From contig BQFW01000015.1 in assembly GCA_020891255.1 (NCBI GenBank), forward strand, positions 1,302,001-1,366,000: a stretch of 64,000 nucleotides of DNA, in the 5' to 3' direction. The translations under genes and the position numbers were made by a program. The notes beneath the pieces were generated by a model. That model made no database searches and was not told the DNA's origin. It saw only the letters and a list, made by a program, of their open reading frames with translations. The DNA comes from Entomortierella parvispora E1425. Its lineage: Eukaryota; Fungi; Mortierellomycota. Positions 1 to 64,000 of the stretch are shown here, one piece after another (within the stretch, counting starts at the first letter, position 1; every line of letters starts with the position of its first letter).

Positions 1-1542
1 TTGATGGACCAGATATGGTGAACAACATAGATGAAAGTAATGAATAGCATCACTTTGTCATGGTCGACCGAAGCAGCTTAATAAAATGAAGCGTGATCCA
101 GATGTGCCCCCCCCCCCCCTCCGTAGGTCGGATTGGAATGCACGCGCCGTATTGCCACCAATATCGTATACGCCACCAACCGTAATGCTCAAAGAGTAAC
201 AGCCCCATGACACCAAGTTGCCCGCATCACCTTCACCAGACAGGTCTGGTCGATGAGTCCAAAGCTGCCTCGTGTACTTGTGGAAGCAATATGCTTCGAA
301 GGTGTGTAACTTGAAACTTTTTTTGCCTTAATTCATTGATATCCTCTCGTGAGCTTGCCCGATCGCGAGAGCTGTGGCCATCCCCGACATGGCTGCTGCC
401 GCGTTCAAATTGGTGGTGGAACAACAAGCACGTTGCTGTCCTGGTGGTCTTCTGGACTCGTTTCTTCTCATCTTCAGATCGAACCCATTTGCAATGTGTC
501 TCTGAATGACGATCGAGACCCAAATCCCGCTCTTCTTGGGCGGAAAGATCTGAGCCAACAATGTCGCCTTCAGACCCCTCTTTCTTTATCAGATGGAGAG
601 AGTATTGAGTTCTTTACGCAGGAACACGCAGGGTGTGTTCCTCAGAGAGCAGAAAAAAAATGCACGCAATGAGGCGTCGTTGGCTAAGGTCCGGCTGTCG
701 GCCAATAATGTCGCAGAACCAGGCCATCTGGACAAGAAAGCCCCATTTGTGCGCCCCTCCTTCTTTGGCATGTCAAGCGGACTTTGATGGTTTAGTTGTG
801 CAACCGCTCGTTTTTTTTCTTTACGATCCATCTTTTTCTCGATTCTTGGTATTTTGCAGAGGAGAATGACGAGAGCCCGGTGCAAGCCCTGGTAAATGGA
901 CTCTTTGCACCTCCAAATAAAAGCATTTGGAAAGACTCAAAAAAAAGGAGCGTGGCGTCTAATTCGCTGAGATGCTCTTGCCTAAACCCTGGTAACAACC
1001 CTATCAGAGTGAGTCTTTCAAGAGCATGGCCAGACCAAGACCCGGTAAGACGTGGGTGCGCTCGTGCATTGCGGAGCTGTTCCTTTGCGCACAAGGGAAG
1101 AACGCGACCCAACCATTGGACGACTTGTTTTCCCCGTCAACAAACACAACTGCACTGGGGGAGTGCTCAATGTGCTCTTTGGAACGGAACAATAAGAAAG
1201 AGAACACTGACAATCTACTAGAGGCTGATGTCCACGATACCGGGGACTAGATACTCGCCCCCCTCTTCTCCCCTTTTCCCAAGCCGAGGCAAATCTCAAT
1301 TGCTCACCGTCCGTTGACAGGCACAAAAAAATGTTTTTGCACTAATACCGAGACTTGCACCTGGCACGTTCACTGCACCCGTTCCAGCAGGGCATGCCCT
1401 GTCTGGTCAAACAACAGTGGGTACGCCAACATCTTTGGGCTTAATTTTAGCACTCATGGCTCCGTTTCTACGTTTCTCTTCCGCTGCAATCCGCTTCCAC
1501 CCCCGTGTGGATGATCGGGCTACCATCATCGGTTCTCACGAC

Positions 1543-1549
1543 TATAAAG
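1543..1549 (+). promoter_or_regulatory. Putative TATA box of alkaline phosphatase gene
   Basis: TATAAAG about 160 nt upstream of ATG 1707, followed by a pyrimidine-rich leader. Confidence 0.4.
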
Positions 1550-1706
1550 ACCTCGGTACATCCCACCCCTTTCTACTTTTTTTTTTTTACTTTGATTCCT
1601 TAGTCCAACAACTCCTAATACATCTCCACACTCAAAAGCAGCCTTTAGCGCTCTTCCTACCTTCTCTCTCTCCTTCCTTCCCACCTTCATCCCAACACTG
1701 TTGAAA

Positions 1707-3804
1707 ATGGTCAAGGTTGTCTCCTTTGCCCTCATCTCCATCGCTGCGGCCATCTCGACCGTCGCTGCCCTCGACCCCGTCGGTCAATTCAAGCGCCTTG
1801 GTGCATGCCCCACATTGGGATGTGTCTTCCCCCCAGACAGGTACATTCTTCTTTCAAAACAGCTGCACGCCTCATCTTTCTTTCCATTTCTTGCCATGTA
1901 AGCCCGCCTTTCTAAAGTTTTATTCTTTTTTGTTGCTATCTTTTCACAGAGCCGAGTTCATCGCTGGTGCCCACTTTGATGTTCGCGTTGAGGTGCACGC
2001 CGAGAATGATGCCAAGCCCAACACCAACTACTCGTTGACCATCCAGAAGGTCAGCAAGCACGCCAAGGCCCTTGACTTTAGCAAGTGGTCCAAGGTCAAG
2101 CCCAATGCTCAGGAGTCTTGGGACTTTACCTACAACAAGGACGCTGCTGCCTACTGGAAGACCATGGAGGGTGACAAGAACGCTGCCACTCCCGTCCACG
2201 TTGCCTCGACTGCCTGGCGTAAGGTCCAGATCAAGGAGCCCGGTACCTACAAGGTCATCCTCAAGTACAACAACGGCAAGACCACCGAGGCGATCTGGAC
2301 CGTCAACCCCGTTACCAAGCGCAAGGCCAAGAATGTCATCTTGTTCATTGGTGACGGTATGACCACCGCCATGATCACTGCTGCCCGTCTCATCTCCCAG
2401 CCCCATATCAGCGGAAAGTACCAGAAGCATTTGAACATGGACAAGTTCCCTGTCTTGGGTCACATCATGACCCACTCTTTGGACTCGCTCATCACCGACT
2501 CTGCCAACTCGGCCTCGGCCTACAACACTGGCCACAAGTCCTCGGCCGGTGCCCTGGGTGTCTACCCCGACTCGTCCAAGACCCCTTTTGATGATCCTCG
2601 CCAGGAGTTGATTGCTGAGCTCTTGCGTCGCCGCTCCAAGAAGAACGGTGGTGCCGGAGGAGTCGGTATCGTTACGACCGCTGAGGTCCAGGATGCTACC
2701 CCCGCTGCCGTTTACGCTCACACCCGTGACCGTGACCAAAAGTCGACCATTGTCGACCAGATGATTCACGGTGCCAACCCCGTCGTGGCCGACGTTATCC
2801 TCGGTGGTGGTGGAAAATACTTCCACAGCAAGATTGGTGGAAAGTCCTTGAACGGCACCGACTACTATGCTGCCTACAGCAAGGAGCGCGGTTACAAGGT
2901 TGTCAACGACCGTACTCAGCTCTTGAAGTACAAGGGCAAGGACCCCCTTCTCGGCATCTTCCACTCCACCAACATGGATGTCTGGTTGGACCGTAACGTC
3001 TACAAGAACAACTTGCTCTTGTCCGCTTCGGACCCCACCGGTGCCACTGAGAAGCCCGCTTTGGACCAGCCCAACTTGGACGAGATGGTGGTCAAGGGTC
3101 TCGAGGTCTTGGACAAGCGTCACCGCAAGGAGGGTTGGTTCATGATGGCTGAGGCTGCCTCGGTCGACAAGATGATGCACCCCTTGGACTATGACCGCGC
3201 CTTGGCCGATCTCTTGGAGCTCGACAAGTCCATTGGCAAGACCAAGGAGTGGCTCAAGAAGAACAAGTTGGACAAGGACACCTTGATCTTGGTCACCGCC
3301 GACCACGCCCACTCGTTCGATGTCTACGGATCCGTCGATACCCAGTACTTCAACTCTTTCAGTGATGATTCCGAGGGTGAACTCGAGAAGAAGAACTCGA
3401 TCGGTACCTATGAGAACTCTGGCTGGCCTTCGTACGTCGATGCCAACGGTGATGGTTTCCCTGATGAGTGGAAGGTCCGTTACACCTTGGCTGCCGGTAC
3501 CGCCGCCTTCCCCTCCCACCGTGAGGACTTCCAGATCAGCATCAACGGAACCCGTGTGCCTGCCGTTTACCAGTCCAGCTCTCACCACCACTACAAGGTC
3601 TACGAGGCCAACCCCAAGGATGACCCCCATGGTATCAACAAGCCCGGCACCATGAGCGTCAACGAGCAGGTCGGTGTCCACTCTCTTCAGGATGTCCCCA
3701 TCTTTGCCTCGGGCCCTGGCTCCCACTTGTTTGCTGGTATCCAGGACAACACTGAGATTTTCCACAAGATTGCTGAGGTCTTGGGTCTCGGTGAGCAGGC
3801 TTAA
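1707..3804 (+). CDS. Secreted alkaline phosphatase (AP superfamily) with extra N-terminal domain; exons 1707-1840, 1950-3804
   Basis: Signal peptide MVKVVSFALISIAAAISTVAA. GT..CAG intron 1841-1949 restores the frame (PPDR|AEF). AP motifs KNVILFIGDGM, TDSA (catalytic Ser), DATPA, EAASVDKMMH, LVTADHAH, GVHS. Confidence 0.93.
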
Positions 3805-4282
3805 AAAAACAACACGAACAAGAACAAAGAAGAGCGCGCATCTCTCTTTGGCCAATTCAAGTTTATAATCTTTTAGCGATCTATCATATATTATTATTCT
3901 TATCATTGACTCATCCCCATACAACTCATATACCACACTTTTACGTATTTAAAAAGAAGGGAAGAAAAACGCGTAGAACACGCCTTCCTCGATCACAGCT
4001 GAGCTGTGATCATTAAAAAAAAAAAAAAATCCCTTTTTTCAAAGAAAAAAAAAATAGAGTAAGGGGACGAATTGAAGAGTTCATTGTTCAATGAACAAGG
4101 TGTTTTCCGATTTGAAAAGAGGCTTGAACAAAGTGTCGACACTGAGAAAAGCCCGATCTGATCCAGGCTACTGCACGACCGAAATAAAATGCCCTTATTT
4201 TGTCCTTTCAAGAGAATTGTTGTTGAAGAGGCGGCCAGAGAGAAGAGGCTGAACGAGAATCGACTAGGGTTTATTTTTCCTT

Positions 4283-4858
4283 TTAAACAAACTCGCCTCT
4301 GCCTCCTGATGCATGTCGGACAGTGCCCGCCTTCAGGTCTGCGATCTCAGCCTCCAGATCCGCAATCCTTTTGTTGGAGGCAATCTGGTATTCTTCCAAT
4401 GCAAGTTTGTTATAGATCACATGGAGGACCAACGTGGCTGCTGTTGAGAAGACCACAATATTGAACAGGGGTCCTCCAAACCGGTCAAAGAAAGAGCCGC
4501 TTCCTCCTCCTAATGAACGACGCAAAGCGTTGGAGTCTCCAGGGGTCGAGTGAGAGGCTGATGTGGCGGAGGCTGATGCTGCAGAAGGGGCGGCACCAGA
4601 GCCGATATCGAGAGGAATAGGTTGGGGCTTCCTTGGTGCTCCAGCAGGTGTAGCCTCGGAGGCTCTAGTGAGGCTTGATCCAGAGAACAGACGCCGTTGA
4701 ATATGTCCCCCTGTGGTGGGTATCCGCTGTGTCAGTGAGGAGTAGGTGGAGCAAGAATGGGCCGTACAGGCGGCAGTCCTTGTAGAGTTCCTAGAGATGT
4801 GCGCACGCATGGTGGCCATAGCGGCCACTGATCCTGAAAGTCCTTTCCGTGCGAGCAT
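4283..4858 (-). CDS. Hypothetical 191-aa protein, probably mitochondrial single-pass membrane protein
   Basis: Single-exon ORF from ATG 4858. Arg/Ser/Ala-rich N-terminus with almost no acidic residues, one hydrophobic segment (LFNIVVFSTAATLVLHVIY), C-terminal coiled-coil-like SNKRIADLEAEIADLK. Confidence 0.7.
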   Translation of the reverse strand: MLARKGLSGSVAAMATMRAHISRNSTRTAACTAHSCSTYSSLTQRIPTTGGHIQRRLFSGSSLTRASEATPAGAPRKPQPIPLDIGSGAAPSAASASATSASHSTPGDSNALRRSLGGGSGSFFDRFGGPLFNIVVFSTAATLVLHVIYNKLALEEYQIASNKRIADLEAEIADLKAGTVRHASGGRGEFV

Positions 4859-4883
4859 GGCTTGATTGTCGGCGAGAGTGTCT

Positions 4884-4924
4884 TGAATGAATTGAATGAA
4901 TGAATGAATGAATGAATGAATGAA
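4884..4924. repeat. (TGAA)n microsatellite
   Basis: 8 perfect TGAA units at 4893-4924 plus 2 units upstream separated by one T. Confidence 0.95.
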
Positions 4925-5017
4925 TGATGCGCGAGCGAGAGGACCAGGAAGGGACACAGAATATGAAATGATGCGTGGAAATAGACAGACTTTATTTCCA
5001 CGCACAGTCGGCCGAGG

Positions 5018-5025
5018 TGACGTCA
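5018..5025. promoter_or_regulatory. CRE-like palindrome TGACGTCA in the divergent promoter
   Basis: Perfect ATF/CREB-type bZIP octamer within the 285-bp gap between two head-to-head genes; about one chance occurrence is expected per window. Confidence 0.3.
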
Positions 5026-5143
5026 GCAATTTCGTCCCCAAGATGGCCCCTGCCGGCAGAGAGAGTGATCAACAGAAATCCGCCAGATCACAATCCCCTT
5101 TCTCTCCATCTCTTCATCCTCCTCCATCCCCATATATCCAGCC

Positions 5144-6073
5144 ATGTTCAGAGCCATCCGCGCCACCGCTGCCCTCTCCCGCTCCGCCGCCTACAAGGGT
5201 GCTGCCGTTGCCCCCATCGCCCGCAACGTCGCCGTCATGAACTTTGCTCGCATGTACTCTTCCGGCGGCCTTGCCCGCTCCGACATTGAGAAGCGTGTCC
5301 TCGACATCCTTGCTGGATTCAACAAGGTCGATGCCAACAAGGTATATATACTCTTTATATATTTCGGCCTCGGATGTGTCTCCTCCTTGGGAGCCATTCA
5401 TCTCTTTGCTTTGCCAGTGGAGCTCATCCTCGGACACAGGATCCAACAGGAGCCGGACTTTTTTTTGGACACTAGGCGGCTCTTGCAACAAACTGGATTC
5501 AGGGCATGGGGTTGGACGACATGTTTATTTTTTTTATTTTTTGGTCCGAGATGGGGAACCTTTGGGCAATGATCTGGATCCGTACCCCACAGGAAGACCC
5601 CATCTCGACTGATCGAAACCGAAGAGTGTTTAACCGACAGTGGGATCAGGAGACTCATTCCTCTGGACTCGAACGCGCGCAGTCCCTCTGACTGACTTTT
5701 TTGCTCCGGAAAGCAACCTCCGAAGGCGAGAAATGCATATCAGACAAACGCATTGGATACAGGGCGGCACCATTCCCACGCCAAAAAGCAGCTCTCCTCT
5801 CCTTCCTAAAGACTTCAATGGCTTCTCTCTTCCCATCCTCCTGTTCCGAGACCTCAGGCACTAACGTATCCTCGTTCTTTCAACCTCCAATCGTAGATCT
5901 CCCTCGAGGCCAACTTCAACTCTGATCTCGGTTTGGACTCTTTGGATACCGTCGAGGTTGTCATGGCTGTCGAGGAGGAGTTCTCCATCGAGATCCCCGA
6001 CAAGGATGCTGACCAGATCAAGTCTGCTGCCGATGCTGTTGCCTACATTGGCCAGCGCGAGGATGCCCATTAA
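5144..6073 (+). CDS. ACP1: Mitochondrial acyl carrier protein (NDUFAB1/ACP1); exons 5144-5341, 5897-6073
   Basis: Presequence [14 protein letters not shown]; phosphopantetheine motif [26 protein letters not shown]; GT donor 5342, CTAAC branch about 5860, TAG acceptor 5896. Confidence 0.96.
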
Positions 6074-6385
6074 ATAATATCCTTCCTATCCTCTCTACTC
6101 TCCTCCCATTGCAACCATCCAAATCCCATCTTTCTTTCGCTTTGGCTTTGTTTTCCACTCTACACCCCTCTTCTCTTTCTTAAAAAAACCCTTATGCAAT
6201 AGTACCTGCAGCCATTATTGCATCGACGTTGGATCTCTTCTCAAAAAGGGAATAAAATATCCACTCATAGAGCAACAAAAAAAAAAAAAAAAAAACTGCT
6301 GAAATTCAACATGAATTCATGATGAGTGCTATTAGCTGTCTACTTTATACATAGGACAGTGTTTATTGTCGTGGATCCAGAAAAC

Positions 6386-7927
6386 TCACCGGAAGGCGCG
6401 TTCCCAGATGGCACGACCTCCAAACAACTCGTCTACTACCGACAATCCGGGTTCAGCCTCGACTGGTTTACTCTTGGATCGACGACCCCTCTGTTTCTCA
6501 TCCGCCTCGCCCTCGTCATCACTGTCCATCAACTTTTGGCCTTCCTTCATTTTAGCGCCCTGTTCTTCAAAAAGAGACTTTAGAAAGTCTTGCATCTGCT
6601 CCACACCTTGGGAGGCCATTTTGACGACTGTAGCTTTCATCAAGGTCTTTTTCCTCCGCGGCATAGATCCGCTCGTAGTGCTGGTCGAGCTATTAGGAGC
6701 CGATGGACGCGGTATTTGAATAACAGTGGCACTCCAGAGGATCGGATAATCGGCTCGTTGTTCTGGATATTGTCCTGGATAGATGGTCAGTTGTTCAAAC
6801 CGCTTGAGGATCGAGCGTTGGAGACGTTCTGTCTTGGGTCCCATGATAAAAAGCGAGCCAATGGTCGAATGGGGGTAGAGGGCGGGTGCGTACGATGTCA
6901 TCTTGGGTTCGATCGATCCCGGCAATGGTTTACTGGACGTCGGAGGCGAGTTCCTTTTTGGCAAGGGTGGGTTATGTTCAATCAGGAAACCATCCCGGAA
7001 AATGACGGGTCCTCCTGCAAGTCGATCTGCCACGTCTCTTGGATCTTCCTCATCCACGAATTCTTCTTCTTCTTCTTCTTCTTCCTTGGTATCCACGTCC
7101 ATGGCGCTCAAAGGCGTAGAGCTATCCTGTGCCTCTGTCTGGGAGGATGTGCCTTCGGGTTCGAGTTCAGCCCATCGGACAATCATCCTCCATTCAGATC
7201 TTCGAGCCTTCCATCGCTCTTCCTCGCCTCGTCCTCCTGCAATCCAATCCAGTACCACACAGCTTGGCAGTTCATCGTCCTCGTCTTCTGTGTTGGATGA
7301 GGATGATGATGATGACGTGGAAGAAGGGAGACGGCGTTGTGCTTGAAGCAAGATCTCATGTCTCAAAAAGACACTGGAATCCTCACAGGCCACCACAGCG
7401 GGTCCCAGGAACAAGAGCAAAGCACCGGGTCCGACAGTACTGTGCAATGTCTGCGAACAAGGCGGATAATCCGGCCGAGGACTCTTGTAGATCTTTGTGT
7501 TGCCCTGGCCCAGGACCAGCAAACGAGCATGACGCGTCAGAACCAAATCCAGATCCGGATGGTCGTCCGCCAGCAATCCTCCTCCATATGTAATCATGTA
7601 GACGATCCTCGGTGCAGGCGGGAGGAGGACAGTCGTGGAGGTCGTGGAGGCCTTTTCGGACTCTGATGTTCCTGATTCTGTTTCACTGTTTTGGAGCACG
7701 GGGATGGAGGCAATGTCCTCGACGGTGCGAGATCCATAGGAGGTATTGACGGACGAAGGGGACAGGAGCTTGAGCGGGTAGCTGGCCCTGAGCGAGTCGA
7801 TCTGGGTCAGACTGGTCTTTGAGCGTGCAGACGCTCGGAGAAAGTTTTGTGACGCGACGGCAGTCGTGTGGGCGCCGGTCTGGATGACGCGGGTCTGTAT
7901 CTGGGCCGAGGCGGGCTGGTGGACCAT
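6386..7927 (-). CDS. ureD: Urease accessory protein UreD
   Basis: Single-exon ORF with SYPLKLLSP, YMITYGGGLL, LLVLGQGNTKIYK and CVVLDWIAGGRG..ERW motifs of eukaryotic UreD; start chosen at MVHQP (7927). Confidence 0.85.
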   Translation of the reverse strand: MVHQPASAQIQTRVIQTGAHTTAVASQNFLRASARSKTSLTQIDSLRASYPLKLLSPSSVNTSYGSRTVEDIASIPVLQNSETESGTSESEKASTTSTTVLLPPAPRIVYMITYGGGLLADDHPDLDLVLTRHARLLVLGQGNTKIYKSPRPDYPPCSQTLHSTVGPGALLLFLGPAVVACEDSSVFLRHEILLQAQRRLPSSTSSSSSSSNTEDEDDELPSCVVLDWIAGGRGEEERWKARRSEWRMIVRWAELEPEGTSSQTEAQDSSTPLSAMDVDTKEEEEEEEEFVDEEDPRDVADRLAGGPVIFRDGFLIEHNPPLPKRNSPPTSSKPLPGSIEPKMTSYAPALYPHSTIGSLFIMGPKTERLQRSILKRFEQLTIYPGQYPEQRADYPILWSATVIQIPRPSAPNSSTSTTSGSMPRRKKTLMKATVVKMASQGVEQMQDFLKSLFEEQGAKMKEGQKLMDSDDEGEADEKQRGRRSKSKPVEAEPGLSVVDELFGGRAIWERAFR

Positions 7928-8538
7928 GGCAGATGGAAAGAGATGCTGCAGGGGGTGGGATGAGGCGAGGCGACAATTGGATGGAAGAATGGTGCAATGG
8001 ATGCAACTTGTACGCACAAGTCAAAGGGACGGGCAAGTATGTGTGGTCAGGCAGGGCAGGAACCTTAAGTGAATGCATGCATCACGTGGAGAGAGCCACC
8101 TCATCGCGATGCCTCATTTTCTATCTCTTTGCACCACCCCTTCTCGCTCATCATCCTTTGCTCACTTTTTCATATCTCTGTCTTATCCTGCAGTAGATGC
8201 TGTCGCGTGTTGGTCCCGGAGGAATTTTTTTTTTTTATTATTTTTTCTTTTTTTATTTTGGATGGAAGAGTTACAAGTAATATTTTGGGATCCAGTGTAG
8301 TGGATTGTCGTATTTTTTGAACATGAAAAGGGAAGGGGGTATGAGAGAAGGAAGACTCGGAGGATACGAGGAGGAACGAAGGAAAGGAAAAGAGAAAAAA
8401 AAGATGGATGATGAATAGGAAACAGTTAAAAAAAAAGAAACACAAAGGGAAACCAGCCCAGAACTCTTTGAACCGATCCTATCCACTTGTCATTTCTTTT
8501 TTCTTTCTTTTTCTCCTTTCTTCTTCTTTCATCTTCAT

Positions 8539-9564
8539 TTAATGGTTGATGGTGACCAAACCAAGAGGGATACCCTTCTTGCTGCCCTTGCCACCGTAGG
8601 CGTAGAAGCCGTTGGTGTTCTGCTCGCGCTCCTTGGCAATGGGGCCGGTGGACTTTCCAGACTTCTCGTCACCGTCAGCGTGGACATCCATCTTCTCGTG
8701 CAACTGGGTCATGTCAACCTTGGTCATGTCCAACTCGGGCAACTTGCCGTCCTTGGAACCCTTGATGATGACGTTAGCGCAGTGGTGGTAGAACTGGTCG
8801 GTGGAGTAGGCAGTCCAGGAGAACGCGAACAAGCACTTGTTGGAGTCTGTGCACGAGGGGACGTTCTTGGGGATTTGGACGGGCCACTCGTAGTAGATGT
8901 CGGGGCAGGTCTTGGTGTACTGACCAATGACCTTCCAGGTCTTACCACCATCGTACGAGAGCGAGAACTCGCAAGCTCCTCCACCGTGGCGGGACTGGGT
9001 CAGACCCTTGGGTGGGGGGAACTTCTTGTAGTCCTTGATCTCAAAGTTCCAGAAGCGGACAGGGATGACCTGACCGGCCTTGTAGGTGGTGACGGGACCC
9101 TTCTTGTAGCCACCTATGAGTGCGTGGTCGATAGAGGACAAGATAGAGGAAAGAAAAAACAATTAGAAAAAAAAAATCAAAGGAAAAGATTGAACAAGGC
9201 ACAAATAGAAAAAGAGTTTGGACTAATCAGGCAAATGAAGGTCATTCGCTCCTGGGGCAGGGGTGCAAGACCTCCGAGGAAAGGACGGTTGGTGTTGCTG
9301 CTGTTCCTGGAAACAAACAAACAAAAAAAACGCGACCACACATAGACTGATAGACTGATAGACAGATAGGGGTGACTTACCGCAGGGGAACTTCTTGCCG
9401 TGGTAACCAATCCAGGCGTGGACGGCGTTGGAGGGGTTCTTGGTCCAGGGACCAGCCTGGGCAGGGGGGTTAGAGATGGCCATGTGGGCAGAGGTAGGGG
9501 TGAGGAGGGAAAGGAGGGCAGTCGCCGCCAGGGCGACGCTGCTGGCGAGGGTGAAGGTCTTCAT
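8539..9564 (-). CDS. Secreted His-brace protein, lytic polysaccharide monooxygenase-like (AA11-like); exons 9564-9381, 9113-8539
   Basis: Signal peptide ends immediately before His (PTSA|HMAISNPP). FPCG, RHGGGACEFSLSYDGGKTWKVI, CP and FSW..QFYHHCA motifs. Canonical intron restores the frame. Confidence 0.8.
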
Positions 9565-9622
9565 GACTGTAAGGATTTATGAGGTTGAGATGAAGAGAAA
9601 AGAGAAGGGGGGGAAGGGTTGG

Positions 9623-9628
9623 TTTATA
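9623..9628 (-). promoter_or_regulatory. Putative TATA box of LPMO-like gene
   Basis: TATAAA on the minus strand about 60 nt upstream of ATG 9564. Confidence 0.4.
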
Positions 9629-11815
9629 AAGGGTTCGGAGAGGCGGAAACGAGGAAGGGGATGCGACAGCTGGGGGTGCGTAGACAGGGGGAAGAAAGGA
9701 CAAAGAAGAAGAAGAAGAGAAAAAGACGAAAAAGCAGGGCCAAGAGTCTAGTAGAAAAAGGAAATGAAGTGGCAGGTGGAACTCTTCGTCAGCTTGCTTC
9801 ATTTCGGGGCTAAGGCTCATGAGCACCTCCATGGTGCAGCCAACTCTGCTATTCTGCGGCAATTTTTGTATCAAAAAAAGAAGAGGAAAAGAGAAAAACG
9901 TTGAGAGCCTGCATCCGCAATTTGTGGACCATTCACCTCTCTCTCTTGGCTCTGCCCTTGACTGTTGTTGTTTTTTGGGTTGCGCTCTCCGCCTATTGTC
10001 CCCCAGAGGAAAGACGTGTGCGGCTGGACACAAATAAAAGAGGTGTTCGGAGAAGGGCTGGCTGGCCAAGGGCGGAAGAACAAACGTCCAGAGGCAATAG
10101 GCAATAACAGGTCAAGGAGAGCCACAGAGGCTGCATCATGGAATGGACCAAGGTCTCAAATATTGAATCCGAGGAATGGCCCGAGATCAGAAAGGTAGCC
10201 TTGGTCCATTTAGCTGGCCTTCAAAAAAAACCGATCGCGCCTCAGGAACGACAGGGTTATTTGACCGGGACATTACCCCTGTTCCCTTCCCGTCTTTGAC
10301 CAGTTGACCAGTGTCCACACCTCGGCACAGCACTTTGTTGTACTGGGCATGTAATCTCACCGTTATTCCCGAGTGCAGATGGGGTGGTGACCCTTGTAAT
10401 GAGATGGTCAGGGGAAGGAGCACGTCGTTGTTGCTGTTGTTCCAACGAGGGACCTGCATTCCCGTTGCAAAAACAGAAGAGGCTGGCCTAAAAAAAAATA
10501 GGGATGCCGTTGGTTCCTTTCCTTTCCTTTCAAACCACCCAGACCCTTTTTTGATTTCATTTCACCCATTCCCTTCCCTTTGCTCTTTTCCATCTAAAAC
10601 TTTTGTTCGTCCAAACCCTTTGATCTGTCTTTCAAATATCAAGAATAGGGAAACCAGGCCCAAGATGGCAAAGATTGGCACGCAATCATCTTTCGCGCTT
10701 GTCCCTGCTGGGTCCAGCGCCCATCTGAGCCACAGGGTACCAATCGGTGACTTTGGGGTAAAAGAGGGTCACAGGGAGAACTACTGGCTGGAAATAGAGT
10801 CGACTATAAAACCAAAAAAAAAAAAATTGTGAGAAGGTAATCAACGACGAGAGCACTCATGTTCTTCCGTTGTGCCTCCCTCCCTCCCTCCCTCCACGCC
10901 AACTGCCACTGCCACACCCTCCTCCTGCACCTCAGTCCCAATTTTCCCCCACTTTCTCATCGCCGCGCTCCTTCTGTGAGCATGCTCAAGTCAAGAGAAT
11001 TAAAAAAACTATGGTCTGTCTCTCCAATAGATGCTTGGGGGCTATCCACTGCTCTACATGGGTCCTTTGTCTTGCTCATCTTGCGGGTTTTGCCATCGTT
11101 CAATGTTTGTTCCCGTTGAACTTTTTTTTATTGTGCGCCGGTACATGTACGATAGCAGGTGCAACACTCACAAAAAAACTGTAATCATCCCAAAAAAAAG
11201 AAAAAAAAAACATTCCTTTCTACTTCTTGTGCGTTGTGAGGCCACGCACAATTTCATGAGTTTGTCATCGCCCAGTAAAAGAAAGCTGCACCGAACAAAA
11301 AAGAGGGGGGGACCCAGCACGCCAGGCAGAAATTGCTCTCAAACTCGGGTCGAGGCCCATTCCTTTCATGTTCCCAACAGCACGAGGGGGAAGAACCCTA
11401 GTCTGAGGCAAAGGGTGAGAGCGCTGCCTGTCTCAGGTGTTGTTCCCCACTTTGTTCATTTGTTCATATGTCCATGCTCATCATGACCACCGTGGGGTCC
11501 CTGTGTGGTACCTAGGGCAAGGGGGGACCTCGCCACAACCATGAGATCAGAATGTGCAAAGGCCCATGAGATATTCTCCGTTGAGAAGGCGCTATGATTT
11601 ACCCTTCTCTTGTTTATTCATAACATGGTTTCTCTTGTTTTCTTTCTTCATAGAGTGATAGAGAACTGAAATGGTAAAAATAAAAAAAAGGCATCTTCTC
11701 TACGGAAGTCAAGAGATAATGGTGACGGTCTTCCAAAGTACTTTTTTTTTGGTTCTTTGGACTTTGGTTACGCCTTTTTCTGTATGTACAAAAATATATC
11801 GAGAGTAATAGACCG

Positions 11816-14143
11816 TTACTCCTCCTTATCGGCCTCCTTTTTGGACTCCTCCTCTGGCTCAGCCACCAGTTCCCTCTTGTCAACCAAGGTCGCCGTCACC
11901 TCCTCGGGCTCGGTCGTCGCTGGGGTGACAGTCTTCAAGGCTGGGTGCTCACCGGCCTTACCGACCAAAGAGACGGCAGGGTCATGACTGTACACACGGA
12001 GACCCAACATGATCTGCCAGTTCTCTTCATCCAACTCCTTGGGCAATTCTGCAGTCTCATAGTCCTCATCATCGACGCCCAAGAGCTTGCGGCCCGTCAC
12101 TCTCGCCATGGACATGGATCGGATCAGGCTCGCCTTGCGCTGCTGGAACATGAAGGAACTCTTGTCCATCTTGACAGCTTCTACCACGACCTGGACATCG
12201 CTTGGACGCGTCGAGGGACTGATGGCATTGTCCTCATCCTCACCACTGTCATTATCGGGCAGGATATCGGTCGGCTCTCTTTGAACATGAGGCACCACCG
12301 TGTAAGATCCCGCCTGAAGCTTCAATTCGCAATTGACCGATCGTTTCGAGTAAGGAACCGTGATCTTGGCGCGCTTGATCAGCTTCTTGGTCTTGTCCTC
12401 ATAGATATGGAACGAGAGGGTATAAAGGAAATCGGCATTGAAGGCTCCGTAGTACCGGGTATCAGGTTGGGACAGCACCACGACTGTCTCGGTGGCTTGA
12501 GTCAATTTGAAATGGAACAGACCACTGGACCGAGGCTCAACGTTGAAAGGGATCCAGCTCGAGGCGACAGACCAGGACGAATCAAAAACGCGGCAACGAT
12601 CAATGGTGGTAAAGATACGAAGCCATTCCCTGTAAGGCATCCAGAACTGTCCGTCGTTCTTGTCCTCCTGCTTGAGCGCCTTAATGGCCTCGGGCGTCCA
12701 TTTCTCTGACTGGTCAGACCAGTCTCCATTCCATTCAATTTCGCCCCAAGGGTTACGGACCTGAATTGACGGAACGAGGAAAGACGGAGGAGGTGGGGTT
12801 AGTCACAATGATTTGCACAAGAGAACTAAGCAACACGTTTCCGCCTCCTTCATGCACAGCCGTGTGTGTGCTTTAACTTACATGAACGAGGCGCTCGCCC
12901 TCCCATTCGGCTGTGTTGAGGACACTGTAGGCATGTCCACTTTGGATACCATGCTTCTCTGCCTCCGTCTCCTGAAAGTTGATAGAACACCCCATCAGAG
13001 TCGACTTGTTGACCTGTGTCATTTCTTCCTTCCAGAACCGGTCCTTGTCCAAGATATCGCTCGAGAACATCATCGAGGCAATGCCTCCTGTAAGATCCTC
13101 GATACCCTCGGCCGTATAACCGCCTGTCAGAGTCTCGTAATCCCCTGCATCACCGTATTCCCGCACATAAAAAGGAAAAGTACAGAAAAAAAAAGAAAAA
13201 AAAGGAATAAGTCAACCCGTTCTTCCCTGATCGCTTTTTCCCCATTTTTTCCGATTCCCGTTCTTGTTTTTCTGTGGCCGTCCGACTTACCGTGAATCTT
13301 GGCGTAGGCCTTCTCCATCAACGGCAACCAAGTCTCCCGTTCCTCATTACAAGAGCTGAAATAAAGCGAGCGACGGAAGGATTGGGCGTCAATCTTGTAA
13401 AAAAGCTGGTCGTCCACCACAGTCGAGACCCAGTCGCCGTCCTTGAAAAAGATGAATCCATAGACGCCCACTTCCTCGTTCTTCTTGACACAGAGTTGTT
13501 CCAACAAGCCTGGAATGTTGGAGATCACAGCCAAAGACGCCACGAACCAGCAATCGCCCACGGAACCCTAAAAATAACGAACAAGCGACAGTGGTGCCAT
13601 TTTGTTTGTTGTTTTTTTAGTTTGTGGTTCTCCCATTTCCAACATCGTTGAAAGTGAACAGCCCCATCGTTTTCCCTGTCCTCCAAAAGTCCAGCGCAGC
13701 CGTTTCTTCTTCCCCCCCCCCCCCCCTCCCTCCCTCTCTCTCTCTCTCTCCACAGCTTCCTTCTTTTTCCTTACCTGTTTGATATCATCAGGACTGGCGC
13801 CGTTCAAGAAAAAGACGGGGTTCCGGAACAAGTCCGGCAAGCGTTTGGTCCCTGCGATATCGTTGTAAACGGTTTCCGAGATCAAGGACGAATAGAGACA
13901 GTTGCGTCGATCGTTCAAGAGGTCAAACTTTGAATCCCGAAACTTGCAATTGTTCTCTAAACATTCTGCCACGATTGCATCCACTTTGGCCTCACATTCC
14001 TCGCGGGCCGCCATCATGGCCGCGGTGGCGATCAAGGTCACGGAGGGCAGCTGGAGCGTCTTGTTGTGCTTGGCCTGCACGGCCGCAATATGCGTCAAGG
14101 CCTCCTTGGAGATCTTTTTGGTCGTCTTTGCCTTCTTCGCCAT
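11816..14143 (-). CDS. Calpain-like cysteine protease (CysPc plus domain III); exons 14143-13775, 13567-13291, 13144-12882, 12760-11816
   Basis: Splicing yields QGSVGDCW (Cys), GHAYSV (His) and VRNPWG (Asn), plus EKAYAKIHGDYETLTGG; all three introns are GT-AG and in frame. Confidence 0.92.
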
Positions 14144-14156
14144 GGTGTGTGTGAGG

Positions 14157-14176
14157 GTGTGTGTGTGTGTGTGTGT
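14157..14176. repeat. (GT)n microsatellite in calpain 5' leader
   Basis: About 10 GT units directly upstream of the start codon. Confidence 0.85.
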
Positions 14177-15154
14177 TTTTTTTTTTTTTTGGTCTGTTTC
14201 TCCTGCCTGTGGTAACGTTACTGGCTCGCTTGCCTGATGGTGATGTTGGGGTTGTCTCTGGTATCTCCCGTTTGTCAAAAAAAGTCGAGTCGGGTTTCCT
14301 AATGGTTTTCTTGAAGACGGAAAGGCGCCTGCGGGTCGTGGGATTTTTTTTGGTATGCTGAAAAAGAAAAAGAAAAAGAAAAGAAAAAAAGAAAGAAAGA
14401 AAAAATCATAGCTTCTTTTTGATCGTTTTTTTTTTTTTTGAGAGCACTCCATGTATTCTGTTACCGGGGCACATGGTCCGCCTGTCGACCCACACACGGC
14501 GCCGTGTGTGGTCTTTCTGCCAAAGTGTGTGCATGTTGCAAAGTACACCCTTCATCTCTTTTGCCACCACAAAACAAAAAAAAAATTGTCCATCTGACAA
14601 TAGGAATGAGGACCAAAAAGAAGGAAATGGAAAATCGAATGGGCCAGTGCGTGCCCACTTTTTCTTCCTCAGCCCAAAAGGTTGTTTTTCTTCTTGTGTG
14701 TCACCAGGCGAAATCGGGGAAAAGGTTGTCGCTCTTTTGTTCATGCAAGGCGAGGCTTGTGGGCGTTCAGAGATCTTTGGCGAAGCGTGCGACATGGAGC
14801 AATATCTGTGGCAATGTTTGTTGCGCCCTTTTGTCGCAAGAGATTTGGTCCATGTGCTGGCGACGGCGTGGCAGTGTTGTGCTTCGTTACCTGCACTAGT
14901 TTCTTTTAAACGCCCAATTGATAACAAAAAAGAAAAATCCAGTGGACCATTGCCGCGCCTCCACCCCGGTCCAGGGCCTGGTCGAGTAGGTTGCTCCGCC
15001 AAAGGAAAAGATGGTCTGCGATGACCAGAAAGACCGAAAAGGGAATAAAACACGATTAAGAGGGTTATATTTTCTACGTAGATGTACAAGGTGGGACGAG
15101 ATGGTCTACAATAACAAAAAAAATAGAGGAAAGAAAAACAGTGTTCTAGCTATA

Positions 15155-18100
15155 TTACATGCTGCCAAAGATCGAGTCCACACTAGTGGCCTCGCCCGAA
15201 AAGAGTTGCTGACGATGATGTTGGCCTGAAAAACCAAGTCCAATGGGATCCTGCGGGAGATCAGGACGAACGCCATCCACAAATCGTTCAGTCTCCTCAT
15301 CGTCTCCCAAGCTGGACTGAAGTCTTTGCTCATCATCCTGGCGCTTCAACGTCTCCAGAATACTCTCGCCTTCAAAGGTGAATCCCTTAAAGTACTCTTG
15401 CTGACGTTGTTGTTGCTGATGTTGTGGGCTGCGTTGGTCCTGTGGATGCCTCAGTGGCGAAGACGAGGATCCAACCGTAGCCTTGGTCTTGCAGTTGTTT
15501 CTCAACACGCCATTCCGGTTCACGAGCGGGCTGCTGGGTTCGCTAGGCGAAAAGATGGACTCATTGCTCGGTGTGCGATAGCTGCTCCAACTGTTGCTAC
15601 TCCTGCGACCTCTCATCAGCACAATGGGATTCAAGGTGCTGTTGTCGGCCCTCATCTGCTGCTGGCGGTAGAGATTTGCAGCCCTTTGTTGTTGCTGAAG
15701 CAGAAAACTGCCTGCTTCACCATCTATCACCACGGTCGTTGAGCCATTGGAGGGCGAGCCTCTGTTACGGTGGTGTCCAGCCTTATCGTAGCCGTGATCG
15801 CCTTCACCGTTCTTTGTCTTTTGATCGGTAAAGTGAGCATCAAAGTTGGAAACGTCCAGATCACCCATGACACCGACATGAGGCTGGAAAGGTGGGGTCA
15901 CATCGCGAGTGGCCAGATTCTCAAAGTTGATGCCGCGGAAGAACGGGTGCCCCTTGATCTCTGCTAAGGCATTGGGTCCTGAGCCAAGTCGCGTCTTTGG
16001 GTTCTTGTCCAAGAATCTCTGAATAATATCCTGGGCATTGCGACTGATTCCAGTTCCGCTAGTGAACTCTGCTTCGGCTGAAGATGCTCCGTGATGTGTC
16101 GGGGGCGGTGGTGCGTGGTGATGGCGACCATTTTTCACAGAGTGAACGGGGCGAGAGGGGAAGATGACGGGCTGGTGCAAAATCTTGTGGTAGGTACCTT
16201 CCGTTCGACTATCTTCGAATGGAGACGCGCCTACCAACATCTCATAAAGCAAGACGCCCAAAGACCACCAGTCAACAGCCTTTCCATAGCCCTTGCCCTT
16301 GACAATCTCTGGTGCCAGATATTCTGTCGTGCCGCAAAATGTGTGCGTCCTCTCGTCCTCGGTCACATTTTGTTTGCAGAGACCAAAGTCCACCAAGACA
16401 ATATGCCCCTGACTGGACAGAAGCACATTCTCAGGCTTCAGGTCGCGATAAACAACATGGCGAGAATGCAAATGCTCCAGTGCCAACACCAGTTCGGCAG
16501 CGTAGAATCTGGCACGGGCCTCGGAGAAGGTACCTTCATTCTGCATATGAAAGAAGAGTTCGCCGCCGTTCATAAAGTCCTGGACAAGGTAAAGCTTTGT
16601 GGGAGTTTGAAACGAAAACTTGAGTCCGACAATGAAGGGCGACTGAAGGGCTTGCACGAGCACATTTCTCTCGGCGATGGTGTGTTCCACTTGCTTTTGC
16701 TCAATGACCTGTTTTTTGACAAGGACCTTCATGGCATAGATTCGGCCCGTGTCCTTTTTGCGGACCTGATAGACCTTGCCAAAGGACCCCACCCCGAGGA
16801 CACGCAGGATATCGAAATCTGTAGTAGAAAGGTGGCGCGACTACGAATTTGATGAGTACAGAAAAGAGAGAGAGTTAGATTGGATGCAGCAATAAGGAAA
16901 TTGAGCAGCCCACATGTCCACCCTTGTATGACGAGGAACGTTCTCCCTGCACGAGGAAACACACGCGAGTATTAAAATCAAGGCCGCGCTTTGTTCCACG
17001 ACATGAAAAAAAGGGGGAAGAGGTAGGACACGCGTAGCACCCCAGCATTTTCATTTTGTCATGTCTTTCCCCACTCGACCCTATTTGGATAGTGTGGTCA
17101 CTGTACCTCAATGGCCTGGTACTTGATGGTCACTCTAATCTCCCCAGTGACCTCATGTTCATCGACTTCACGGCCCTGAAGTCGGAACCAGGAGTCAATC
17201 ATGCGATTGTGAATCTCGGAGGGCTTGAGCTTGACTTGACCTAGGAACCTCCTGGCTGGCTCTTGGTGGCCTTCTGCTGCACCAGAATCGTAGACTGTAA
17301 TGCTTATCTGCTGATTAGGACGCACTACATCACTATAGAGCGACAGGGGGGGAGAGAAGATGGGTGAGTGGACAATCCCCGACATGTTGGGCTAGTCGAT
17401 TTGAAATCAGATAAAGAATAAAAAACAAATAAACGCGTCCTTCCCCCAACAACACACGCTCCTCCTCTCCTCCTGGTACATCCTGATCTTTTCCCCTTTT
17501 CACAGCCGTAGGAGAAAACAATGGAAAAAGGGCGTAAAAAACACCCACAGAGGAAAAAGTATCCAGGACATAGTCAACGCGCGTTCTCTCTTTCGATCGA
17601 AACAAAAAAAAGGGGACCTACAATTCTGCGTCGTGGCGCCATTTTGGACTACTGGCAGCCATGGCCCGCGCAAAGATGTCATTGCCCCCTCTCCGTCCCA
17701 TGGTGTCGGTCTCTGGAAGAGCAGAGGGGGTCATCAGTTCGTTCTGATCGTACTCGACCAAGCAGTAGGGCCGCGACAGTGCCGGTGGATTCACCAGGTT
17801 GAGGTTCCGTGCCTCGACAATCTGGAGGAACAGGTGTCCTACGGGCGATTTGGTCGAAGGAGCAGGTGCAGTCGCTGCGGCAGGTTCAATGATGTCTGTT
17901 TGGTCTGGAATGTTGGATAGATCAACGGTCGTCGTGCTTTGCTTTTTGATAAGGAGATTGGATGGATGCGTTGGAATGGACACGGGCACAGACGGTTTAT
18001 ACTGGATGGGCGATAGCGGGGCTGCTGTGGCTGATAACGCGGTCGTGGTCGTCGATGGCGAGACTGGCTGCTGTTGCTGCATCTGTTGAAGGGGTGGTTT

Positions 18101-18598
18101 CTCTGCTGTCACCACACCACCCCTTGTGCTCTCGGAGCTTTCACGAGAGGGCCTGCCAGCAAGCGAAAGTCTCGACCGTATCGTCGACGTTGCTCCTGAA
18201 GCAATTGATGACGATGAAGGGGTTGAAGTCAGTGTGGAAGATGAAGACGAGCCGCCGTAGGAGGGGACATGGAAGGTATGCTGCAGGGATTTGAGAGAAA
18301 ACGACGTGTGCTTGTGGAGTTGCTGTTTGAGTCTGTTCAGATCCGGGAGGTGAAAGTCAGGGAGCTGCATGGCTGGCAACTGGTCCATCATGCTTTGCGA
18401 AGGGTTGCTAGTGCTCGGAGGCGGAGGAAGCCGAGAGGAGTTTGAAGAAGAAGGACGGTGTGGGGTAGTTGTTGTTGATTTGGACGAGTTCTTTTTGGCA
18501 GCCAGATCGCTGGCAAAGACGGGCCGAGGAAAGAACGAGGGTGAAGAGGACGAGGAGGACGAGGCCGAGGAAGAGCCAAACATCCTATGGGAGCTCAT
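15155..18598 (-). CDS. SCH9: Sch9/Sck1-like AGC Ser/Thr kinase with C2 domain; exons 18598-17622, 17332-17107, 16840-15155
   Basis: C2 domain (LFLQIVEARNL..PYCLVEYD). Kinase motifs LGVGSFGKV, YRDLKPEN, DFGLCK, TFCGTTEYLAPE (Sch9-type). Hydrophobic motif FKGFTF. No PH domain seen. Confidence 0.85.
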
Positions 18599-19176
18599 GG
18601 TTCCTGTTCACCCGCAGGGAAGGATGCTGAACGAGGAAGGAGTCGGCGACTGTTTTGCCAAAGCGGGAGAGAAGTCAAGATAAGGAATTGAACAGCTGAA
18701 CAAGGCGTTTTGTGTCCTGTGGGTCGGGTGCAAGCAAGAAGGGGCAGGGGCAGGGGCAGGGGCAGAGACGGGGAGACAAGGGAGAGCAGAGAGCAGAGGG
18801 CAGACAGAGATGAAGGAGCGAGCGAGGGTCAAGAAGGGGCGGATGCGGATGAATGAGCGAGCATGGGATGAAGACAAGGAAGGGCCATGGTCAAGTCAAG
18901 CGAATCCCCTTTGGCAGCAAAAGAAAGGTTTTCTGCGGCCCCCTGTAAAGGTAAACACGGCGGGCTGGCTTGCATGGCTGCGGCACCGCCCTCTGCAGAG
19001 TGAACAAGTGGCCAACCCCAACAGATTCCGTCGCAGTCACAAACAAAGTTGGTGGCGTTTCCTGTTCTTTGTGTGTCCGTGTTCGTTCTTTTGTTCTTTT
19101 GTTCTTTTGTTCTCTTGCTCATGGTCATTCCCTTTGCTCATTCCGCTTCTGGACTACCGTCCGCACGGTGTCGACA

Positions 19177-22100
19177 ATGGAACCCGACAAAGAGGAGAAT
19201 CCCTACGATGCCATCGAGTATGGCGACTTTTCGTCCTACTTCCGGCACAAGCGACAAAAGCTGCTTTTGCAACAGGACGAAATGTATGTCCTGCCCTCTT
19301 GTGCCACGAACAAACGCGACGGCCACTTCATCATGCTAACATCAGCCTTTTTTCACCCATCAGTGCTGCTATGGCACCGTCCGATCTATCTCCAATATTC
19401 GAAGGCGTCATTGTCTATGTGAACGGCTACACAGATCCTCCCATCCATGGCAAGTTCGTGCTATTAGGGGTGAAGCTTTTCTGGAGTTTTCACCAATGGA
19501 ATGTTCTTGATCCTAACACAGCTCTACCTCATTTACTCATATACAGACATCCGCAACATGATCGTCCAACGAGGCAAGTGTATTGGGCACCCCGAAAGTT
19601 TTGTCCGCCGCCTCTCCGTGGATACTCTCTAACCGTTTTGACATCTATGAAATATGGAATTACAACAAAATTAGGCGGCGAGTTCACACAATACCGTATG
19701 TGCCTCTTGAGATGCGCTCTCTTAACCCCATCTCTTGCGCATAAGAGCTGGGAAATATCTGACTAATGTTTTCGTTCGACGTTGTAATAGTTCAAAAAAG
19801 CAAAGTCACCCACATCATCGCTTCAAACCTCACTCAAGCAAAAATGAAGGAATTTCGGTATGTGCTGGAGAGCTTCGTGAATTCTACACTCGAAATAGTT
19901 GGATTTGCCCATGTTTAAATTTCTTCTATATCTCTCTAGAAACTACAAAGTCGCCAAACCCGAATGGGTCGTGGAGAGCGTAAAGGCGAATCGACTACTT
20001 TCTTGGCACAACTTTAGCACTCTCAGGACTCCAATGTCTCTTACAAAGTTTGGAGTCAGTCTGGCAGAGACATCTTCACCCTCTCCGTCGTCCATACCTA
20101 CTCCAACAGAGGCCACAACAACGATCAGAGAACACAGCACTGAGCCACCTAGAGCTGGAGCCGAGATGGACCTCGACAAAGATGACCCTTCTGGAGACCC
20201 AGCCGATGAGGAGCTCAACAACCAGGATGAAGAAAGTCAGAGTTGGGAAGGATATGGCCTTGGTGAAGATTTGTTTTTAGATGACGATGCGCTAATGGAC
20301 GACCACCATGACCCCATGGCTTCGAACGAGGATATGCCTACAGCTTCAGAGGAAAGGTTAACCATCACGACGGCCGTCCAGCCACCAAAGACGACTGCTC
20401 CTCAACCTCTAGTTGCAACAGGATACAAAGTTATACCACCACCCTTCAATCCCTACGCCAGAACGTCTATTGTACCTCCGACAGGTACCAGCAATGGAGA
20501 CGACAGTGTTCCCGTCCCTGCGTCAGGATTGCCAGAGCAAGACAACAGTGGCGGGGTCGACACGCGTCATCCAACTTTGATCGAGTTGTCGGTTCCATGG
20601 AACAGACTCAACTCTTCTATTCAGCCTGGATTTGTCGAAAAGTTTTACCAGTCTTCCCGTCTGCATTACCTCTCAACTTGGAAAGCCAAACTACGCGAGA
20701 TCACGGCTGATATTCAAAAGGACCGGACCCCTGCTCCCTCAAAATTTAAAAATCGGACCATTATGTAAGTTTATCAAAGAGATCATGTTGTCATCTTGAG
20801 AGCTATTTCTGTTCCTAATCGTACATGTATTTTCTTTTCGTCGTCTTGTATAAAGGCACGTTGACTTTGATTGTTTCTTTGCATCGGTCGCAACGAGAGG
20901 AAAGCCGGAACTGTTGAACAAACCCATTGGTGTTGCTCATGGATCCGGGGGCTCCACCTCCAATAGTGAAATTGCCTCCTGCAATTACCTCGCCCGAGAT
21001 TTTGGGGTCAAGAACGGGATGCAGCTCAAAAGAGCACGATCTCTTTGTCCAGATCTAATTGTGGTGCCATATGAATTTCAGCAGTACGAGGACATCTCGA
21101 TCGAGTTTTACAAGATCCTACTTTCCTACGCTGACGAGCTCCAAGCGGTCTCGGTGGACGAGGCACTCGTGGATGTGACGTCAAAGTGTCTACCCTATTG
21201 GGAGGAAATGCCAATCAGTTGTTCTTCTTCAGCTTCCGGAACTACTCTTACCACACAGGAACAACTCGCTGCGGATGCCTTGGTGAGGCCAGAGTCCTTT
21301 GCTCAAAAAGTCAGAGACGAGATTTTAGCCGCGACTGGATGTCATGCCAGTATTGGAATTGGACCTAATATTCTCTTGGCAAAGTTGGCCACCAAGAGAG
21401 CAAAACCTCATGGACAGTATATTTGGCCGAGCGCACCAGGATCGGACAAGACGCTCTTGGAACTTCAAGGAGGCGCTCAATGGTTGCTCCCGACGACACA
21501 GGAAGATACTAGTATGCGACTCAGTGGAAGCAATGGGTCACCGTCGGCAGATAATTCCCCCCCTACGTCCACCACGTCCCCTGCTACACCTAGAACAGTA
21601 GCTCCCCTCAAGGAATTTAGAGTCAAGGACTTGCCAGGAGTTGGGTACAAAATCGCAGATGATTTAGAAAGTCGTTTGGAGGTAGAATCCCTGAGCCAAC
21701 TCCAAAAGGTCAAGAAGGACGAACTCCAGAGGATCTGCGGTATGAAAACAGGAGAGATGCTCTACAAATTTTGTCGGGGCATCGATGACACGACTTTGGC
21801 GTCGGATCGAGAGAAAGCTCGTCAGAGTGTGAGTGCCGAAATTTCTTGGGGAGTTCGGTTTGAAAATCAGATGCAAGTCAATTCCTTTATTCGAGACTTG
21901 GCCAAGGAAGTGCACAAGCGTCTTCGGGAGATCGACCGCATGGCGAAATCGGTTGTCATCAAGGTAATGTTGATATATTTCTTCCTTTATATAGAGAAGG
22001 CCGAGAGGGATATCCGGCTCACCAAAAGAGTATACTCTTTCATCCATTATATGAATAGATCATGAAGAGAAAAGAGTACGTCAAAGGACAATGGAAGCAC

Positions 22101-24254
22101 CTCGGTCACGGTCCAGTAGACTTATTCAGCAGAACCGGACAATTGCCCATGTATACCGATGACCCAGATCTAATTGCGAACGAGGCTCTGAATCTTTTGA
22201 GGTTCTTCAAGTTTGATGTACTTGATCTACGTGGTAAGATGTCTTATGATGGATTTTTTTTTCAGTCGACTTGGGTTGTCTTTCCTGGAGGAACTGAGAA
22301 TTTATTGTTCTAACCATGTCCGCCACGTCGCTTTTTCTTCCTGTTTTTAGGATTGGGCATTCAAGTGCTGAAGCTCAACAACGACGTGATCAATACAGTC
22401 TCCAAATCTGCGTTTTTGCCATACGAAAGCATGAACCAGACAACCCTCAGCTCTGCCATGTTTCAGCAGCAACCACAGCAACCACGGCCTCCCGCTGCTA
22501 CATCGGCATCGGCATCGGCGTCAGCCCCTGTGCTTCCAGCGACCCACTCTTCGAGGGCAACTAGTCCGAATGCAAGAGATGAGAGACATGTGGCAGAAGG
22601 TGACCAGGATGCTGGTGCAGGTCGTGACCGGAAGCCCAGGATGGATATCGACCAGGCGACATTTAACGAGCTTCCCCTCGATATTCAGGAGGATCTAGGT
22701 CGTCACCATGAGCTCGTATTTCTCAATAATGGTGTTGAATCTAGGAAGCAGCAGCCGCAACAGCAAGCTCGGGGTCAAGTGCTCAGTTCTCTGCCAGAAA
22801 TCCCTCAGGGCGAGGATCCCAATACAACTTTGCCAGCATGGTCGCAGGTCGATCCAGAGGACCTTATCTCCATGTCAACCCCAGCGATGAAGACCACTCT
22901 GCAACGGTATGCTGAGCGGAAAAGAAAGGAACCTCAAGAGACCCCAAGTACGCCGCCCAGGTCTTCTGCAAACAGAGTCAAGGTGCCGGGATTGCAATCT
23001 CCAGCCAAAGTAAGTTGTCAAAGATGTAGCAATGGCTAAATGTGTAGATTACGCATTAGTTGTCTTTACTAATAAGAGTGAACATTATGGGCATAGCTTG
23101 ATCAATCCGTCTTGGATGCGCTACCAGCAGACATTCGAGCTGAAATTGAACAGGAATATACCCGCAGTCTGGAGAACCACCAATTGATCCAAAAACTCGT
23201 CCAGGCAGAACCAGAGCAAGGGGGTATATCTTCAGGAGGCGACGTGAGCGACCGAGCAGGCCGTCTGCAGACAGAGCAGGGTCGCGCTGTTGCTACTGAG
23301 CCAACCTCAAATACCACCACTAGCAGCAGAGGCGCCCGAGGCACCCGAGGACGGACTCGAGGTCGACCCAAGAAACGAGGAGCAGCTGCCAACTCCACTT
23401 CAAGATCTTCTCGCGGGGGCGCAAGAGGAGGTGTAGATGAAGCTGAAACTGAGATTGGTGACGGAGATTTGCCCCAGATGGCCCCTGTCCCTGCGGTAGA
23501 TCCCAAGACGGCAAAGTCGACAGCGAGGACGACAGCGAGGACGACAGCGAGGACGACAGCGGCAGACAATAACGAGGAACCTGGACTGGATGCAGAGTTT
23601 TTAGCTGCGCTTCCACCCGATATTCGGGCCGAGATTGAGGCGACTCATAAGGTAGAGATGCTCAAGAATCGTCAAAGGGCGCAGGAAAAGAGAGAAAAGG
23701 CGGCACGGATGGACAGCACTGCTACCCGAAGCGCCGAATCTTTCGAGGGACACCACCATGGCCACATGGACTTTGGGAAATCCTCCAAGTCGGCGTCTGC
23801 GTTGGAGAAGCCCACACTTATGGGGCGACGAGAGATTGGCGAGCTTCGAGCCATGATCAGTGTTTGGGTAAAATCAACTCTGGTTTACAATGAGGAACCT
23901 CCAGGATCTGCGGCCGGTCCTTCGAGCAAAGGCGGCCATAATAGCGGCCCGTTGTTAGATGAAGGGCCCAACCCAGACGACGTTAAATCCTTTGCCGACT
24001 TTTTGACCCGCGTGATTGTGATGGAGCGCGACCTGGATCGGGTCCGGATGGTCCTGCGATGGTTGAAGAGAAGGGTCGAGGAGAATGAGCTGCTTGTGGC
24101 AGGGAAGGAGGACTTGGCGGAGGAGCAAAGGCAACTCTTGGAGCTACACAAGGTCATTGTCCTTTGCACCTGGAGACAGGCACTGAACCAGACGTTGTCG
24201 ACCATTTCCAAAGTCGTCTATCGTCTTTATGGTGGACGCTTTGTTCTTGACTGA
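19177..24254 (+). CDS. REV1: REV1 Y-family deoxycytidyl transferase; exons 19177-19283, 19364-19449, 19547-19573, 19675-19695, 19791-19857, 19940-20764, 20856-21963, 22059-22233, 22351-23009, 23097-24254
   Basis: BRCT (IFEGVIVYVNGYTDP...KPEWVVES), IMHVDFDCFFASV, CNYLARDFGVKNGM, SVDEA, UBM-like LPxDI repeats and a C-terminal domain; the model needs two GC-AG introns. Confidence 0.92.
23519..23563 (+). repeat. 12-bp coding tandem repeat (Thr-Ala-Arg-Thr) in REV1
   Basis: CGACAGCGAGGA x3 plus a partial unit, encoding STARTTARTTARTTAA. Confidence 0.85.
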
Positions 24255-24347
24255 GGAAAAGTGAAGTTCACAAGTCAATAAAAAGAAACAATTCTTTAGT
24301 TGCATTTTTTTTCTATTATTTGTGGATATTATTTTTATAAAAGTGAT

Positions 24348-24823
24348 CTAGTAGTGGAACGCGCCATGATCCTCCTCCTCCTCTACTTCTTCTTCCTCGT
24401 TGCCAATGACCACCAAACCATTGACGATCACATATGTGACCATGGCCAGGGTTCCAAACGTGACGGCATAAATCCGCTTGAGATCGAAATCCCGCTCCTC
24501 CTTTGACTTTTGGTGCTTTTCCTGTTCCGAAGCGGAGCCGTTGACATGGCCGTTGGCCGAGGCGGGGGCGGTCAAAAAGGTGTTCTTGAACCACTCCTTG
24601 GGGGCCGAGAAGGGGTTGGTGAAGAAGGGCGAGTTCTCGGTGGGCTCTGTCTTGTCGGGCAAGTTGGCAAAGAATTCTTCCCTGCAACGGTCACAGTAGG
24701 CCACCAGGCGTGGGAAATCCTCCTGAAGCATCTTTTGGAAATGAGGGTCGGGGAGTTCTGGGTAAAGTTGAAGAGCCAGGTGACCAAAGACCTTGGCATC
24801 CAATGTCGTGGGACTAATTGTAA

Positions 24824-24858
<35 letters not shown>

Positions 24859-25983
24859 AAAAATTAGAATTCTACATCCCCAATCCCCCTTTTGCCTTGC
24901 AAGCAGCCTTCATGTCTTTCATTTATTGTTTACCGAACGCCAAAGAAAAAGTCATTGTCTCCCAATTTCCGGTCCAAGACGCGGTAGCAATCTCTGGCCA
25001 AAGCATACACCTATCAGGGACAAAAAACCCATTTGCGTATTAGACCCTCCGTGCCATTCCATGTTCTTTTGGTCTTCCTGCTGTCTCTCTGCAGACTGCT
25101 CGAGACAGTATCGGTAAATGTGGGTTTACCTTGGAATCAGTGGTATCGGTCATAATGCCAGACTCAACGCGTCCTCCATACTTGCGGACGCGTTGCACGG
25201 CTGCCTTACGAATCTGAATAGGCAAGAAATAGCGAGAAGGGAACGAGAAGAGGTTCGAGTAGGCTTTGCAAGTCGCGCCCAAAAAGTTTTCTGCGATAGC
25301 GAACCATGAGAAAAGCTATTTTCCAGATGATAAAAAAAAAAAAAAAAGAATAAGTCACTCTTGTTCTTCCAGCAAGTATCCAGCAAGTATCCAGCGCCTG
25401 TACAATCATTCCAGCTTGAGCTTGGTCATACCAAAGCATCCGTCAAGGATTCGTCGACAAGAGATCCATAGGCGACAGACTTTGCGATTTCCTCCGTGGA
25501 CAAGTGCTCGTTCGCGTTGTATCCCTGTTGGATCGGAAAGACAAAAGAGTAAGAAAGAAAGGGGTGGCGCGTTTTCTTTCGGTTAGTTTCTGTTCTTCCT
25601 CTTTTTCCTGCAAGAACGTTGCAACAGCAGCCCTTTTTGTGTCACATGCCGTTTTGGAAAGGTAAGCAATGATCCTGTTGGTTCCCGAGATCCAGTTCTT
25701 GCCGTGATGAAGCATGGGCAATTCACCTATCACGATTAGAATGACAAAAAAAAAAAAACTTGTCGTTAGGGCAATTGCTGGGCTAATCCTCTGTTTTCCG
25801 TGTGCTTTTCTTTCCAGACAAGACTGGCGTACCAGTGGGCGAGACACCGGTATCGTTGCATTCGACGATGGTGTACTCTTGATGGGAGACGATGCTCATG
25901 TAGGAGATCAAGGCGAGACACTGGGGGTCGATCGAGGGCAGGCCAAAGGCGCCTCCAAAGACGTAAAGTTCAGCAGCGGGCAT
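24348..25983 (-). CDS. SAM37: Metaxin-1/SAM37-like mitochondrial outer-membrane protein; 6 exons, intron 2 (25649-25525) is GC-AG
   Basis: LYVFGGAFGLPSIDPQCLA, GELPML, GYNANEHLS, FFFGVRPTTLDAKVFGHLAL (GST-like fold motifs) and a C-terminal TM segment IYAVTFGTLAMVTYVIVNGLVVI. Confidence 0.88.
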
Positions 25984-26220
25984 GGTCGAGTCTGCAGTGG
26001 TGGGGATGAGGGGGCGATCCGAGAGCGATCCTGAAAGGGGCGGACAAAGAAGGGACAAGGATGGATGGATGAATGAATCGACAGACGAACAAAGGAAGCC
26101 GAATGGTCCTCAACGGACCGAGATCTGTGGGGGAGGACAGGACCGGGACAAAGTCACATTTCCTTTTGGAGACTATTGTTTATTCTAGATTTTTTACATT
26201 TTATTCTTTAGGGGCAATTC

Positions 26221-26795
26221 TCAAACGGACATGACCATGTCGATCTTCTTGTGTGGCCTGTATCCCTCCAGAACAAAGTCCTCGAACCTAAAGTCGTCAA
26301 TGCTCTTGATCTCCCGCTTGGTAGTTGTCGTCGTCGTCGATCCATCCTCGGCCTGCTGCTCCGTCTTTTGCTCTGGGCGGATAAACAGCGTGGGGAAGGC
26401 TCGGGGCTCGCGTTCAAGCTGAACCTGGAGGGCGTCCAGATGATCCAAGTAGATATGAGCATCTCCCATGGTGTGAATAAACTCGCCACAGTCCAGATCC
26501 GTTACATGGGCAATCATCTTTGTCAAGAGCGCATACGACGCAATGTTGAAGGGCACGCCCAAACCCATGTCGCAGGACCGTTGGTAAAGCTGGCAAGAGA
26601 GCTTGGCGCGAGGCTGAGCCTCTGTAGGGCTGGAGACGTAGAACTGACAGAACATATGACAAGGAGGAAGCGCCATCTTTCCGAGATCTATTTTTTCAAG
26701 TAGAAGAGAGAAACGACTCTTTCGGTCAGTGGAGGAATGATGACTGCGGAGAAGAAAAAGAAAAGGGCCATAGAGACACTTGTCTTTGCGCTTGC

Positions 26796-26830
<35 letters not shown>

Positions 26831-27379
26831 TCTATTTTTCTTACCAGCTGGGTTCCAGGCACTCATGATGATGCGTCTGTCTGTGGGGTTGTTCTTGATC
26901 TTGTAGATGACTTCTGCGAGCTGATCGACGCCCTGGCCCGTGTAATCCGTGTCACAGTCCTTGTACTCGGCTCCAAAGTGTCTCCACTGGAATCCATAGA
27001 CGGGGCCAAGATCGCCCACCTTGCGATGACCGAGTCCAACCTTGTCCAGGTACTCGCGCGAGCCATTGCCTTCCCAGATGTTGATGCCCTTTTCGGACAG
27101 GTGCAGTCCGTTCGTGTCACCCTTGACGAACCAGAGCAGTTCCTCGACGACGGCACGGTAAAAGACGCGCTTGGTGGTCAGAAGGGGGAAGACGTCGTCC
27201 TCAAGAGAGAAGCGCATGGCGGGGGGTGCAAAGATGGAACGGGTGCCGGTGCCGGTGCGGTCGTCGCGGTGCTCACCATGGTCAATGATGTGGCGAATCA
27301 TGTTCAGGTACTGATGCTCTTCATGCTGATCAGCAGCTCTCCAAGGATGGATCGATGGGGTAAATGTAGGCGAGACCAT
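26221..27379 (-). CDS. CDC21: Thymidylate synthase; exons 27379-26845, 26687-26221
   Basis: [37 protein letters not shown] (catalytic Cys), [21 protein letters not shown]. Confidence 0.98.
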
Positions 27380-27601
27380 GATGCTAAAAACAGGATGGAA
27401 GGAGACAAGGAGTGAATGAGGGGGGGTAGGGGTTAGGACGAAAGAAAACAAGGAAAGGAGAAAAGAAAAAAAAAAAAAAAAAAAAAAAAGGAAGAGGGAA
27501 TGGCAGAATGCCAGGCAATCAGCCTCAGTCAAGAACAGAAAAAAAATAAATTAAAAAAAAAAAAAAAAAATCACGGCGGCGCGCTCGAAGGGGATGAATG
27601 G

Positions 27602-27607
27602 ACGCGT
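27602..27607. promoter_or_regulatory. MCB-like element ACGCGT upstream of thymidylate synthase
   Basis: MluI cell-cycle box sequence about 220 nt upstream of ATG 27379; a hexamer, so it may be chance. Confidence 0.35.
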
Positions 27608-27769
27608 CGGACTTGTTTTGTTTTTGTGTGTGTTGACTTGCAGGGCCAGTCACTTAGACTTGGGCAAGAAGGAAAGAGGGAAAGAGGGAAAGAGGGAAAG
27701 AAGGAAAGAAGGAGGACTGAGAGTCGACTCACTCCACACTCGTCTCTACATACTCTACTCTCCATAGAC

Positions 27770-27823
27770 ACGACTACGACTACGACTACGACTACGACTA
27801 CGACTACGACCACGACGACGACC
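27770..27823. repeat. (ACGACT)n hexamer array
   Basis: 6 perfect units plus ACGACC, ACGACG, ACGACC in the TYMS/ALDH divergent intergenic region. Confidence 0.95.
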
Positions 27824-28394
27824 ACTTTGGTGGTGTGTGAAAAGGAAAAGGTCGAGCCACCAGTGGATGCGACACAGTCCGACACAGAGGGTGTCCGTCC
27901 ATCCAGTGCAAGCACACACCGAGAGAGAGAGAGGGAGAGAGAGAGAGAGAAAAGAAGAAGAAAAGGAAAAAAAAAAAAGAAAAAAAGCGCGTCGCACACC
28001 TCCGATGATGGCACACATGCACACTTGCAGTGGAACACACGCACACAAAACAAAACGATCGGTGCGGTGATTCTTTCCTTCACTTCACTTCACTTCACCA
28101 TCAACCATCAGAGCCCTGTCTCCCACTCTGATGATTTTAGCTCTTTTTCTCTCTTCCCTTTCCCTTTCCCCTTTCCCTTTCCCTTCTTCCCTTCCCTTCT
28201 CCACTTCATATTTCTTTGGCTCTCTTTCTTCTTTTCTTTACCTTTTCTTTACTTCCCTCTGCAGTCCATCCCTCTCTATCCTCTCTATCCTCTCTTGACC
28301 CTCGAACCCTTTGGCTCGTTGATTGCTACAGCTTCCTTCCTTCCCTTCCTTCCCTTCCTCTTCTCTCTTCTCTCTTCACCCCCCCCCCCCCCCT

Positions 28395-28403
<9 letters not shown>

Positions 28404-28441
<38 letters not shown>
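28404..28441. repeat. (CT)n microsatellite directly upstream of the ALDH start
   Basis: Long CT dinucleotide run ending 5 nt before ATG 28446. Confidence 0.9.
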
Positions 28442-28443
<2 letters not shown>

Positions 28444-28445
28444 CA

Positions 28446-31400
28446 ATGTCTCTTACCTACACCCCCGCCGCCGACATTCCAAAGGTACCCAATGGCTCTC
28501 CTTCTTACCTCTTCTCTCTCTCAACGACATGCTCATTCTCTTTCCTGCAATGTCAACACCCCCTACTTCCCTCTCTAATGCAACCTCTCATTCATTCTCG
28601 CCATCCAGATTATTCAAGGTCTTCGCTCCGCCTTCAACGCTGGCATCACCAGGTCCTTGGACTACCGCAAGCAGCAGCTCCGAGGCATGTACAACATGTT
28701 GGCCGATAACGATGCTGCGATCCGCGACGCCGTCTTTCGCGATCTGCACAAGCCCCCAGCAGAGCTGATGATCGGTGAATCCGGCATGGTCAAGCAAGAG
28801 TGCATTGATGCCATCAAGAACTTGGAAAAGTGGGCCGCTAACCGATCCGTCAAGACGGGGATCGTGAACAAGTTTGATAATGTTCACATCCGAAAGGATC
28901 CTCTCGGTATGGTCCTGATCATTGGTGCCTGGAACTACCCCTTGAACCTGTTGTTGGCCCCGGCTGTGGGTGCCATTGCCGCCGGTAACACGGTCCTGTT
29001 AAAGCCCTCGGAGGTGGCGCCCAACACCGCGGCTCTGTTGACCAAGCTCTTGCCCTCGTACTTGGACCAGCGCGCGTACAGGATCATCAATGGTGCGGCC
29101 GACGAGACCACGTTGCTGTTGGAGCATAAATTTGACCACATCTTTTACACTGGCAGTGGACATGTGGGAAAGATCATCATGGGGGCCGCCGCAAAGCAAT
29201 TGACGCCCGTGACACTGGAGCTTGGAGGAAAGAGGTAAGTAAGCGCTCACAAGCGCCATATGGGAACTTGTTTGTCGTCATTTCTTTGTTTTTTCTTGAT
29301 CCGCACCCACATTTGGCGTGTATTTTACTCGTTTCTCCACAGTTCCGGTTTGTATTGTTTTTTGAATTTATCGTTCATGAAGATCATTCCTCCGTTTTCT
29401 CCTTGGTTTTTTTCATAATGGGCGCGGTTCGGGTAATTTGACGAGCTTGGAGAAAAGAAGAAAAAAGCCATGTGGACCGTTGTGCACAGAGAGAGAGTGA
29501 ATGAATGGCAGACAACAATCTTGTTACTCAAACGAAACTGGGTTGTTGCAGCGAGCTGGGATTTTTTTTTATGGTTCGGTGCTTTCTGCTTACACTCTGA
29601 GAATGATCACCTCCTCTCCCCAATTTGCTCTCGGACTCTTCACATGCAATACCTAATTTTTTCAGTGCCTAAATGTCTTGCTCTCTTTTTCTCTTCCTGT
29701 CTTGAAGCGACGGGGAATCTGGATTTTTGTCATGTTCTTGTTCTGAAGGTTCTGACCTACTACAATATGGCTCGAACGATAACGATGGCTCAGCAGGTTA
29801 AACCCTCCTCTCTCGTTTTTTTTACGATTTGACATCATCCCCAGTTCTTTTCTTTTTCACTACCAATTGCGCCATTCATAAAGTCGCTTATGACTAAGGC
29901 CAATTGCCATTCTTGGTGGACGGGTCCCAATTGTTCACACCCTTTTTTTGTTTTCCCTTCGTTTTCAACGTTGCTGAAAGCGTTGGCCGTTACTGGTGCG
30001 GTCACGCAGTCAAACCACGTTTCACAACAAACACACACCCAAACACACGCACAAAAAAAAAGCTTGCATTTATTGTCGTGTCCCTGAAGGTGGAGAGGGA
30101 ATATTGTAGAGAGGGTGGGATGAACAGGGACGAAAAAAACAAAGTGCAAAACAGTACCCTCTAAAGAGTAAAAGAGTGTTTTGGTGACACCAAGGTTTGG
30201 TGAATGGCTTAACGTTTTTCAGAGCCCAATGATGCCACACGCTCTCTTTCCTTTTTTTCTTTCTTTCAACGTTCATTTTTCATTTTTCCGAGTCTGACCT
30301 TGGACAAGTCTGAACCTTGGATAGAATGATGACTAAGAACACTAACCACGCTTTTTCTTTACTATAAAAAAAAAATAGTCCCGCATTCATCTCGCGTGAT
30401 GTGGACGTGGCCATCACGGCTCGTCGATTGGCGTTTGGCAAGTTCTTCAACTGCGGTCAGACCTGTATCGCGCCCGATTATTTGATTGTCGAGCGTGGAA
30501 TTGAAGACAAGTTGATCGAGGCCTTCAAGAGCTCGATCCAAGAGTTTTATGGCGGTTCCGCTCAGACCTCGTCCTCGTACGGTCGTATTGTGAACAAGAA
30601 CCATTTCTTGCGCCTCAAGGCCCTCTTGGACGCCACGCAGGGCAAAGTGGTGATGGGTGGACAGATGGATGAGGACGATCTGTTCATTGCCCCCACGTTG
30701 GTCTCAGGCGTGGACAAGACGGACAAGTTGATGGAGGGCGAAATCTTTGGACCCATCTTGCCCATGATGATTGTCGATCGGTTGGTCGAGGGTGTCAAGT
30801 ATGTGAACCAGCACGATCAGCCCTTGGCTCTTTACGTCTTTTCCAAGAACAAGAAGGCCATTGACTACATCTTGGACCATACCCGTTCCGGAGGCGTCGT
30901 CGTCAACGATGCCTTGGTTCATTTCATTGTCTCCAATTTGCCTTTTGGTGGCACTGGACCCTCCGGTATCGGCAACTACCATGGCAAGCGCTCCTTTGAT
31001 TGCTTTTCGCACGAGCGCAGTGCCCTGATCAAGTCCATGGGCATGGAAAAGCTCAACGATCTCAGATACCCTGTAAGTCATTGATTTTGAAAAAATAAGA
31101 AAAATGTTGGCGAATCGACATCTCGCTCACTCTCATTCTTTTTTCCGCCCCCTCTCGCCCTCCTAGCCCTATACCGAGAAAAAGACCCGCTGGTTGGACT
31201 GGTTCCTCTTTGACAAGGCCAGCTTCTCTGGCAACGGTGCGAATGGTAATGAAAACAGTAGTAGTGGCAGCAGTGGCAGCGACGGCAAAGGCAGGGGCAA
31301 AGGAAAGGCCAACCACCTTGACCGTTCTGCCACCTCGACCTCTGCAGGCCGTCGCTTGCCCTCTTTGACATCTTCCTCTTCATCTGCTGCTTCTAACCCG

Positions 31401-31568
31401 AACGCTCGCATTTCCTCGCCAGCCCTCCCAGAATCGAACGGCCATGCCAACGGTCATAGCTCTTCAAAGTCCGAGAACGGCAGGATCGCCCATGCTCCCT
31501 CGGCCTCGGCTTCTTCCGCCACCCCCACCGAGCCCGTCCCCGCTCTGCCCTCCACCTCTGCTGTTTAA
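28446..31568 (+). CDS. Class-3 (fatty/aromatic) aldehyde dehydrogenase; exons 28446-28484, 28609-29234, 30380-31072, 31167-31568
   Basis: IIGAWNYP, KPSE, FYTGSGHVG, LELGGK|SP across a 1145-nt intron, GQTCIAPDY (catalytic Cys), EIFGP, PFGGTGPSGIGNYHG. Confidence 0.93.
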
Positions 31569-32236
31569 AAAAAAAACTCGCGCAGCACACAAACACCTGA
31601 CGAGGAAAACAAAAAGAAAAGAGAACGATCAACGATGCAGGTTCCTCAATGCTCCGCTCCTTTCCCCCCATTTTTTTTTCGCTTCCTGACATTCAGGTCT
31701 TCAATGTGGATCGCGACTTTTAAAAAGTCCTTATCAACTTTTTTTTCTACTCTTTTTATCTCCCCCTCTATATCTATCTCCCTTATCGTTATCGAGAACA
31801 TCAACACAAAATAATAAAGATTCTCCTGATACCCACATCCTCCATGCCTCCATAGTCAGATTTTTCTTAGAAACAATCAAATGCAGTGCCAATGGAAAAA
31901 AGTTGGTTTTTTTTTCTGTGAAAAATAAATGCAAGTTTTTTTTAATAATAATAATGATGGTTGATGAAAACGAAAACCCTAACAAAAATCTACAAGAACA
32001 CCCAAGCGATGAAAAATAATAATAACAACAGTGATAAAGAGGGAGAGGTGGGAATATCTGAACGAATGATTTTTTTTTTTCTGGAAAACCCCTTTGACCA
32101 TTGGGAGTGGAGGGAGGTTCTTCCTTTCGCTTTCTCTTTCCCTTCACAAAAAGAGTCCACAAAAAAGAAGAGAGTCAACGGTCTCGAGGTTCCTGAAAAA
32201 TAATGTCGATTTACAAGAAAATAATGTTCAGATCCT

Positions 32237-35200
32237 TTAGAAGGACTTGCCGAGGACCAAGGCCAAGAGAGCCATGCGGACATACAATCCATAGCGCATC
32301 TGGCGGAAGTAGGCAGCACGCTGGTCAAAGTCGACCTCGGGCTCAATCTCAGAGACACGGGGCAAGGGGTGCATGACAACCATCTGGGTCTTGGCCTTGC
32401 TCATCATCTTGTTGTCGATGACATACGCGCTCTTGACGCGCTCGTACTCGTTCAAGTCCTCGAAACGCTCCTTCTGCACACGGGTCACATACACAACATC
32501 AGACTCAGCAATGACCTGGTTCAGGTCAGTGTACTCGTTGAAAGCAATGCCGGCCTTGTGGAGCTCAGACTTGACCTCCTCGGGCATCTGGAGAGAAGCA
32601 GGGGAGACAAAGTTCAAGGTGACGTGGTAGTAGGCCAACAACTTGACCAAAGAGTGGACAGTGCGGCCGTTCTTGAGGTCTCCGACAAGGGTAATGGTCA
32701 ATCCGTTGACAGTTCCGAGCTCCTCACGAATAGTGTACACATCCAAGAAGGCCTGGGTAGGGTGCTCACCAATGCCATCACCAGCGTTGATAATGGGGAC
32801 CTTGGAAAACTTGGCGGCAGTAGCGGCAGAGCCGGGAGCGGGGTGACGGAGCACGATCAAATCACCATAGCATCCGAGAGTGCGGACAGTGTCGGCCAAA
32901 GTCTCGCCCTTGACAACAGATGAGGAAGAGCCATCAGCGCTGACGACGGAGCCTCCCAAGCGGTGCATGGCAGCAGCGAAAGAGCAGGAGGTGCGGGTGG
33001 AGGGCTCGTAGAACATGGAGCACATCACCTTGCCGCGAAGCAAATCAATGGAGCCATTGCGCTCAACCTGGGTGCGCATCTCATGGGCCAAGCTGAACAA
33101 AGTGTGGAGCTCGTTGCGGTCAAACTGCTTCGAGGACAAGATGTGGCGGTGGGAGAAAGGCGAGTTGTTGAGGATACGCGAGATCACAGAGGGAACCTCC
33201 TTCACGGCAACAACACCGGCCTGGGCAGGGGTGGCGGCAGCGGCGGCGGCAGCAATGGCATCGTGGATGCTGCCACGGCGGGTATCACGAGCAGATAAGG
33301 GGGCATCCGAGGGTCCAAGGCGGGGGGAGAGGATGGAGGCCTGGGCAGCGTTGACAGCAGGCAAGACAACCTTCTCAATGGGCTTGGTGATGGCCTGAGC
33401 AAAGCTCGAGACATCCTGACCCTCCTTACCAGTGGTGTACCAGGCGCCGTCCAAGTAGGCGGTCTCTCCGTGAAGAATGACGCGGTGAACAGTGCCCGAC
33501 AAGGCCTTGCCAGCGAAAGGACCGGCAGTGTTGGAGAGAACACAGGCGCGATCAGTCTCAATCTCGACATAAGAGTCCTTCTGCTCGGGAAGAGAGAAGA
33601 TCTTGCGGGGGTTGGTGTAGAGCTTGGCGACAATGTCATCCATGGTCAAGCGACCCTTGTTGGCAGCATCGACCAAGAGAGGGAGAGCCTCCTCGATACC
33701 GGCATAGGCAACGGGGGTGCCCTTCTCAGCAGCAAGGCGGTAAGGCAAAGCACCGACAGTGAAGCAGTCAAAGACCTGGAGATCGGCCCAGAAGGCATCC
33801 TGCTCAGCCTTGGTAGGCAAAAGCTTGGAGTTGGTCTCCTCGCTGGTCAAGAACAAAGAGTAGACCTCAATGTCGCAAGTGACCTGGAGCTCCTTCTCCT
33901 TGGACATCATGATCAAGGCCATATCGTCACGGCTGTTGACACCGGTGATGTGGACAGAGCGGTTGTGGAGAGAGGCGAGGAGAAGAATCGAGGCGAGATC
34001 GTTACCCTTGGCATCGGTGATGATAGGGCTGTTCACGGGCCAGGAGCTGAAGTGCTTGGCAGCCTCGGCAACGTTGGCAACAGCACGACCAGCAATGGGA
34101 GTGAAAGGAATGAAGAGAGCGGCAGTCTCCTTCAAGCGATCGTTGACATTGTCGACGTTGGCGCTCATGGACAAGAAGTAGTCGCAGTGAGCGTGGTTGC
34201 GGGTGTTGGTGACAGCAATGGCCATCGAGGCCTTGTCCTCGACGCTCTTGGGGACACCAGTAGCCATGGCTCCGATCATGGTGAAACCAGAGGAAATGGC
34301 AGTCTTGGAGATCTCCTCAAAGTCCTTGCTGGCAGCGGAGGCGATGCCGGGGATCAAGGACTGGATGTTGATCAAACCAGGGAGGGTGACAGTGCGGTTG
34401 CTGTCCTTGTAGTCAACAGACTCAATGACAAAGTCCTTGTGGCGAGCAAGAGCCTCAACAAAGAGCTTGGCGCACTTGACGTTGGTGATCAAGGGGACAG
34501 AGAAGTCAACGGCCATACGACGGGTACGGTAACCCTTGGAGACGTAGCTGGCAGGGCGGCGGTAACGGTTCTTGGAAGGCAAGTTGATGTAAAGATCAAT
34601 CAAGTTGTTGGCCAAATGCTGGTTCAAAGAGTACTCGGACTTTTGGCTGTCGTTGTCATCCTCAAGAGCCTCGAGGTACTTGACGGGAACACCGTGCTCG
34701 CTCATGAAATCAGCGGTACCGGCAGTGGCAAACAAGTTGTAGCCGAGGGAACGGAGCTTCTTGACAGCGGGGAGCATCTCCTGCTTCTCCTTGAAGGAAC
34801 CAATGGAGAGCAAGACGTTCTTCTTGGGAAGAGTAAAGCCGGTAGAAACCAAGGCCTTGATGTAAGCCTCGTACTTGTCCTTGCCAAAGCAAGCAACCTC
34901 ACCAGTGGAAGCCATCTCGACACCGAGAATGGGGTCAGCACCAGAGAGACGCGAGAAAGAGAACTGAGGAACCTTGATACCGACATAGCCAGTCTTGGGG
35001 ACAGGCGACTCGGGGTAAGCCTCAACAGGGAAGCCCAACATGGCGTTGGTGGCCATCTCAATCAGATCGACCTCCATGACCTTGGAAACAAAAGGCATGG
35101 AACGGGAGGCACGCAAGTTGCACTCGATGACCTTGATCTCGTTGTCCTTGGCAATGAACTGAATGTTGTAGCATCCAGTGACGTCCAAAGCCTCACCAAT

Positions 35201-38200
35201 CTTGGCAGTGGCGCTGACAATCTTGCGGATGGTCTCGGGATCCAAATCCTGGGGAGGGAGAATAAGGGTGGCATCTCCAGAGTGAACACCGGCGTTCTCA
35301 ACGTGCTCGGAGACGACGTGCATGACCATCTTTCCGTTGACAGCGATAGCATCCATCTCAATCTCCTTGGCATCCTCAATGTACTTGGAGATGACGACGG
35401 GGTGATCGCGAGAGACAGCAGTGGCCTGTCCGAGGTAGTTGGCAAGATCATCGGGAGAGTAGACGACGTTCATGGCAGCTCCAGAAAGGACATAGGAGGG
35501 ACGGACCAAGACGGGGTAGCCGACCTTGTCACAGAACTCGCCAGCCTCATCGAAAGATGTCAACTCCTTCCACAAGGGCTGGTCAACCTCAATCTGATCC
35601 AACATACGAGAGAACTTGTAACGGTTCTCAGCAGTGTCAATCATCTCGGGGGAGGTTCCGAGAATCTTGACGTTCTGACGGTGCAAGGGAAGAGCAATGT
35701 TGTTGGGGGTTTGACCACCCATGGCAATGACAACACCGGAAGAGGTCTCGATCTCATAGATATCGAGAATGCGCTCCAAGTTGATGTTCTCAAAGTAAAG
35801 ACGATCAGCCTCATCGTAATCGGTAGAGACAGTCTCGGGGTTGTAGTTGACCATGACAGTCTTGACACCACGGCTGCGAAGGGTGCGAATGGCACGAACA
35901 GCGCACCAATCGAACTCGACCGAGGAACCAATGCGGTAAACACCGGAACCGAGAACCATGACACCCTTATCCTCAAAGGCGACATCGTGCTCAACAGCAT
36001 TGTAGGTCATGTAGAGGTAGTTGGTGAAAGCGGGGAACTCGGCGGCGACGGTATCAATCTGCTTGACGAAGGGAGTGATACCGGCATCGGTTCTCAAGCG
36101 GCGGACGGAAAGCTCGTTGCTGGAGATGGCGGTGGCAATCTGGCGATCAGAGAATCCGAGCTGCTTGGCAGAGCGGAGCATGTTGACTGGAACATCATTG
36201 GCAGTAAAGCCGCCCATGATCTTCTCGAGGTTAATGATGTTCATCAACTTGTTCAAGAACCACTTGTCGATATTGGTCAACTCCCAGATGCGGTCAACAG
36301 TGTATCCCTGCTTCATGGCGTTGGCAATGGCAAAGACGCGCTGGTCGTTGGGGTTCCTGAGCTCATCATCAATAACGGGGTACGACTCCTTGGGAGCGAA
36401 ACCGACCAAAGAGGGGTCAATGGCACGGATAGCCTTCTGGATGGTTTCCTCGAAAGTACGACCGATCGACATGACCTCTCCGACCGACTTCATAGACGAA
36501 GACAAAGCCTTGGAGACACGGTCAAACTTGGCCAAATCCCAACGAGGCATCTTGACGACAACGTAATCGAGGGAGGGCTCGAAGCAGGCGCAAGTCACCT
36601 TGGTGACCGAGTTGGAAATCTCGTTCAAGGGGATGTTGAGACCCAACTTGGCAGCAACGAAGGCCAAGGGGTAGCCAGTAGCCTTACTGGCCAAGGCGGA
36701 GGAACGCGAGAGACGAGCGTTGACCTCAATAATGCAGTACTCCTTGGAGAAGGGGTTGAGAGCATACTGAATGTTACACTCTCCAACAACTCCCAAGTGG
36801 CGAATGACGTTGACGGCAGTGGTACGCAACATGTTGTAGTCCTCATCGGACAAGGTTTGCGAAGGAGCGACGACAATAGAGTCTCCAGTGTGGATTCCAA
36901 GGGGATCGAAGTTCTATTGTTGGGCAAAGTTGATTTGAGTGAGTTTGATGAATACAGCAGTCACATTTGCCACCAATTCCTGTGTTATTTTTTGATTCTT
37001 TTTTCTTACCTCCATGTTACAAACAGTGATACAGTTGTCACGGCAATCACGAACGACCTCGTACTCAATCTCCTTCCAGCCCTTCATGGAACGCTCAATC
37101 AAGACCTGGGGAGAGGTGGCAAAGGCGCGAGAGACGAGCTCGGTCAACTCTTCGTCATTGTTGGCGAAACCAGATCCCAAACCACCGAGAGCGAAAGCAG
37201 CACGGCAAATGACGGGGTAACCAATCTCGTTGGCAGCATTGATGGCTTCCTGGAGGTTGACAGCAGTCTGAGCCTGGGCAATCTTCTCGCCAATGGAAAG
37301 CATACGCTGAGCAAAGATCTCGCGATCCTCAGTGGCAATGATGGTCTCGATGGGGGTACCGAGGACACGGACACCCAATCCAGCAAACTCGTCCTTCATC
37401 TTGATACCGACCGAGAGGGCAGTCTGACCACCAAAGGTGACATAGATACCGTCGGGCTTCTCGCGGAGGATGACCTTGCGGACAAACTCGGGGGTGACGG
37501 GCAAGAAGTAGACCTTGTCAGCAAGACCCTTGGAGGTCTGAATGGTGGCAATGTTGGGGTTGATGAGGACGGTGTAGATACCCTCCTCCTTCAAGGCCTT
37601 GATGGCCTGGGAACCAGAGTAATCGAACTCACCGGCCTGACCGATGGAAAGACCACCGGAACCGAGAACCAAGACCTTGCGGACGTGGACACGAGGGTTC
37701 AAAGCAGCAGCCTCCTCCTTGGTGCCACCGGGCATGGTGATGGCCTTCAAGGTGCCAGTCTTTCTGAAGTCAACAACAGAGTTGATGAAGACATCAAAGA
37801 GGTACTCGGTGTCGCGAGGTCCAGGGGTCGACTCGGGATGGAACTGAACAGAGAAGATGGGGAGGGTCTTGTGCATGATACCCTCGTTGGATCCATCGTT
37901 GGCGTTGACGAAAAGCTCCATGAAGTTTTCGGGGAGAGACTCGACATCGACGGCGTATCCGTGGTTCTGGGACGAGATGTAGCAGCGGCCAGAGATCATG
38001 TCCGTGCAGGGAATGTTGTGGCCACGGTTACCGAACTTCATCTTCTTGGTGGAGGCACCGGAAGCAAGAGCAAGGAGCTGGTGTCCCAAGCAAATACCAA
38101 AGATGGGGGTGCGGGCGATCTGGAGAGCCTTGGCCAAGTGAGCAATGGTGACAGTGTTCATGACTGGGTCACCGGGACCGTTGGAGATGAAGAGACCATC

Positions 38201-39342
38201 ATAGTCGGTATCAGCGTTGAAGTCATAGTCCCAGGGAACGACCTTGACCTCGACACCACGAGCGACAAAGCAGCGGATCTGGTTGAATTTCTGTTTTGGA
38301 AAAAGAGGAGTGACGTTAGAGTTTGTTTTGTTGATCTGTTGCCTGGAGACCTTTCTGAATCCAATTCTCACGTACCATTCCCACATCGACAGCGAGGATG
38401 CGAAGGGGCTTTCCATTGGGTCCGACCAAAGCAGTAGAGGCCTCAGGGGTGTAGAGCTTGGGCTCCTTCAAGGAAACTATTTAGGAGACGACTCAAAATT
38501 AGCCTTTTATACTTTTTTCACATACGCATGTTCCCACACGTTATCATATGCATTGATCTATATAGATCTGTATCTTACCTTCAGCAACCAAGTTGCGGGC
38601 GTTGGGATCAACCCAGTCAACGTTCTGGTACTCGTTCATCCACTCGGCATCAGCGGGGACAACAGTAGGACCAACGATCGAGGTAGGGAAGAGGATCTTT
38701 CCGAGCATGGCTCCCTTGGTACGGATCTTCTTGGTCATGGCCCTGGTGTCAATACCGTAGATGGCAGGGATGTTGAACTCCTTGAGCCAGGCGCCGAGAG
38801 AGGAGGTGGCAAGGTAATGGGAGAAATCCTGGGAGTACTGTCCGACGATCAAACCGGCAATGTGGATCTCGTTCGACTCAAAGTGCTTGGGCAAGTCCTT
38901 GAGGAGAGGATCCATGGTCTCACGCGAGGGAACACCATAGTTACCGACCAAAGGGAAGGTAAGGACCAAGATCTGACCTCTGTAGGAGGGATCGGTCAAG
39001 GACTCGGGGTATCCAACCATACCTAATGTTATCACGCATAAAAGAGTTGCTCAGTCGACTGGAAACAAATAACACAGCGACTCCATCAGTCCACAAGCAG
39101 GCTCTTTTTGTAGCGTTGAACAAGCACATACCTGTCTGGAAGACACACTCTCCGGCGATACTCTTGGTCTCGGCACCGAAGGAGATACCCTGGAAGGAGG
39201 ATCCATCCTTGAGGACAAGGGTAGCGACGGTCGAAGCCTCGGTCTGATCACAGGGAGGGGCAGTGACGGGAGGGTGAGGCAACGCGTTGGCAACAACGGT
39301 CTGGGCGACAGAAGTGGGGCGGGAGATCTGGGAGGAAGGCAT
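32237..39342 (-). CDS. URA2: Multifunctional pyrimidine synthesis protein (GATase-CPSase-pseudo-DHOase-ATCase); exons 39342-39132, 39022-38579, 38476-38376, 38290-37010, 36913-32237
   Basis: GICLGHQ and QFHPE (GATase); [17 protein letters not shown] and [22 protein letters not shown] (CPS); [12 protein letters not shown] and MHPLPR (ATCase). Confidence 0.98.
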
Positions 39343-39896
39343 TATGGGATTTTTATAAAAAAATGTGGGGAAGATGAAACGGTGAAGAGTAGAGTACAGT
39401 TACAAAAGTCAGGTAGAAAGAATTACAAAGGAACAGAAAAAAAGCAATGAAAATGAAGAAACAGAAAGTGAAGGGTGTGAAGGGTGTGAAGGGTGTGAAG
39501 GTGAAGGAATGCTGTTGTTAATGCAAAGACCACTGCTCGCGGTTGTCAGGTGCGGGGAGTTGGTGTGTGAAGGGTTGCAGAACATAACAGAAGAAGAAGA
39601 AGAAGAGAAAAGAAGAAGAAAGAGAAGAAAAAGAAGCAAAGGCAGCGCACACAGGGCCGCTTCTTATGGGGAACGCAGTCTGGGGAGAAAAAAAAAAAAA
39701 AAGTCCGACTCCAAAACAGTCCAAGCCACCGAGATCTAGAGATTTCAAAATCTTCAATTCGCGGCCCCGCGACGCGTGGTGGGATCCATAATTGAGTGTG
39801 ATGCGTGCGGAGGCCCTGTTAAGGGGTTTATTTTGAGTCCCAGCTCTTCAGGCACCAGCCATTGGAGCTACCTGCTCCGGTATTTTGGTGCGCCGA

Positions 39897-41556
39897 TCAA
39901 AGACTCGAGACCAAGAACCTTCTTTCGAGCCATCCAATGTCTCCGACTACCTCCAGACCGCTTCCCTGGCCCTCGTCCTCCACAATAATCTCGCCTGATC
40001 CCATACGCCAGAGCTTCATTTTTGTGTTTGCGATGATCGTCTCCTCGACCGCAGTGGCCATTCGTCTCTGGGAACGACTGGGTGCTCGAAGAGGAACGCC
40101 CGTACCAATCTCGCGAGTCATCTGGACCTGAAGTGCAACCGTCTCTTGGCCATTCTGAGGATCTTTTGTCACCGCTGTGAATGACACCGTCTGTAGTCGT
40201 CTCTCAATGTCCATAGTGACTTTCAAGTTTTCTAGTCTGGCTGCAAATATGTAGCTAGAAAAGTTGTACATGGTCTTGGTGGAAGCGTGATAATACACCA
40301 GCAGTAGCCCCGGTACATTGGTCAGAGAAGACAAGATTGGGAGGTGGGTCGACACCCATTCGCTAACGTCGGGTCCAAGGACTGGGATCGATGCCACCGA
40401 CAACTGACAAACAGTCCAGTTGGTAAATAGAAAAAAGATATGTCAGCAAGAACTTGTCATCAAGAACTCGTCATATAAAAGCGGACTGGTGCATCCATGA
40501 AAGGTCAATTACCAGTAGGGACGATCCGGGTGCCTTCTCAAAGATATTTGTCTGTCCCCAGATCCAAGTCGAAGGAAAATTAATACCCCAATCCTTTTCG
40601 GTATAGCCGACGCCACCATCAAACACAGACTCAGTAATGGCCCCCGAGGCAGTTACAACAGAAATGAGACCATCTTCGATCGGGTGATGGAGTGAAGCAA
40701 CACCATGATTGCATTCCAAGAATGGCAAATACGCTGTGAAACCCATGATGGAAGGGTAAAGTCGAGAGGTTGGAAGAGGCGTCTGTAGTCCTGCAGAGAA
40801 TCGGAACTGACCCTTCACTGCAAAAGGCTCGAGACTCGCTAGCGCTTTTAAATCCTTTTGGCTTGGAAACATGGCACGAAAGTCACTCACAGGATGGTCA
40901 TCCTCGACTGTTGCTCGGTATTGACGCTCGTATTGCTGACTGGCTTCCGTGTAAAAGGCCTCGAGCTCTTCCTCTGGGACCTGTTCAAAGCGATCCTTGG
41001 GCAGATTCAAAACTATCCCATCGTGGGCAAAAACACTTTGTCCAATCCTGACCCTGAAGGCTCTCTCTTGTCCTGGCTCCTGACTCCCCAAGTCCACAAA
41101 CTCTTTGATAGGGAACCGATAGTAGGCTGACTTTTGAGTACCTGGAAGTCCCAAGATCATGACGAACGCGTGAGCCCTTGAGTCCTCGCCTTTGTCAACC
41201 CCACCATTTTGTGATGGTTCGCTCAAGGGGGAGCGCGGAGAAGGAGGTCTATAGATTCCCGGGATAAGGGCCATTCCAATTGTGGGGTCGTCCTTGGTCA
41301 GACCCGGTTTGACAATTTTGAAGTACCATCCCTCAAAGAAATTTGAGCGAATATGCTGACCATGATACTGGAGAGGCCTGTGGAGGTTCTTGACGTTGGA
41401 CCAGAAGTAGGAGGCCTTTGAAGTGGGTGAGAGCGTAAACTGGATGAGCATTGCTGAGAGCACCGCCAGGACGGCAGTTTGGATCAGTCGACGACGAGGA
41501 CGTGCTCTCGCATAGCCGGTTGCTAGGTCTGGTGATGGGAAGGAGGGATCTTTCAT
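39897..41556 (-). CDS. Tocopherol cyclase-like protein with N-terminal membrane anchor; exons 41556-40513, 40403-39897
   Basis: FFEGWYFK, IMGFTAYLPFLECNHGVASLHH, GVGYTEKDWGINFPSTWIWGQTN and VASIP motifs recalled from the tocopherol-cyclase family; GT-AG intron in frame. Confidence 0.75.
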
Positions 41557-42665
41557 GAGCGTTGGAGAGCAAGATGGAATGAGTCAAGAAAAGAGATGAG
41601 CCGAAAGCGGTGACGGCATCTGTGCCCAGCCCAACAACAGGCGCACGTTGCACTCGGCCTTTTAGGCCGGGACACAACCGTCCGTTTCTATGTCGGGAAG
41701 GGAAGGTTGCATCAACGCGCTGCAACTGTGGCACAGAGAGCCGTGCCAGCTGCAGCTGCAGTTCGCGTCTTTGAACGCGTGTTCTCCTCTCCAGACGCAG
41801 GGCCAGGCACTGAAAATAGCATGCGTGGCCAACACGATGCAAGATGGAGCTCAAGGCGGGGGGTAGAGTCGCGGGACGAGGGAGAAAAGAGATGAGAGGG
41901 AAAAAGAAAAGAGAGCCAGGCACAACTGCCTGTTGTCTCCGTGGAGTCGATCGTTCGTTCATTCGACGTGCGGACGCACGGACGGACAGCCGATTGATCT
42001 CCAGCGAGGTGGAACAGAGTGGACCCTGGCAAGGCAGGGTTTCTCCGATGGTTTCTGTTCTCTGCAGCGGCACAGAAGCAGACAGGCCGTGGCCGTGGCC
42101 GTCAGGACAGAGACCGGCAGACAGACGAGCACAGAAAGCCAAGGAGGAAGAAAAGAGCCGTATGAACAAGGGCTATCATGAGAACGACGAGCCAGGAGGC
42201 ATTCTTCTTGAACGACTTGCTGACTGGCTGGCTGGTTGGCTCTTTACTTTTCTTTTCTTTGTTCCTGTCCTGTCTGCCCTCCTTCTGCTTCCTTGCGCGG
42301 CTCTCAGCGCGTCGGTCCGCGCTCGCTCACTGTGGTTCGCCGCACAGTAGCCTTTTCTGGCCTCCCAAGCACGACCAAGGGTCTCCTTTTCGCCTTTCCC
42401 CGTCCCTTTCTTTTTCTTTTTCTTTTTCTTTTTTTTTCCCTTCCTTCTCTTCTTCTTCTCTTCTCTTCGTCTCTACAGTACCTCTCTGCTGCATTGTATA
42501 TTTTCCACATCGCATGCTCATTGTGGCCCCATTGTCCTCCTTCCGCTCCTTCTTCTTCTCCTCTCTCTAATCCAATCACCCTTCTCCCTTCTCCCTTCTC
42601 CCTCTCAGTCAGTGGTCTTATCCTCCGCTACTAGCAGCGCAGAAAAGGCACCACTGCACTGGACA

Positions 42666-45600
42666 ATGTCCTCAATTGGCTCCTTGCCCCAGCATCACTC
42701 CTCCTCCTCCATCTCCTACGACAACAACGACAACAACAACAACAACAACAACAATACCAACAGCAGAAATAACAATCACTCTGTAATGTCCTCCTCCGCT
42801 GCCTCGTCCGCTGCCTCTACTGCTGCTACAGCCATGCAGCCACAGAACCTGGATCATCTCGATCGGTCCTCCACCCCCTCTCCGCCACCGCCTTCATTGC
42901 CATCGCTCCGTCTGTCATTTTCACCCCTGTTTGAAATGGCGTCGTCTAACTCGGGCACGAGTCAGATCAACACTGCTACTGCACATGTCCCCACTTACAA
43001 GCATTCCAGTCTCATTCACCATAGCCCAGGCCATGTCAACAGATATGGTGAAGGTGGCAGCAGTAGCAGAGACACCAGCAATAGCATGAACAAGAGCTAC
43101 AACAGCTACAACAGTCGCCACAGCAACCATGGCTACAGCAACGGCAACGTTGGCTACAAACACGCGTCGCTCCTGTCTGGCACCCTGGCCAAGAGCGCCA
43201 GCCACAGCCAGCTACACCACAGCACCAGTCTCCAGAGCTTCAACTCTGCCCACGACTTTCGCCACCAGGGCCAGACCAGTCTTGGTTCCAACAAGAGCCA
43301 TCCATCCGGCCACACCAGCCTGGTCCCTCCTCCACGCCCGTCGCAAAGACCCCGGCCCCCACTGTCTGCAGGTAGGCATGCATGGTCTCTTATCCACCTG
43401 GGCTATTTTTTGAATGCACGCCATGTGTCCATGTGCTGATCCTGCGCATAGCAATGGCACATGCTCAGTGCCATGTGTTCTCTCAACTGACTTGCGGCTC
43501 TGTCTCCTATTTCTCTCTTCTCTACTCTCTCTCTACTCTCTCTCTACTCTCTCTTTACTCTCTGTCTCTCTGTCTCTCTCTTCTCTTGGCCGTTCCTTCC
43601 CTTCCCTTCCCTTCCCTCCTTCCTGTCTGTCCGTCTGTCCCTCCACTGACTGACCCTCTTTTTTTTTTTTACCCTTTTTTTTCTTTTTTCCTTTTACTTC
43701 TTTCTTTTCCTTCCCTCTTCTTGCTCTTTATCCACTCGTCCTCGTCCTTTCGTCTCCTCTTTTCTTCCTCCCCCTTCCCTCTCGGACAAATGATCGCCGC
43801 GGCTGCAGCGCCTGAAGGTCTTGTCCCCCAGCGCCAGGCTCCCCCTCCACCAAGACCCTCGGCTTCTTTGGGTAAGAAAGATGGACCCAGGCACATCGAC
43901 CACCACAGCGCACACCCTGTTGGACTGAGAGCTTTGCCCTGTTCTGTTCTGTTCTGTTCTGTTCGGTTGGACTCACGATTCACCCACGTTCTTTTCATTC
44001 TCTCTCCTACTCCTAGACCGGGACGCAGTTCCTCTGCCTCCTCGAGCACCCCCTCCAAAGAAGGGGCCGCCTCCTCCCCCACAGCGACCGACCAGGCAAA
44101 ACGGTGCTCCATATGCTCAGGCCCATCACAGCAGCAACAACAACACCTCCAACAGCAACAGCAACAGCCATAACAACAGCATCAGCAGCAACAACAATAG
44201 CACTGGTGTTAACAACAGCAACAGCGCCAACAATGGCCACAGCAGCGGCACTTACGCCTCCGTGACCTCTTCGTCATCCACGCCGAGTCCACATCTGCGG
44301 CTGAATACACCCCGCGACTCGATCCGGTCCAACCACTCGGACAATAATCTTCATTTGGCTTCGCAGTCATCGTCGCCAAAGTCGACCTACAGTCGATCTC
44401 ACCAACAGTACGACTCTGCAGAGTACTCTTCCTCCTCCTCCAACCGCTCAACATTCAAGGGTGTCTTTAGCAACATTGTCAACTCTATGTCAGGTAGCGA
44501 ATCTTTGAACACGCCCGCTGACAAGTCTCTTGTGCTCCAAGGAACCCTGATCCTGACTTGTACTTTCTTTTGTGCTCTCGCCTTTACATCTCGTAGACTT
44601 GTTGTCCTCGGACAAAAAGATCGAAATCTCGTCCCCTTACAACCCCGTCCATCTTACACACGTTGGCCTCAATCTCGATACGGGCGAGTTTACTGTACGA
44701 AGTCGGCGCCCTTCACAACCTTTTCAGTGTCAGGATCATGCTTTATTGAAACAAAATCACCTCAGACTCTGGACTGACAACCCCGTCTCTTCTCTCTCCT
44801 GTCATCCCCTTGATTTAAATCTTCTAGGGTCTGCCGAAAGAGTGGCAGCAGCTGTTGCAGGAGTCGGGAATTTCGAGGCAGGACCAAGCAGCACATCCCC
44901 AAGCGGTCATTGACATTATGGAGTACTACACGGACAGTCAGAAGGCCCAGCGTGAGGATCCTTCGGTTTATATGAAATTCGAAGGCGCGTCTCCAGTGAT
45001 CCCTCCCAAGCCTGTTGCGCCACCAAAACCAAGCCCGCGTCCACCCGTCTCGACCGAGGAGCGGCCGATTCGAGAGCGGCCTCCACCCACGCCTGCACCA
45101 CGCCCTGTATTTGAGAACCCTGTATGGATATTTTTGTTCTTGTTTCAGTCGTTGATGCACATCCAGGATATACCTGTTGCCGCTATATACGACCGCTTTT
45201 CTGATTTTTTTATTATTATATTTTTATTTTTTTCATTTTTTTCGCTTGACAGCGCGCCCCGCCTGCTCTTCCGCCAGTCAAGAAACCTCCTGCGCCACCT
45301 CGCCCTGTCGAAGCGGTAAGATGCAAATAGCTGAATCCTGATTTTGTGTTGTGGCCCATGAACTATCGCTACAACAATGAAGAGCTATTGTCGAGTCCGC
45401 ATTTTTCTAATCAACCTCAACTCATAATAGGCACCGATTGACAAGCCGGAAGCTCCGGAAAAAATCGAGGCCGAGCCCAGCCCAGTCACTACGCCAATCG
45501 TCACTCCTCCACTTACACCTCTTACACCGACTACGCCAAAAATCCCCCCACCAAAGCCTTCAAAGGTTGCTAACCATCAAGGCACCACTGTGCTTTCACC

Positions 45601-46863
45601 CCCCTCCAAGCCTCACCATACTGCCGCGCCGGCTGCGACTGGACAGGTGAACAAGCTTCGAGAGAAAAAAGTTGACCGGGATGCTGTAAGCTCTCAAGAG
45701 GTGATTCGACGGCTTCAGGCGATTTGCACGGATGCAGACCCTACAAAGATGTATAGAAACCTGGTCAAGATTGGTCAGGGAGCTTCTGGAGGAGTTTACA
45801 CAGCTTATCAAGTTGGAACCAATTTGTCGGTGGCGATCAAGCAGATGAACCTAGAGCAACAGCCCAAGAAGGACCTGATTATCAACGAAATCTTGGTCAT
45901 GAAGGAGTCGAGTCACAAGAACATTGTCAATTACATCGACTCGTTCTTGCACCGGGGTGACCTTTGGGTTGTGATGGAGTACATGGAAGGTGGAAGTCTG
46001 ACAGAAGTCGTGACGACCAATGAAATGGCAGATCCTCAGATTGGGGCTGTCTGCCGAGAGGTAGGAACGATATATCGTGCATTTTATTCATCTAGAGGAC
46101 TGAACTGCTTTACTCATTTTTTTTTTTTTTTTTGGTCTTTGCTACAGGTACTAATGGGTTTGGAGCACTTGCACTCAAAGGGAGTTATCCACAGAGATAT
46201 CAAATCTGACAATGTGTTACTTTCGCTTAACGGCGATATCAAGCTGAGTATGTGAAACTTTGACCTTGCATTAAAAGTTCCTTGCGAGAACCTCTATGGT
46301 GTGATAGCTACTGACCTCTTTCTTTTTCTTTTTTATTGCTCATCGCCTTTACCTGATACAGCCGACTTTGGATTCTGTGCACACTTGAAGGAGAGTCAAG
46401 GAAAGCGTACGACCATGGTCGGTACTCCTTACTGGATGGCCCCCGAGGTTGTGACAAAGAAGGAATATGGTCCCAAGGTTGACATTTGGTCTCTTGGTAT
46501 CATGGCGATTGAGATGCTGGAAGGCGAGCCCCCATATCTGAACGAGAATCCTCTGCGGGTATGGATAAAGTCTGCAGTACCTGTGCTGTTATGAATGTTC
46601 GTACAAGTCCAACCATCTAACCACTATCAACATTGGACTTGTAGGCCCTGTATTTGATTGCGACCAATGGAACACCTGCCTTGCAAAACCCAGAAAAGGT
46701 GTCTGTTGACTTTACCGACTTTTTGTCAAAGTGCTTGGACGTGGATGTGAGCAGACGTCCAACAGCCAGCGAGCTGTTGAGACATCCCTTTATTACCAAA
46801 GCCCACTCTGTTCGTACGCTGGCACCACTGATCAAGGCTGCCAAGGACAGTCAACGCCACTAA
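42666..46863 (+). CDS. STE20: Ste20/PAK-family kinase with CRIB domain; 10 exons (exon 1 42666-43371 is least certain; alternative ATG at 43790)
   Basis: [29 protein letters not shown]; kinase [39 protein letters not shown]. Confidence 0.9.
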
Positions 46864-47298
46864 CTTTTCCTACCTCTTCCTCATGCCACTCAACCATCGT
46901 CATTGTTTCTGCTACTGCCGCCTTATGTTTTCGCCCTACTTTTTTTTTTATTTCAATCTGTGTCACCAAATATCGCTCCTCTTTAGTGCCTCATCCTCCT
47001 TCCTACCGACCGTCTGTAATTCTACCTCTCCTCTTCTTCTCCGCCTACTTTCTCCTCCTCCTCCCTTGTTTTCGCTCCCGATTGCTATGAGTTCTAACCG
47101 ACTTCAGAAATAAACAATAATACCCCTGCCTGCTGTCGAATTGCATCACTTTTTCCTTCCCATTTATATTAATGATCACCAACGAAAGAGAGAGAGAGAG
47201 AGAGAGAGAGGAGTGTATTTGGTGCATGTGGTAAATGATTGAGAGAGAGGGAGTCGACCGCTGAAAAAAGTTGGGAAAGAGGAGTGTTCCCGTCTTTT

Positions 47299-50200
47299 CT
47301 ACTCTTCCAGTCGAGGAACGTGGATCTGGTAGGGCTTTGTTCCCCGATCGCCGCCAGGCGTATGTTCTGGACCGCCTCGGACATTTTCTGCAAAGATGGT
47401 GATCTCCATGCCGCCTGTATGATGGTTGAAATGACCATGCGAGTAATTTCGACGGGGCAGCAGCTTGTCGTTCTGCAAAGGTTTGCCATCGACATCGATC
47501 GTGAACATGGGATACATGTCCTCGTAGGTCTTGACACGACCCTCCAGAATATGGACCTTGTCCTGGAAATGCAACAGACGAATCACGCCCTCGGGCGGGG
47601 GTTCGTTCACGATGGCGGACGAAATCACCTGGTACATCAACTGCGGATCCTTCTCGGCTGGCGAGATCTTGGCCGTGAACCGTCCCATGCCTGCACAGTG
47701 GACATCGCCCGAGATGAATGTCACGCGGATCTTGCGGTCGTTGGCAAAGTTTTGAAGACGCGTGATAAACTTGTTACGCTCAGTCTTGTGCGATTTGGCT
47801 AATCAAGTATAGGGGGAAAGAGAAGAAAAAATGGTTAAAAATATTATCCTCCCCCTCCCGACGTAAACATAAAAACATAAAAAATAAAAAAAGAGTCGGG
47901 CTGTCCCTTGTCCACATACCAGTCCAATGATCGTTCAAGTCATCCAACAACTCTGGCTCGCCGTTCAACTTGTTGACTACATTCTTGGCTCCTGCGATGC
48001 CTCCAAGGACGCCTCCAACAGAACCCATCAAATTCTCTGCAAAAACCAGACGGGGGTAGGCGATGGGAACACCGAGCTGAATCAGTAGATGGCGTGTTCC
48101 TTGAGGAATCTCATTGTACATTTTGGCAAATGCCAGGTCATAGGTCGCATCGGAACAGATCATGGTCTTGGTTCTCTCGGATCTTGCATCCAGAACCAGA
48201 ACCTGTGCCGAAGGTCCCAACGAGCACAACATGCTCTCGCCCACGCCAGCCGAGAAAAAGCCGTGTTGAGGAACCAGTTGAGGAGTGGTGTGCTGTTGGA
48301 AAAGAAGGTAGAATCGGCGCGAGACCGCTCCGATCGTCGACATGGTCGAACTCTTTTGTGTGGACTCGGGGTAGGATCCATAGCCGTCGATGGTGCTAAT
48401 TCGTCATGACAGATCAGATAAAAAGTCAGACGCTCGGTAAAAAAAAAAAAAAAAAAAATCCCAAAGAGCCCACGCAAAAGGACATTCCGACAAGGAGTAT
48501 CCGCATGCAGATACAAACGAACGAAACGCTTACTCATGATCGTCCCACATATTGATAGAAGGAATCGCAGCCAAGGCCTGTCCATAAGTTCCCTGCGAGA
48601 ACCAGGTACAGTAGCGGTTAAAGTAATAGCGCTCGATCGCCTGAGTCCAATGAGTCTTGCACTGAATCTTTTCACGTTCCTGAACACTGGAAATCCCCAG
48701 CCATTCGACCATCTCGGGTTCATTCAAGAGCGAATCGCAATAGAGTTGATCGCCTCCTCCGATCATGACGTGATATGGGTGCTCCGTGTGCTTGGCCAAG
48801 GCATCGTTCCACAATGGGTTTGCTCCTCCAATGGCCACTAAGATTATTTTTTTTCCAAAGAGAAAACAGAAAATTGTTAGTTTTTATAAAAAAAGGACTT
48901 GGAGATTTGGAGAGATGTGCACACAAAACAAATAAATCGTTGATTGCCTTCCAAGTCTCAAATCCAAGAAAGAGGGAACATCTTTTTTCACCAAAAAGTT
49001 TTTGCTCCGCACACACACACACAGACAAGAACAGGCTCTTGGATCTGGTCCCAAGCTCCAAAGAAAATAGTTCTGTGCAACGCCCAGATTGTTGTCCATT
49101 GTGGTCCTTCTGACCCACTTTTGTTGGAAGAGGACGCTCCGTCCCGCTCCTGGCTGTGCTGGAGAAACAGGTTGAAAAGAAGCAATAAAGAAAAAAAAAG
49201 AAAAAGGGTGCTCAAAAACAAAAGCTTACCAGAGTCAGTGGCGGATGAGAATCCGTTACAGCTGTAAAACATCCAGCGGAAGGACTCACTCCGTCCTGCA
49301 ACAAAGAACCAGTAGCTGGGTCCATGGTTGATCTGGTATGTAATCTTTTTGGTTCCATGAGGGTCCTGAGGGATGACCAATGCAAATCGCCAGAAAATCG
49401 CTCCATTAAAGCCATCGATCGCGTGCGCTGTCACTTGTTGAGGATGGGGCATCCGTCCGTCGTTCCAGGTCAAGATCGGCGCTGGCTGACCTTGCGACTC
49501 GGGCTTGGAGACCATCAAGACAGAGCCCACCCAGTTTCCATGATGGATGTCCGTGTTTTGATACCGAAGCAAAGGTCCGCACTGGAAACTCATGCTGGAG
49601 GGTCCTCCTGCTGGAGCAGTTTGAGAAGGCTGTGGAGGATGTGGTTGAGGCATCGTTGGCACAGGCGAGAACAGTGGTGAGCTCGTGTTAGGCTGCGAGT
49701 ACTGGTGCTGAGGTTGGCTCTGCTCCTGGAAATATGGATGAGGGCTGGGGATGCTTTGAGGCAGCCCCGTAGGCACGGGCGTTGGGATCGCGCTGGGTGC
49801 TGTTCCATATGGCGAGCCTGATGAGGGAGGAGCGCCGTAAGGTGCTGGAGGAGGAGTACCATACTGAGACTGTGGTGGGGCGCCATAGGGCGCTGTTACT
49901 GTGGCTCCGTATGGGTTTCCAGAAGGTGCCCCGACAGAAGGAGGTGCTGTGGGAAGAGGAGGGTAAGCACCTCCGGCGGGCTGGGGCATTGGAGGGGATC
50001 CATATCCAGTGTAGGGGCCACTGCTTGCTGGAGGTGTTGGTGGGGGAGGGTACATCGATCCAGGTGGTGGGTAGATAGGTGCCTGAGGCGAACCGGGGGC
50101 ATGGTGCCCAGAGCTCGAAGGTGGTGGGTAGCCAGGTGCCTGAGGCGAACCGGAGGGAGGGTACCCAGAGCTCGAAGGTGGTGGTGGGTAGCTAGGCGCC

Positions 50201-50469
50201 TGGGGTGAACCCGGGGCAGGGTACCCAGAGCTCGAAGGTGGTGGGTAGCTAGGCGCCTGATGTGAACCCGGGGCAGGGTACCCAGAGGTCGGAGGTGGGG
50301 GAGCATACGAGGGCTGGTAGCTCGTATGGGGCACGTAGGTCGAAGGCGATCCTGGAGGAGGAGGATACATCTGTCCAGGTGCAGTGGACGGAGGAGGGGG
50401 GCCGGCAGGAGGGGCATACTGGCCGTACTGCTGCTGGCCAGGGTTGGACTGGTATGGATTCGGGTACAT
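47299..50469 (-). CDS. PhoD-like metallophosphatase with long Pro/Tyr/Gly-rich N-terminus; exons 50469-49230, 48837-48534, 48395-47920, 47798-47299
   Basis: CGPLLRY, MFYSCNGFS, GGGDQLYCD, MWDDHDTIDGYGSY and FISGDVH metal-ligand motifs; three GT-AG introns in frame; no signal peptide. Confidence 0.85.
50071..50301 (-). repeat. Coding minisatellite, 4 copies of 57-60 bp
   Basis: Units start at 50071, 50128, 50188 and 50245 on the plus strand and encode approximately YPPPSSSGYPAPGSPQAPS. Confidence 0.9.
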
Positions 50470-51675
50470 TGAATCCTGCTTGGTCGAGTCGAATGGCGAG
50501 ATGGAGAATGAAAAGAGAAGAGAAGAGAAGAGAAGAAGAGAAGAAGAGAAGGGAAAGGGACCGAGAAAGGGACACGAGGGAAAAGGGAGGGAAAAGGGAG
50601 GGAAAAAGGGAGGGAAAAAGGTGCGGGAAACGAAAAGAGGACACGGTCTGTCTGTCTGTCTGTCTGTCTGTCTTTCTGTGTGTGTGTCTGTTTGTCTGCA
50701 CTCACGCGATGAGGGATGGAGGGAATGGAGGGAATGGAGGGAATGGATGCACATGGACACACTCATCGAGATCCTCTTCTGGGATCCATGGACAGCCAGC
50801 CTGCTTGCAGCAGCACAAAGAGCGACGTGGAGAGAGACAGCAGACAACAGAGCCGGCTGAAAGTGGATCCCTGCAGGCTCTCTTTGCTGCGTGTCCAGCA
50901 GGAGGAGGAGGATCCTCACTCTCTCACTCGCGCACTCTCTCACGCATTCACTCTTTCACTCTTTCACTCACTCTCTCACGCACTCTCTCACGCACTCTCG
51001 AGATACCGACATCCATCCCCTGCTCCTGAAAGCACGCTCGATATTACGGTCAGACCCCGGTCGCCATCTGGTTGGCCACTTCCCAGAATAACTTTCAACT
51101 AGCCCAGTCCAGTGGATATGTGTGTGTGTCTCTCGGGTGATGAACCACACCCTAACAGCTGGTCCTCCACCTCTGTGTCTCTCTCTCTCGGAGCTGCTTT
51201 ACCGCTCTTGTGGTGCTTTCCTCTCTTGCTGGTTGAACTTTTCCTGGCATGTGTGAACTTGGTGGCGTAAAAGAGTGGTCGCTCACAATCCTGACAAGAA
51301 CCTCCCTCGCAGTGCCAGTCGCCACTGAATGTTGATGTTTTCCCATTGATAACTCCAAAGAGGCAATGCAGCCGGTGGTTTCTTTCGATTATGTACAAGT
51401 GCAATTTATTGCGGAAAAGAAGAGAGAACCTCTTTCTGCCCTCACTTTTCCTGACTGATGAAGAAAAAAAAAGAGAGAGAAAATGGCGCCATTGCGGTGT
51501 CCAAAGACTGCATCCTCTCTTGTTTTTGTGTTTTAAAACAGGACATGCATGAAATGGGGGGTTGCGAGGACAACAGATAGGCTGACTTGTCTGACTTGTC
51601 GACCCTTCTTCTCCTCCTCCTCCTTTCTCCTTCTGGTCCTCTGCTGTTGGTTGTTGTTGTTTGGTGGACAGGTTC

Positions 51676-52170
51676 CTACTTGGGCGCATTGTATCCAAGT
51701 CCGAGTTCAGGGTATTGAGAGGGGACATGATCCAGGTAGGGGGTCAAATTTGTGTAGTCCAAAGGCACAGGGGTTCCCAACCAGGTGGCTCTAGAAGAAT
51801 GGTCTGCCAGTTCCTCCCTTGTCAAGGGGTGGATCAAGATCGAGTGAGGTCCTCGGTTCAAGACAAACCAAGAGTAGCATCTTGCAAAGTCCTCTCGGGC
51901 GCACCAGACCTCATAGGATCCGATGGGGTGGGGTCCTCGGGGCGAGGTATTGATGCCGTTACGCAGGGGAACGACCTTGAAGAACCCTTGCTGGACCAAC
52001 TCGAGGATACGATCACGCAGCTTGATGGCGGACGCTTGAGAGGCAGCATTGTTCTGGAACCAGTAGAGATGGAAATGGAATTCTTTGATCTCATTGTCGT
52101 AATCCGACTGGAGGCTGGCAGAAGCCGAGGATGAAGTGTAGGGGGAGTCGGAGGAGGACATGAGCTGCAT
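51676..52170 (-). CDS. DOPA 4,5-dioxygenase-like protein (DOPA_dioxygen family), 164 aa
   Basis: EFHFHLYW, GPHPIGSYEV, NRGPHSILIHPLT and DHSSRATWLGTPVPLD motifs; single exon. Confidence 0.88.
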   Translation of the reverse strand: MQLMSSSDSPYTSSSASASLQSDYDNEIKEFHFHLYWFQNNAASQASAIKLRDRILELVQQGFFKVVPLRNGINTSPRGPHPIGSYEVWCAREDFARCYSWFVLNRGPHSILIHPLTREELADHSSRATWLGTPVPLDYTNLTPYLDHVPSQYPELGLGYNAPK

Positions 52171-52511
52171 TGGGTGTATGTCTCTAGCTGGGCGAGGGTC
52201 GAGGAATGGAATGAATGGAGGGAATGGAGAGAGCAAGGAGAAGAAAAGAAGGAAAGAAAGAAGAGAGGAAAGGAAGGGGAACAAGGGGAACAGCGAGTCA
52301 AGGGGCGAGGGGCACAGTGCGCAGAAAGTGCGTGAGAGAAAAAAAAGAAATCTTATCAGATCGTCTCCTTTTTTGGGACAGAGCGACCAGCGGCACATGC
52401 AATCCCTTCTCTTCTCTTTTTCTCGTTCTCCAACACTGCCTCAGCCCTTGGTCCCTGTCTGTGCACTAATGAAGATGCAAATGCCATGGTTTTTATTGAA
52501 GGGGTTTTCAT

Positions 52512-54407
52512 CTATGCCTTTCTCCTCTTGCTGCCGGTTCTCAGACTGCTCAACGCTGCGCTGATATCTGATTCAGAGACGACGGGCTGGATGGGGGCTG
52601 GGGCAGACGACATCATGGCTGCAAGCTTGGCCTCCAGCTCACGGTTCATCTGCTCCAATGCTGCGTACTGTTGTGCTGTATGCTCTGATGATGATGATGA
52701 TGCAACAGCGCCAGATCCGCTTGTGGCCGTAGCCACCATCGTACCTCTGGCTCCTACATAAGCACGACGTGCACTCTCCACCAATTGGTATTCTGGTAAA
52801 CTGGCCAAAATGGCGGCCTTGTCCACGCCAGAGGTCGAGGTCGAAATCCTGATCATGGGATCATCCGCAATCGAGTTGTTCCCGCTGACCTCAGGTCCGC
52901 CCTCGCCCAATCTTGACTGTGGGATTCTCTTGAACTGTGTGATGGCTGACAGCTTTGGTTTCTCAACCAATGTTGTGTTGGAGTAGAGATCTGCAGGCTG
53001 AATCAATGTATGAATAGAAGAAATGGCGCCTAGATATTCGAGAAGAAGGAAAGGAGAGTGTTGCATTAGAAAAGGTCATTGTTATCAGTCAAGTTTTTGC
53101 ATTTTCAACCTCCTTTGTCTTTTTTTTTTCTCTCTTTCTTTCTCTTACCCTTATGTTGCTTGATCTCACGAACCATCTGTCGACTGGCAACATCCCAGAC
53201 CATCAAATGACCCTTGTTATCGCCACTGACCAAGGCAGAGCCATCAAAGTTCAGAGCCAACTTCAAAATGGGGTGATGATGGCCCCTAAAGACCAAATCG
53301 CCGCCTCGGACACCGTTTCTCTTGGCGCCTCCCAAACCAATCTGCTCCAATCCAGCATCTCCGTCCACAGCTTCGATCGTCGTATACCCCTGCTGCGTGT
53401 GCTTTGACTTGTACAGCAAAGCCTGGTATATCAAATAATCCGCCTCCTCCTGGTTAGATGCTGTTGTCGTCGTCGAAGCTGGGGCTCCCGAGGCTGCCAA
53501 GAAGAACCGCTCTGCACGATCAAAGGCCAAGGCCATGATCTTTGTAGGGAACAAAAATGTCGTCAACAAAGTTCCGGTAGAGAGATCCCAGAGTTTGCAG
53601 GTATGATCCAGTGAAGAAGTCACCACACGCGATCCATGAAAGCGACCCACGCCTGGTTGGACATCGGTGATCGACAGGGTATGATCAGTCCATGAGTAAT
53701 GCGGTGCTGGTGAGTCCTGTTGAGAATCGTCCAAGAGCGCATTGACCATCCAGACGTGGACGACGGCATCCTCGCTTCCAGAGAACAACACCGTATCATC
53801 CGCAGAGAATCGCAAGACGGTGATCTTTTTGTAATGAGCATCAAATGTCCGGTGAAGGATTCCAGTGGCGATCTGTTTTCCCAATGATGATAAAAAAGTA
53901 AAAGTCAGAAACGCGCATTGCAATGAATAAAACGGTCGTCGCCTTGAGTTGAGACATGATCGGCAGAGGGATGTAGTTCGATCCTTACCTCCCAAATATG
54001 AATACGTCCACTTTCGGTGCCTCCGACGCAGTAGGTTCCCCTGTTTGATGTTGCAAGGCAGATGATCTTGTCAGGGAGAGGGAACTTCATAAAGACTTGA
54101 TCCTAGCAAATAAAAACGTAAAGAAAATGTCAGAAACCTCTGATGCATGGCGACGGCTTATAGAACTGACTCTTGGGGATTAGTTGGGTACCTTTTGAAA
54201 GTTGTAGACGTGCATCATGCCCTTGTCAGCCTGAGAGCTCAAAAAGAGTCCTCCCAAGTTGCGGGGGTTGTGTACGAGGGCCAGAGAGTTGGAAGGAGAG
54301 ACATTTTGCTTGAATGAGCCGAGAACAGAGCCAGTGTGCAAATTCCAGATGTACGAGGTGCCATCAGCAGCATCCGATGAGGAGGTCAAGGCCAGCTCGG
54401 TAAACAT
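52512..54407 (-). CDS. IPI3: WD40 pre-rRNA processing protein IPI3 (Rix1 complex); exons 54407-54192, 54102-53989, 53872-53149, 53029-52512
   Basis: GGTESGRIHIWE, FDAHYKKITVLRFS, SGSEDAVVHVW, WTDHTLSITDV, SSLDHTCKLWDL, C-terminal coiled coil and basic tail SKRRKA. Confidence 0.9.
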
Positions 54408-57400
54408 GATGTAATGGGTGGGATGATGGAGTTGTGTTGGTGTCGTGATGATGTCCCCTGCCTGGCCTGCTTTTCCTTGCATGCTTTTTTTTTTTTTTTT
54501 TTTTTTTTTTTTGAACCCACAACAACAACGTGACTTCGAAACAGCCACTGTGGCCTGCGCGCCACCAATTTTGCGCGCCACCAACTTCTAATTTTTTCTT
54601 TCAGCGAGTGGTGGAACGTTCCCGCGCGACGGTCCGCCTGTTTACTTACGACCCTTGGGTCGAGTCAGTCCTTGTTTTTTAATGGTTCTCAATCGCAACG
54701 TTCCTCCTCTCCCCACCAAAAAAAAAAAAAAAAAAAAAAAAAACTGCACCCTGTTTGTTCATGCTCCTCGTGTCACTTCAAGATCGTTCATCCACAATCG
54801 GGACTAATGAGTGAGAGCGATTAATATTCGATATGCTAATGGCCACCAAAAAGTTGCAGCTGGACAGCACTGCGACCTTTGGTGCCTTTTTTGCCGAGAC
54901 GTTGACGTTGCAGCATGCACTACCCATCAATCTTTCATTGATCGATATCGAAATTAAAAACTGGAAGCCCTATTCGTGCTCATTTCTCTCCGCCCAGTAC
55001 ACAAACAAGTTCCCACTGGATCGGCTGTGTTCCCCCAACACCATCGATTGGGGTGGCGCAGATCAAGGTCATCTAGTCAATAGAGGGTGGCAGCTTAGGT
55101 GTTCGAACTGGGCGTGGATTGCAGCTGACAGAAAGCTGCACAGTTCGGTTTGCATTCTGTTACAGTACTAGAGCAAGATCTCGATCGTTGCCCTATTATC
55201 TACCAACCCTGTCACCAAGACACTGCGGTAGATGAGATCAAACTACTCAGTGTCAGCGCCGAGAAAAGAGCAAAGGCGAATATGGGCACATCGGCTGATG
55301 ATAATGGGGCTGCTCGAAAGCAGAGTATGAATGAAAGAAGGATCTCCAGGCCGAGCCATTCGAGTCTGATAGTTAAAAACACAGGGCGATAAACTCTCGG
55401 CATGGACCTGAAAGGACCCTTGCCTTGCTTGTTTAGGTTGAGTCTGCACTATGGCGGCCGTCTATGACAGTGCTGATAACCATGTGTCATTTTGGCGCAG
55501 TGGAGTCCAGAGCTCCCGGGTAATGGGTTGATCGGCGCTTCTCAAAGGGTAGTAGCAGTGGATATATTTAAAATACAAAAGGATTGGCCTGTGTCTATGA
55601 TGATGAGGTCAACCTGGACATTGGTCTGCAGGGGAAGAACGCGTCAACTATCTGTTGCTAGATCGTAGATTGCAAGGTATTACCACTTTTCAACTCAATT
55701 AAATCTATGGATCACCGGCCCTCTTTGCTTCACAAATCCTTCACGAAGTAGGTTCAGTTACACACTGTTGTTCCTCGGTCGTTTTTCGGCTTCCCTTGGC
55801 TCTTACTAGATCGAGAGGAGGTGGAGAAGAACAGGCCAGGTCTTCATCGAAGAGCAGCTGAGCGTTTTTTTTTTCTTCTTTCAAAATGGGGCCTACGCCA
55901 ACGGTTCCCATAAGGACCATGCTCGACGGAACGCATCCGACTGATCGAGGCACGACCAAATATTGGCCCCGCCATACAAGTGGTCGATCTTGCAAAGACG
56001 AAGGTTTCGCAATCAGAGGGCGGTGAGTTGCTGGTTCCGAGGTATCCCTAAAAAAAGGGACTTGGTCTGGTGGGTAGAACGAGGGTACCAGTAGGAGATA
56101 CAGTTCGTCTGCTCTCTCAACAGCCATGTTCTAGCATCACCGAGAAACGAAGGAAGTGAGAGCTTTGATCAGTTTCTCGGGTCCAGGCTGTTTGTGAGAA
56201 TTCAAAGTCGCACGACCCTCACGCCATCCCCTTCTTTGGAAAATGAAAAAGACTGTTCCGGCGTTTCCATTGAGCTCGGGCATGGGAAAGGCATCGGAAA
56301 GTTCAGCATGGTCCTTCTTTCGCTCGGGATAGACAAAGAGAGGGCAGTCGGATCAACAAAGAGATACAAAAAGAGAGAGGGCGCACACAATCAAACAGGT
56401 ATGGGTCAACGAAACGGGCGTGGACCTCCCATGGAGCGCTTGTGTTCATTGGCCTGCAAGAGCGTGAGCACGCGGAGAGCGGTCTTTCGTCCCGCGTGAC
56501 AACCGCGCTATCAGCAATGGTGAGAAAAAAAAACAGCCCCGAATCCGAGGGTCAGAAACAGAGTTGAATCCCAGAGAGGTGGCCAAAAAAGCCAAATCAT
56601 CTCATTTCCGCCTCTTTGCTGGGCGCAAGGCGAACCGAGCATCCACTCAACATTCGGTTCTCACTCTCATCCCCGGCGTCACTCCGATTGGCTGCACATG
56701 CTCTCCCAGGTCCACCCCCAAGAATGTTTATTTTGCCCAATGCACGAACTCGCTTTTGTCCCACAGCCATCATTACTTGAGAGAAAAAAAAAAAGAACAA
56801 CAAATAAACAAACAGCCATCAAGGTTTTCAAGTCGTTCATGGGTCTGGGCTTTCCCTTGAATTCGGCGCTAGGTATCCTTTTATCTCTAGTCGATCGCTT
56901 TGACTAGTTCAGACTCCCGTGCCATGCTGGCTGTCCTTGAACAGCCTGCTGTTTTTCCAGACCTTCCGCCCGAGAGTGTTTACTCCGGCAGTCGTTTTGC
57001 TACTAGACTACTTGTCCACCAGTGGTTCAATACCGAGCATGTTCTGTTACTCCGGCGGAAACGAGGTTCAGGGCGAGGGAAGAGCATTAAAATGAACAAG
57101 GCTCACAACTGAATTGAACACGAATAGGCAAAGCTTCTGTGTGACCCAAGAAATTGGGCCTGCCCAACCTTCGAAGAGCTGTATCCCAGGGTTTGTTGTC
57201 GCCCTCAATCCCGGCTTCGTTACTCTTTGCCCGCTCATTCAATTAAACCAGGCTAAGCAGAGCACCAATCGAATCTTCGCTCTCGCCCTCTACTGCCCAC
57301 AGCCGGTCAAAAAATTTAAGGCGCAAACCCTTCAGGTTTGCAAAAAAAAAAAAGAGTGGTCAGCGGTGATTAGAAGGTCCTGGAGGGTCATGTGGAACGA

Positions 57401-58997
57401 GAAGCGCCAGCGCCCTATGATTCCCTCCTCCCTATTTGCGACCCGTTCTAACTCATTTTCGTAAAGCCCCCCGGTGTTTTGTTCTATGAGACAGCAAGCA
57501 AGGGTAGATGTATCAAAAGGTGTCTCCAGGTGCTTGCAAACAAACATGTCGCCATTTATGAGGTTGTGGACGAGTGGCATCCGTGCAGGGAAAACTGATA
57601 TCACGATGGTATCTCCCGATTGATAGTCCACTAAAATATCGGATGTAATGGTGTATTCAATTGGCAAGAGTATGTTGTGTGGCAGATAGTCGTTGGACCG
57701 TTGGCCAATTCAATTGAGCTATAATTCAGTAAGCATGGCAAGAAGTCCAGGCCCGTTTCATTCTTAAACTCCAAGTAATGTAAACCATTCAAAGCAAGGT
57801 GTTACCGGGGAGGCAAAGCGGTTCTTGGGAACAAGCGTTTTTTACCTTAATAGTTAAGCGATAGCTTATCTTCACACGACTACGACGGCAGAATGACAGA
57901 GGCCAAAGACTATCCTTCTTCCTGTTGCTCCAACTTTTCTCCAGGCAATCCTCTACCTCACTACCTCGAAAGTGCCATGTATATACCCCTGAGGACTTTT
58001 ATCCAGAAAAGAGCAATGCAGCAGCAAGGAAGTCAAAGACTTAGATCTGATGGTCTCCGACAACGGTTTGTGTCCGTGTCGGTTAGCATGTGTGGAGAAT
58101 AAAGAGTTCGAAATCATCCTATTGAATGCCCTGATCTGTCCTTTTACTGCCGGGCGTTTTTTTTTTGCTCGCAATGAAGGGTGTGTTGGTCACTTGTCCA
58201 CTGTGTCAAGAGAGGAGTATTCCCGTTCGACTGGAGGAGGCACTGTACCGTTGGGCTAGTTTTGAAGTTTTGTCTCCTTGTCCTCTGCTGTTTTGGTCCT
58301 GCAGCGAAACAAGAATAGAGACCACTCCAATTCTCAGATGACTTGATGTTTGTCTCCAATGTTTTCAATACCGATACGTCTCCGACTGATGACAGAGTGT
58401 TGCTAATATCCTTGCAAAGCATCCTGTACTCCATCTTCATCGGCGCTCCTGATTGACGAACACACTCCTTTAGGCGCTGACTACTGTGGATGAGAAAATG
58501 ACCAAAAAGGTACGAGGTTGATGGTAAGTAGCCTGATTGAGTCGCCAAACTTTGGTCTGCCCTTTTTTGCAACCATAATCGAGAGTGCTCATGGACTTTG
58601 TTTACCTTGTGCGTTGTGATTGGAGGTGTGTTGAGAGAAGCACATGCAGCATCCAGATCCCTGGGTATGGACCGTTTTCATCTTTTGCGGGCATTGGTGG
58701 TGGTCCGCTGCTTGTATTTTTGTGTCGAAGGTAGAGTTCAACAAGAGCAATCTGCTCTTTTTGGGTTCCTGTGCTCCAACTGAGAGACCACTAGGACACG
58801 CAAACAACAAAAGCGTTCTTCGACCCTGCTCGGGTTGTCTTGCCTCTGTCCATCCCAGGTTAAACACAAAGAACGACAAACTTGGTGTTCGTTCATGTAC
58901 CAATTGTGCTCTTGTTCTCAAGCTCTGTTTGTCTTTGGCCAAATGGCGCGTTCGCAAGTTCCCATCATTCAACAAGTCGGCGCACCAAACGGCATGG

Positions 58998-59004
58998 TAT
59001 AAAA
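58998..59004 (+). promoter_or_regulatory. Putative TATA box of the OPT gene
   Basis: TATAAAA about 120 nt upstream of ATG 59124; a matching TATAAAA precedes the paralog at 62626-62632. Confidence 0.5.
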
Positions 59005-59123
59005 GAAGTCCACTGCCCCGAACTTTTGATTTCTTTGTCTAAGGCCATCCTCTCATCCCCCCCCCCCCTCCTTCTCCTCCCCTTCCGTCGCACATCCTTT
59101 GCGAGCCCTCCCTGCCCCTCACC

Positions 59124-61394
59124 ATGTCCGAACACAAGCAAGATTATGTTGCTGAAAAGGAGTTCGTTGACGAGAAGTTCGATGTCGAGCGCTCGTCCGT
59201 CATCCTCGAAGAAGAAGAGAACTCTCCTATTCCTGAGGTTGCCGCCATCGTCTCCAACCAGGATGATCCTTCCCTCCCTGTCATGACCTTCCGTTTCTGG
59301 GTCATGGGCGTTATCTTCTCCCTTTTCCTCTCTTTCATCAACCAGTTCTTGTAAGAAAATATCTGCATTGCTATCGCGCTCGATCTCTCCTCTCCCGATA
59401 AATCATCATTTCTGACTTGATGCTTACCTTATCCCGACAGCTGGTTCCGAACGAACCCCATGACGATTGGCACCCTGGTTATCCAGCTGGTCGCTTACCC
59501 TATCGGAGTGTTTATGGCCAAGGTCCTCCCCGCAGGTCGCCTCAACCCCGGTCCCTTCAACATCAAGGAGCACGTCTTGATCGCCTTGACTGCCAACTGT
59601 GCTGGTGGTACCGCCTACGCTGTCGATATTATCGTCATCCAGAGAGTCTTCTATAAGCAGGACTTTGGTTTCCTTGCCAACTTGCTCCTCATCCTTACCA
59701 CTCAGATGCTTGGATACGGTATGGCTGGTGTTCTCCGTCGGTACCTTGTCTACCCCGCTGCTATGATCTGGCCCTCGAACTTGGTCCAGGTCGCCTTGTT
59801 CAACACTCTCCACAAGGATGAGGACCTCGCTCCTGGCCAATGGACCCGCTACAAGTTCTTCTTGGTTGCCATCTTGGGCATGTTCTTGTATGCCTGGATC
59901 CCCGGTGTTCTTTTCCCTGCTTTGACTGCCTTCGCTTGGATCTGCTGGATCAAGCCAACGAACCTGGTCCTTTCTCAGATCACCGGTGCTGGAGGTCTTG
60001 GTATCGGTGTCATTTCCTTCGACTGGAACACCATTACTGCCTTCTTGTCCTCGCCTTTGATTACTCCTTGGTGGGCACAGGTTAACATCGCCGTTGGTTT
60101 CGCTCTCCTTACTTGGGTACTTGTCCCTATCTGCTACTACACCAATGTCTGGAACGCCAAGCATTTCCCTATCTTCTCCGCCGGTCTGTTCCTCGAAAAT
60201 GGCAATACTTACCAGACATTGTCAATCCTGACCCCCGACAAGGTCTTGGATGAGGCCAAGTACGAGGCCTATGGACCTCTCCGTCTCTCTGTCTTCTTTG
60301 CTTTGACCTACGGTATCGGTTTCGCCGGTCTTGCTTCCATGGTCACCCACACCTGGTTGTACCATCGCCACAAGTTGGTTGCCCAGTGGAAACAATCCCG
60401 CGAGCACTCTGAGGATATTCACCACAAGCTCATGCAGGCCTACCCTGAGGTCCCTGACTGGTGGTATGCTTCCTTGTTCGTCATCATGACCGTTGTCGCC
60501 GTGATCACCTGCGAGGTCTGGGATTACAAACTCCCCTGGTGGGGCGTGCTCTTGGCGGTCTTCCTTTCTGCCTTCTTCTGCCTCCCAATTGGTCTCATTC
60601 AGGCTGTTACCAACCAGCAGCCAGGCTTGAACATCATTACAGAGTACGTTATCGGTTACATTCTCCCTGGTCGCCCCATTGCCAACGTTACCTTCAAGAC
60701 TCTTGGTTACATTTCCATGGCACAGGGTTTGATGTTCGTCGGTGATCTCAAGCTCGGTCACTACATGAAGGTTCCCCCTCGCGCAATGTTCTGGGCCCAG
60801 TTGCTGGGAACTGTTATTGCCTCGGTCATCAATCTGGTCACTGCCAACTGGTTGCTTGCTACCCAAAAGGGCATTTGCACCCCCGAGAACCCGAACTTCG
60901 AGTGCAAATCTGCCGCAACCTTCTACTCTGCCTCCGTCATTTGGGGAGTTATCTCGCCCAACAAGATGTTCGGACCCTCCTCCATCTACAACTCGATCAA
61001 CTACTTCTTCATTATCGGATTCTTGTTGCCCATTCCTTTCTACTTCCTCAGAAAGCGATTCCCCAACACTTGGGTGGAGTTCATTCACATCCCAGTCCTG
61101 TTGGCTGCGACCGGTATGATGCCCCCAGCTTCTCCCTTCATGTACCCCAACTGGGTCGCTCTTGGATTCGTCTTCCAGTTCTACGTCCGCCGTTACCACC
61201 CCAACTGGCATCTGCGTTTCACCTATGTCTTGTCCGCTGCTTTCGATTCTGGCACGGCCTTCATGGTCCTCCTCAGTTTCTTCATCTTTGATTTCCGTGA
61301 CAAGGCTATGGTCCCATGGTGGGGAACTGATGTCTCTTGCCCTCTTCAAAGCAAGTCGTATATCCCAGCTACGCCTCTCCCTAAGGAAGCTTAA
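59124..61394 (+). CDS. OPT-family oligopeptide/glutathione transporter; exons 59124-59350, 59441-61394
   Basis: ENSPIPEVAAIVSNQDDP, NPGPFNIKEHVLI, NQQPGLNIITEY, DLKLGHYMKVPPR; many TM segments. Confidence 0.96.
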
Positions 61395-61754
61395 TACTAT
61401 CATCTATTGAGGCTGCAGATTCTCTTAGTATATCCCCAATCTTTTACATAATAAAAGGGAATTTTGAAAAGCAGATTTATCGTTTATTGTGGACTTTTGT
61501 CATCTTCATGTCCAATGTTTTTTTTGTTAGGTTTGTTCACCTAGCAGCCTAGGCTGTACATATTGTAAGAGGGGGAGGGTGCTTGCGCTCTGACTTACGG
61601 CTGTGGATGTTGATGATGAGAGAGTTAGTTGCACAAGACAGCGGCAGCAAACAGGGAGATGTAGGAGCAGGAAACGAGCGTGTGTGGCAAGCGAGTGGAA
61701 ATTAGGGTAGATACAGATGTGTGGAGGCTTGGAGAGGCTGGAGGGGAGGGAGGC

Positions 61755-61756
<2 letters not shown>

Positions 61757-61796
<40 letters not shown>
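61757..61796. repeat. (TG)20 microsatellite
   Basis: 40-bp perfect TG run. Confidence 0.95.
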
Positions 61797-61798
<2 letters not shown>

Positions 61799-62801
61799 AG
61801 AGCGAGCTGAAAGGGCAGAGACAGAGGGCATGCGAAAAAGGGGATTGATCGAATGGTCAAGGGCGTACTTTGAGAGAATCCCTGGTATTTAAGCAAGCTG
61901 TAGTTGCGGGTTCCGGAAGTGTATCCGAAGGAAAATTTCAAGAACCATGGTCCCTTCCTTCTAAACACTAGGACATCGTCTCTAGGTTTGTTGCCAAGGC
62001 TGGACATTTGAATTTGTTCGTCCCACGGAAGTCCGCTCCGAATATCCAGGGCTGATCGACTGCAAATCAGTCGGCCAAGCTCGGCTTAATGGGGCTGACA
62101 GGGCTGATGGGGAGAGCGCTTGGACTTGGCATCGATGCCCTCTTGGCAGAAAGACAACTCGCCCTGTCGCCCTCTGTGCTCTCCATGTAACTTTGTATGT
62201 CTAATATTGCAGATGGGAACGAGTGCTGGATTTGAGTCGACGACAGGATAAAGTTCCTATTGGATGTTTTCATAGCGCGTCCGAGGCCCTTTTTTTTTTT
62301 TGTTTTTTTTTTGTTTTTGCCACAGTCGACCATCAACAGTGGCTCCCTCCCAAGTTTCCTCTCCCCTGGACCAAAAGGGCCCTCAATAAACAACCTCGGA
62401 TCCAAAGACCGTCTTGTTTTGGCCAATTGATGGCAACTGGACAGATCTCCGTGCATGGCTATCAGTCTTGTGGACACTGTTCCACTTTGTCGGCTAGCTC
62501 CAGAGAATTGTGCCCTTGACAACTGGATGGGGTGACCATGGCTCGATCTCAGCCCTTGCATCCCATGTTCTCATCAGGTGGAGCTCTTCACACCTTTCTT
62601 TCCTTTCTACATTTTTCTTGGCCGCTATAAAAGGCCGCTGTTCTTTCCTCCAACATTGTCCTTTGTCTCTGACCCTATCCTCATTCCTCGGCCTCCTCCT
62701 TCCTTCTTTCATCCCTCTCTTATCTTCCCTCTTTTCTTCCTCCCCTGAACCCATTACTTCCTCCTTCAGAACTAGGGGGGATATCCGTTCTCTGTTGCAC
62801 C

Positions 62802-63645
62802 GTGTCTGACTATAAGCAAGAATTCGTTGCTGAAAAGAGTTCATCGGTGAGAAACACGATGTCGTACGCGCCTCTGTTATCCCCGATGAAGAAAACTCGC
62901 CCATTGTCGAGGTCGCTGCCATCGTTTCCAAAAGGATGATCCTTCCCTCCCTGTCATGACCTTCCGTTTCTGGATCTTGGCCGTGTTCTTCACCGCGTTC
63001 CGGTCGTTCATGAACCGGTTCTTGTAAGTGTCATTCGAAAGTCAACAGCCCAAATAAGACTGTGGCCCAGGATCTAATACTTCATTCCTGGTTCAATAGC
63101 TGGTTTCGTACCCATCCTTTGACTATTGGTACTTTGGTCATCCATTTGACCGCTTTCCCCATTGGAAAGTTCATGGCTCGCGTCCTTCCCGCTGGTCGCC
63201 TCAACCCGTGGTCCCTTCAACATCAAGGAGCACGTTGCACGTTTTGATCGCCTTGACCACCAACTGTGCCTCTAACACTGCTTACGCTGTTGATATTATC
63301 GTTATTCAAAGAGTGTTTTACGACCAAGACTTTGGCTTCCTTGCCAACTTTCTCCTCGTCCTCACCACCCATCTGCTGGGTTATGGCATGGCCGGTGTTC
63401 TCCGTCGTTACCTTGTATAACCAGCCGTCATGGTCTGGCCCGTTAGCCTGGTCTAAGTTGCTTTGTTGAATACTCTCCACAAGGATGAGGATCTTGCTCC
63501 TGGCCAGTGGTCATGGTACAAGTTCTTCCTGGTTGCCATGCTCTGCATGCTCTGCTACGCCTGGTTCCCTGCGTATGTCTTTCCTGCTCTGACCGCCTTC
63601 GCTTGGATCTGCTGGATCAAGCCCGACAATCTGGTCCTTTCTCAG
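62802..63645 (+). pseudogene. Disabled, 3'-truncated tandem paralog of the OPT gene
   Basis: Aligns to the 5' part of 59124-61394 with the intron at the same position (63024-63099). ATG changed to GTG, 1-nt indels near 62837, 62931 and 63209, a 7-nt duplication at 63230-63243, and stops at 63418-63420 and 63454-63456. Confidence 0.93.
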
Positions 63646-64000
63646 CTACCCCGAGGCCGGCTAAGCTGCATCGGTCTAATTGGTGATACTCTATCGATCA
63701 TCATCACATTATTAAACTTATTATCGATGTGCTTTGCGTTCTTCATGAAAGACTTCTATGGAAAATAAAATCCTGTGATTATTGAGAGCGGCCGATGACG
63801 GCCCAGGAATGAAGCAATGGAACATAGCATGCGACGAGGAGTAGAGCGAGCCAGCTTTATGAATTTCACTGTTGAAGCGAAACAGAAAATTAAGAAGATA
63901 CAAACGATCTGTATCCTGGGGGCTGGGACTGGGCAAAAAAAAGGAACCGGTGCACTCTGTCTCTCAAAAGGAAAAAGCCGGTGCATCGAGCTGGTTCACT

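Follow-up and report, generated by a model that had tools for sequence, protein, structure and literature searches.

A predicted membrane-anchored protein of the tocopherol cyclase superfamily in Entomortierella parvispora and its placement among proteins of heterotrophic bacteria and archaea

Entomortierella parvispora carries an intact, long-resident nuclear gene whose 516-residue product belongs to the tocopherol cyclase (PF14249) superfamily. In the phylogenetic analysis, this gene is placed with the tocopherol cyclase-like (TC-like) clade of heterotrophic bacteria and archaea, and not with the cyanobacterial and plastid VTE1 clade. The fungal protein is predicted to be membrane-anchored, and we consider it somewhat probable that it is an enzyme which transfers a proton to an isoprenoid C=C bond, to which an oxygen nucleophile is then added. 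This chemistry is an extrapolation based on the fold and on distant relatives, given that the TC-like clade has no member with a known activity.

The gene and its genomic setting

The gene lies in a 2.8-Mb contig, on the minus strand of the window, i.e., the whole stretch of 64,000 nucleotides that was analyzed, and all the features of the gene located below lie on this strand. It is made up of two exons (41556-40513 and 40403-39897), of which exon 1 (40513..41556, with the ATG at 41556-41554) encodes residues 1-348 according to the listing of open reading frames and their translations, and exon 2 (coding 40403-39900, stop 39899-39897) encodes residues 349-516. Both translations are letter-for-letter identical to the corresponding portions (1-348 and 349-516) of the NCBI protein "tocopherol cyclase [Entomortierella parvispora]" (P0001), which was used in the full-length analyses. 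The initial annotation had described a 516-aa protein with a single intron and a set of family motifs, and all these features were borne out by the translations and the identity with the NCBI protein.

The exons are separated by a predicted spliceosomal intron of 109 nt (40512-40404; GT..AG, phase 0), read from the sequence, which begins with GTAATT, ends with TTGTCAG, and contains a branch-like CTGAC site. The predicted splice rejoins SSLL with LSVASIP, a conserved stretch that is unbroken in the prokaryotic homologues of alignment A1 and is likewise continuous in the Rhizophagus and Geranomyces genes, in which the called length equals the coding length. The GC content is 0.51-0.52 in the exons, 0.506 in the window, and 0.385 in the intron.

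The gene is present in a single copy across the 38.9-Mb genome, and is flanked by a pyrimidine gene of the URA2/CAD type and a protein kinase, which agrees with the earlier observation that no prenyltransferase or methyltransferase partner is found in the window. No neighbour common to this window and the Rhizophagus and Geranomyces loci was found. A recent transfer or contamination is ruled out by the intron, the host-like GC content, the eukaryotic neighbours, and the orthologues found in multiple phyla.

Family membership, conserved motifs, and fold

PF14249 (Tocopherol_cycl) was the sole sequence-family match, at 54.6 bits (E 1.2e-14; gathering cut-off 26.6), although the match is limited to a stretch of some 80 residues (269-349; profile positions 144-218), and the score is about a tenth of those of five canonical cyclases, which reach 381-556 bits over profile positions 1-335. 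Exon 1 by itself scores 42.7 bits, neither exon matched any NCBIfam family, and no PDB chain was found by sequence at E up to 1. When the alignment of the fungal and prokaryotic TC-like proteins (A1) was compared with an alignment of 14 canonical cyclases (A3), hhalign returned 99.7% (E 5.1e-27) over 336 columns, covering residues 64-508. The motif skeleton FFEGWY, YxEK(N/D)WG, FPxxWxWxQxNxF, and C-terminal GLE is present in full (A1 and A2), and these motifs of VTE1 are named in PMC4963081 and visible in its supplement. The tocopherol cyclase-like character first proposed for the protein is thus upheld by a Pfam score above the cut-off, homology of full-length profiles, and a common motif skeleton and fold.

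At the N-terminus, a PRRR motif (41488-41499) directly precedes a hydrophobic helix at residues 24-42 (41431..41487), with a Kyte-Doolittle 19-residue mean of 1.96, and the N-terminal helix of the AF2 model spans residues 15-42. Of 16 fungal homologues examined, 12 have a hydrophobic segment in this position (Mortierellaceae, Jimgerdemannia, Funneliformis, Rhizophagus irregularis, and both chytrids). Three Glomeromycota models whose N-termini are short lack it, as do the prokaryotic proteins, and the charge balance on either side of the helix varies between fungal species. Given the hydropathy and the occurrence of the segment across the fungal clade, the N-terminal anchor suggested initially is supported. 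Plant VTE1, by contrast, is targeted to the plastid.

The FFEGWYFK motif (residues 73-80; 41317..41340) contains E75, G76, and W77, which are invariant in the alignments of all the subfamilies, including VTE1, and the same motif is found in Arabidopsis VTE1 (supplement of PMC4963081). The ECNHG motif (residues 281-285; 40702..40716) is, in the alignments, the version that typifies the TC-like clade, whereas the canonical cyclases aligned have FEPGWQ or FEPHWQ in this position, and EKNWG where the fungal protein has EKDWG. The most conserved block of the family is YTEKDWGINFPSTWIWGQTNIF (residues 318-339; 40540..40605), in which Y318, E320, K321, G324, P328, W331, W333, and F339 are invariant in all the subfamilies, and which corresponds to the YxEKNWG and FPxxWxWxQxNxF motifs considered to be the probable catalytic region of VTE1 (PMC4963081). 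In the C-terminal GLEVVG block, the LEV (39948..39956) includes E499, which is also invariant in all the subfamilies, as are the charged residues H65, E75, E320, and K321. The fungal clade retains all 35 of the invariant columns of A1, in which D322 and E281-C282-x-H284-G285 are also invariant.

The fungal proteins (approximately 440-550 aa) differ from the prokaryotic TC-like proteins, which have approximately 320 aa and no hydrophobic N-terminus, by the presence of an anchor in most cases and of two helical inserts, both identified in A1. The first of these fungus-specific inserts (residues 189-246, approximately; 40819..40992) contains AF2 helices at 195-216, 226-229, and 233-240, and VTE1 has a shorter insert in the same loop. 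The second insert (residues 356-376, approximately; 40320..40382) is predicted to be helical, with AF2 helices at 359-368 and 370-375.

The AF2 model (mean pLDDT 87.6, pTM 0.88) has the AttH-like double beta-barrel, which was recovered by VIA-align with Z values of 15.6-22.4 (rmsd 3.2-4.3 over 264-317 residues) and by Foldseek with E values down to 7e-9. The top structural matches were the pericyclases Fsa2, Phm7, and CghA, together with those of entries 7e22, 7dmn, and 7dmo, with Z of 21-22 (22.4 for Fsa2), rmsd of 3.2-3.6 over 300-317 residues, and identities of 10-12%, followed by AttH (20.0), kievitone hydratase (18.1), and 25-phosphosteroid lyase (15.6). The structural alignments with kievitone hydratase and AttH (Z 18-20) have an identity of about 10%. 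That the top fold relatives are pericyclases is an observation that counts against a reading of the protein as a hydratase.

Phylogenetic placement and pathway context

In the main tree, which included 100 rows, the fungal sequences formed a single clade (support 99), nested within the prokaryotic TC-like clade (stem 1.89, support 100, and 98 one node further in), and VTE1 formed a separate clade (100). The branch of the fungal stem is long, at 0.53-0.58. The grouping of the fungi with VTE1 was rejected by an AU test (delta lnL 71.7, p 0.0007) run on 50 rows under LG+G4, for which the tested group was chosen after the first tree was known. Orthology with VTE1 is not supported, given the tree placement, the AU test, and the gap between the Pfam scores (54.6 vs. 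380-556 bits). The fungal and prokaryotic TC-like proteins, with an identity of 27-31% over their full length, also have the EKDWG and ECNHG variants in common.

The fungal range of the clade comprises the Mortierellomycota, the Glomeromycota, the Endogonales, and two chytrids, and a single orthologue is conserved across whole phyla. In the scan of species genomes, at least 568 matching stretches of TC-like proteins were found in heterotrophic bacteria and archaea, including methanogens, clostridia, and Bacteroidales, such as Methanobacterium and Clostridium. Heterotrophic TC-like proteins were recorded in 2016, with no member of known activity (PMC4963081), and no literature was found on fungal TC-like proteins, PF14249, or tocopherol synthesis in Mortierella. 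The bacterial origin raised in the initial annotation is compatible with the nested position of the fungal clade among the prokaryotic proteins, and if the clade did arise in this way, the transfer would have been ancient and single, rather than recent.

The search of the genome for the enzymes of tocopherol synthesis, which had been proposed at the outset, recovered the 4-hydroxyphenylpyruvate dioxygenase (HPPD; 470.9 bits), which can be accounted for by the breakdown of tyrosine. On the other hand, the search with PF01040 (UbiA) recovered only two genes, COX10 (TIGR01473, 286.7 bits) and COQ2 (TIGR01474), and no homogentisate phytyl- or solanesyl-transferase was found among the UbiA-family genes of the genome, so the canonical chromanol pathway that had been envisaged was not recovered. 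Given this, the fungus could not produce prenylated homogentisate by the known route, and the tocopherol precursor is not the substrate. The presence of COQ2 indicates that polyprenyl quinols are made. A search for a CrtI-type desaturase returned no match above the cut-off in the genome, which rules out a self-made carotenoid as the substrate.

The bacterial gene neighbourhoods provide a further context for the clade. In five of the 69 prokaryotic loci, all from the Chloroflexota, the TC-like gene runs into the beginning of a CruF-type Caroten_synth gene, with an overlap of 4 bases in four cases, and the operons also carry a glycosyltransferase, a CrtI-like oxidase, a phytoene synthase, and a lycopene-cyclase domain, which ties at least one TC-like branch to the chemistry of isoprenoid end groups. 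A DUF6992 gene likewise belongs to a Chloroflexota operon with TC-like, CruF, and glycosyltransferase genes. No neighbour is widely common to the 69 loci, where the most widespread family occurs in six, and nothing notable was found near the TC-like gene in the two prokaryotic loci inspected individually.

Proposed function and alternative explanations

VTE1, SXD1, and slr1737 (EC 5.5.1.24) belong to the same superfamily as the fungal protein, with E75, G76, W77, Y318, E320, K321, W331, W333, and E499 invariant, and this common superfamily and motif skeleton suggest that the same kind of acid-catalyzed addition to a prenyl double bond is probably performed. We infer that the AttH-like double beta-barrel would bind a hydrophobic lipid of the isoprenoid type that resides in the membrane, and that a conserved acidic residue (the candidates are E75, E320, and E499, with K321 and H65) would protonate a trisubstituted isoprenoid C=C bond, following which the carbocation would be attacked either by water or by a hydroxyl that the substrate supplies, resulting in hydration or ring closure. 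Protonation and addition are the chemistry of tocopherol cyclase, and kievitone hydratase and CrtC hydrate a C=C bond of the prenyl type or at a carotenoid end, a reaction that fits the carotenoid-operon setting of some TC-like genes. Given the placement with the microbial TC-like proteins and the missing enzyme of vitamin E precursor synthesis, the protein most likely modifies another isoprenoid lipid, the candidate substrates being ubiquinol and its intermediates, sterols whose side chain bears a 24(25) double bond, and polyprenols or dolichols. As many of the hosts have no carotenoids, and some no quinones, the clade may have several substrates.

Among the alternatives, a cyclase that forms a chromanol from a non-plastid prenylquinol, such as ubiquinol or a ubiquinone precursor, and thus provides a lipid antioxidant in fungi rich in polyunsaturated fatty acids, would be consistent with the presence of COQ2 and with the skeleton of the catalytic region, from FFEGWY and YxEK(D/N)WG to FPxxWxWxQxNxF and GLE, that is common to VTE1. 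It would also be consistent with the loop insert found in both the fungal proteins and VTE1, which is missing from the prokaryotic proteins, although these inserts differ in length and sequence, and may thus be parallel in origin. This explanation is nevertheless doubtful, considering that quinone-free anaerobes (e.g., Methanobacterium and Clostridium) are among the hosts of the parent clade, that a sister position to VTE1 fails the AU test, and that the literature search found no fungal chromanols linked to the gene. The further step to a true tocopherol cyclase, in a fungus that makes tocopherols or tocotrienols, is in line with the NCBI name, the Pfam match, and HPPD, but is extremely improbable in a genome with no homogentisate prenyltransferase, for a protein placed outside the VTE1 clade whose Pfam match covers 80 residues at 54.6 bits where the canonical cyclases score 380-556 bits at full length, and given that HPPD is explicable by tyrosine breakdown.

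The double barrel may also be found in proteins that do not catalyze any reaction, as Svf1, an AttH-like relative, is a lipid binder, and the fungal protein might likewise bind or transfer lipids by holding a hydrophobic ligand. The absence of a nearby metabolic partner gene in three fungi would suit this role, as would the appearance of Svf1 clusters among the feature-based look-alikes (score 0.88), a weak signal which we treat as a lead only. A non-catalytic role is rather unlikely, however, when E75, E320, K321, E499, and H65 show no variation at all from archaea to plants, the one characterized member of the family is an enzyme, and the Chloroflexota gene lies in biosynthetic operons. Taken at face value, the best structural matches would point instead to a pericyclase, or a tailoring enzyme of secondary metabolism comparable to the fungal Diels-Alderases Fsa2, Phm7, and CghA. 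Decalin-forming pericyclases of the Fsa2 type reside in PKS-NRPS clusters, whereas the E. parvispora gene has housekeeping neighbours and tocopherol cyclase motifs, and neither PKS, NRPS, nor any other cluster genes adjoin it or the Rhizophagus and Geranomyces loci. Together with the low identity to the pericyclase structures and the single orthologue found across phyla, unlike the usual cluster-bound tailoring enzymes, this makes such a role very improbable.

The public name "tocopherol cyclase" is probably wrong in functional terms, and metabolic reconstructions of Mortierella and the arbuscular mycorrhizal fungi would be led astray by it. The conserved single-copy orthologue of the fungi offers a eukaryotic model for TC-like function, in which knockouts and lipidomics are feasible, and the link with the carotenoid operons of the Chloroflexota offers a bacterial one. 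It is a speculative and rather remote prospect that this anchored enzyme serves the early-diverging fungi, including arbuscular mycorrhizal fungi, Mortierella, and chytrids, in the production of an unrecognized cyclized or hydrated isoprenoid lipid, for example, a chromanol antioxidant derived from ubiquinol or a 25-hydroxylated sterol derived from desmosterol-type sterols. If true, the TC-like clade as a whole would acquire its first function, and in a host that is amenable to genetics.

Gene model and genomic surroundings

The tocopherol-cyclase-like gene lies on the minus strand, where exon 1 runs from the ATG at 41556 to 40513 (348 codons, residues 1-348) and is followed by an intron of 109 nt at 40512-40404 (GTAATT...TTGTCAG, with a CTGAC branch-like site) and by exon 2 at 40403-39900 (168 codons, residues 349-516), which is closed by the stop codon at 39899-39897. 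The one-intron, 516-aa model of the initial annotation was borne out, given that the two exon translations match exactly residues 1-348 and 349-516 of P0001, the NCBI protein entitled "tocopherol cyclase [Entomortierella parvispora]", which was the reference for every full-length analysis; each of the motifs listed in that annotation was also found in its place. The stretch restored across the splice junction is unbroken in the aligned prokaryotic homologues, as well as in the Rhizophagus and Geranomyces genes, in which the called length equals the coding length, and it is conservation that supports the expression and splicing of the E. parvispora gene.

The gene is present in one copy in the genome (38.9 Mb, 20 contigs), and its GC content is that of the window, with a more AT-rich intron. 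Directly downstream, a multi-exon CAD/URA2-type pyrimidine gene (32237-39342, minus strand) encodes glutamine amidotransferase, carbamoyl-phosphate synthase, MGS-like, and aspartate carbamoyltransferase domains, and the upstream region contains a protein kinase and ORFs with no family assignment. The earlier remark that no prenyltransferase or methyltransferase partner is visible in the window holds for these neighbours, and the surroundings of the gene in the window are not a biosynthetic cluster. A long plus-strand ORF (33470-38437), opposite the CAD/URA2-type gene, is probably a shadow of that gene, and a purine-rich AAG/AGA low-complexity tract with an A13 run is found at 39600-39715, just past the stop codon and before the CAD-type gene.

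Superfamily membership and position relative to VTE1

The proposed membership of the Tocopherol_cycl superfamily (PF14249) was upheld by the Pfam model (54.6 bits against a cut-off of 26.6), which matched through one 80-residue stretch only. When A1, a profile built from the relatives in fungi and prokaryotes, was aligned with A3, that of 14 canonical cyclases, the probability was 99.7% (E 5e-27, 336 columns), and, since this alignment takes in residues 64-508, the homology covers the whole domain. The protein matched none of the solved structures in a sequence search. The AlphaFold model built from A1 is confident (pLDDT 87.6, pTM 0.88), and its comparison with known structures points to a predicted AttH-like double beta-barrel, with matches to Fsa2 (Z 22.4, rmsd 3.4 over 306 aligned residues), CghA (Z 21.8, 3.4 over 315), Phm7 (Z 21.5, 3.5 over 312), AttH (Z 20.0, 4.1 over 285), kievitone hydratase (Z 18.1, 3.8 over 270), and 25-phosphosteroid lyase (Z 15.6, 4.3 over 275).

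The nearest non-fungal matches are TC-like proteins of ~320 aa, with 27-31% identity, from Anaerolineae, Bacteroidales, methanogens, Actinomycetota, Clostridium, and others, and these proteins share EKDWG and ECNHG with the fungal ones, whereas the aligned canonical cyclases have EKNWG and FEPGWQ or FEPHWQ. The canonical cyclases were gathered from metagenome contigs by scanning for YxEKNWG..FP..W, a pattern invariant in photosynthetic organisms (PMC4963081), and the cyanobacterial-type and algal-type ORFs tested matched the full Pfam profile at 381-556 bits, approximately ten times the score of the E. parvispora protein. In a 100-row maximum-likelihood tree, the canonical cyclases formed one clade (support 100), and all 15 named fungal proteins, together with two unnamed ones, formed another (99), which is nested in the prokaryotic TC-like clade (stem 1.89, support 100; one node further in, 98). 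An AU test run with a subset of 50 rows rejected a clade of the fungi and VTE1 (delta lnL 71.7, p 0.0007), a grouping chosen after the first tree was known. Orthology with VTE1 is ruled out by the tree position, the AU test, and the tenfold lower Pfam score; the initial assignment stands at the level of the superfamily.

The pattern scan (L092-L171, metagenome loci) also caught three further PF14249 subfamilies, one actinobacterial-looking (~320 aa, QYWHP and WWWGQ motifs, ~19-53 bits against A1), one of ~350 aa with an LQTYWHV motif, and one of TC-like proteins in which MQCYAQV replaces ECNHG, which brings the deep branches of the superfamily to at least five.

Fungal features, distribution, and origin

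The N-terminal RRR and hydrophobic anchor described initially correspond to PRRR and a helix at residues 24-42. Such a helix is shared by 12 of 16 fungal homologues compared, and the prokaryotic proteins all lack it. Three Glomeromycota models without the helix have short N-termini and may be truncated gene models. The charge balance flanking the helix varies by species and gives no consistent sign of the membrane orientation.

The alignment and the AlphaFold model also delimit two inserts on the minus strand, a helical one of ~60 residues (~189-246, window 40819-40992) and one of ~20 residues (~356-376). VTE1 has a shorter insert in the same loop as the first (L110:7639-8742 and L132:1265-2719 compared), reading SPPEF..EGYQ against the fungal VPEEELEAFY..., and this loop insert is missing from the ~320-aa prokaryotic proteins. 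Given the tree, the two are read as parallel; they may be of parallel origin or a shared lid or membrane-contact element.

Among the matches listed, orthologues were found in nine genera of Mortierellaceae (48-86% identity), in Glomeromycota (Rhizophagus, Funneliformis, Glomus, Gigaspora, Dentiscutata), in Endogonales (Jimgerdemannia), and in chytrids (Geranomyces, Cladochytrium), and no Dikarya or Mucorales protein was among them (best 120 per search). As one clade spans both, the gene is older than the chytrid/Mucoromycota split, and in Rhizophagus and Geranomyces its neighbours are ordinary eukaryotic genes. The suggested bacterial origin agrees with the nesting of the fungal clade inside prokaryotic diversity, which is consistent with a single ancient transfer, with the root uncertain.

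In a feature-based Atlas look-up, two distant Ascomycota clusters (~330 aa, 18-29% of members with PF14249) and a 98-member cluster of 440-aa proteins labelled Nucleocytoviricota (score 0.90) were returned as leads only, suggesting that the superfamily has further members in eukaryotes and giant viruses.

Pathway context and possible chemistry

The genome check proposed initially for HPPD and homogentisate prenyltransferase returned the former (470.9 bits). When the whole genome was scanned with the UbiA model, two genes only were found, assigned by NCBIfam to heme O synthase (COX10) and 4-hydroxybenzoate polyprenyltransferase (COQ2), so that a homogentisate prenyltransferase is missing, and with it any known route to the substrate of tocopherol cyclase. 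Similarly, no CrtI-type phytoene desaturase was found in the genome, and therefore no carotenoid synthesis by the usual route is expected in this fungus. Two SQS_PSY-family genes (G000:C13:1739649-1740559 and G000:C4:2241348-2242080) occur without that desaturase, and one of the matches runs across an in-frame TAG, probably an intron.

None of the TC-like proteins has a known activity (PMC4963081), and the papers found are silent on those of fungi. Three lines point to a putative reaction in which, under acid catalysis, an oxygen nucleophile adds to a trisubstituted double bond of an isoprenoid. One is that E75, E320, K321, E499, and H65 are charged residues invariant from archaea to plants, and that, to our knowledge, the only characterised superfamily member protonates a prenyl C=C bond. 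Another comes from two enzymes that share the fold and whose target is a group of this kind: kievitone hydratase hydrates a prenyl C=C bond, and 25-phosphosteroid lyase, whose solved complex is described as containing a desmost-diene product, acts at C24-C25 of a sterol side chain.

The remaining line is that, in five of the 69 prokaryotic loci, all from Chloroflexota (L047:2801-12985, L060:7666-12933, L016:5919-11686, L035:7995-12651, and L080:454-2535; Anaerolineae, Phototrophicaceae), the end of the TC-like gene runs into the start of a CruF-type Caroten_synth gene, with an overlap of 4 bases in four of the five. These loci are apparent carotenoid operons, with one or more DUF6992 genes, the TC-like gene, the CruF-type gene, a small ORF or PlsY-like acyltransferase, a family-2 glycosyltransferase, and a CrtI-like oxidase, in this order; in L047 alone, phytoene synthase and a lycopene-cyclase domain lie further upstream. 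No description linking TC-like genes to carotenoid operons was found in the literature. The TC-like clade is widespread in methanogens, clostridia, and Bacteroidales, and its gene neighbours otherwise vary, which speaks against one substrate for the clade as a whole.

The isoprenoid lipids available in this fungus as candidate substrates comprise ubiquinol with its precursors, sterols, and polyprenols or dolichol, among which no choice is made. The Mortierellaceae are known for desmosterol-type sterols, and a sterol would be a speculative candidate. Overall, the family assignment was right at the superfamily level, "tocopherol cyclase" is probably wrong as the function, and the gene represents a new fungal branch, with an anchor, of a known family, for which it is of interest mainly as a tractable model.
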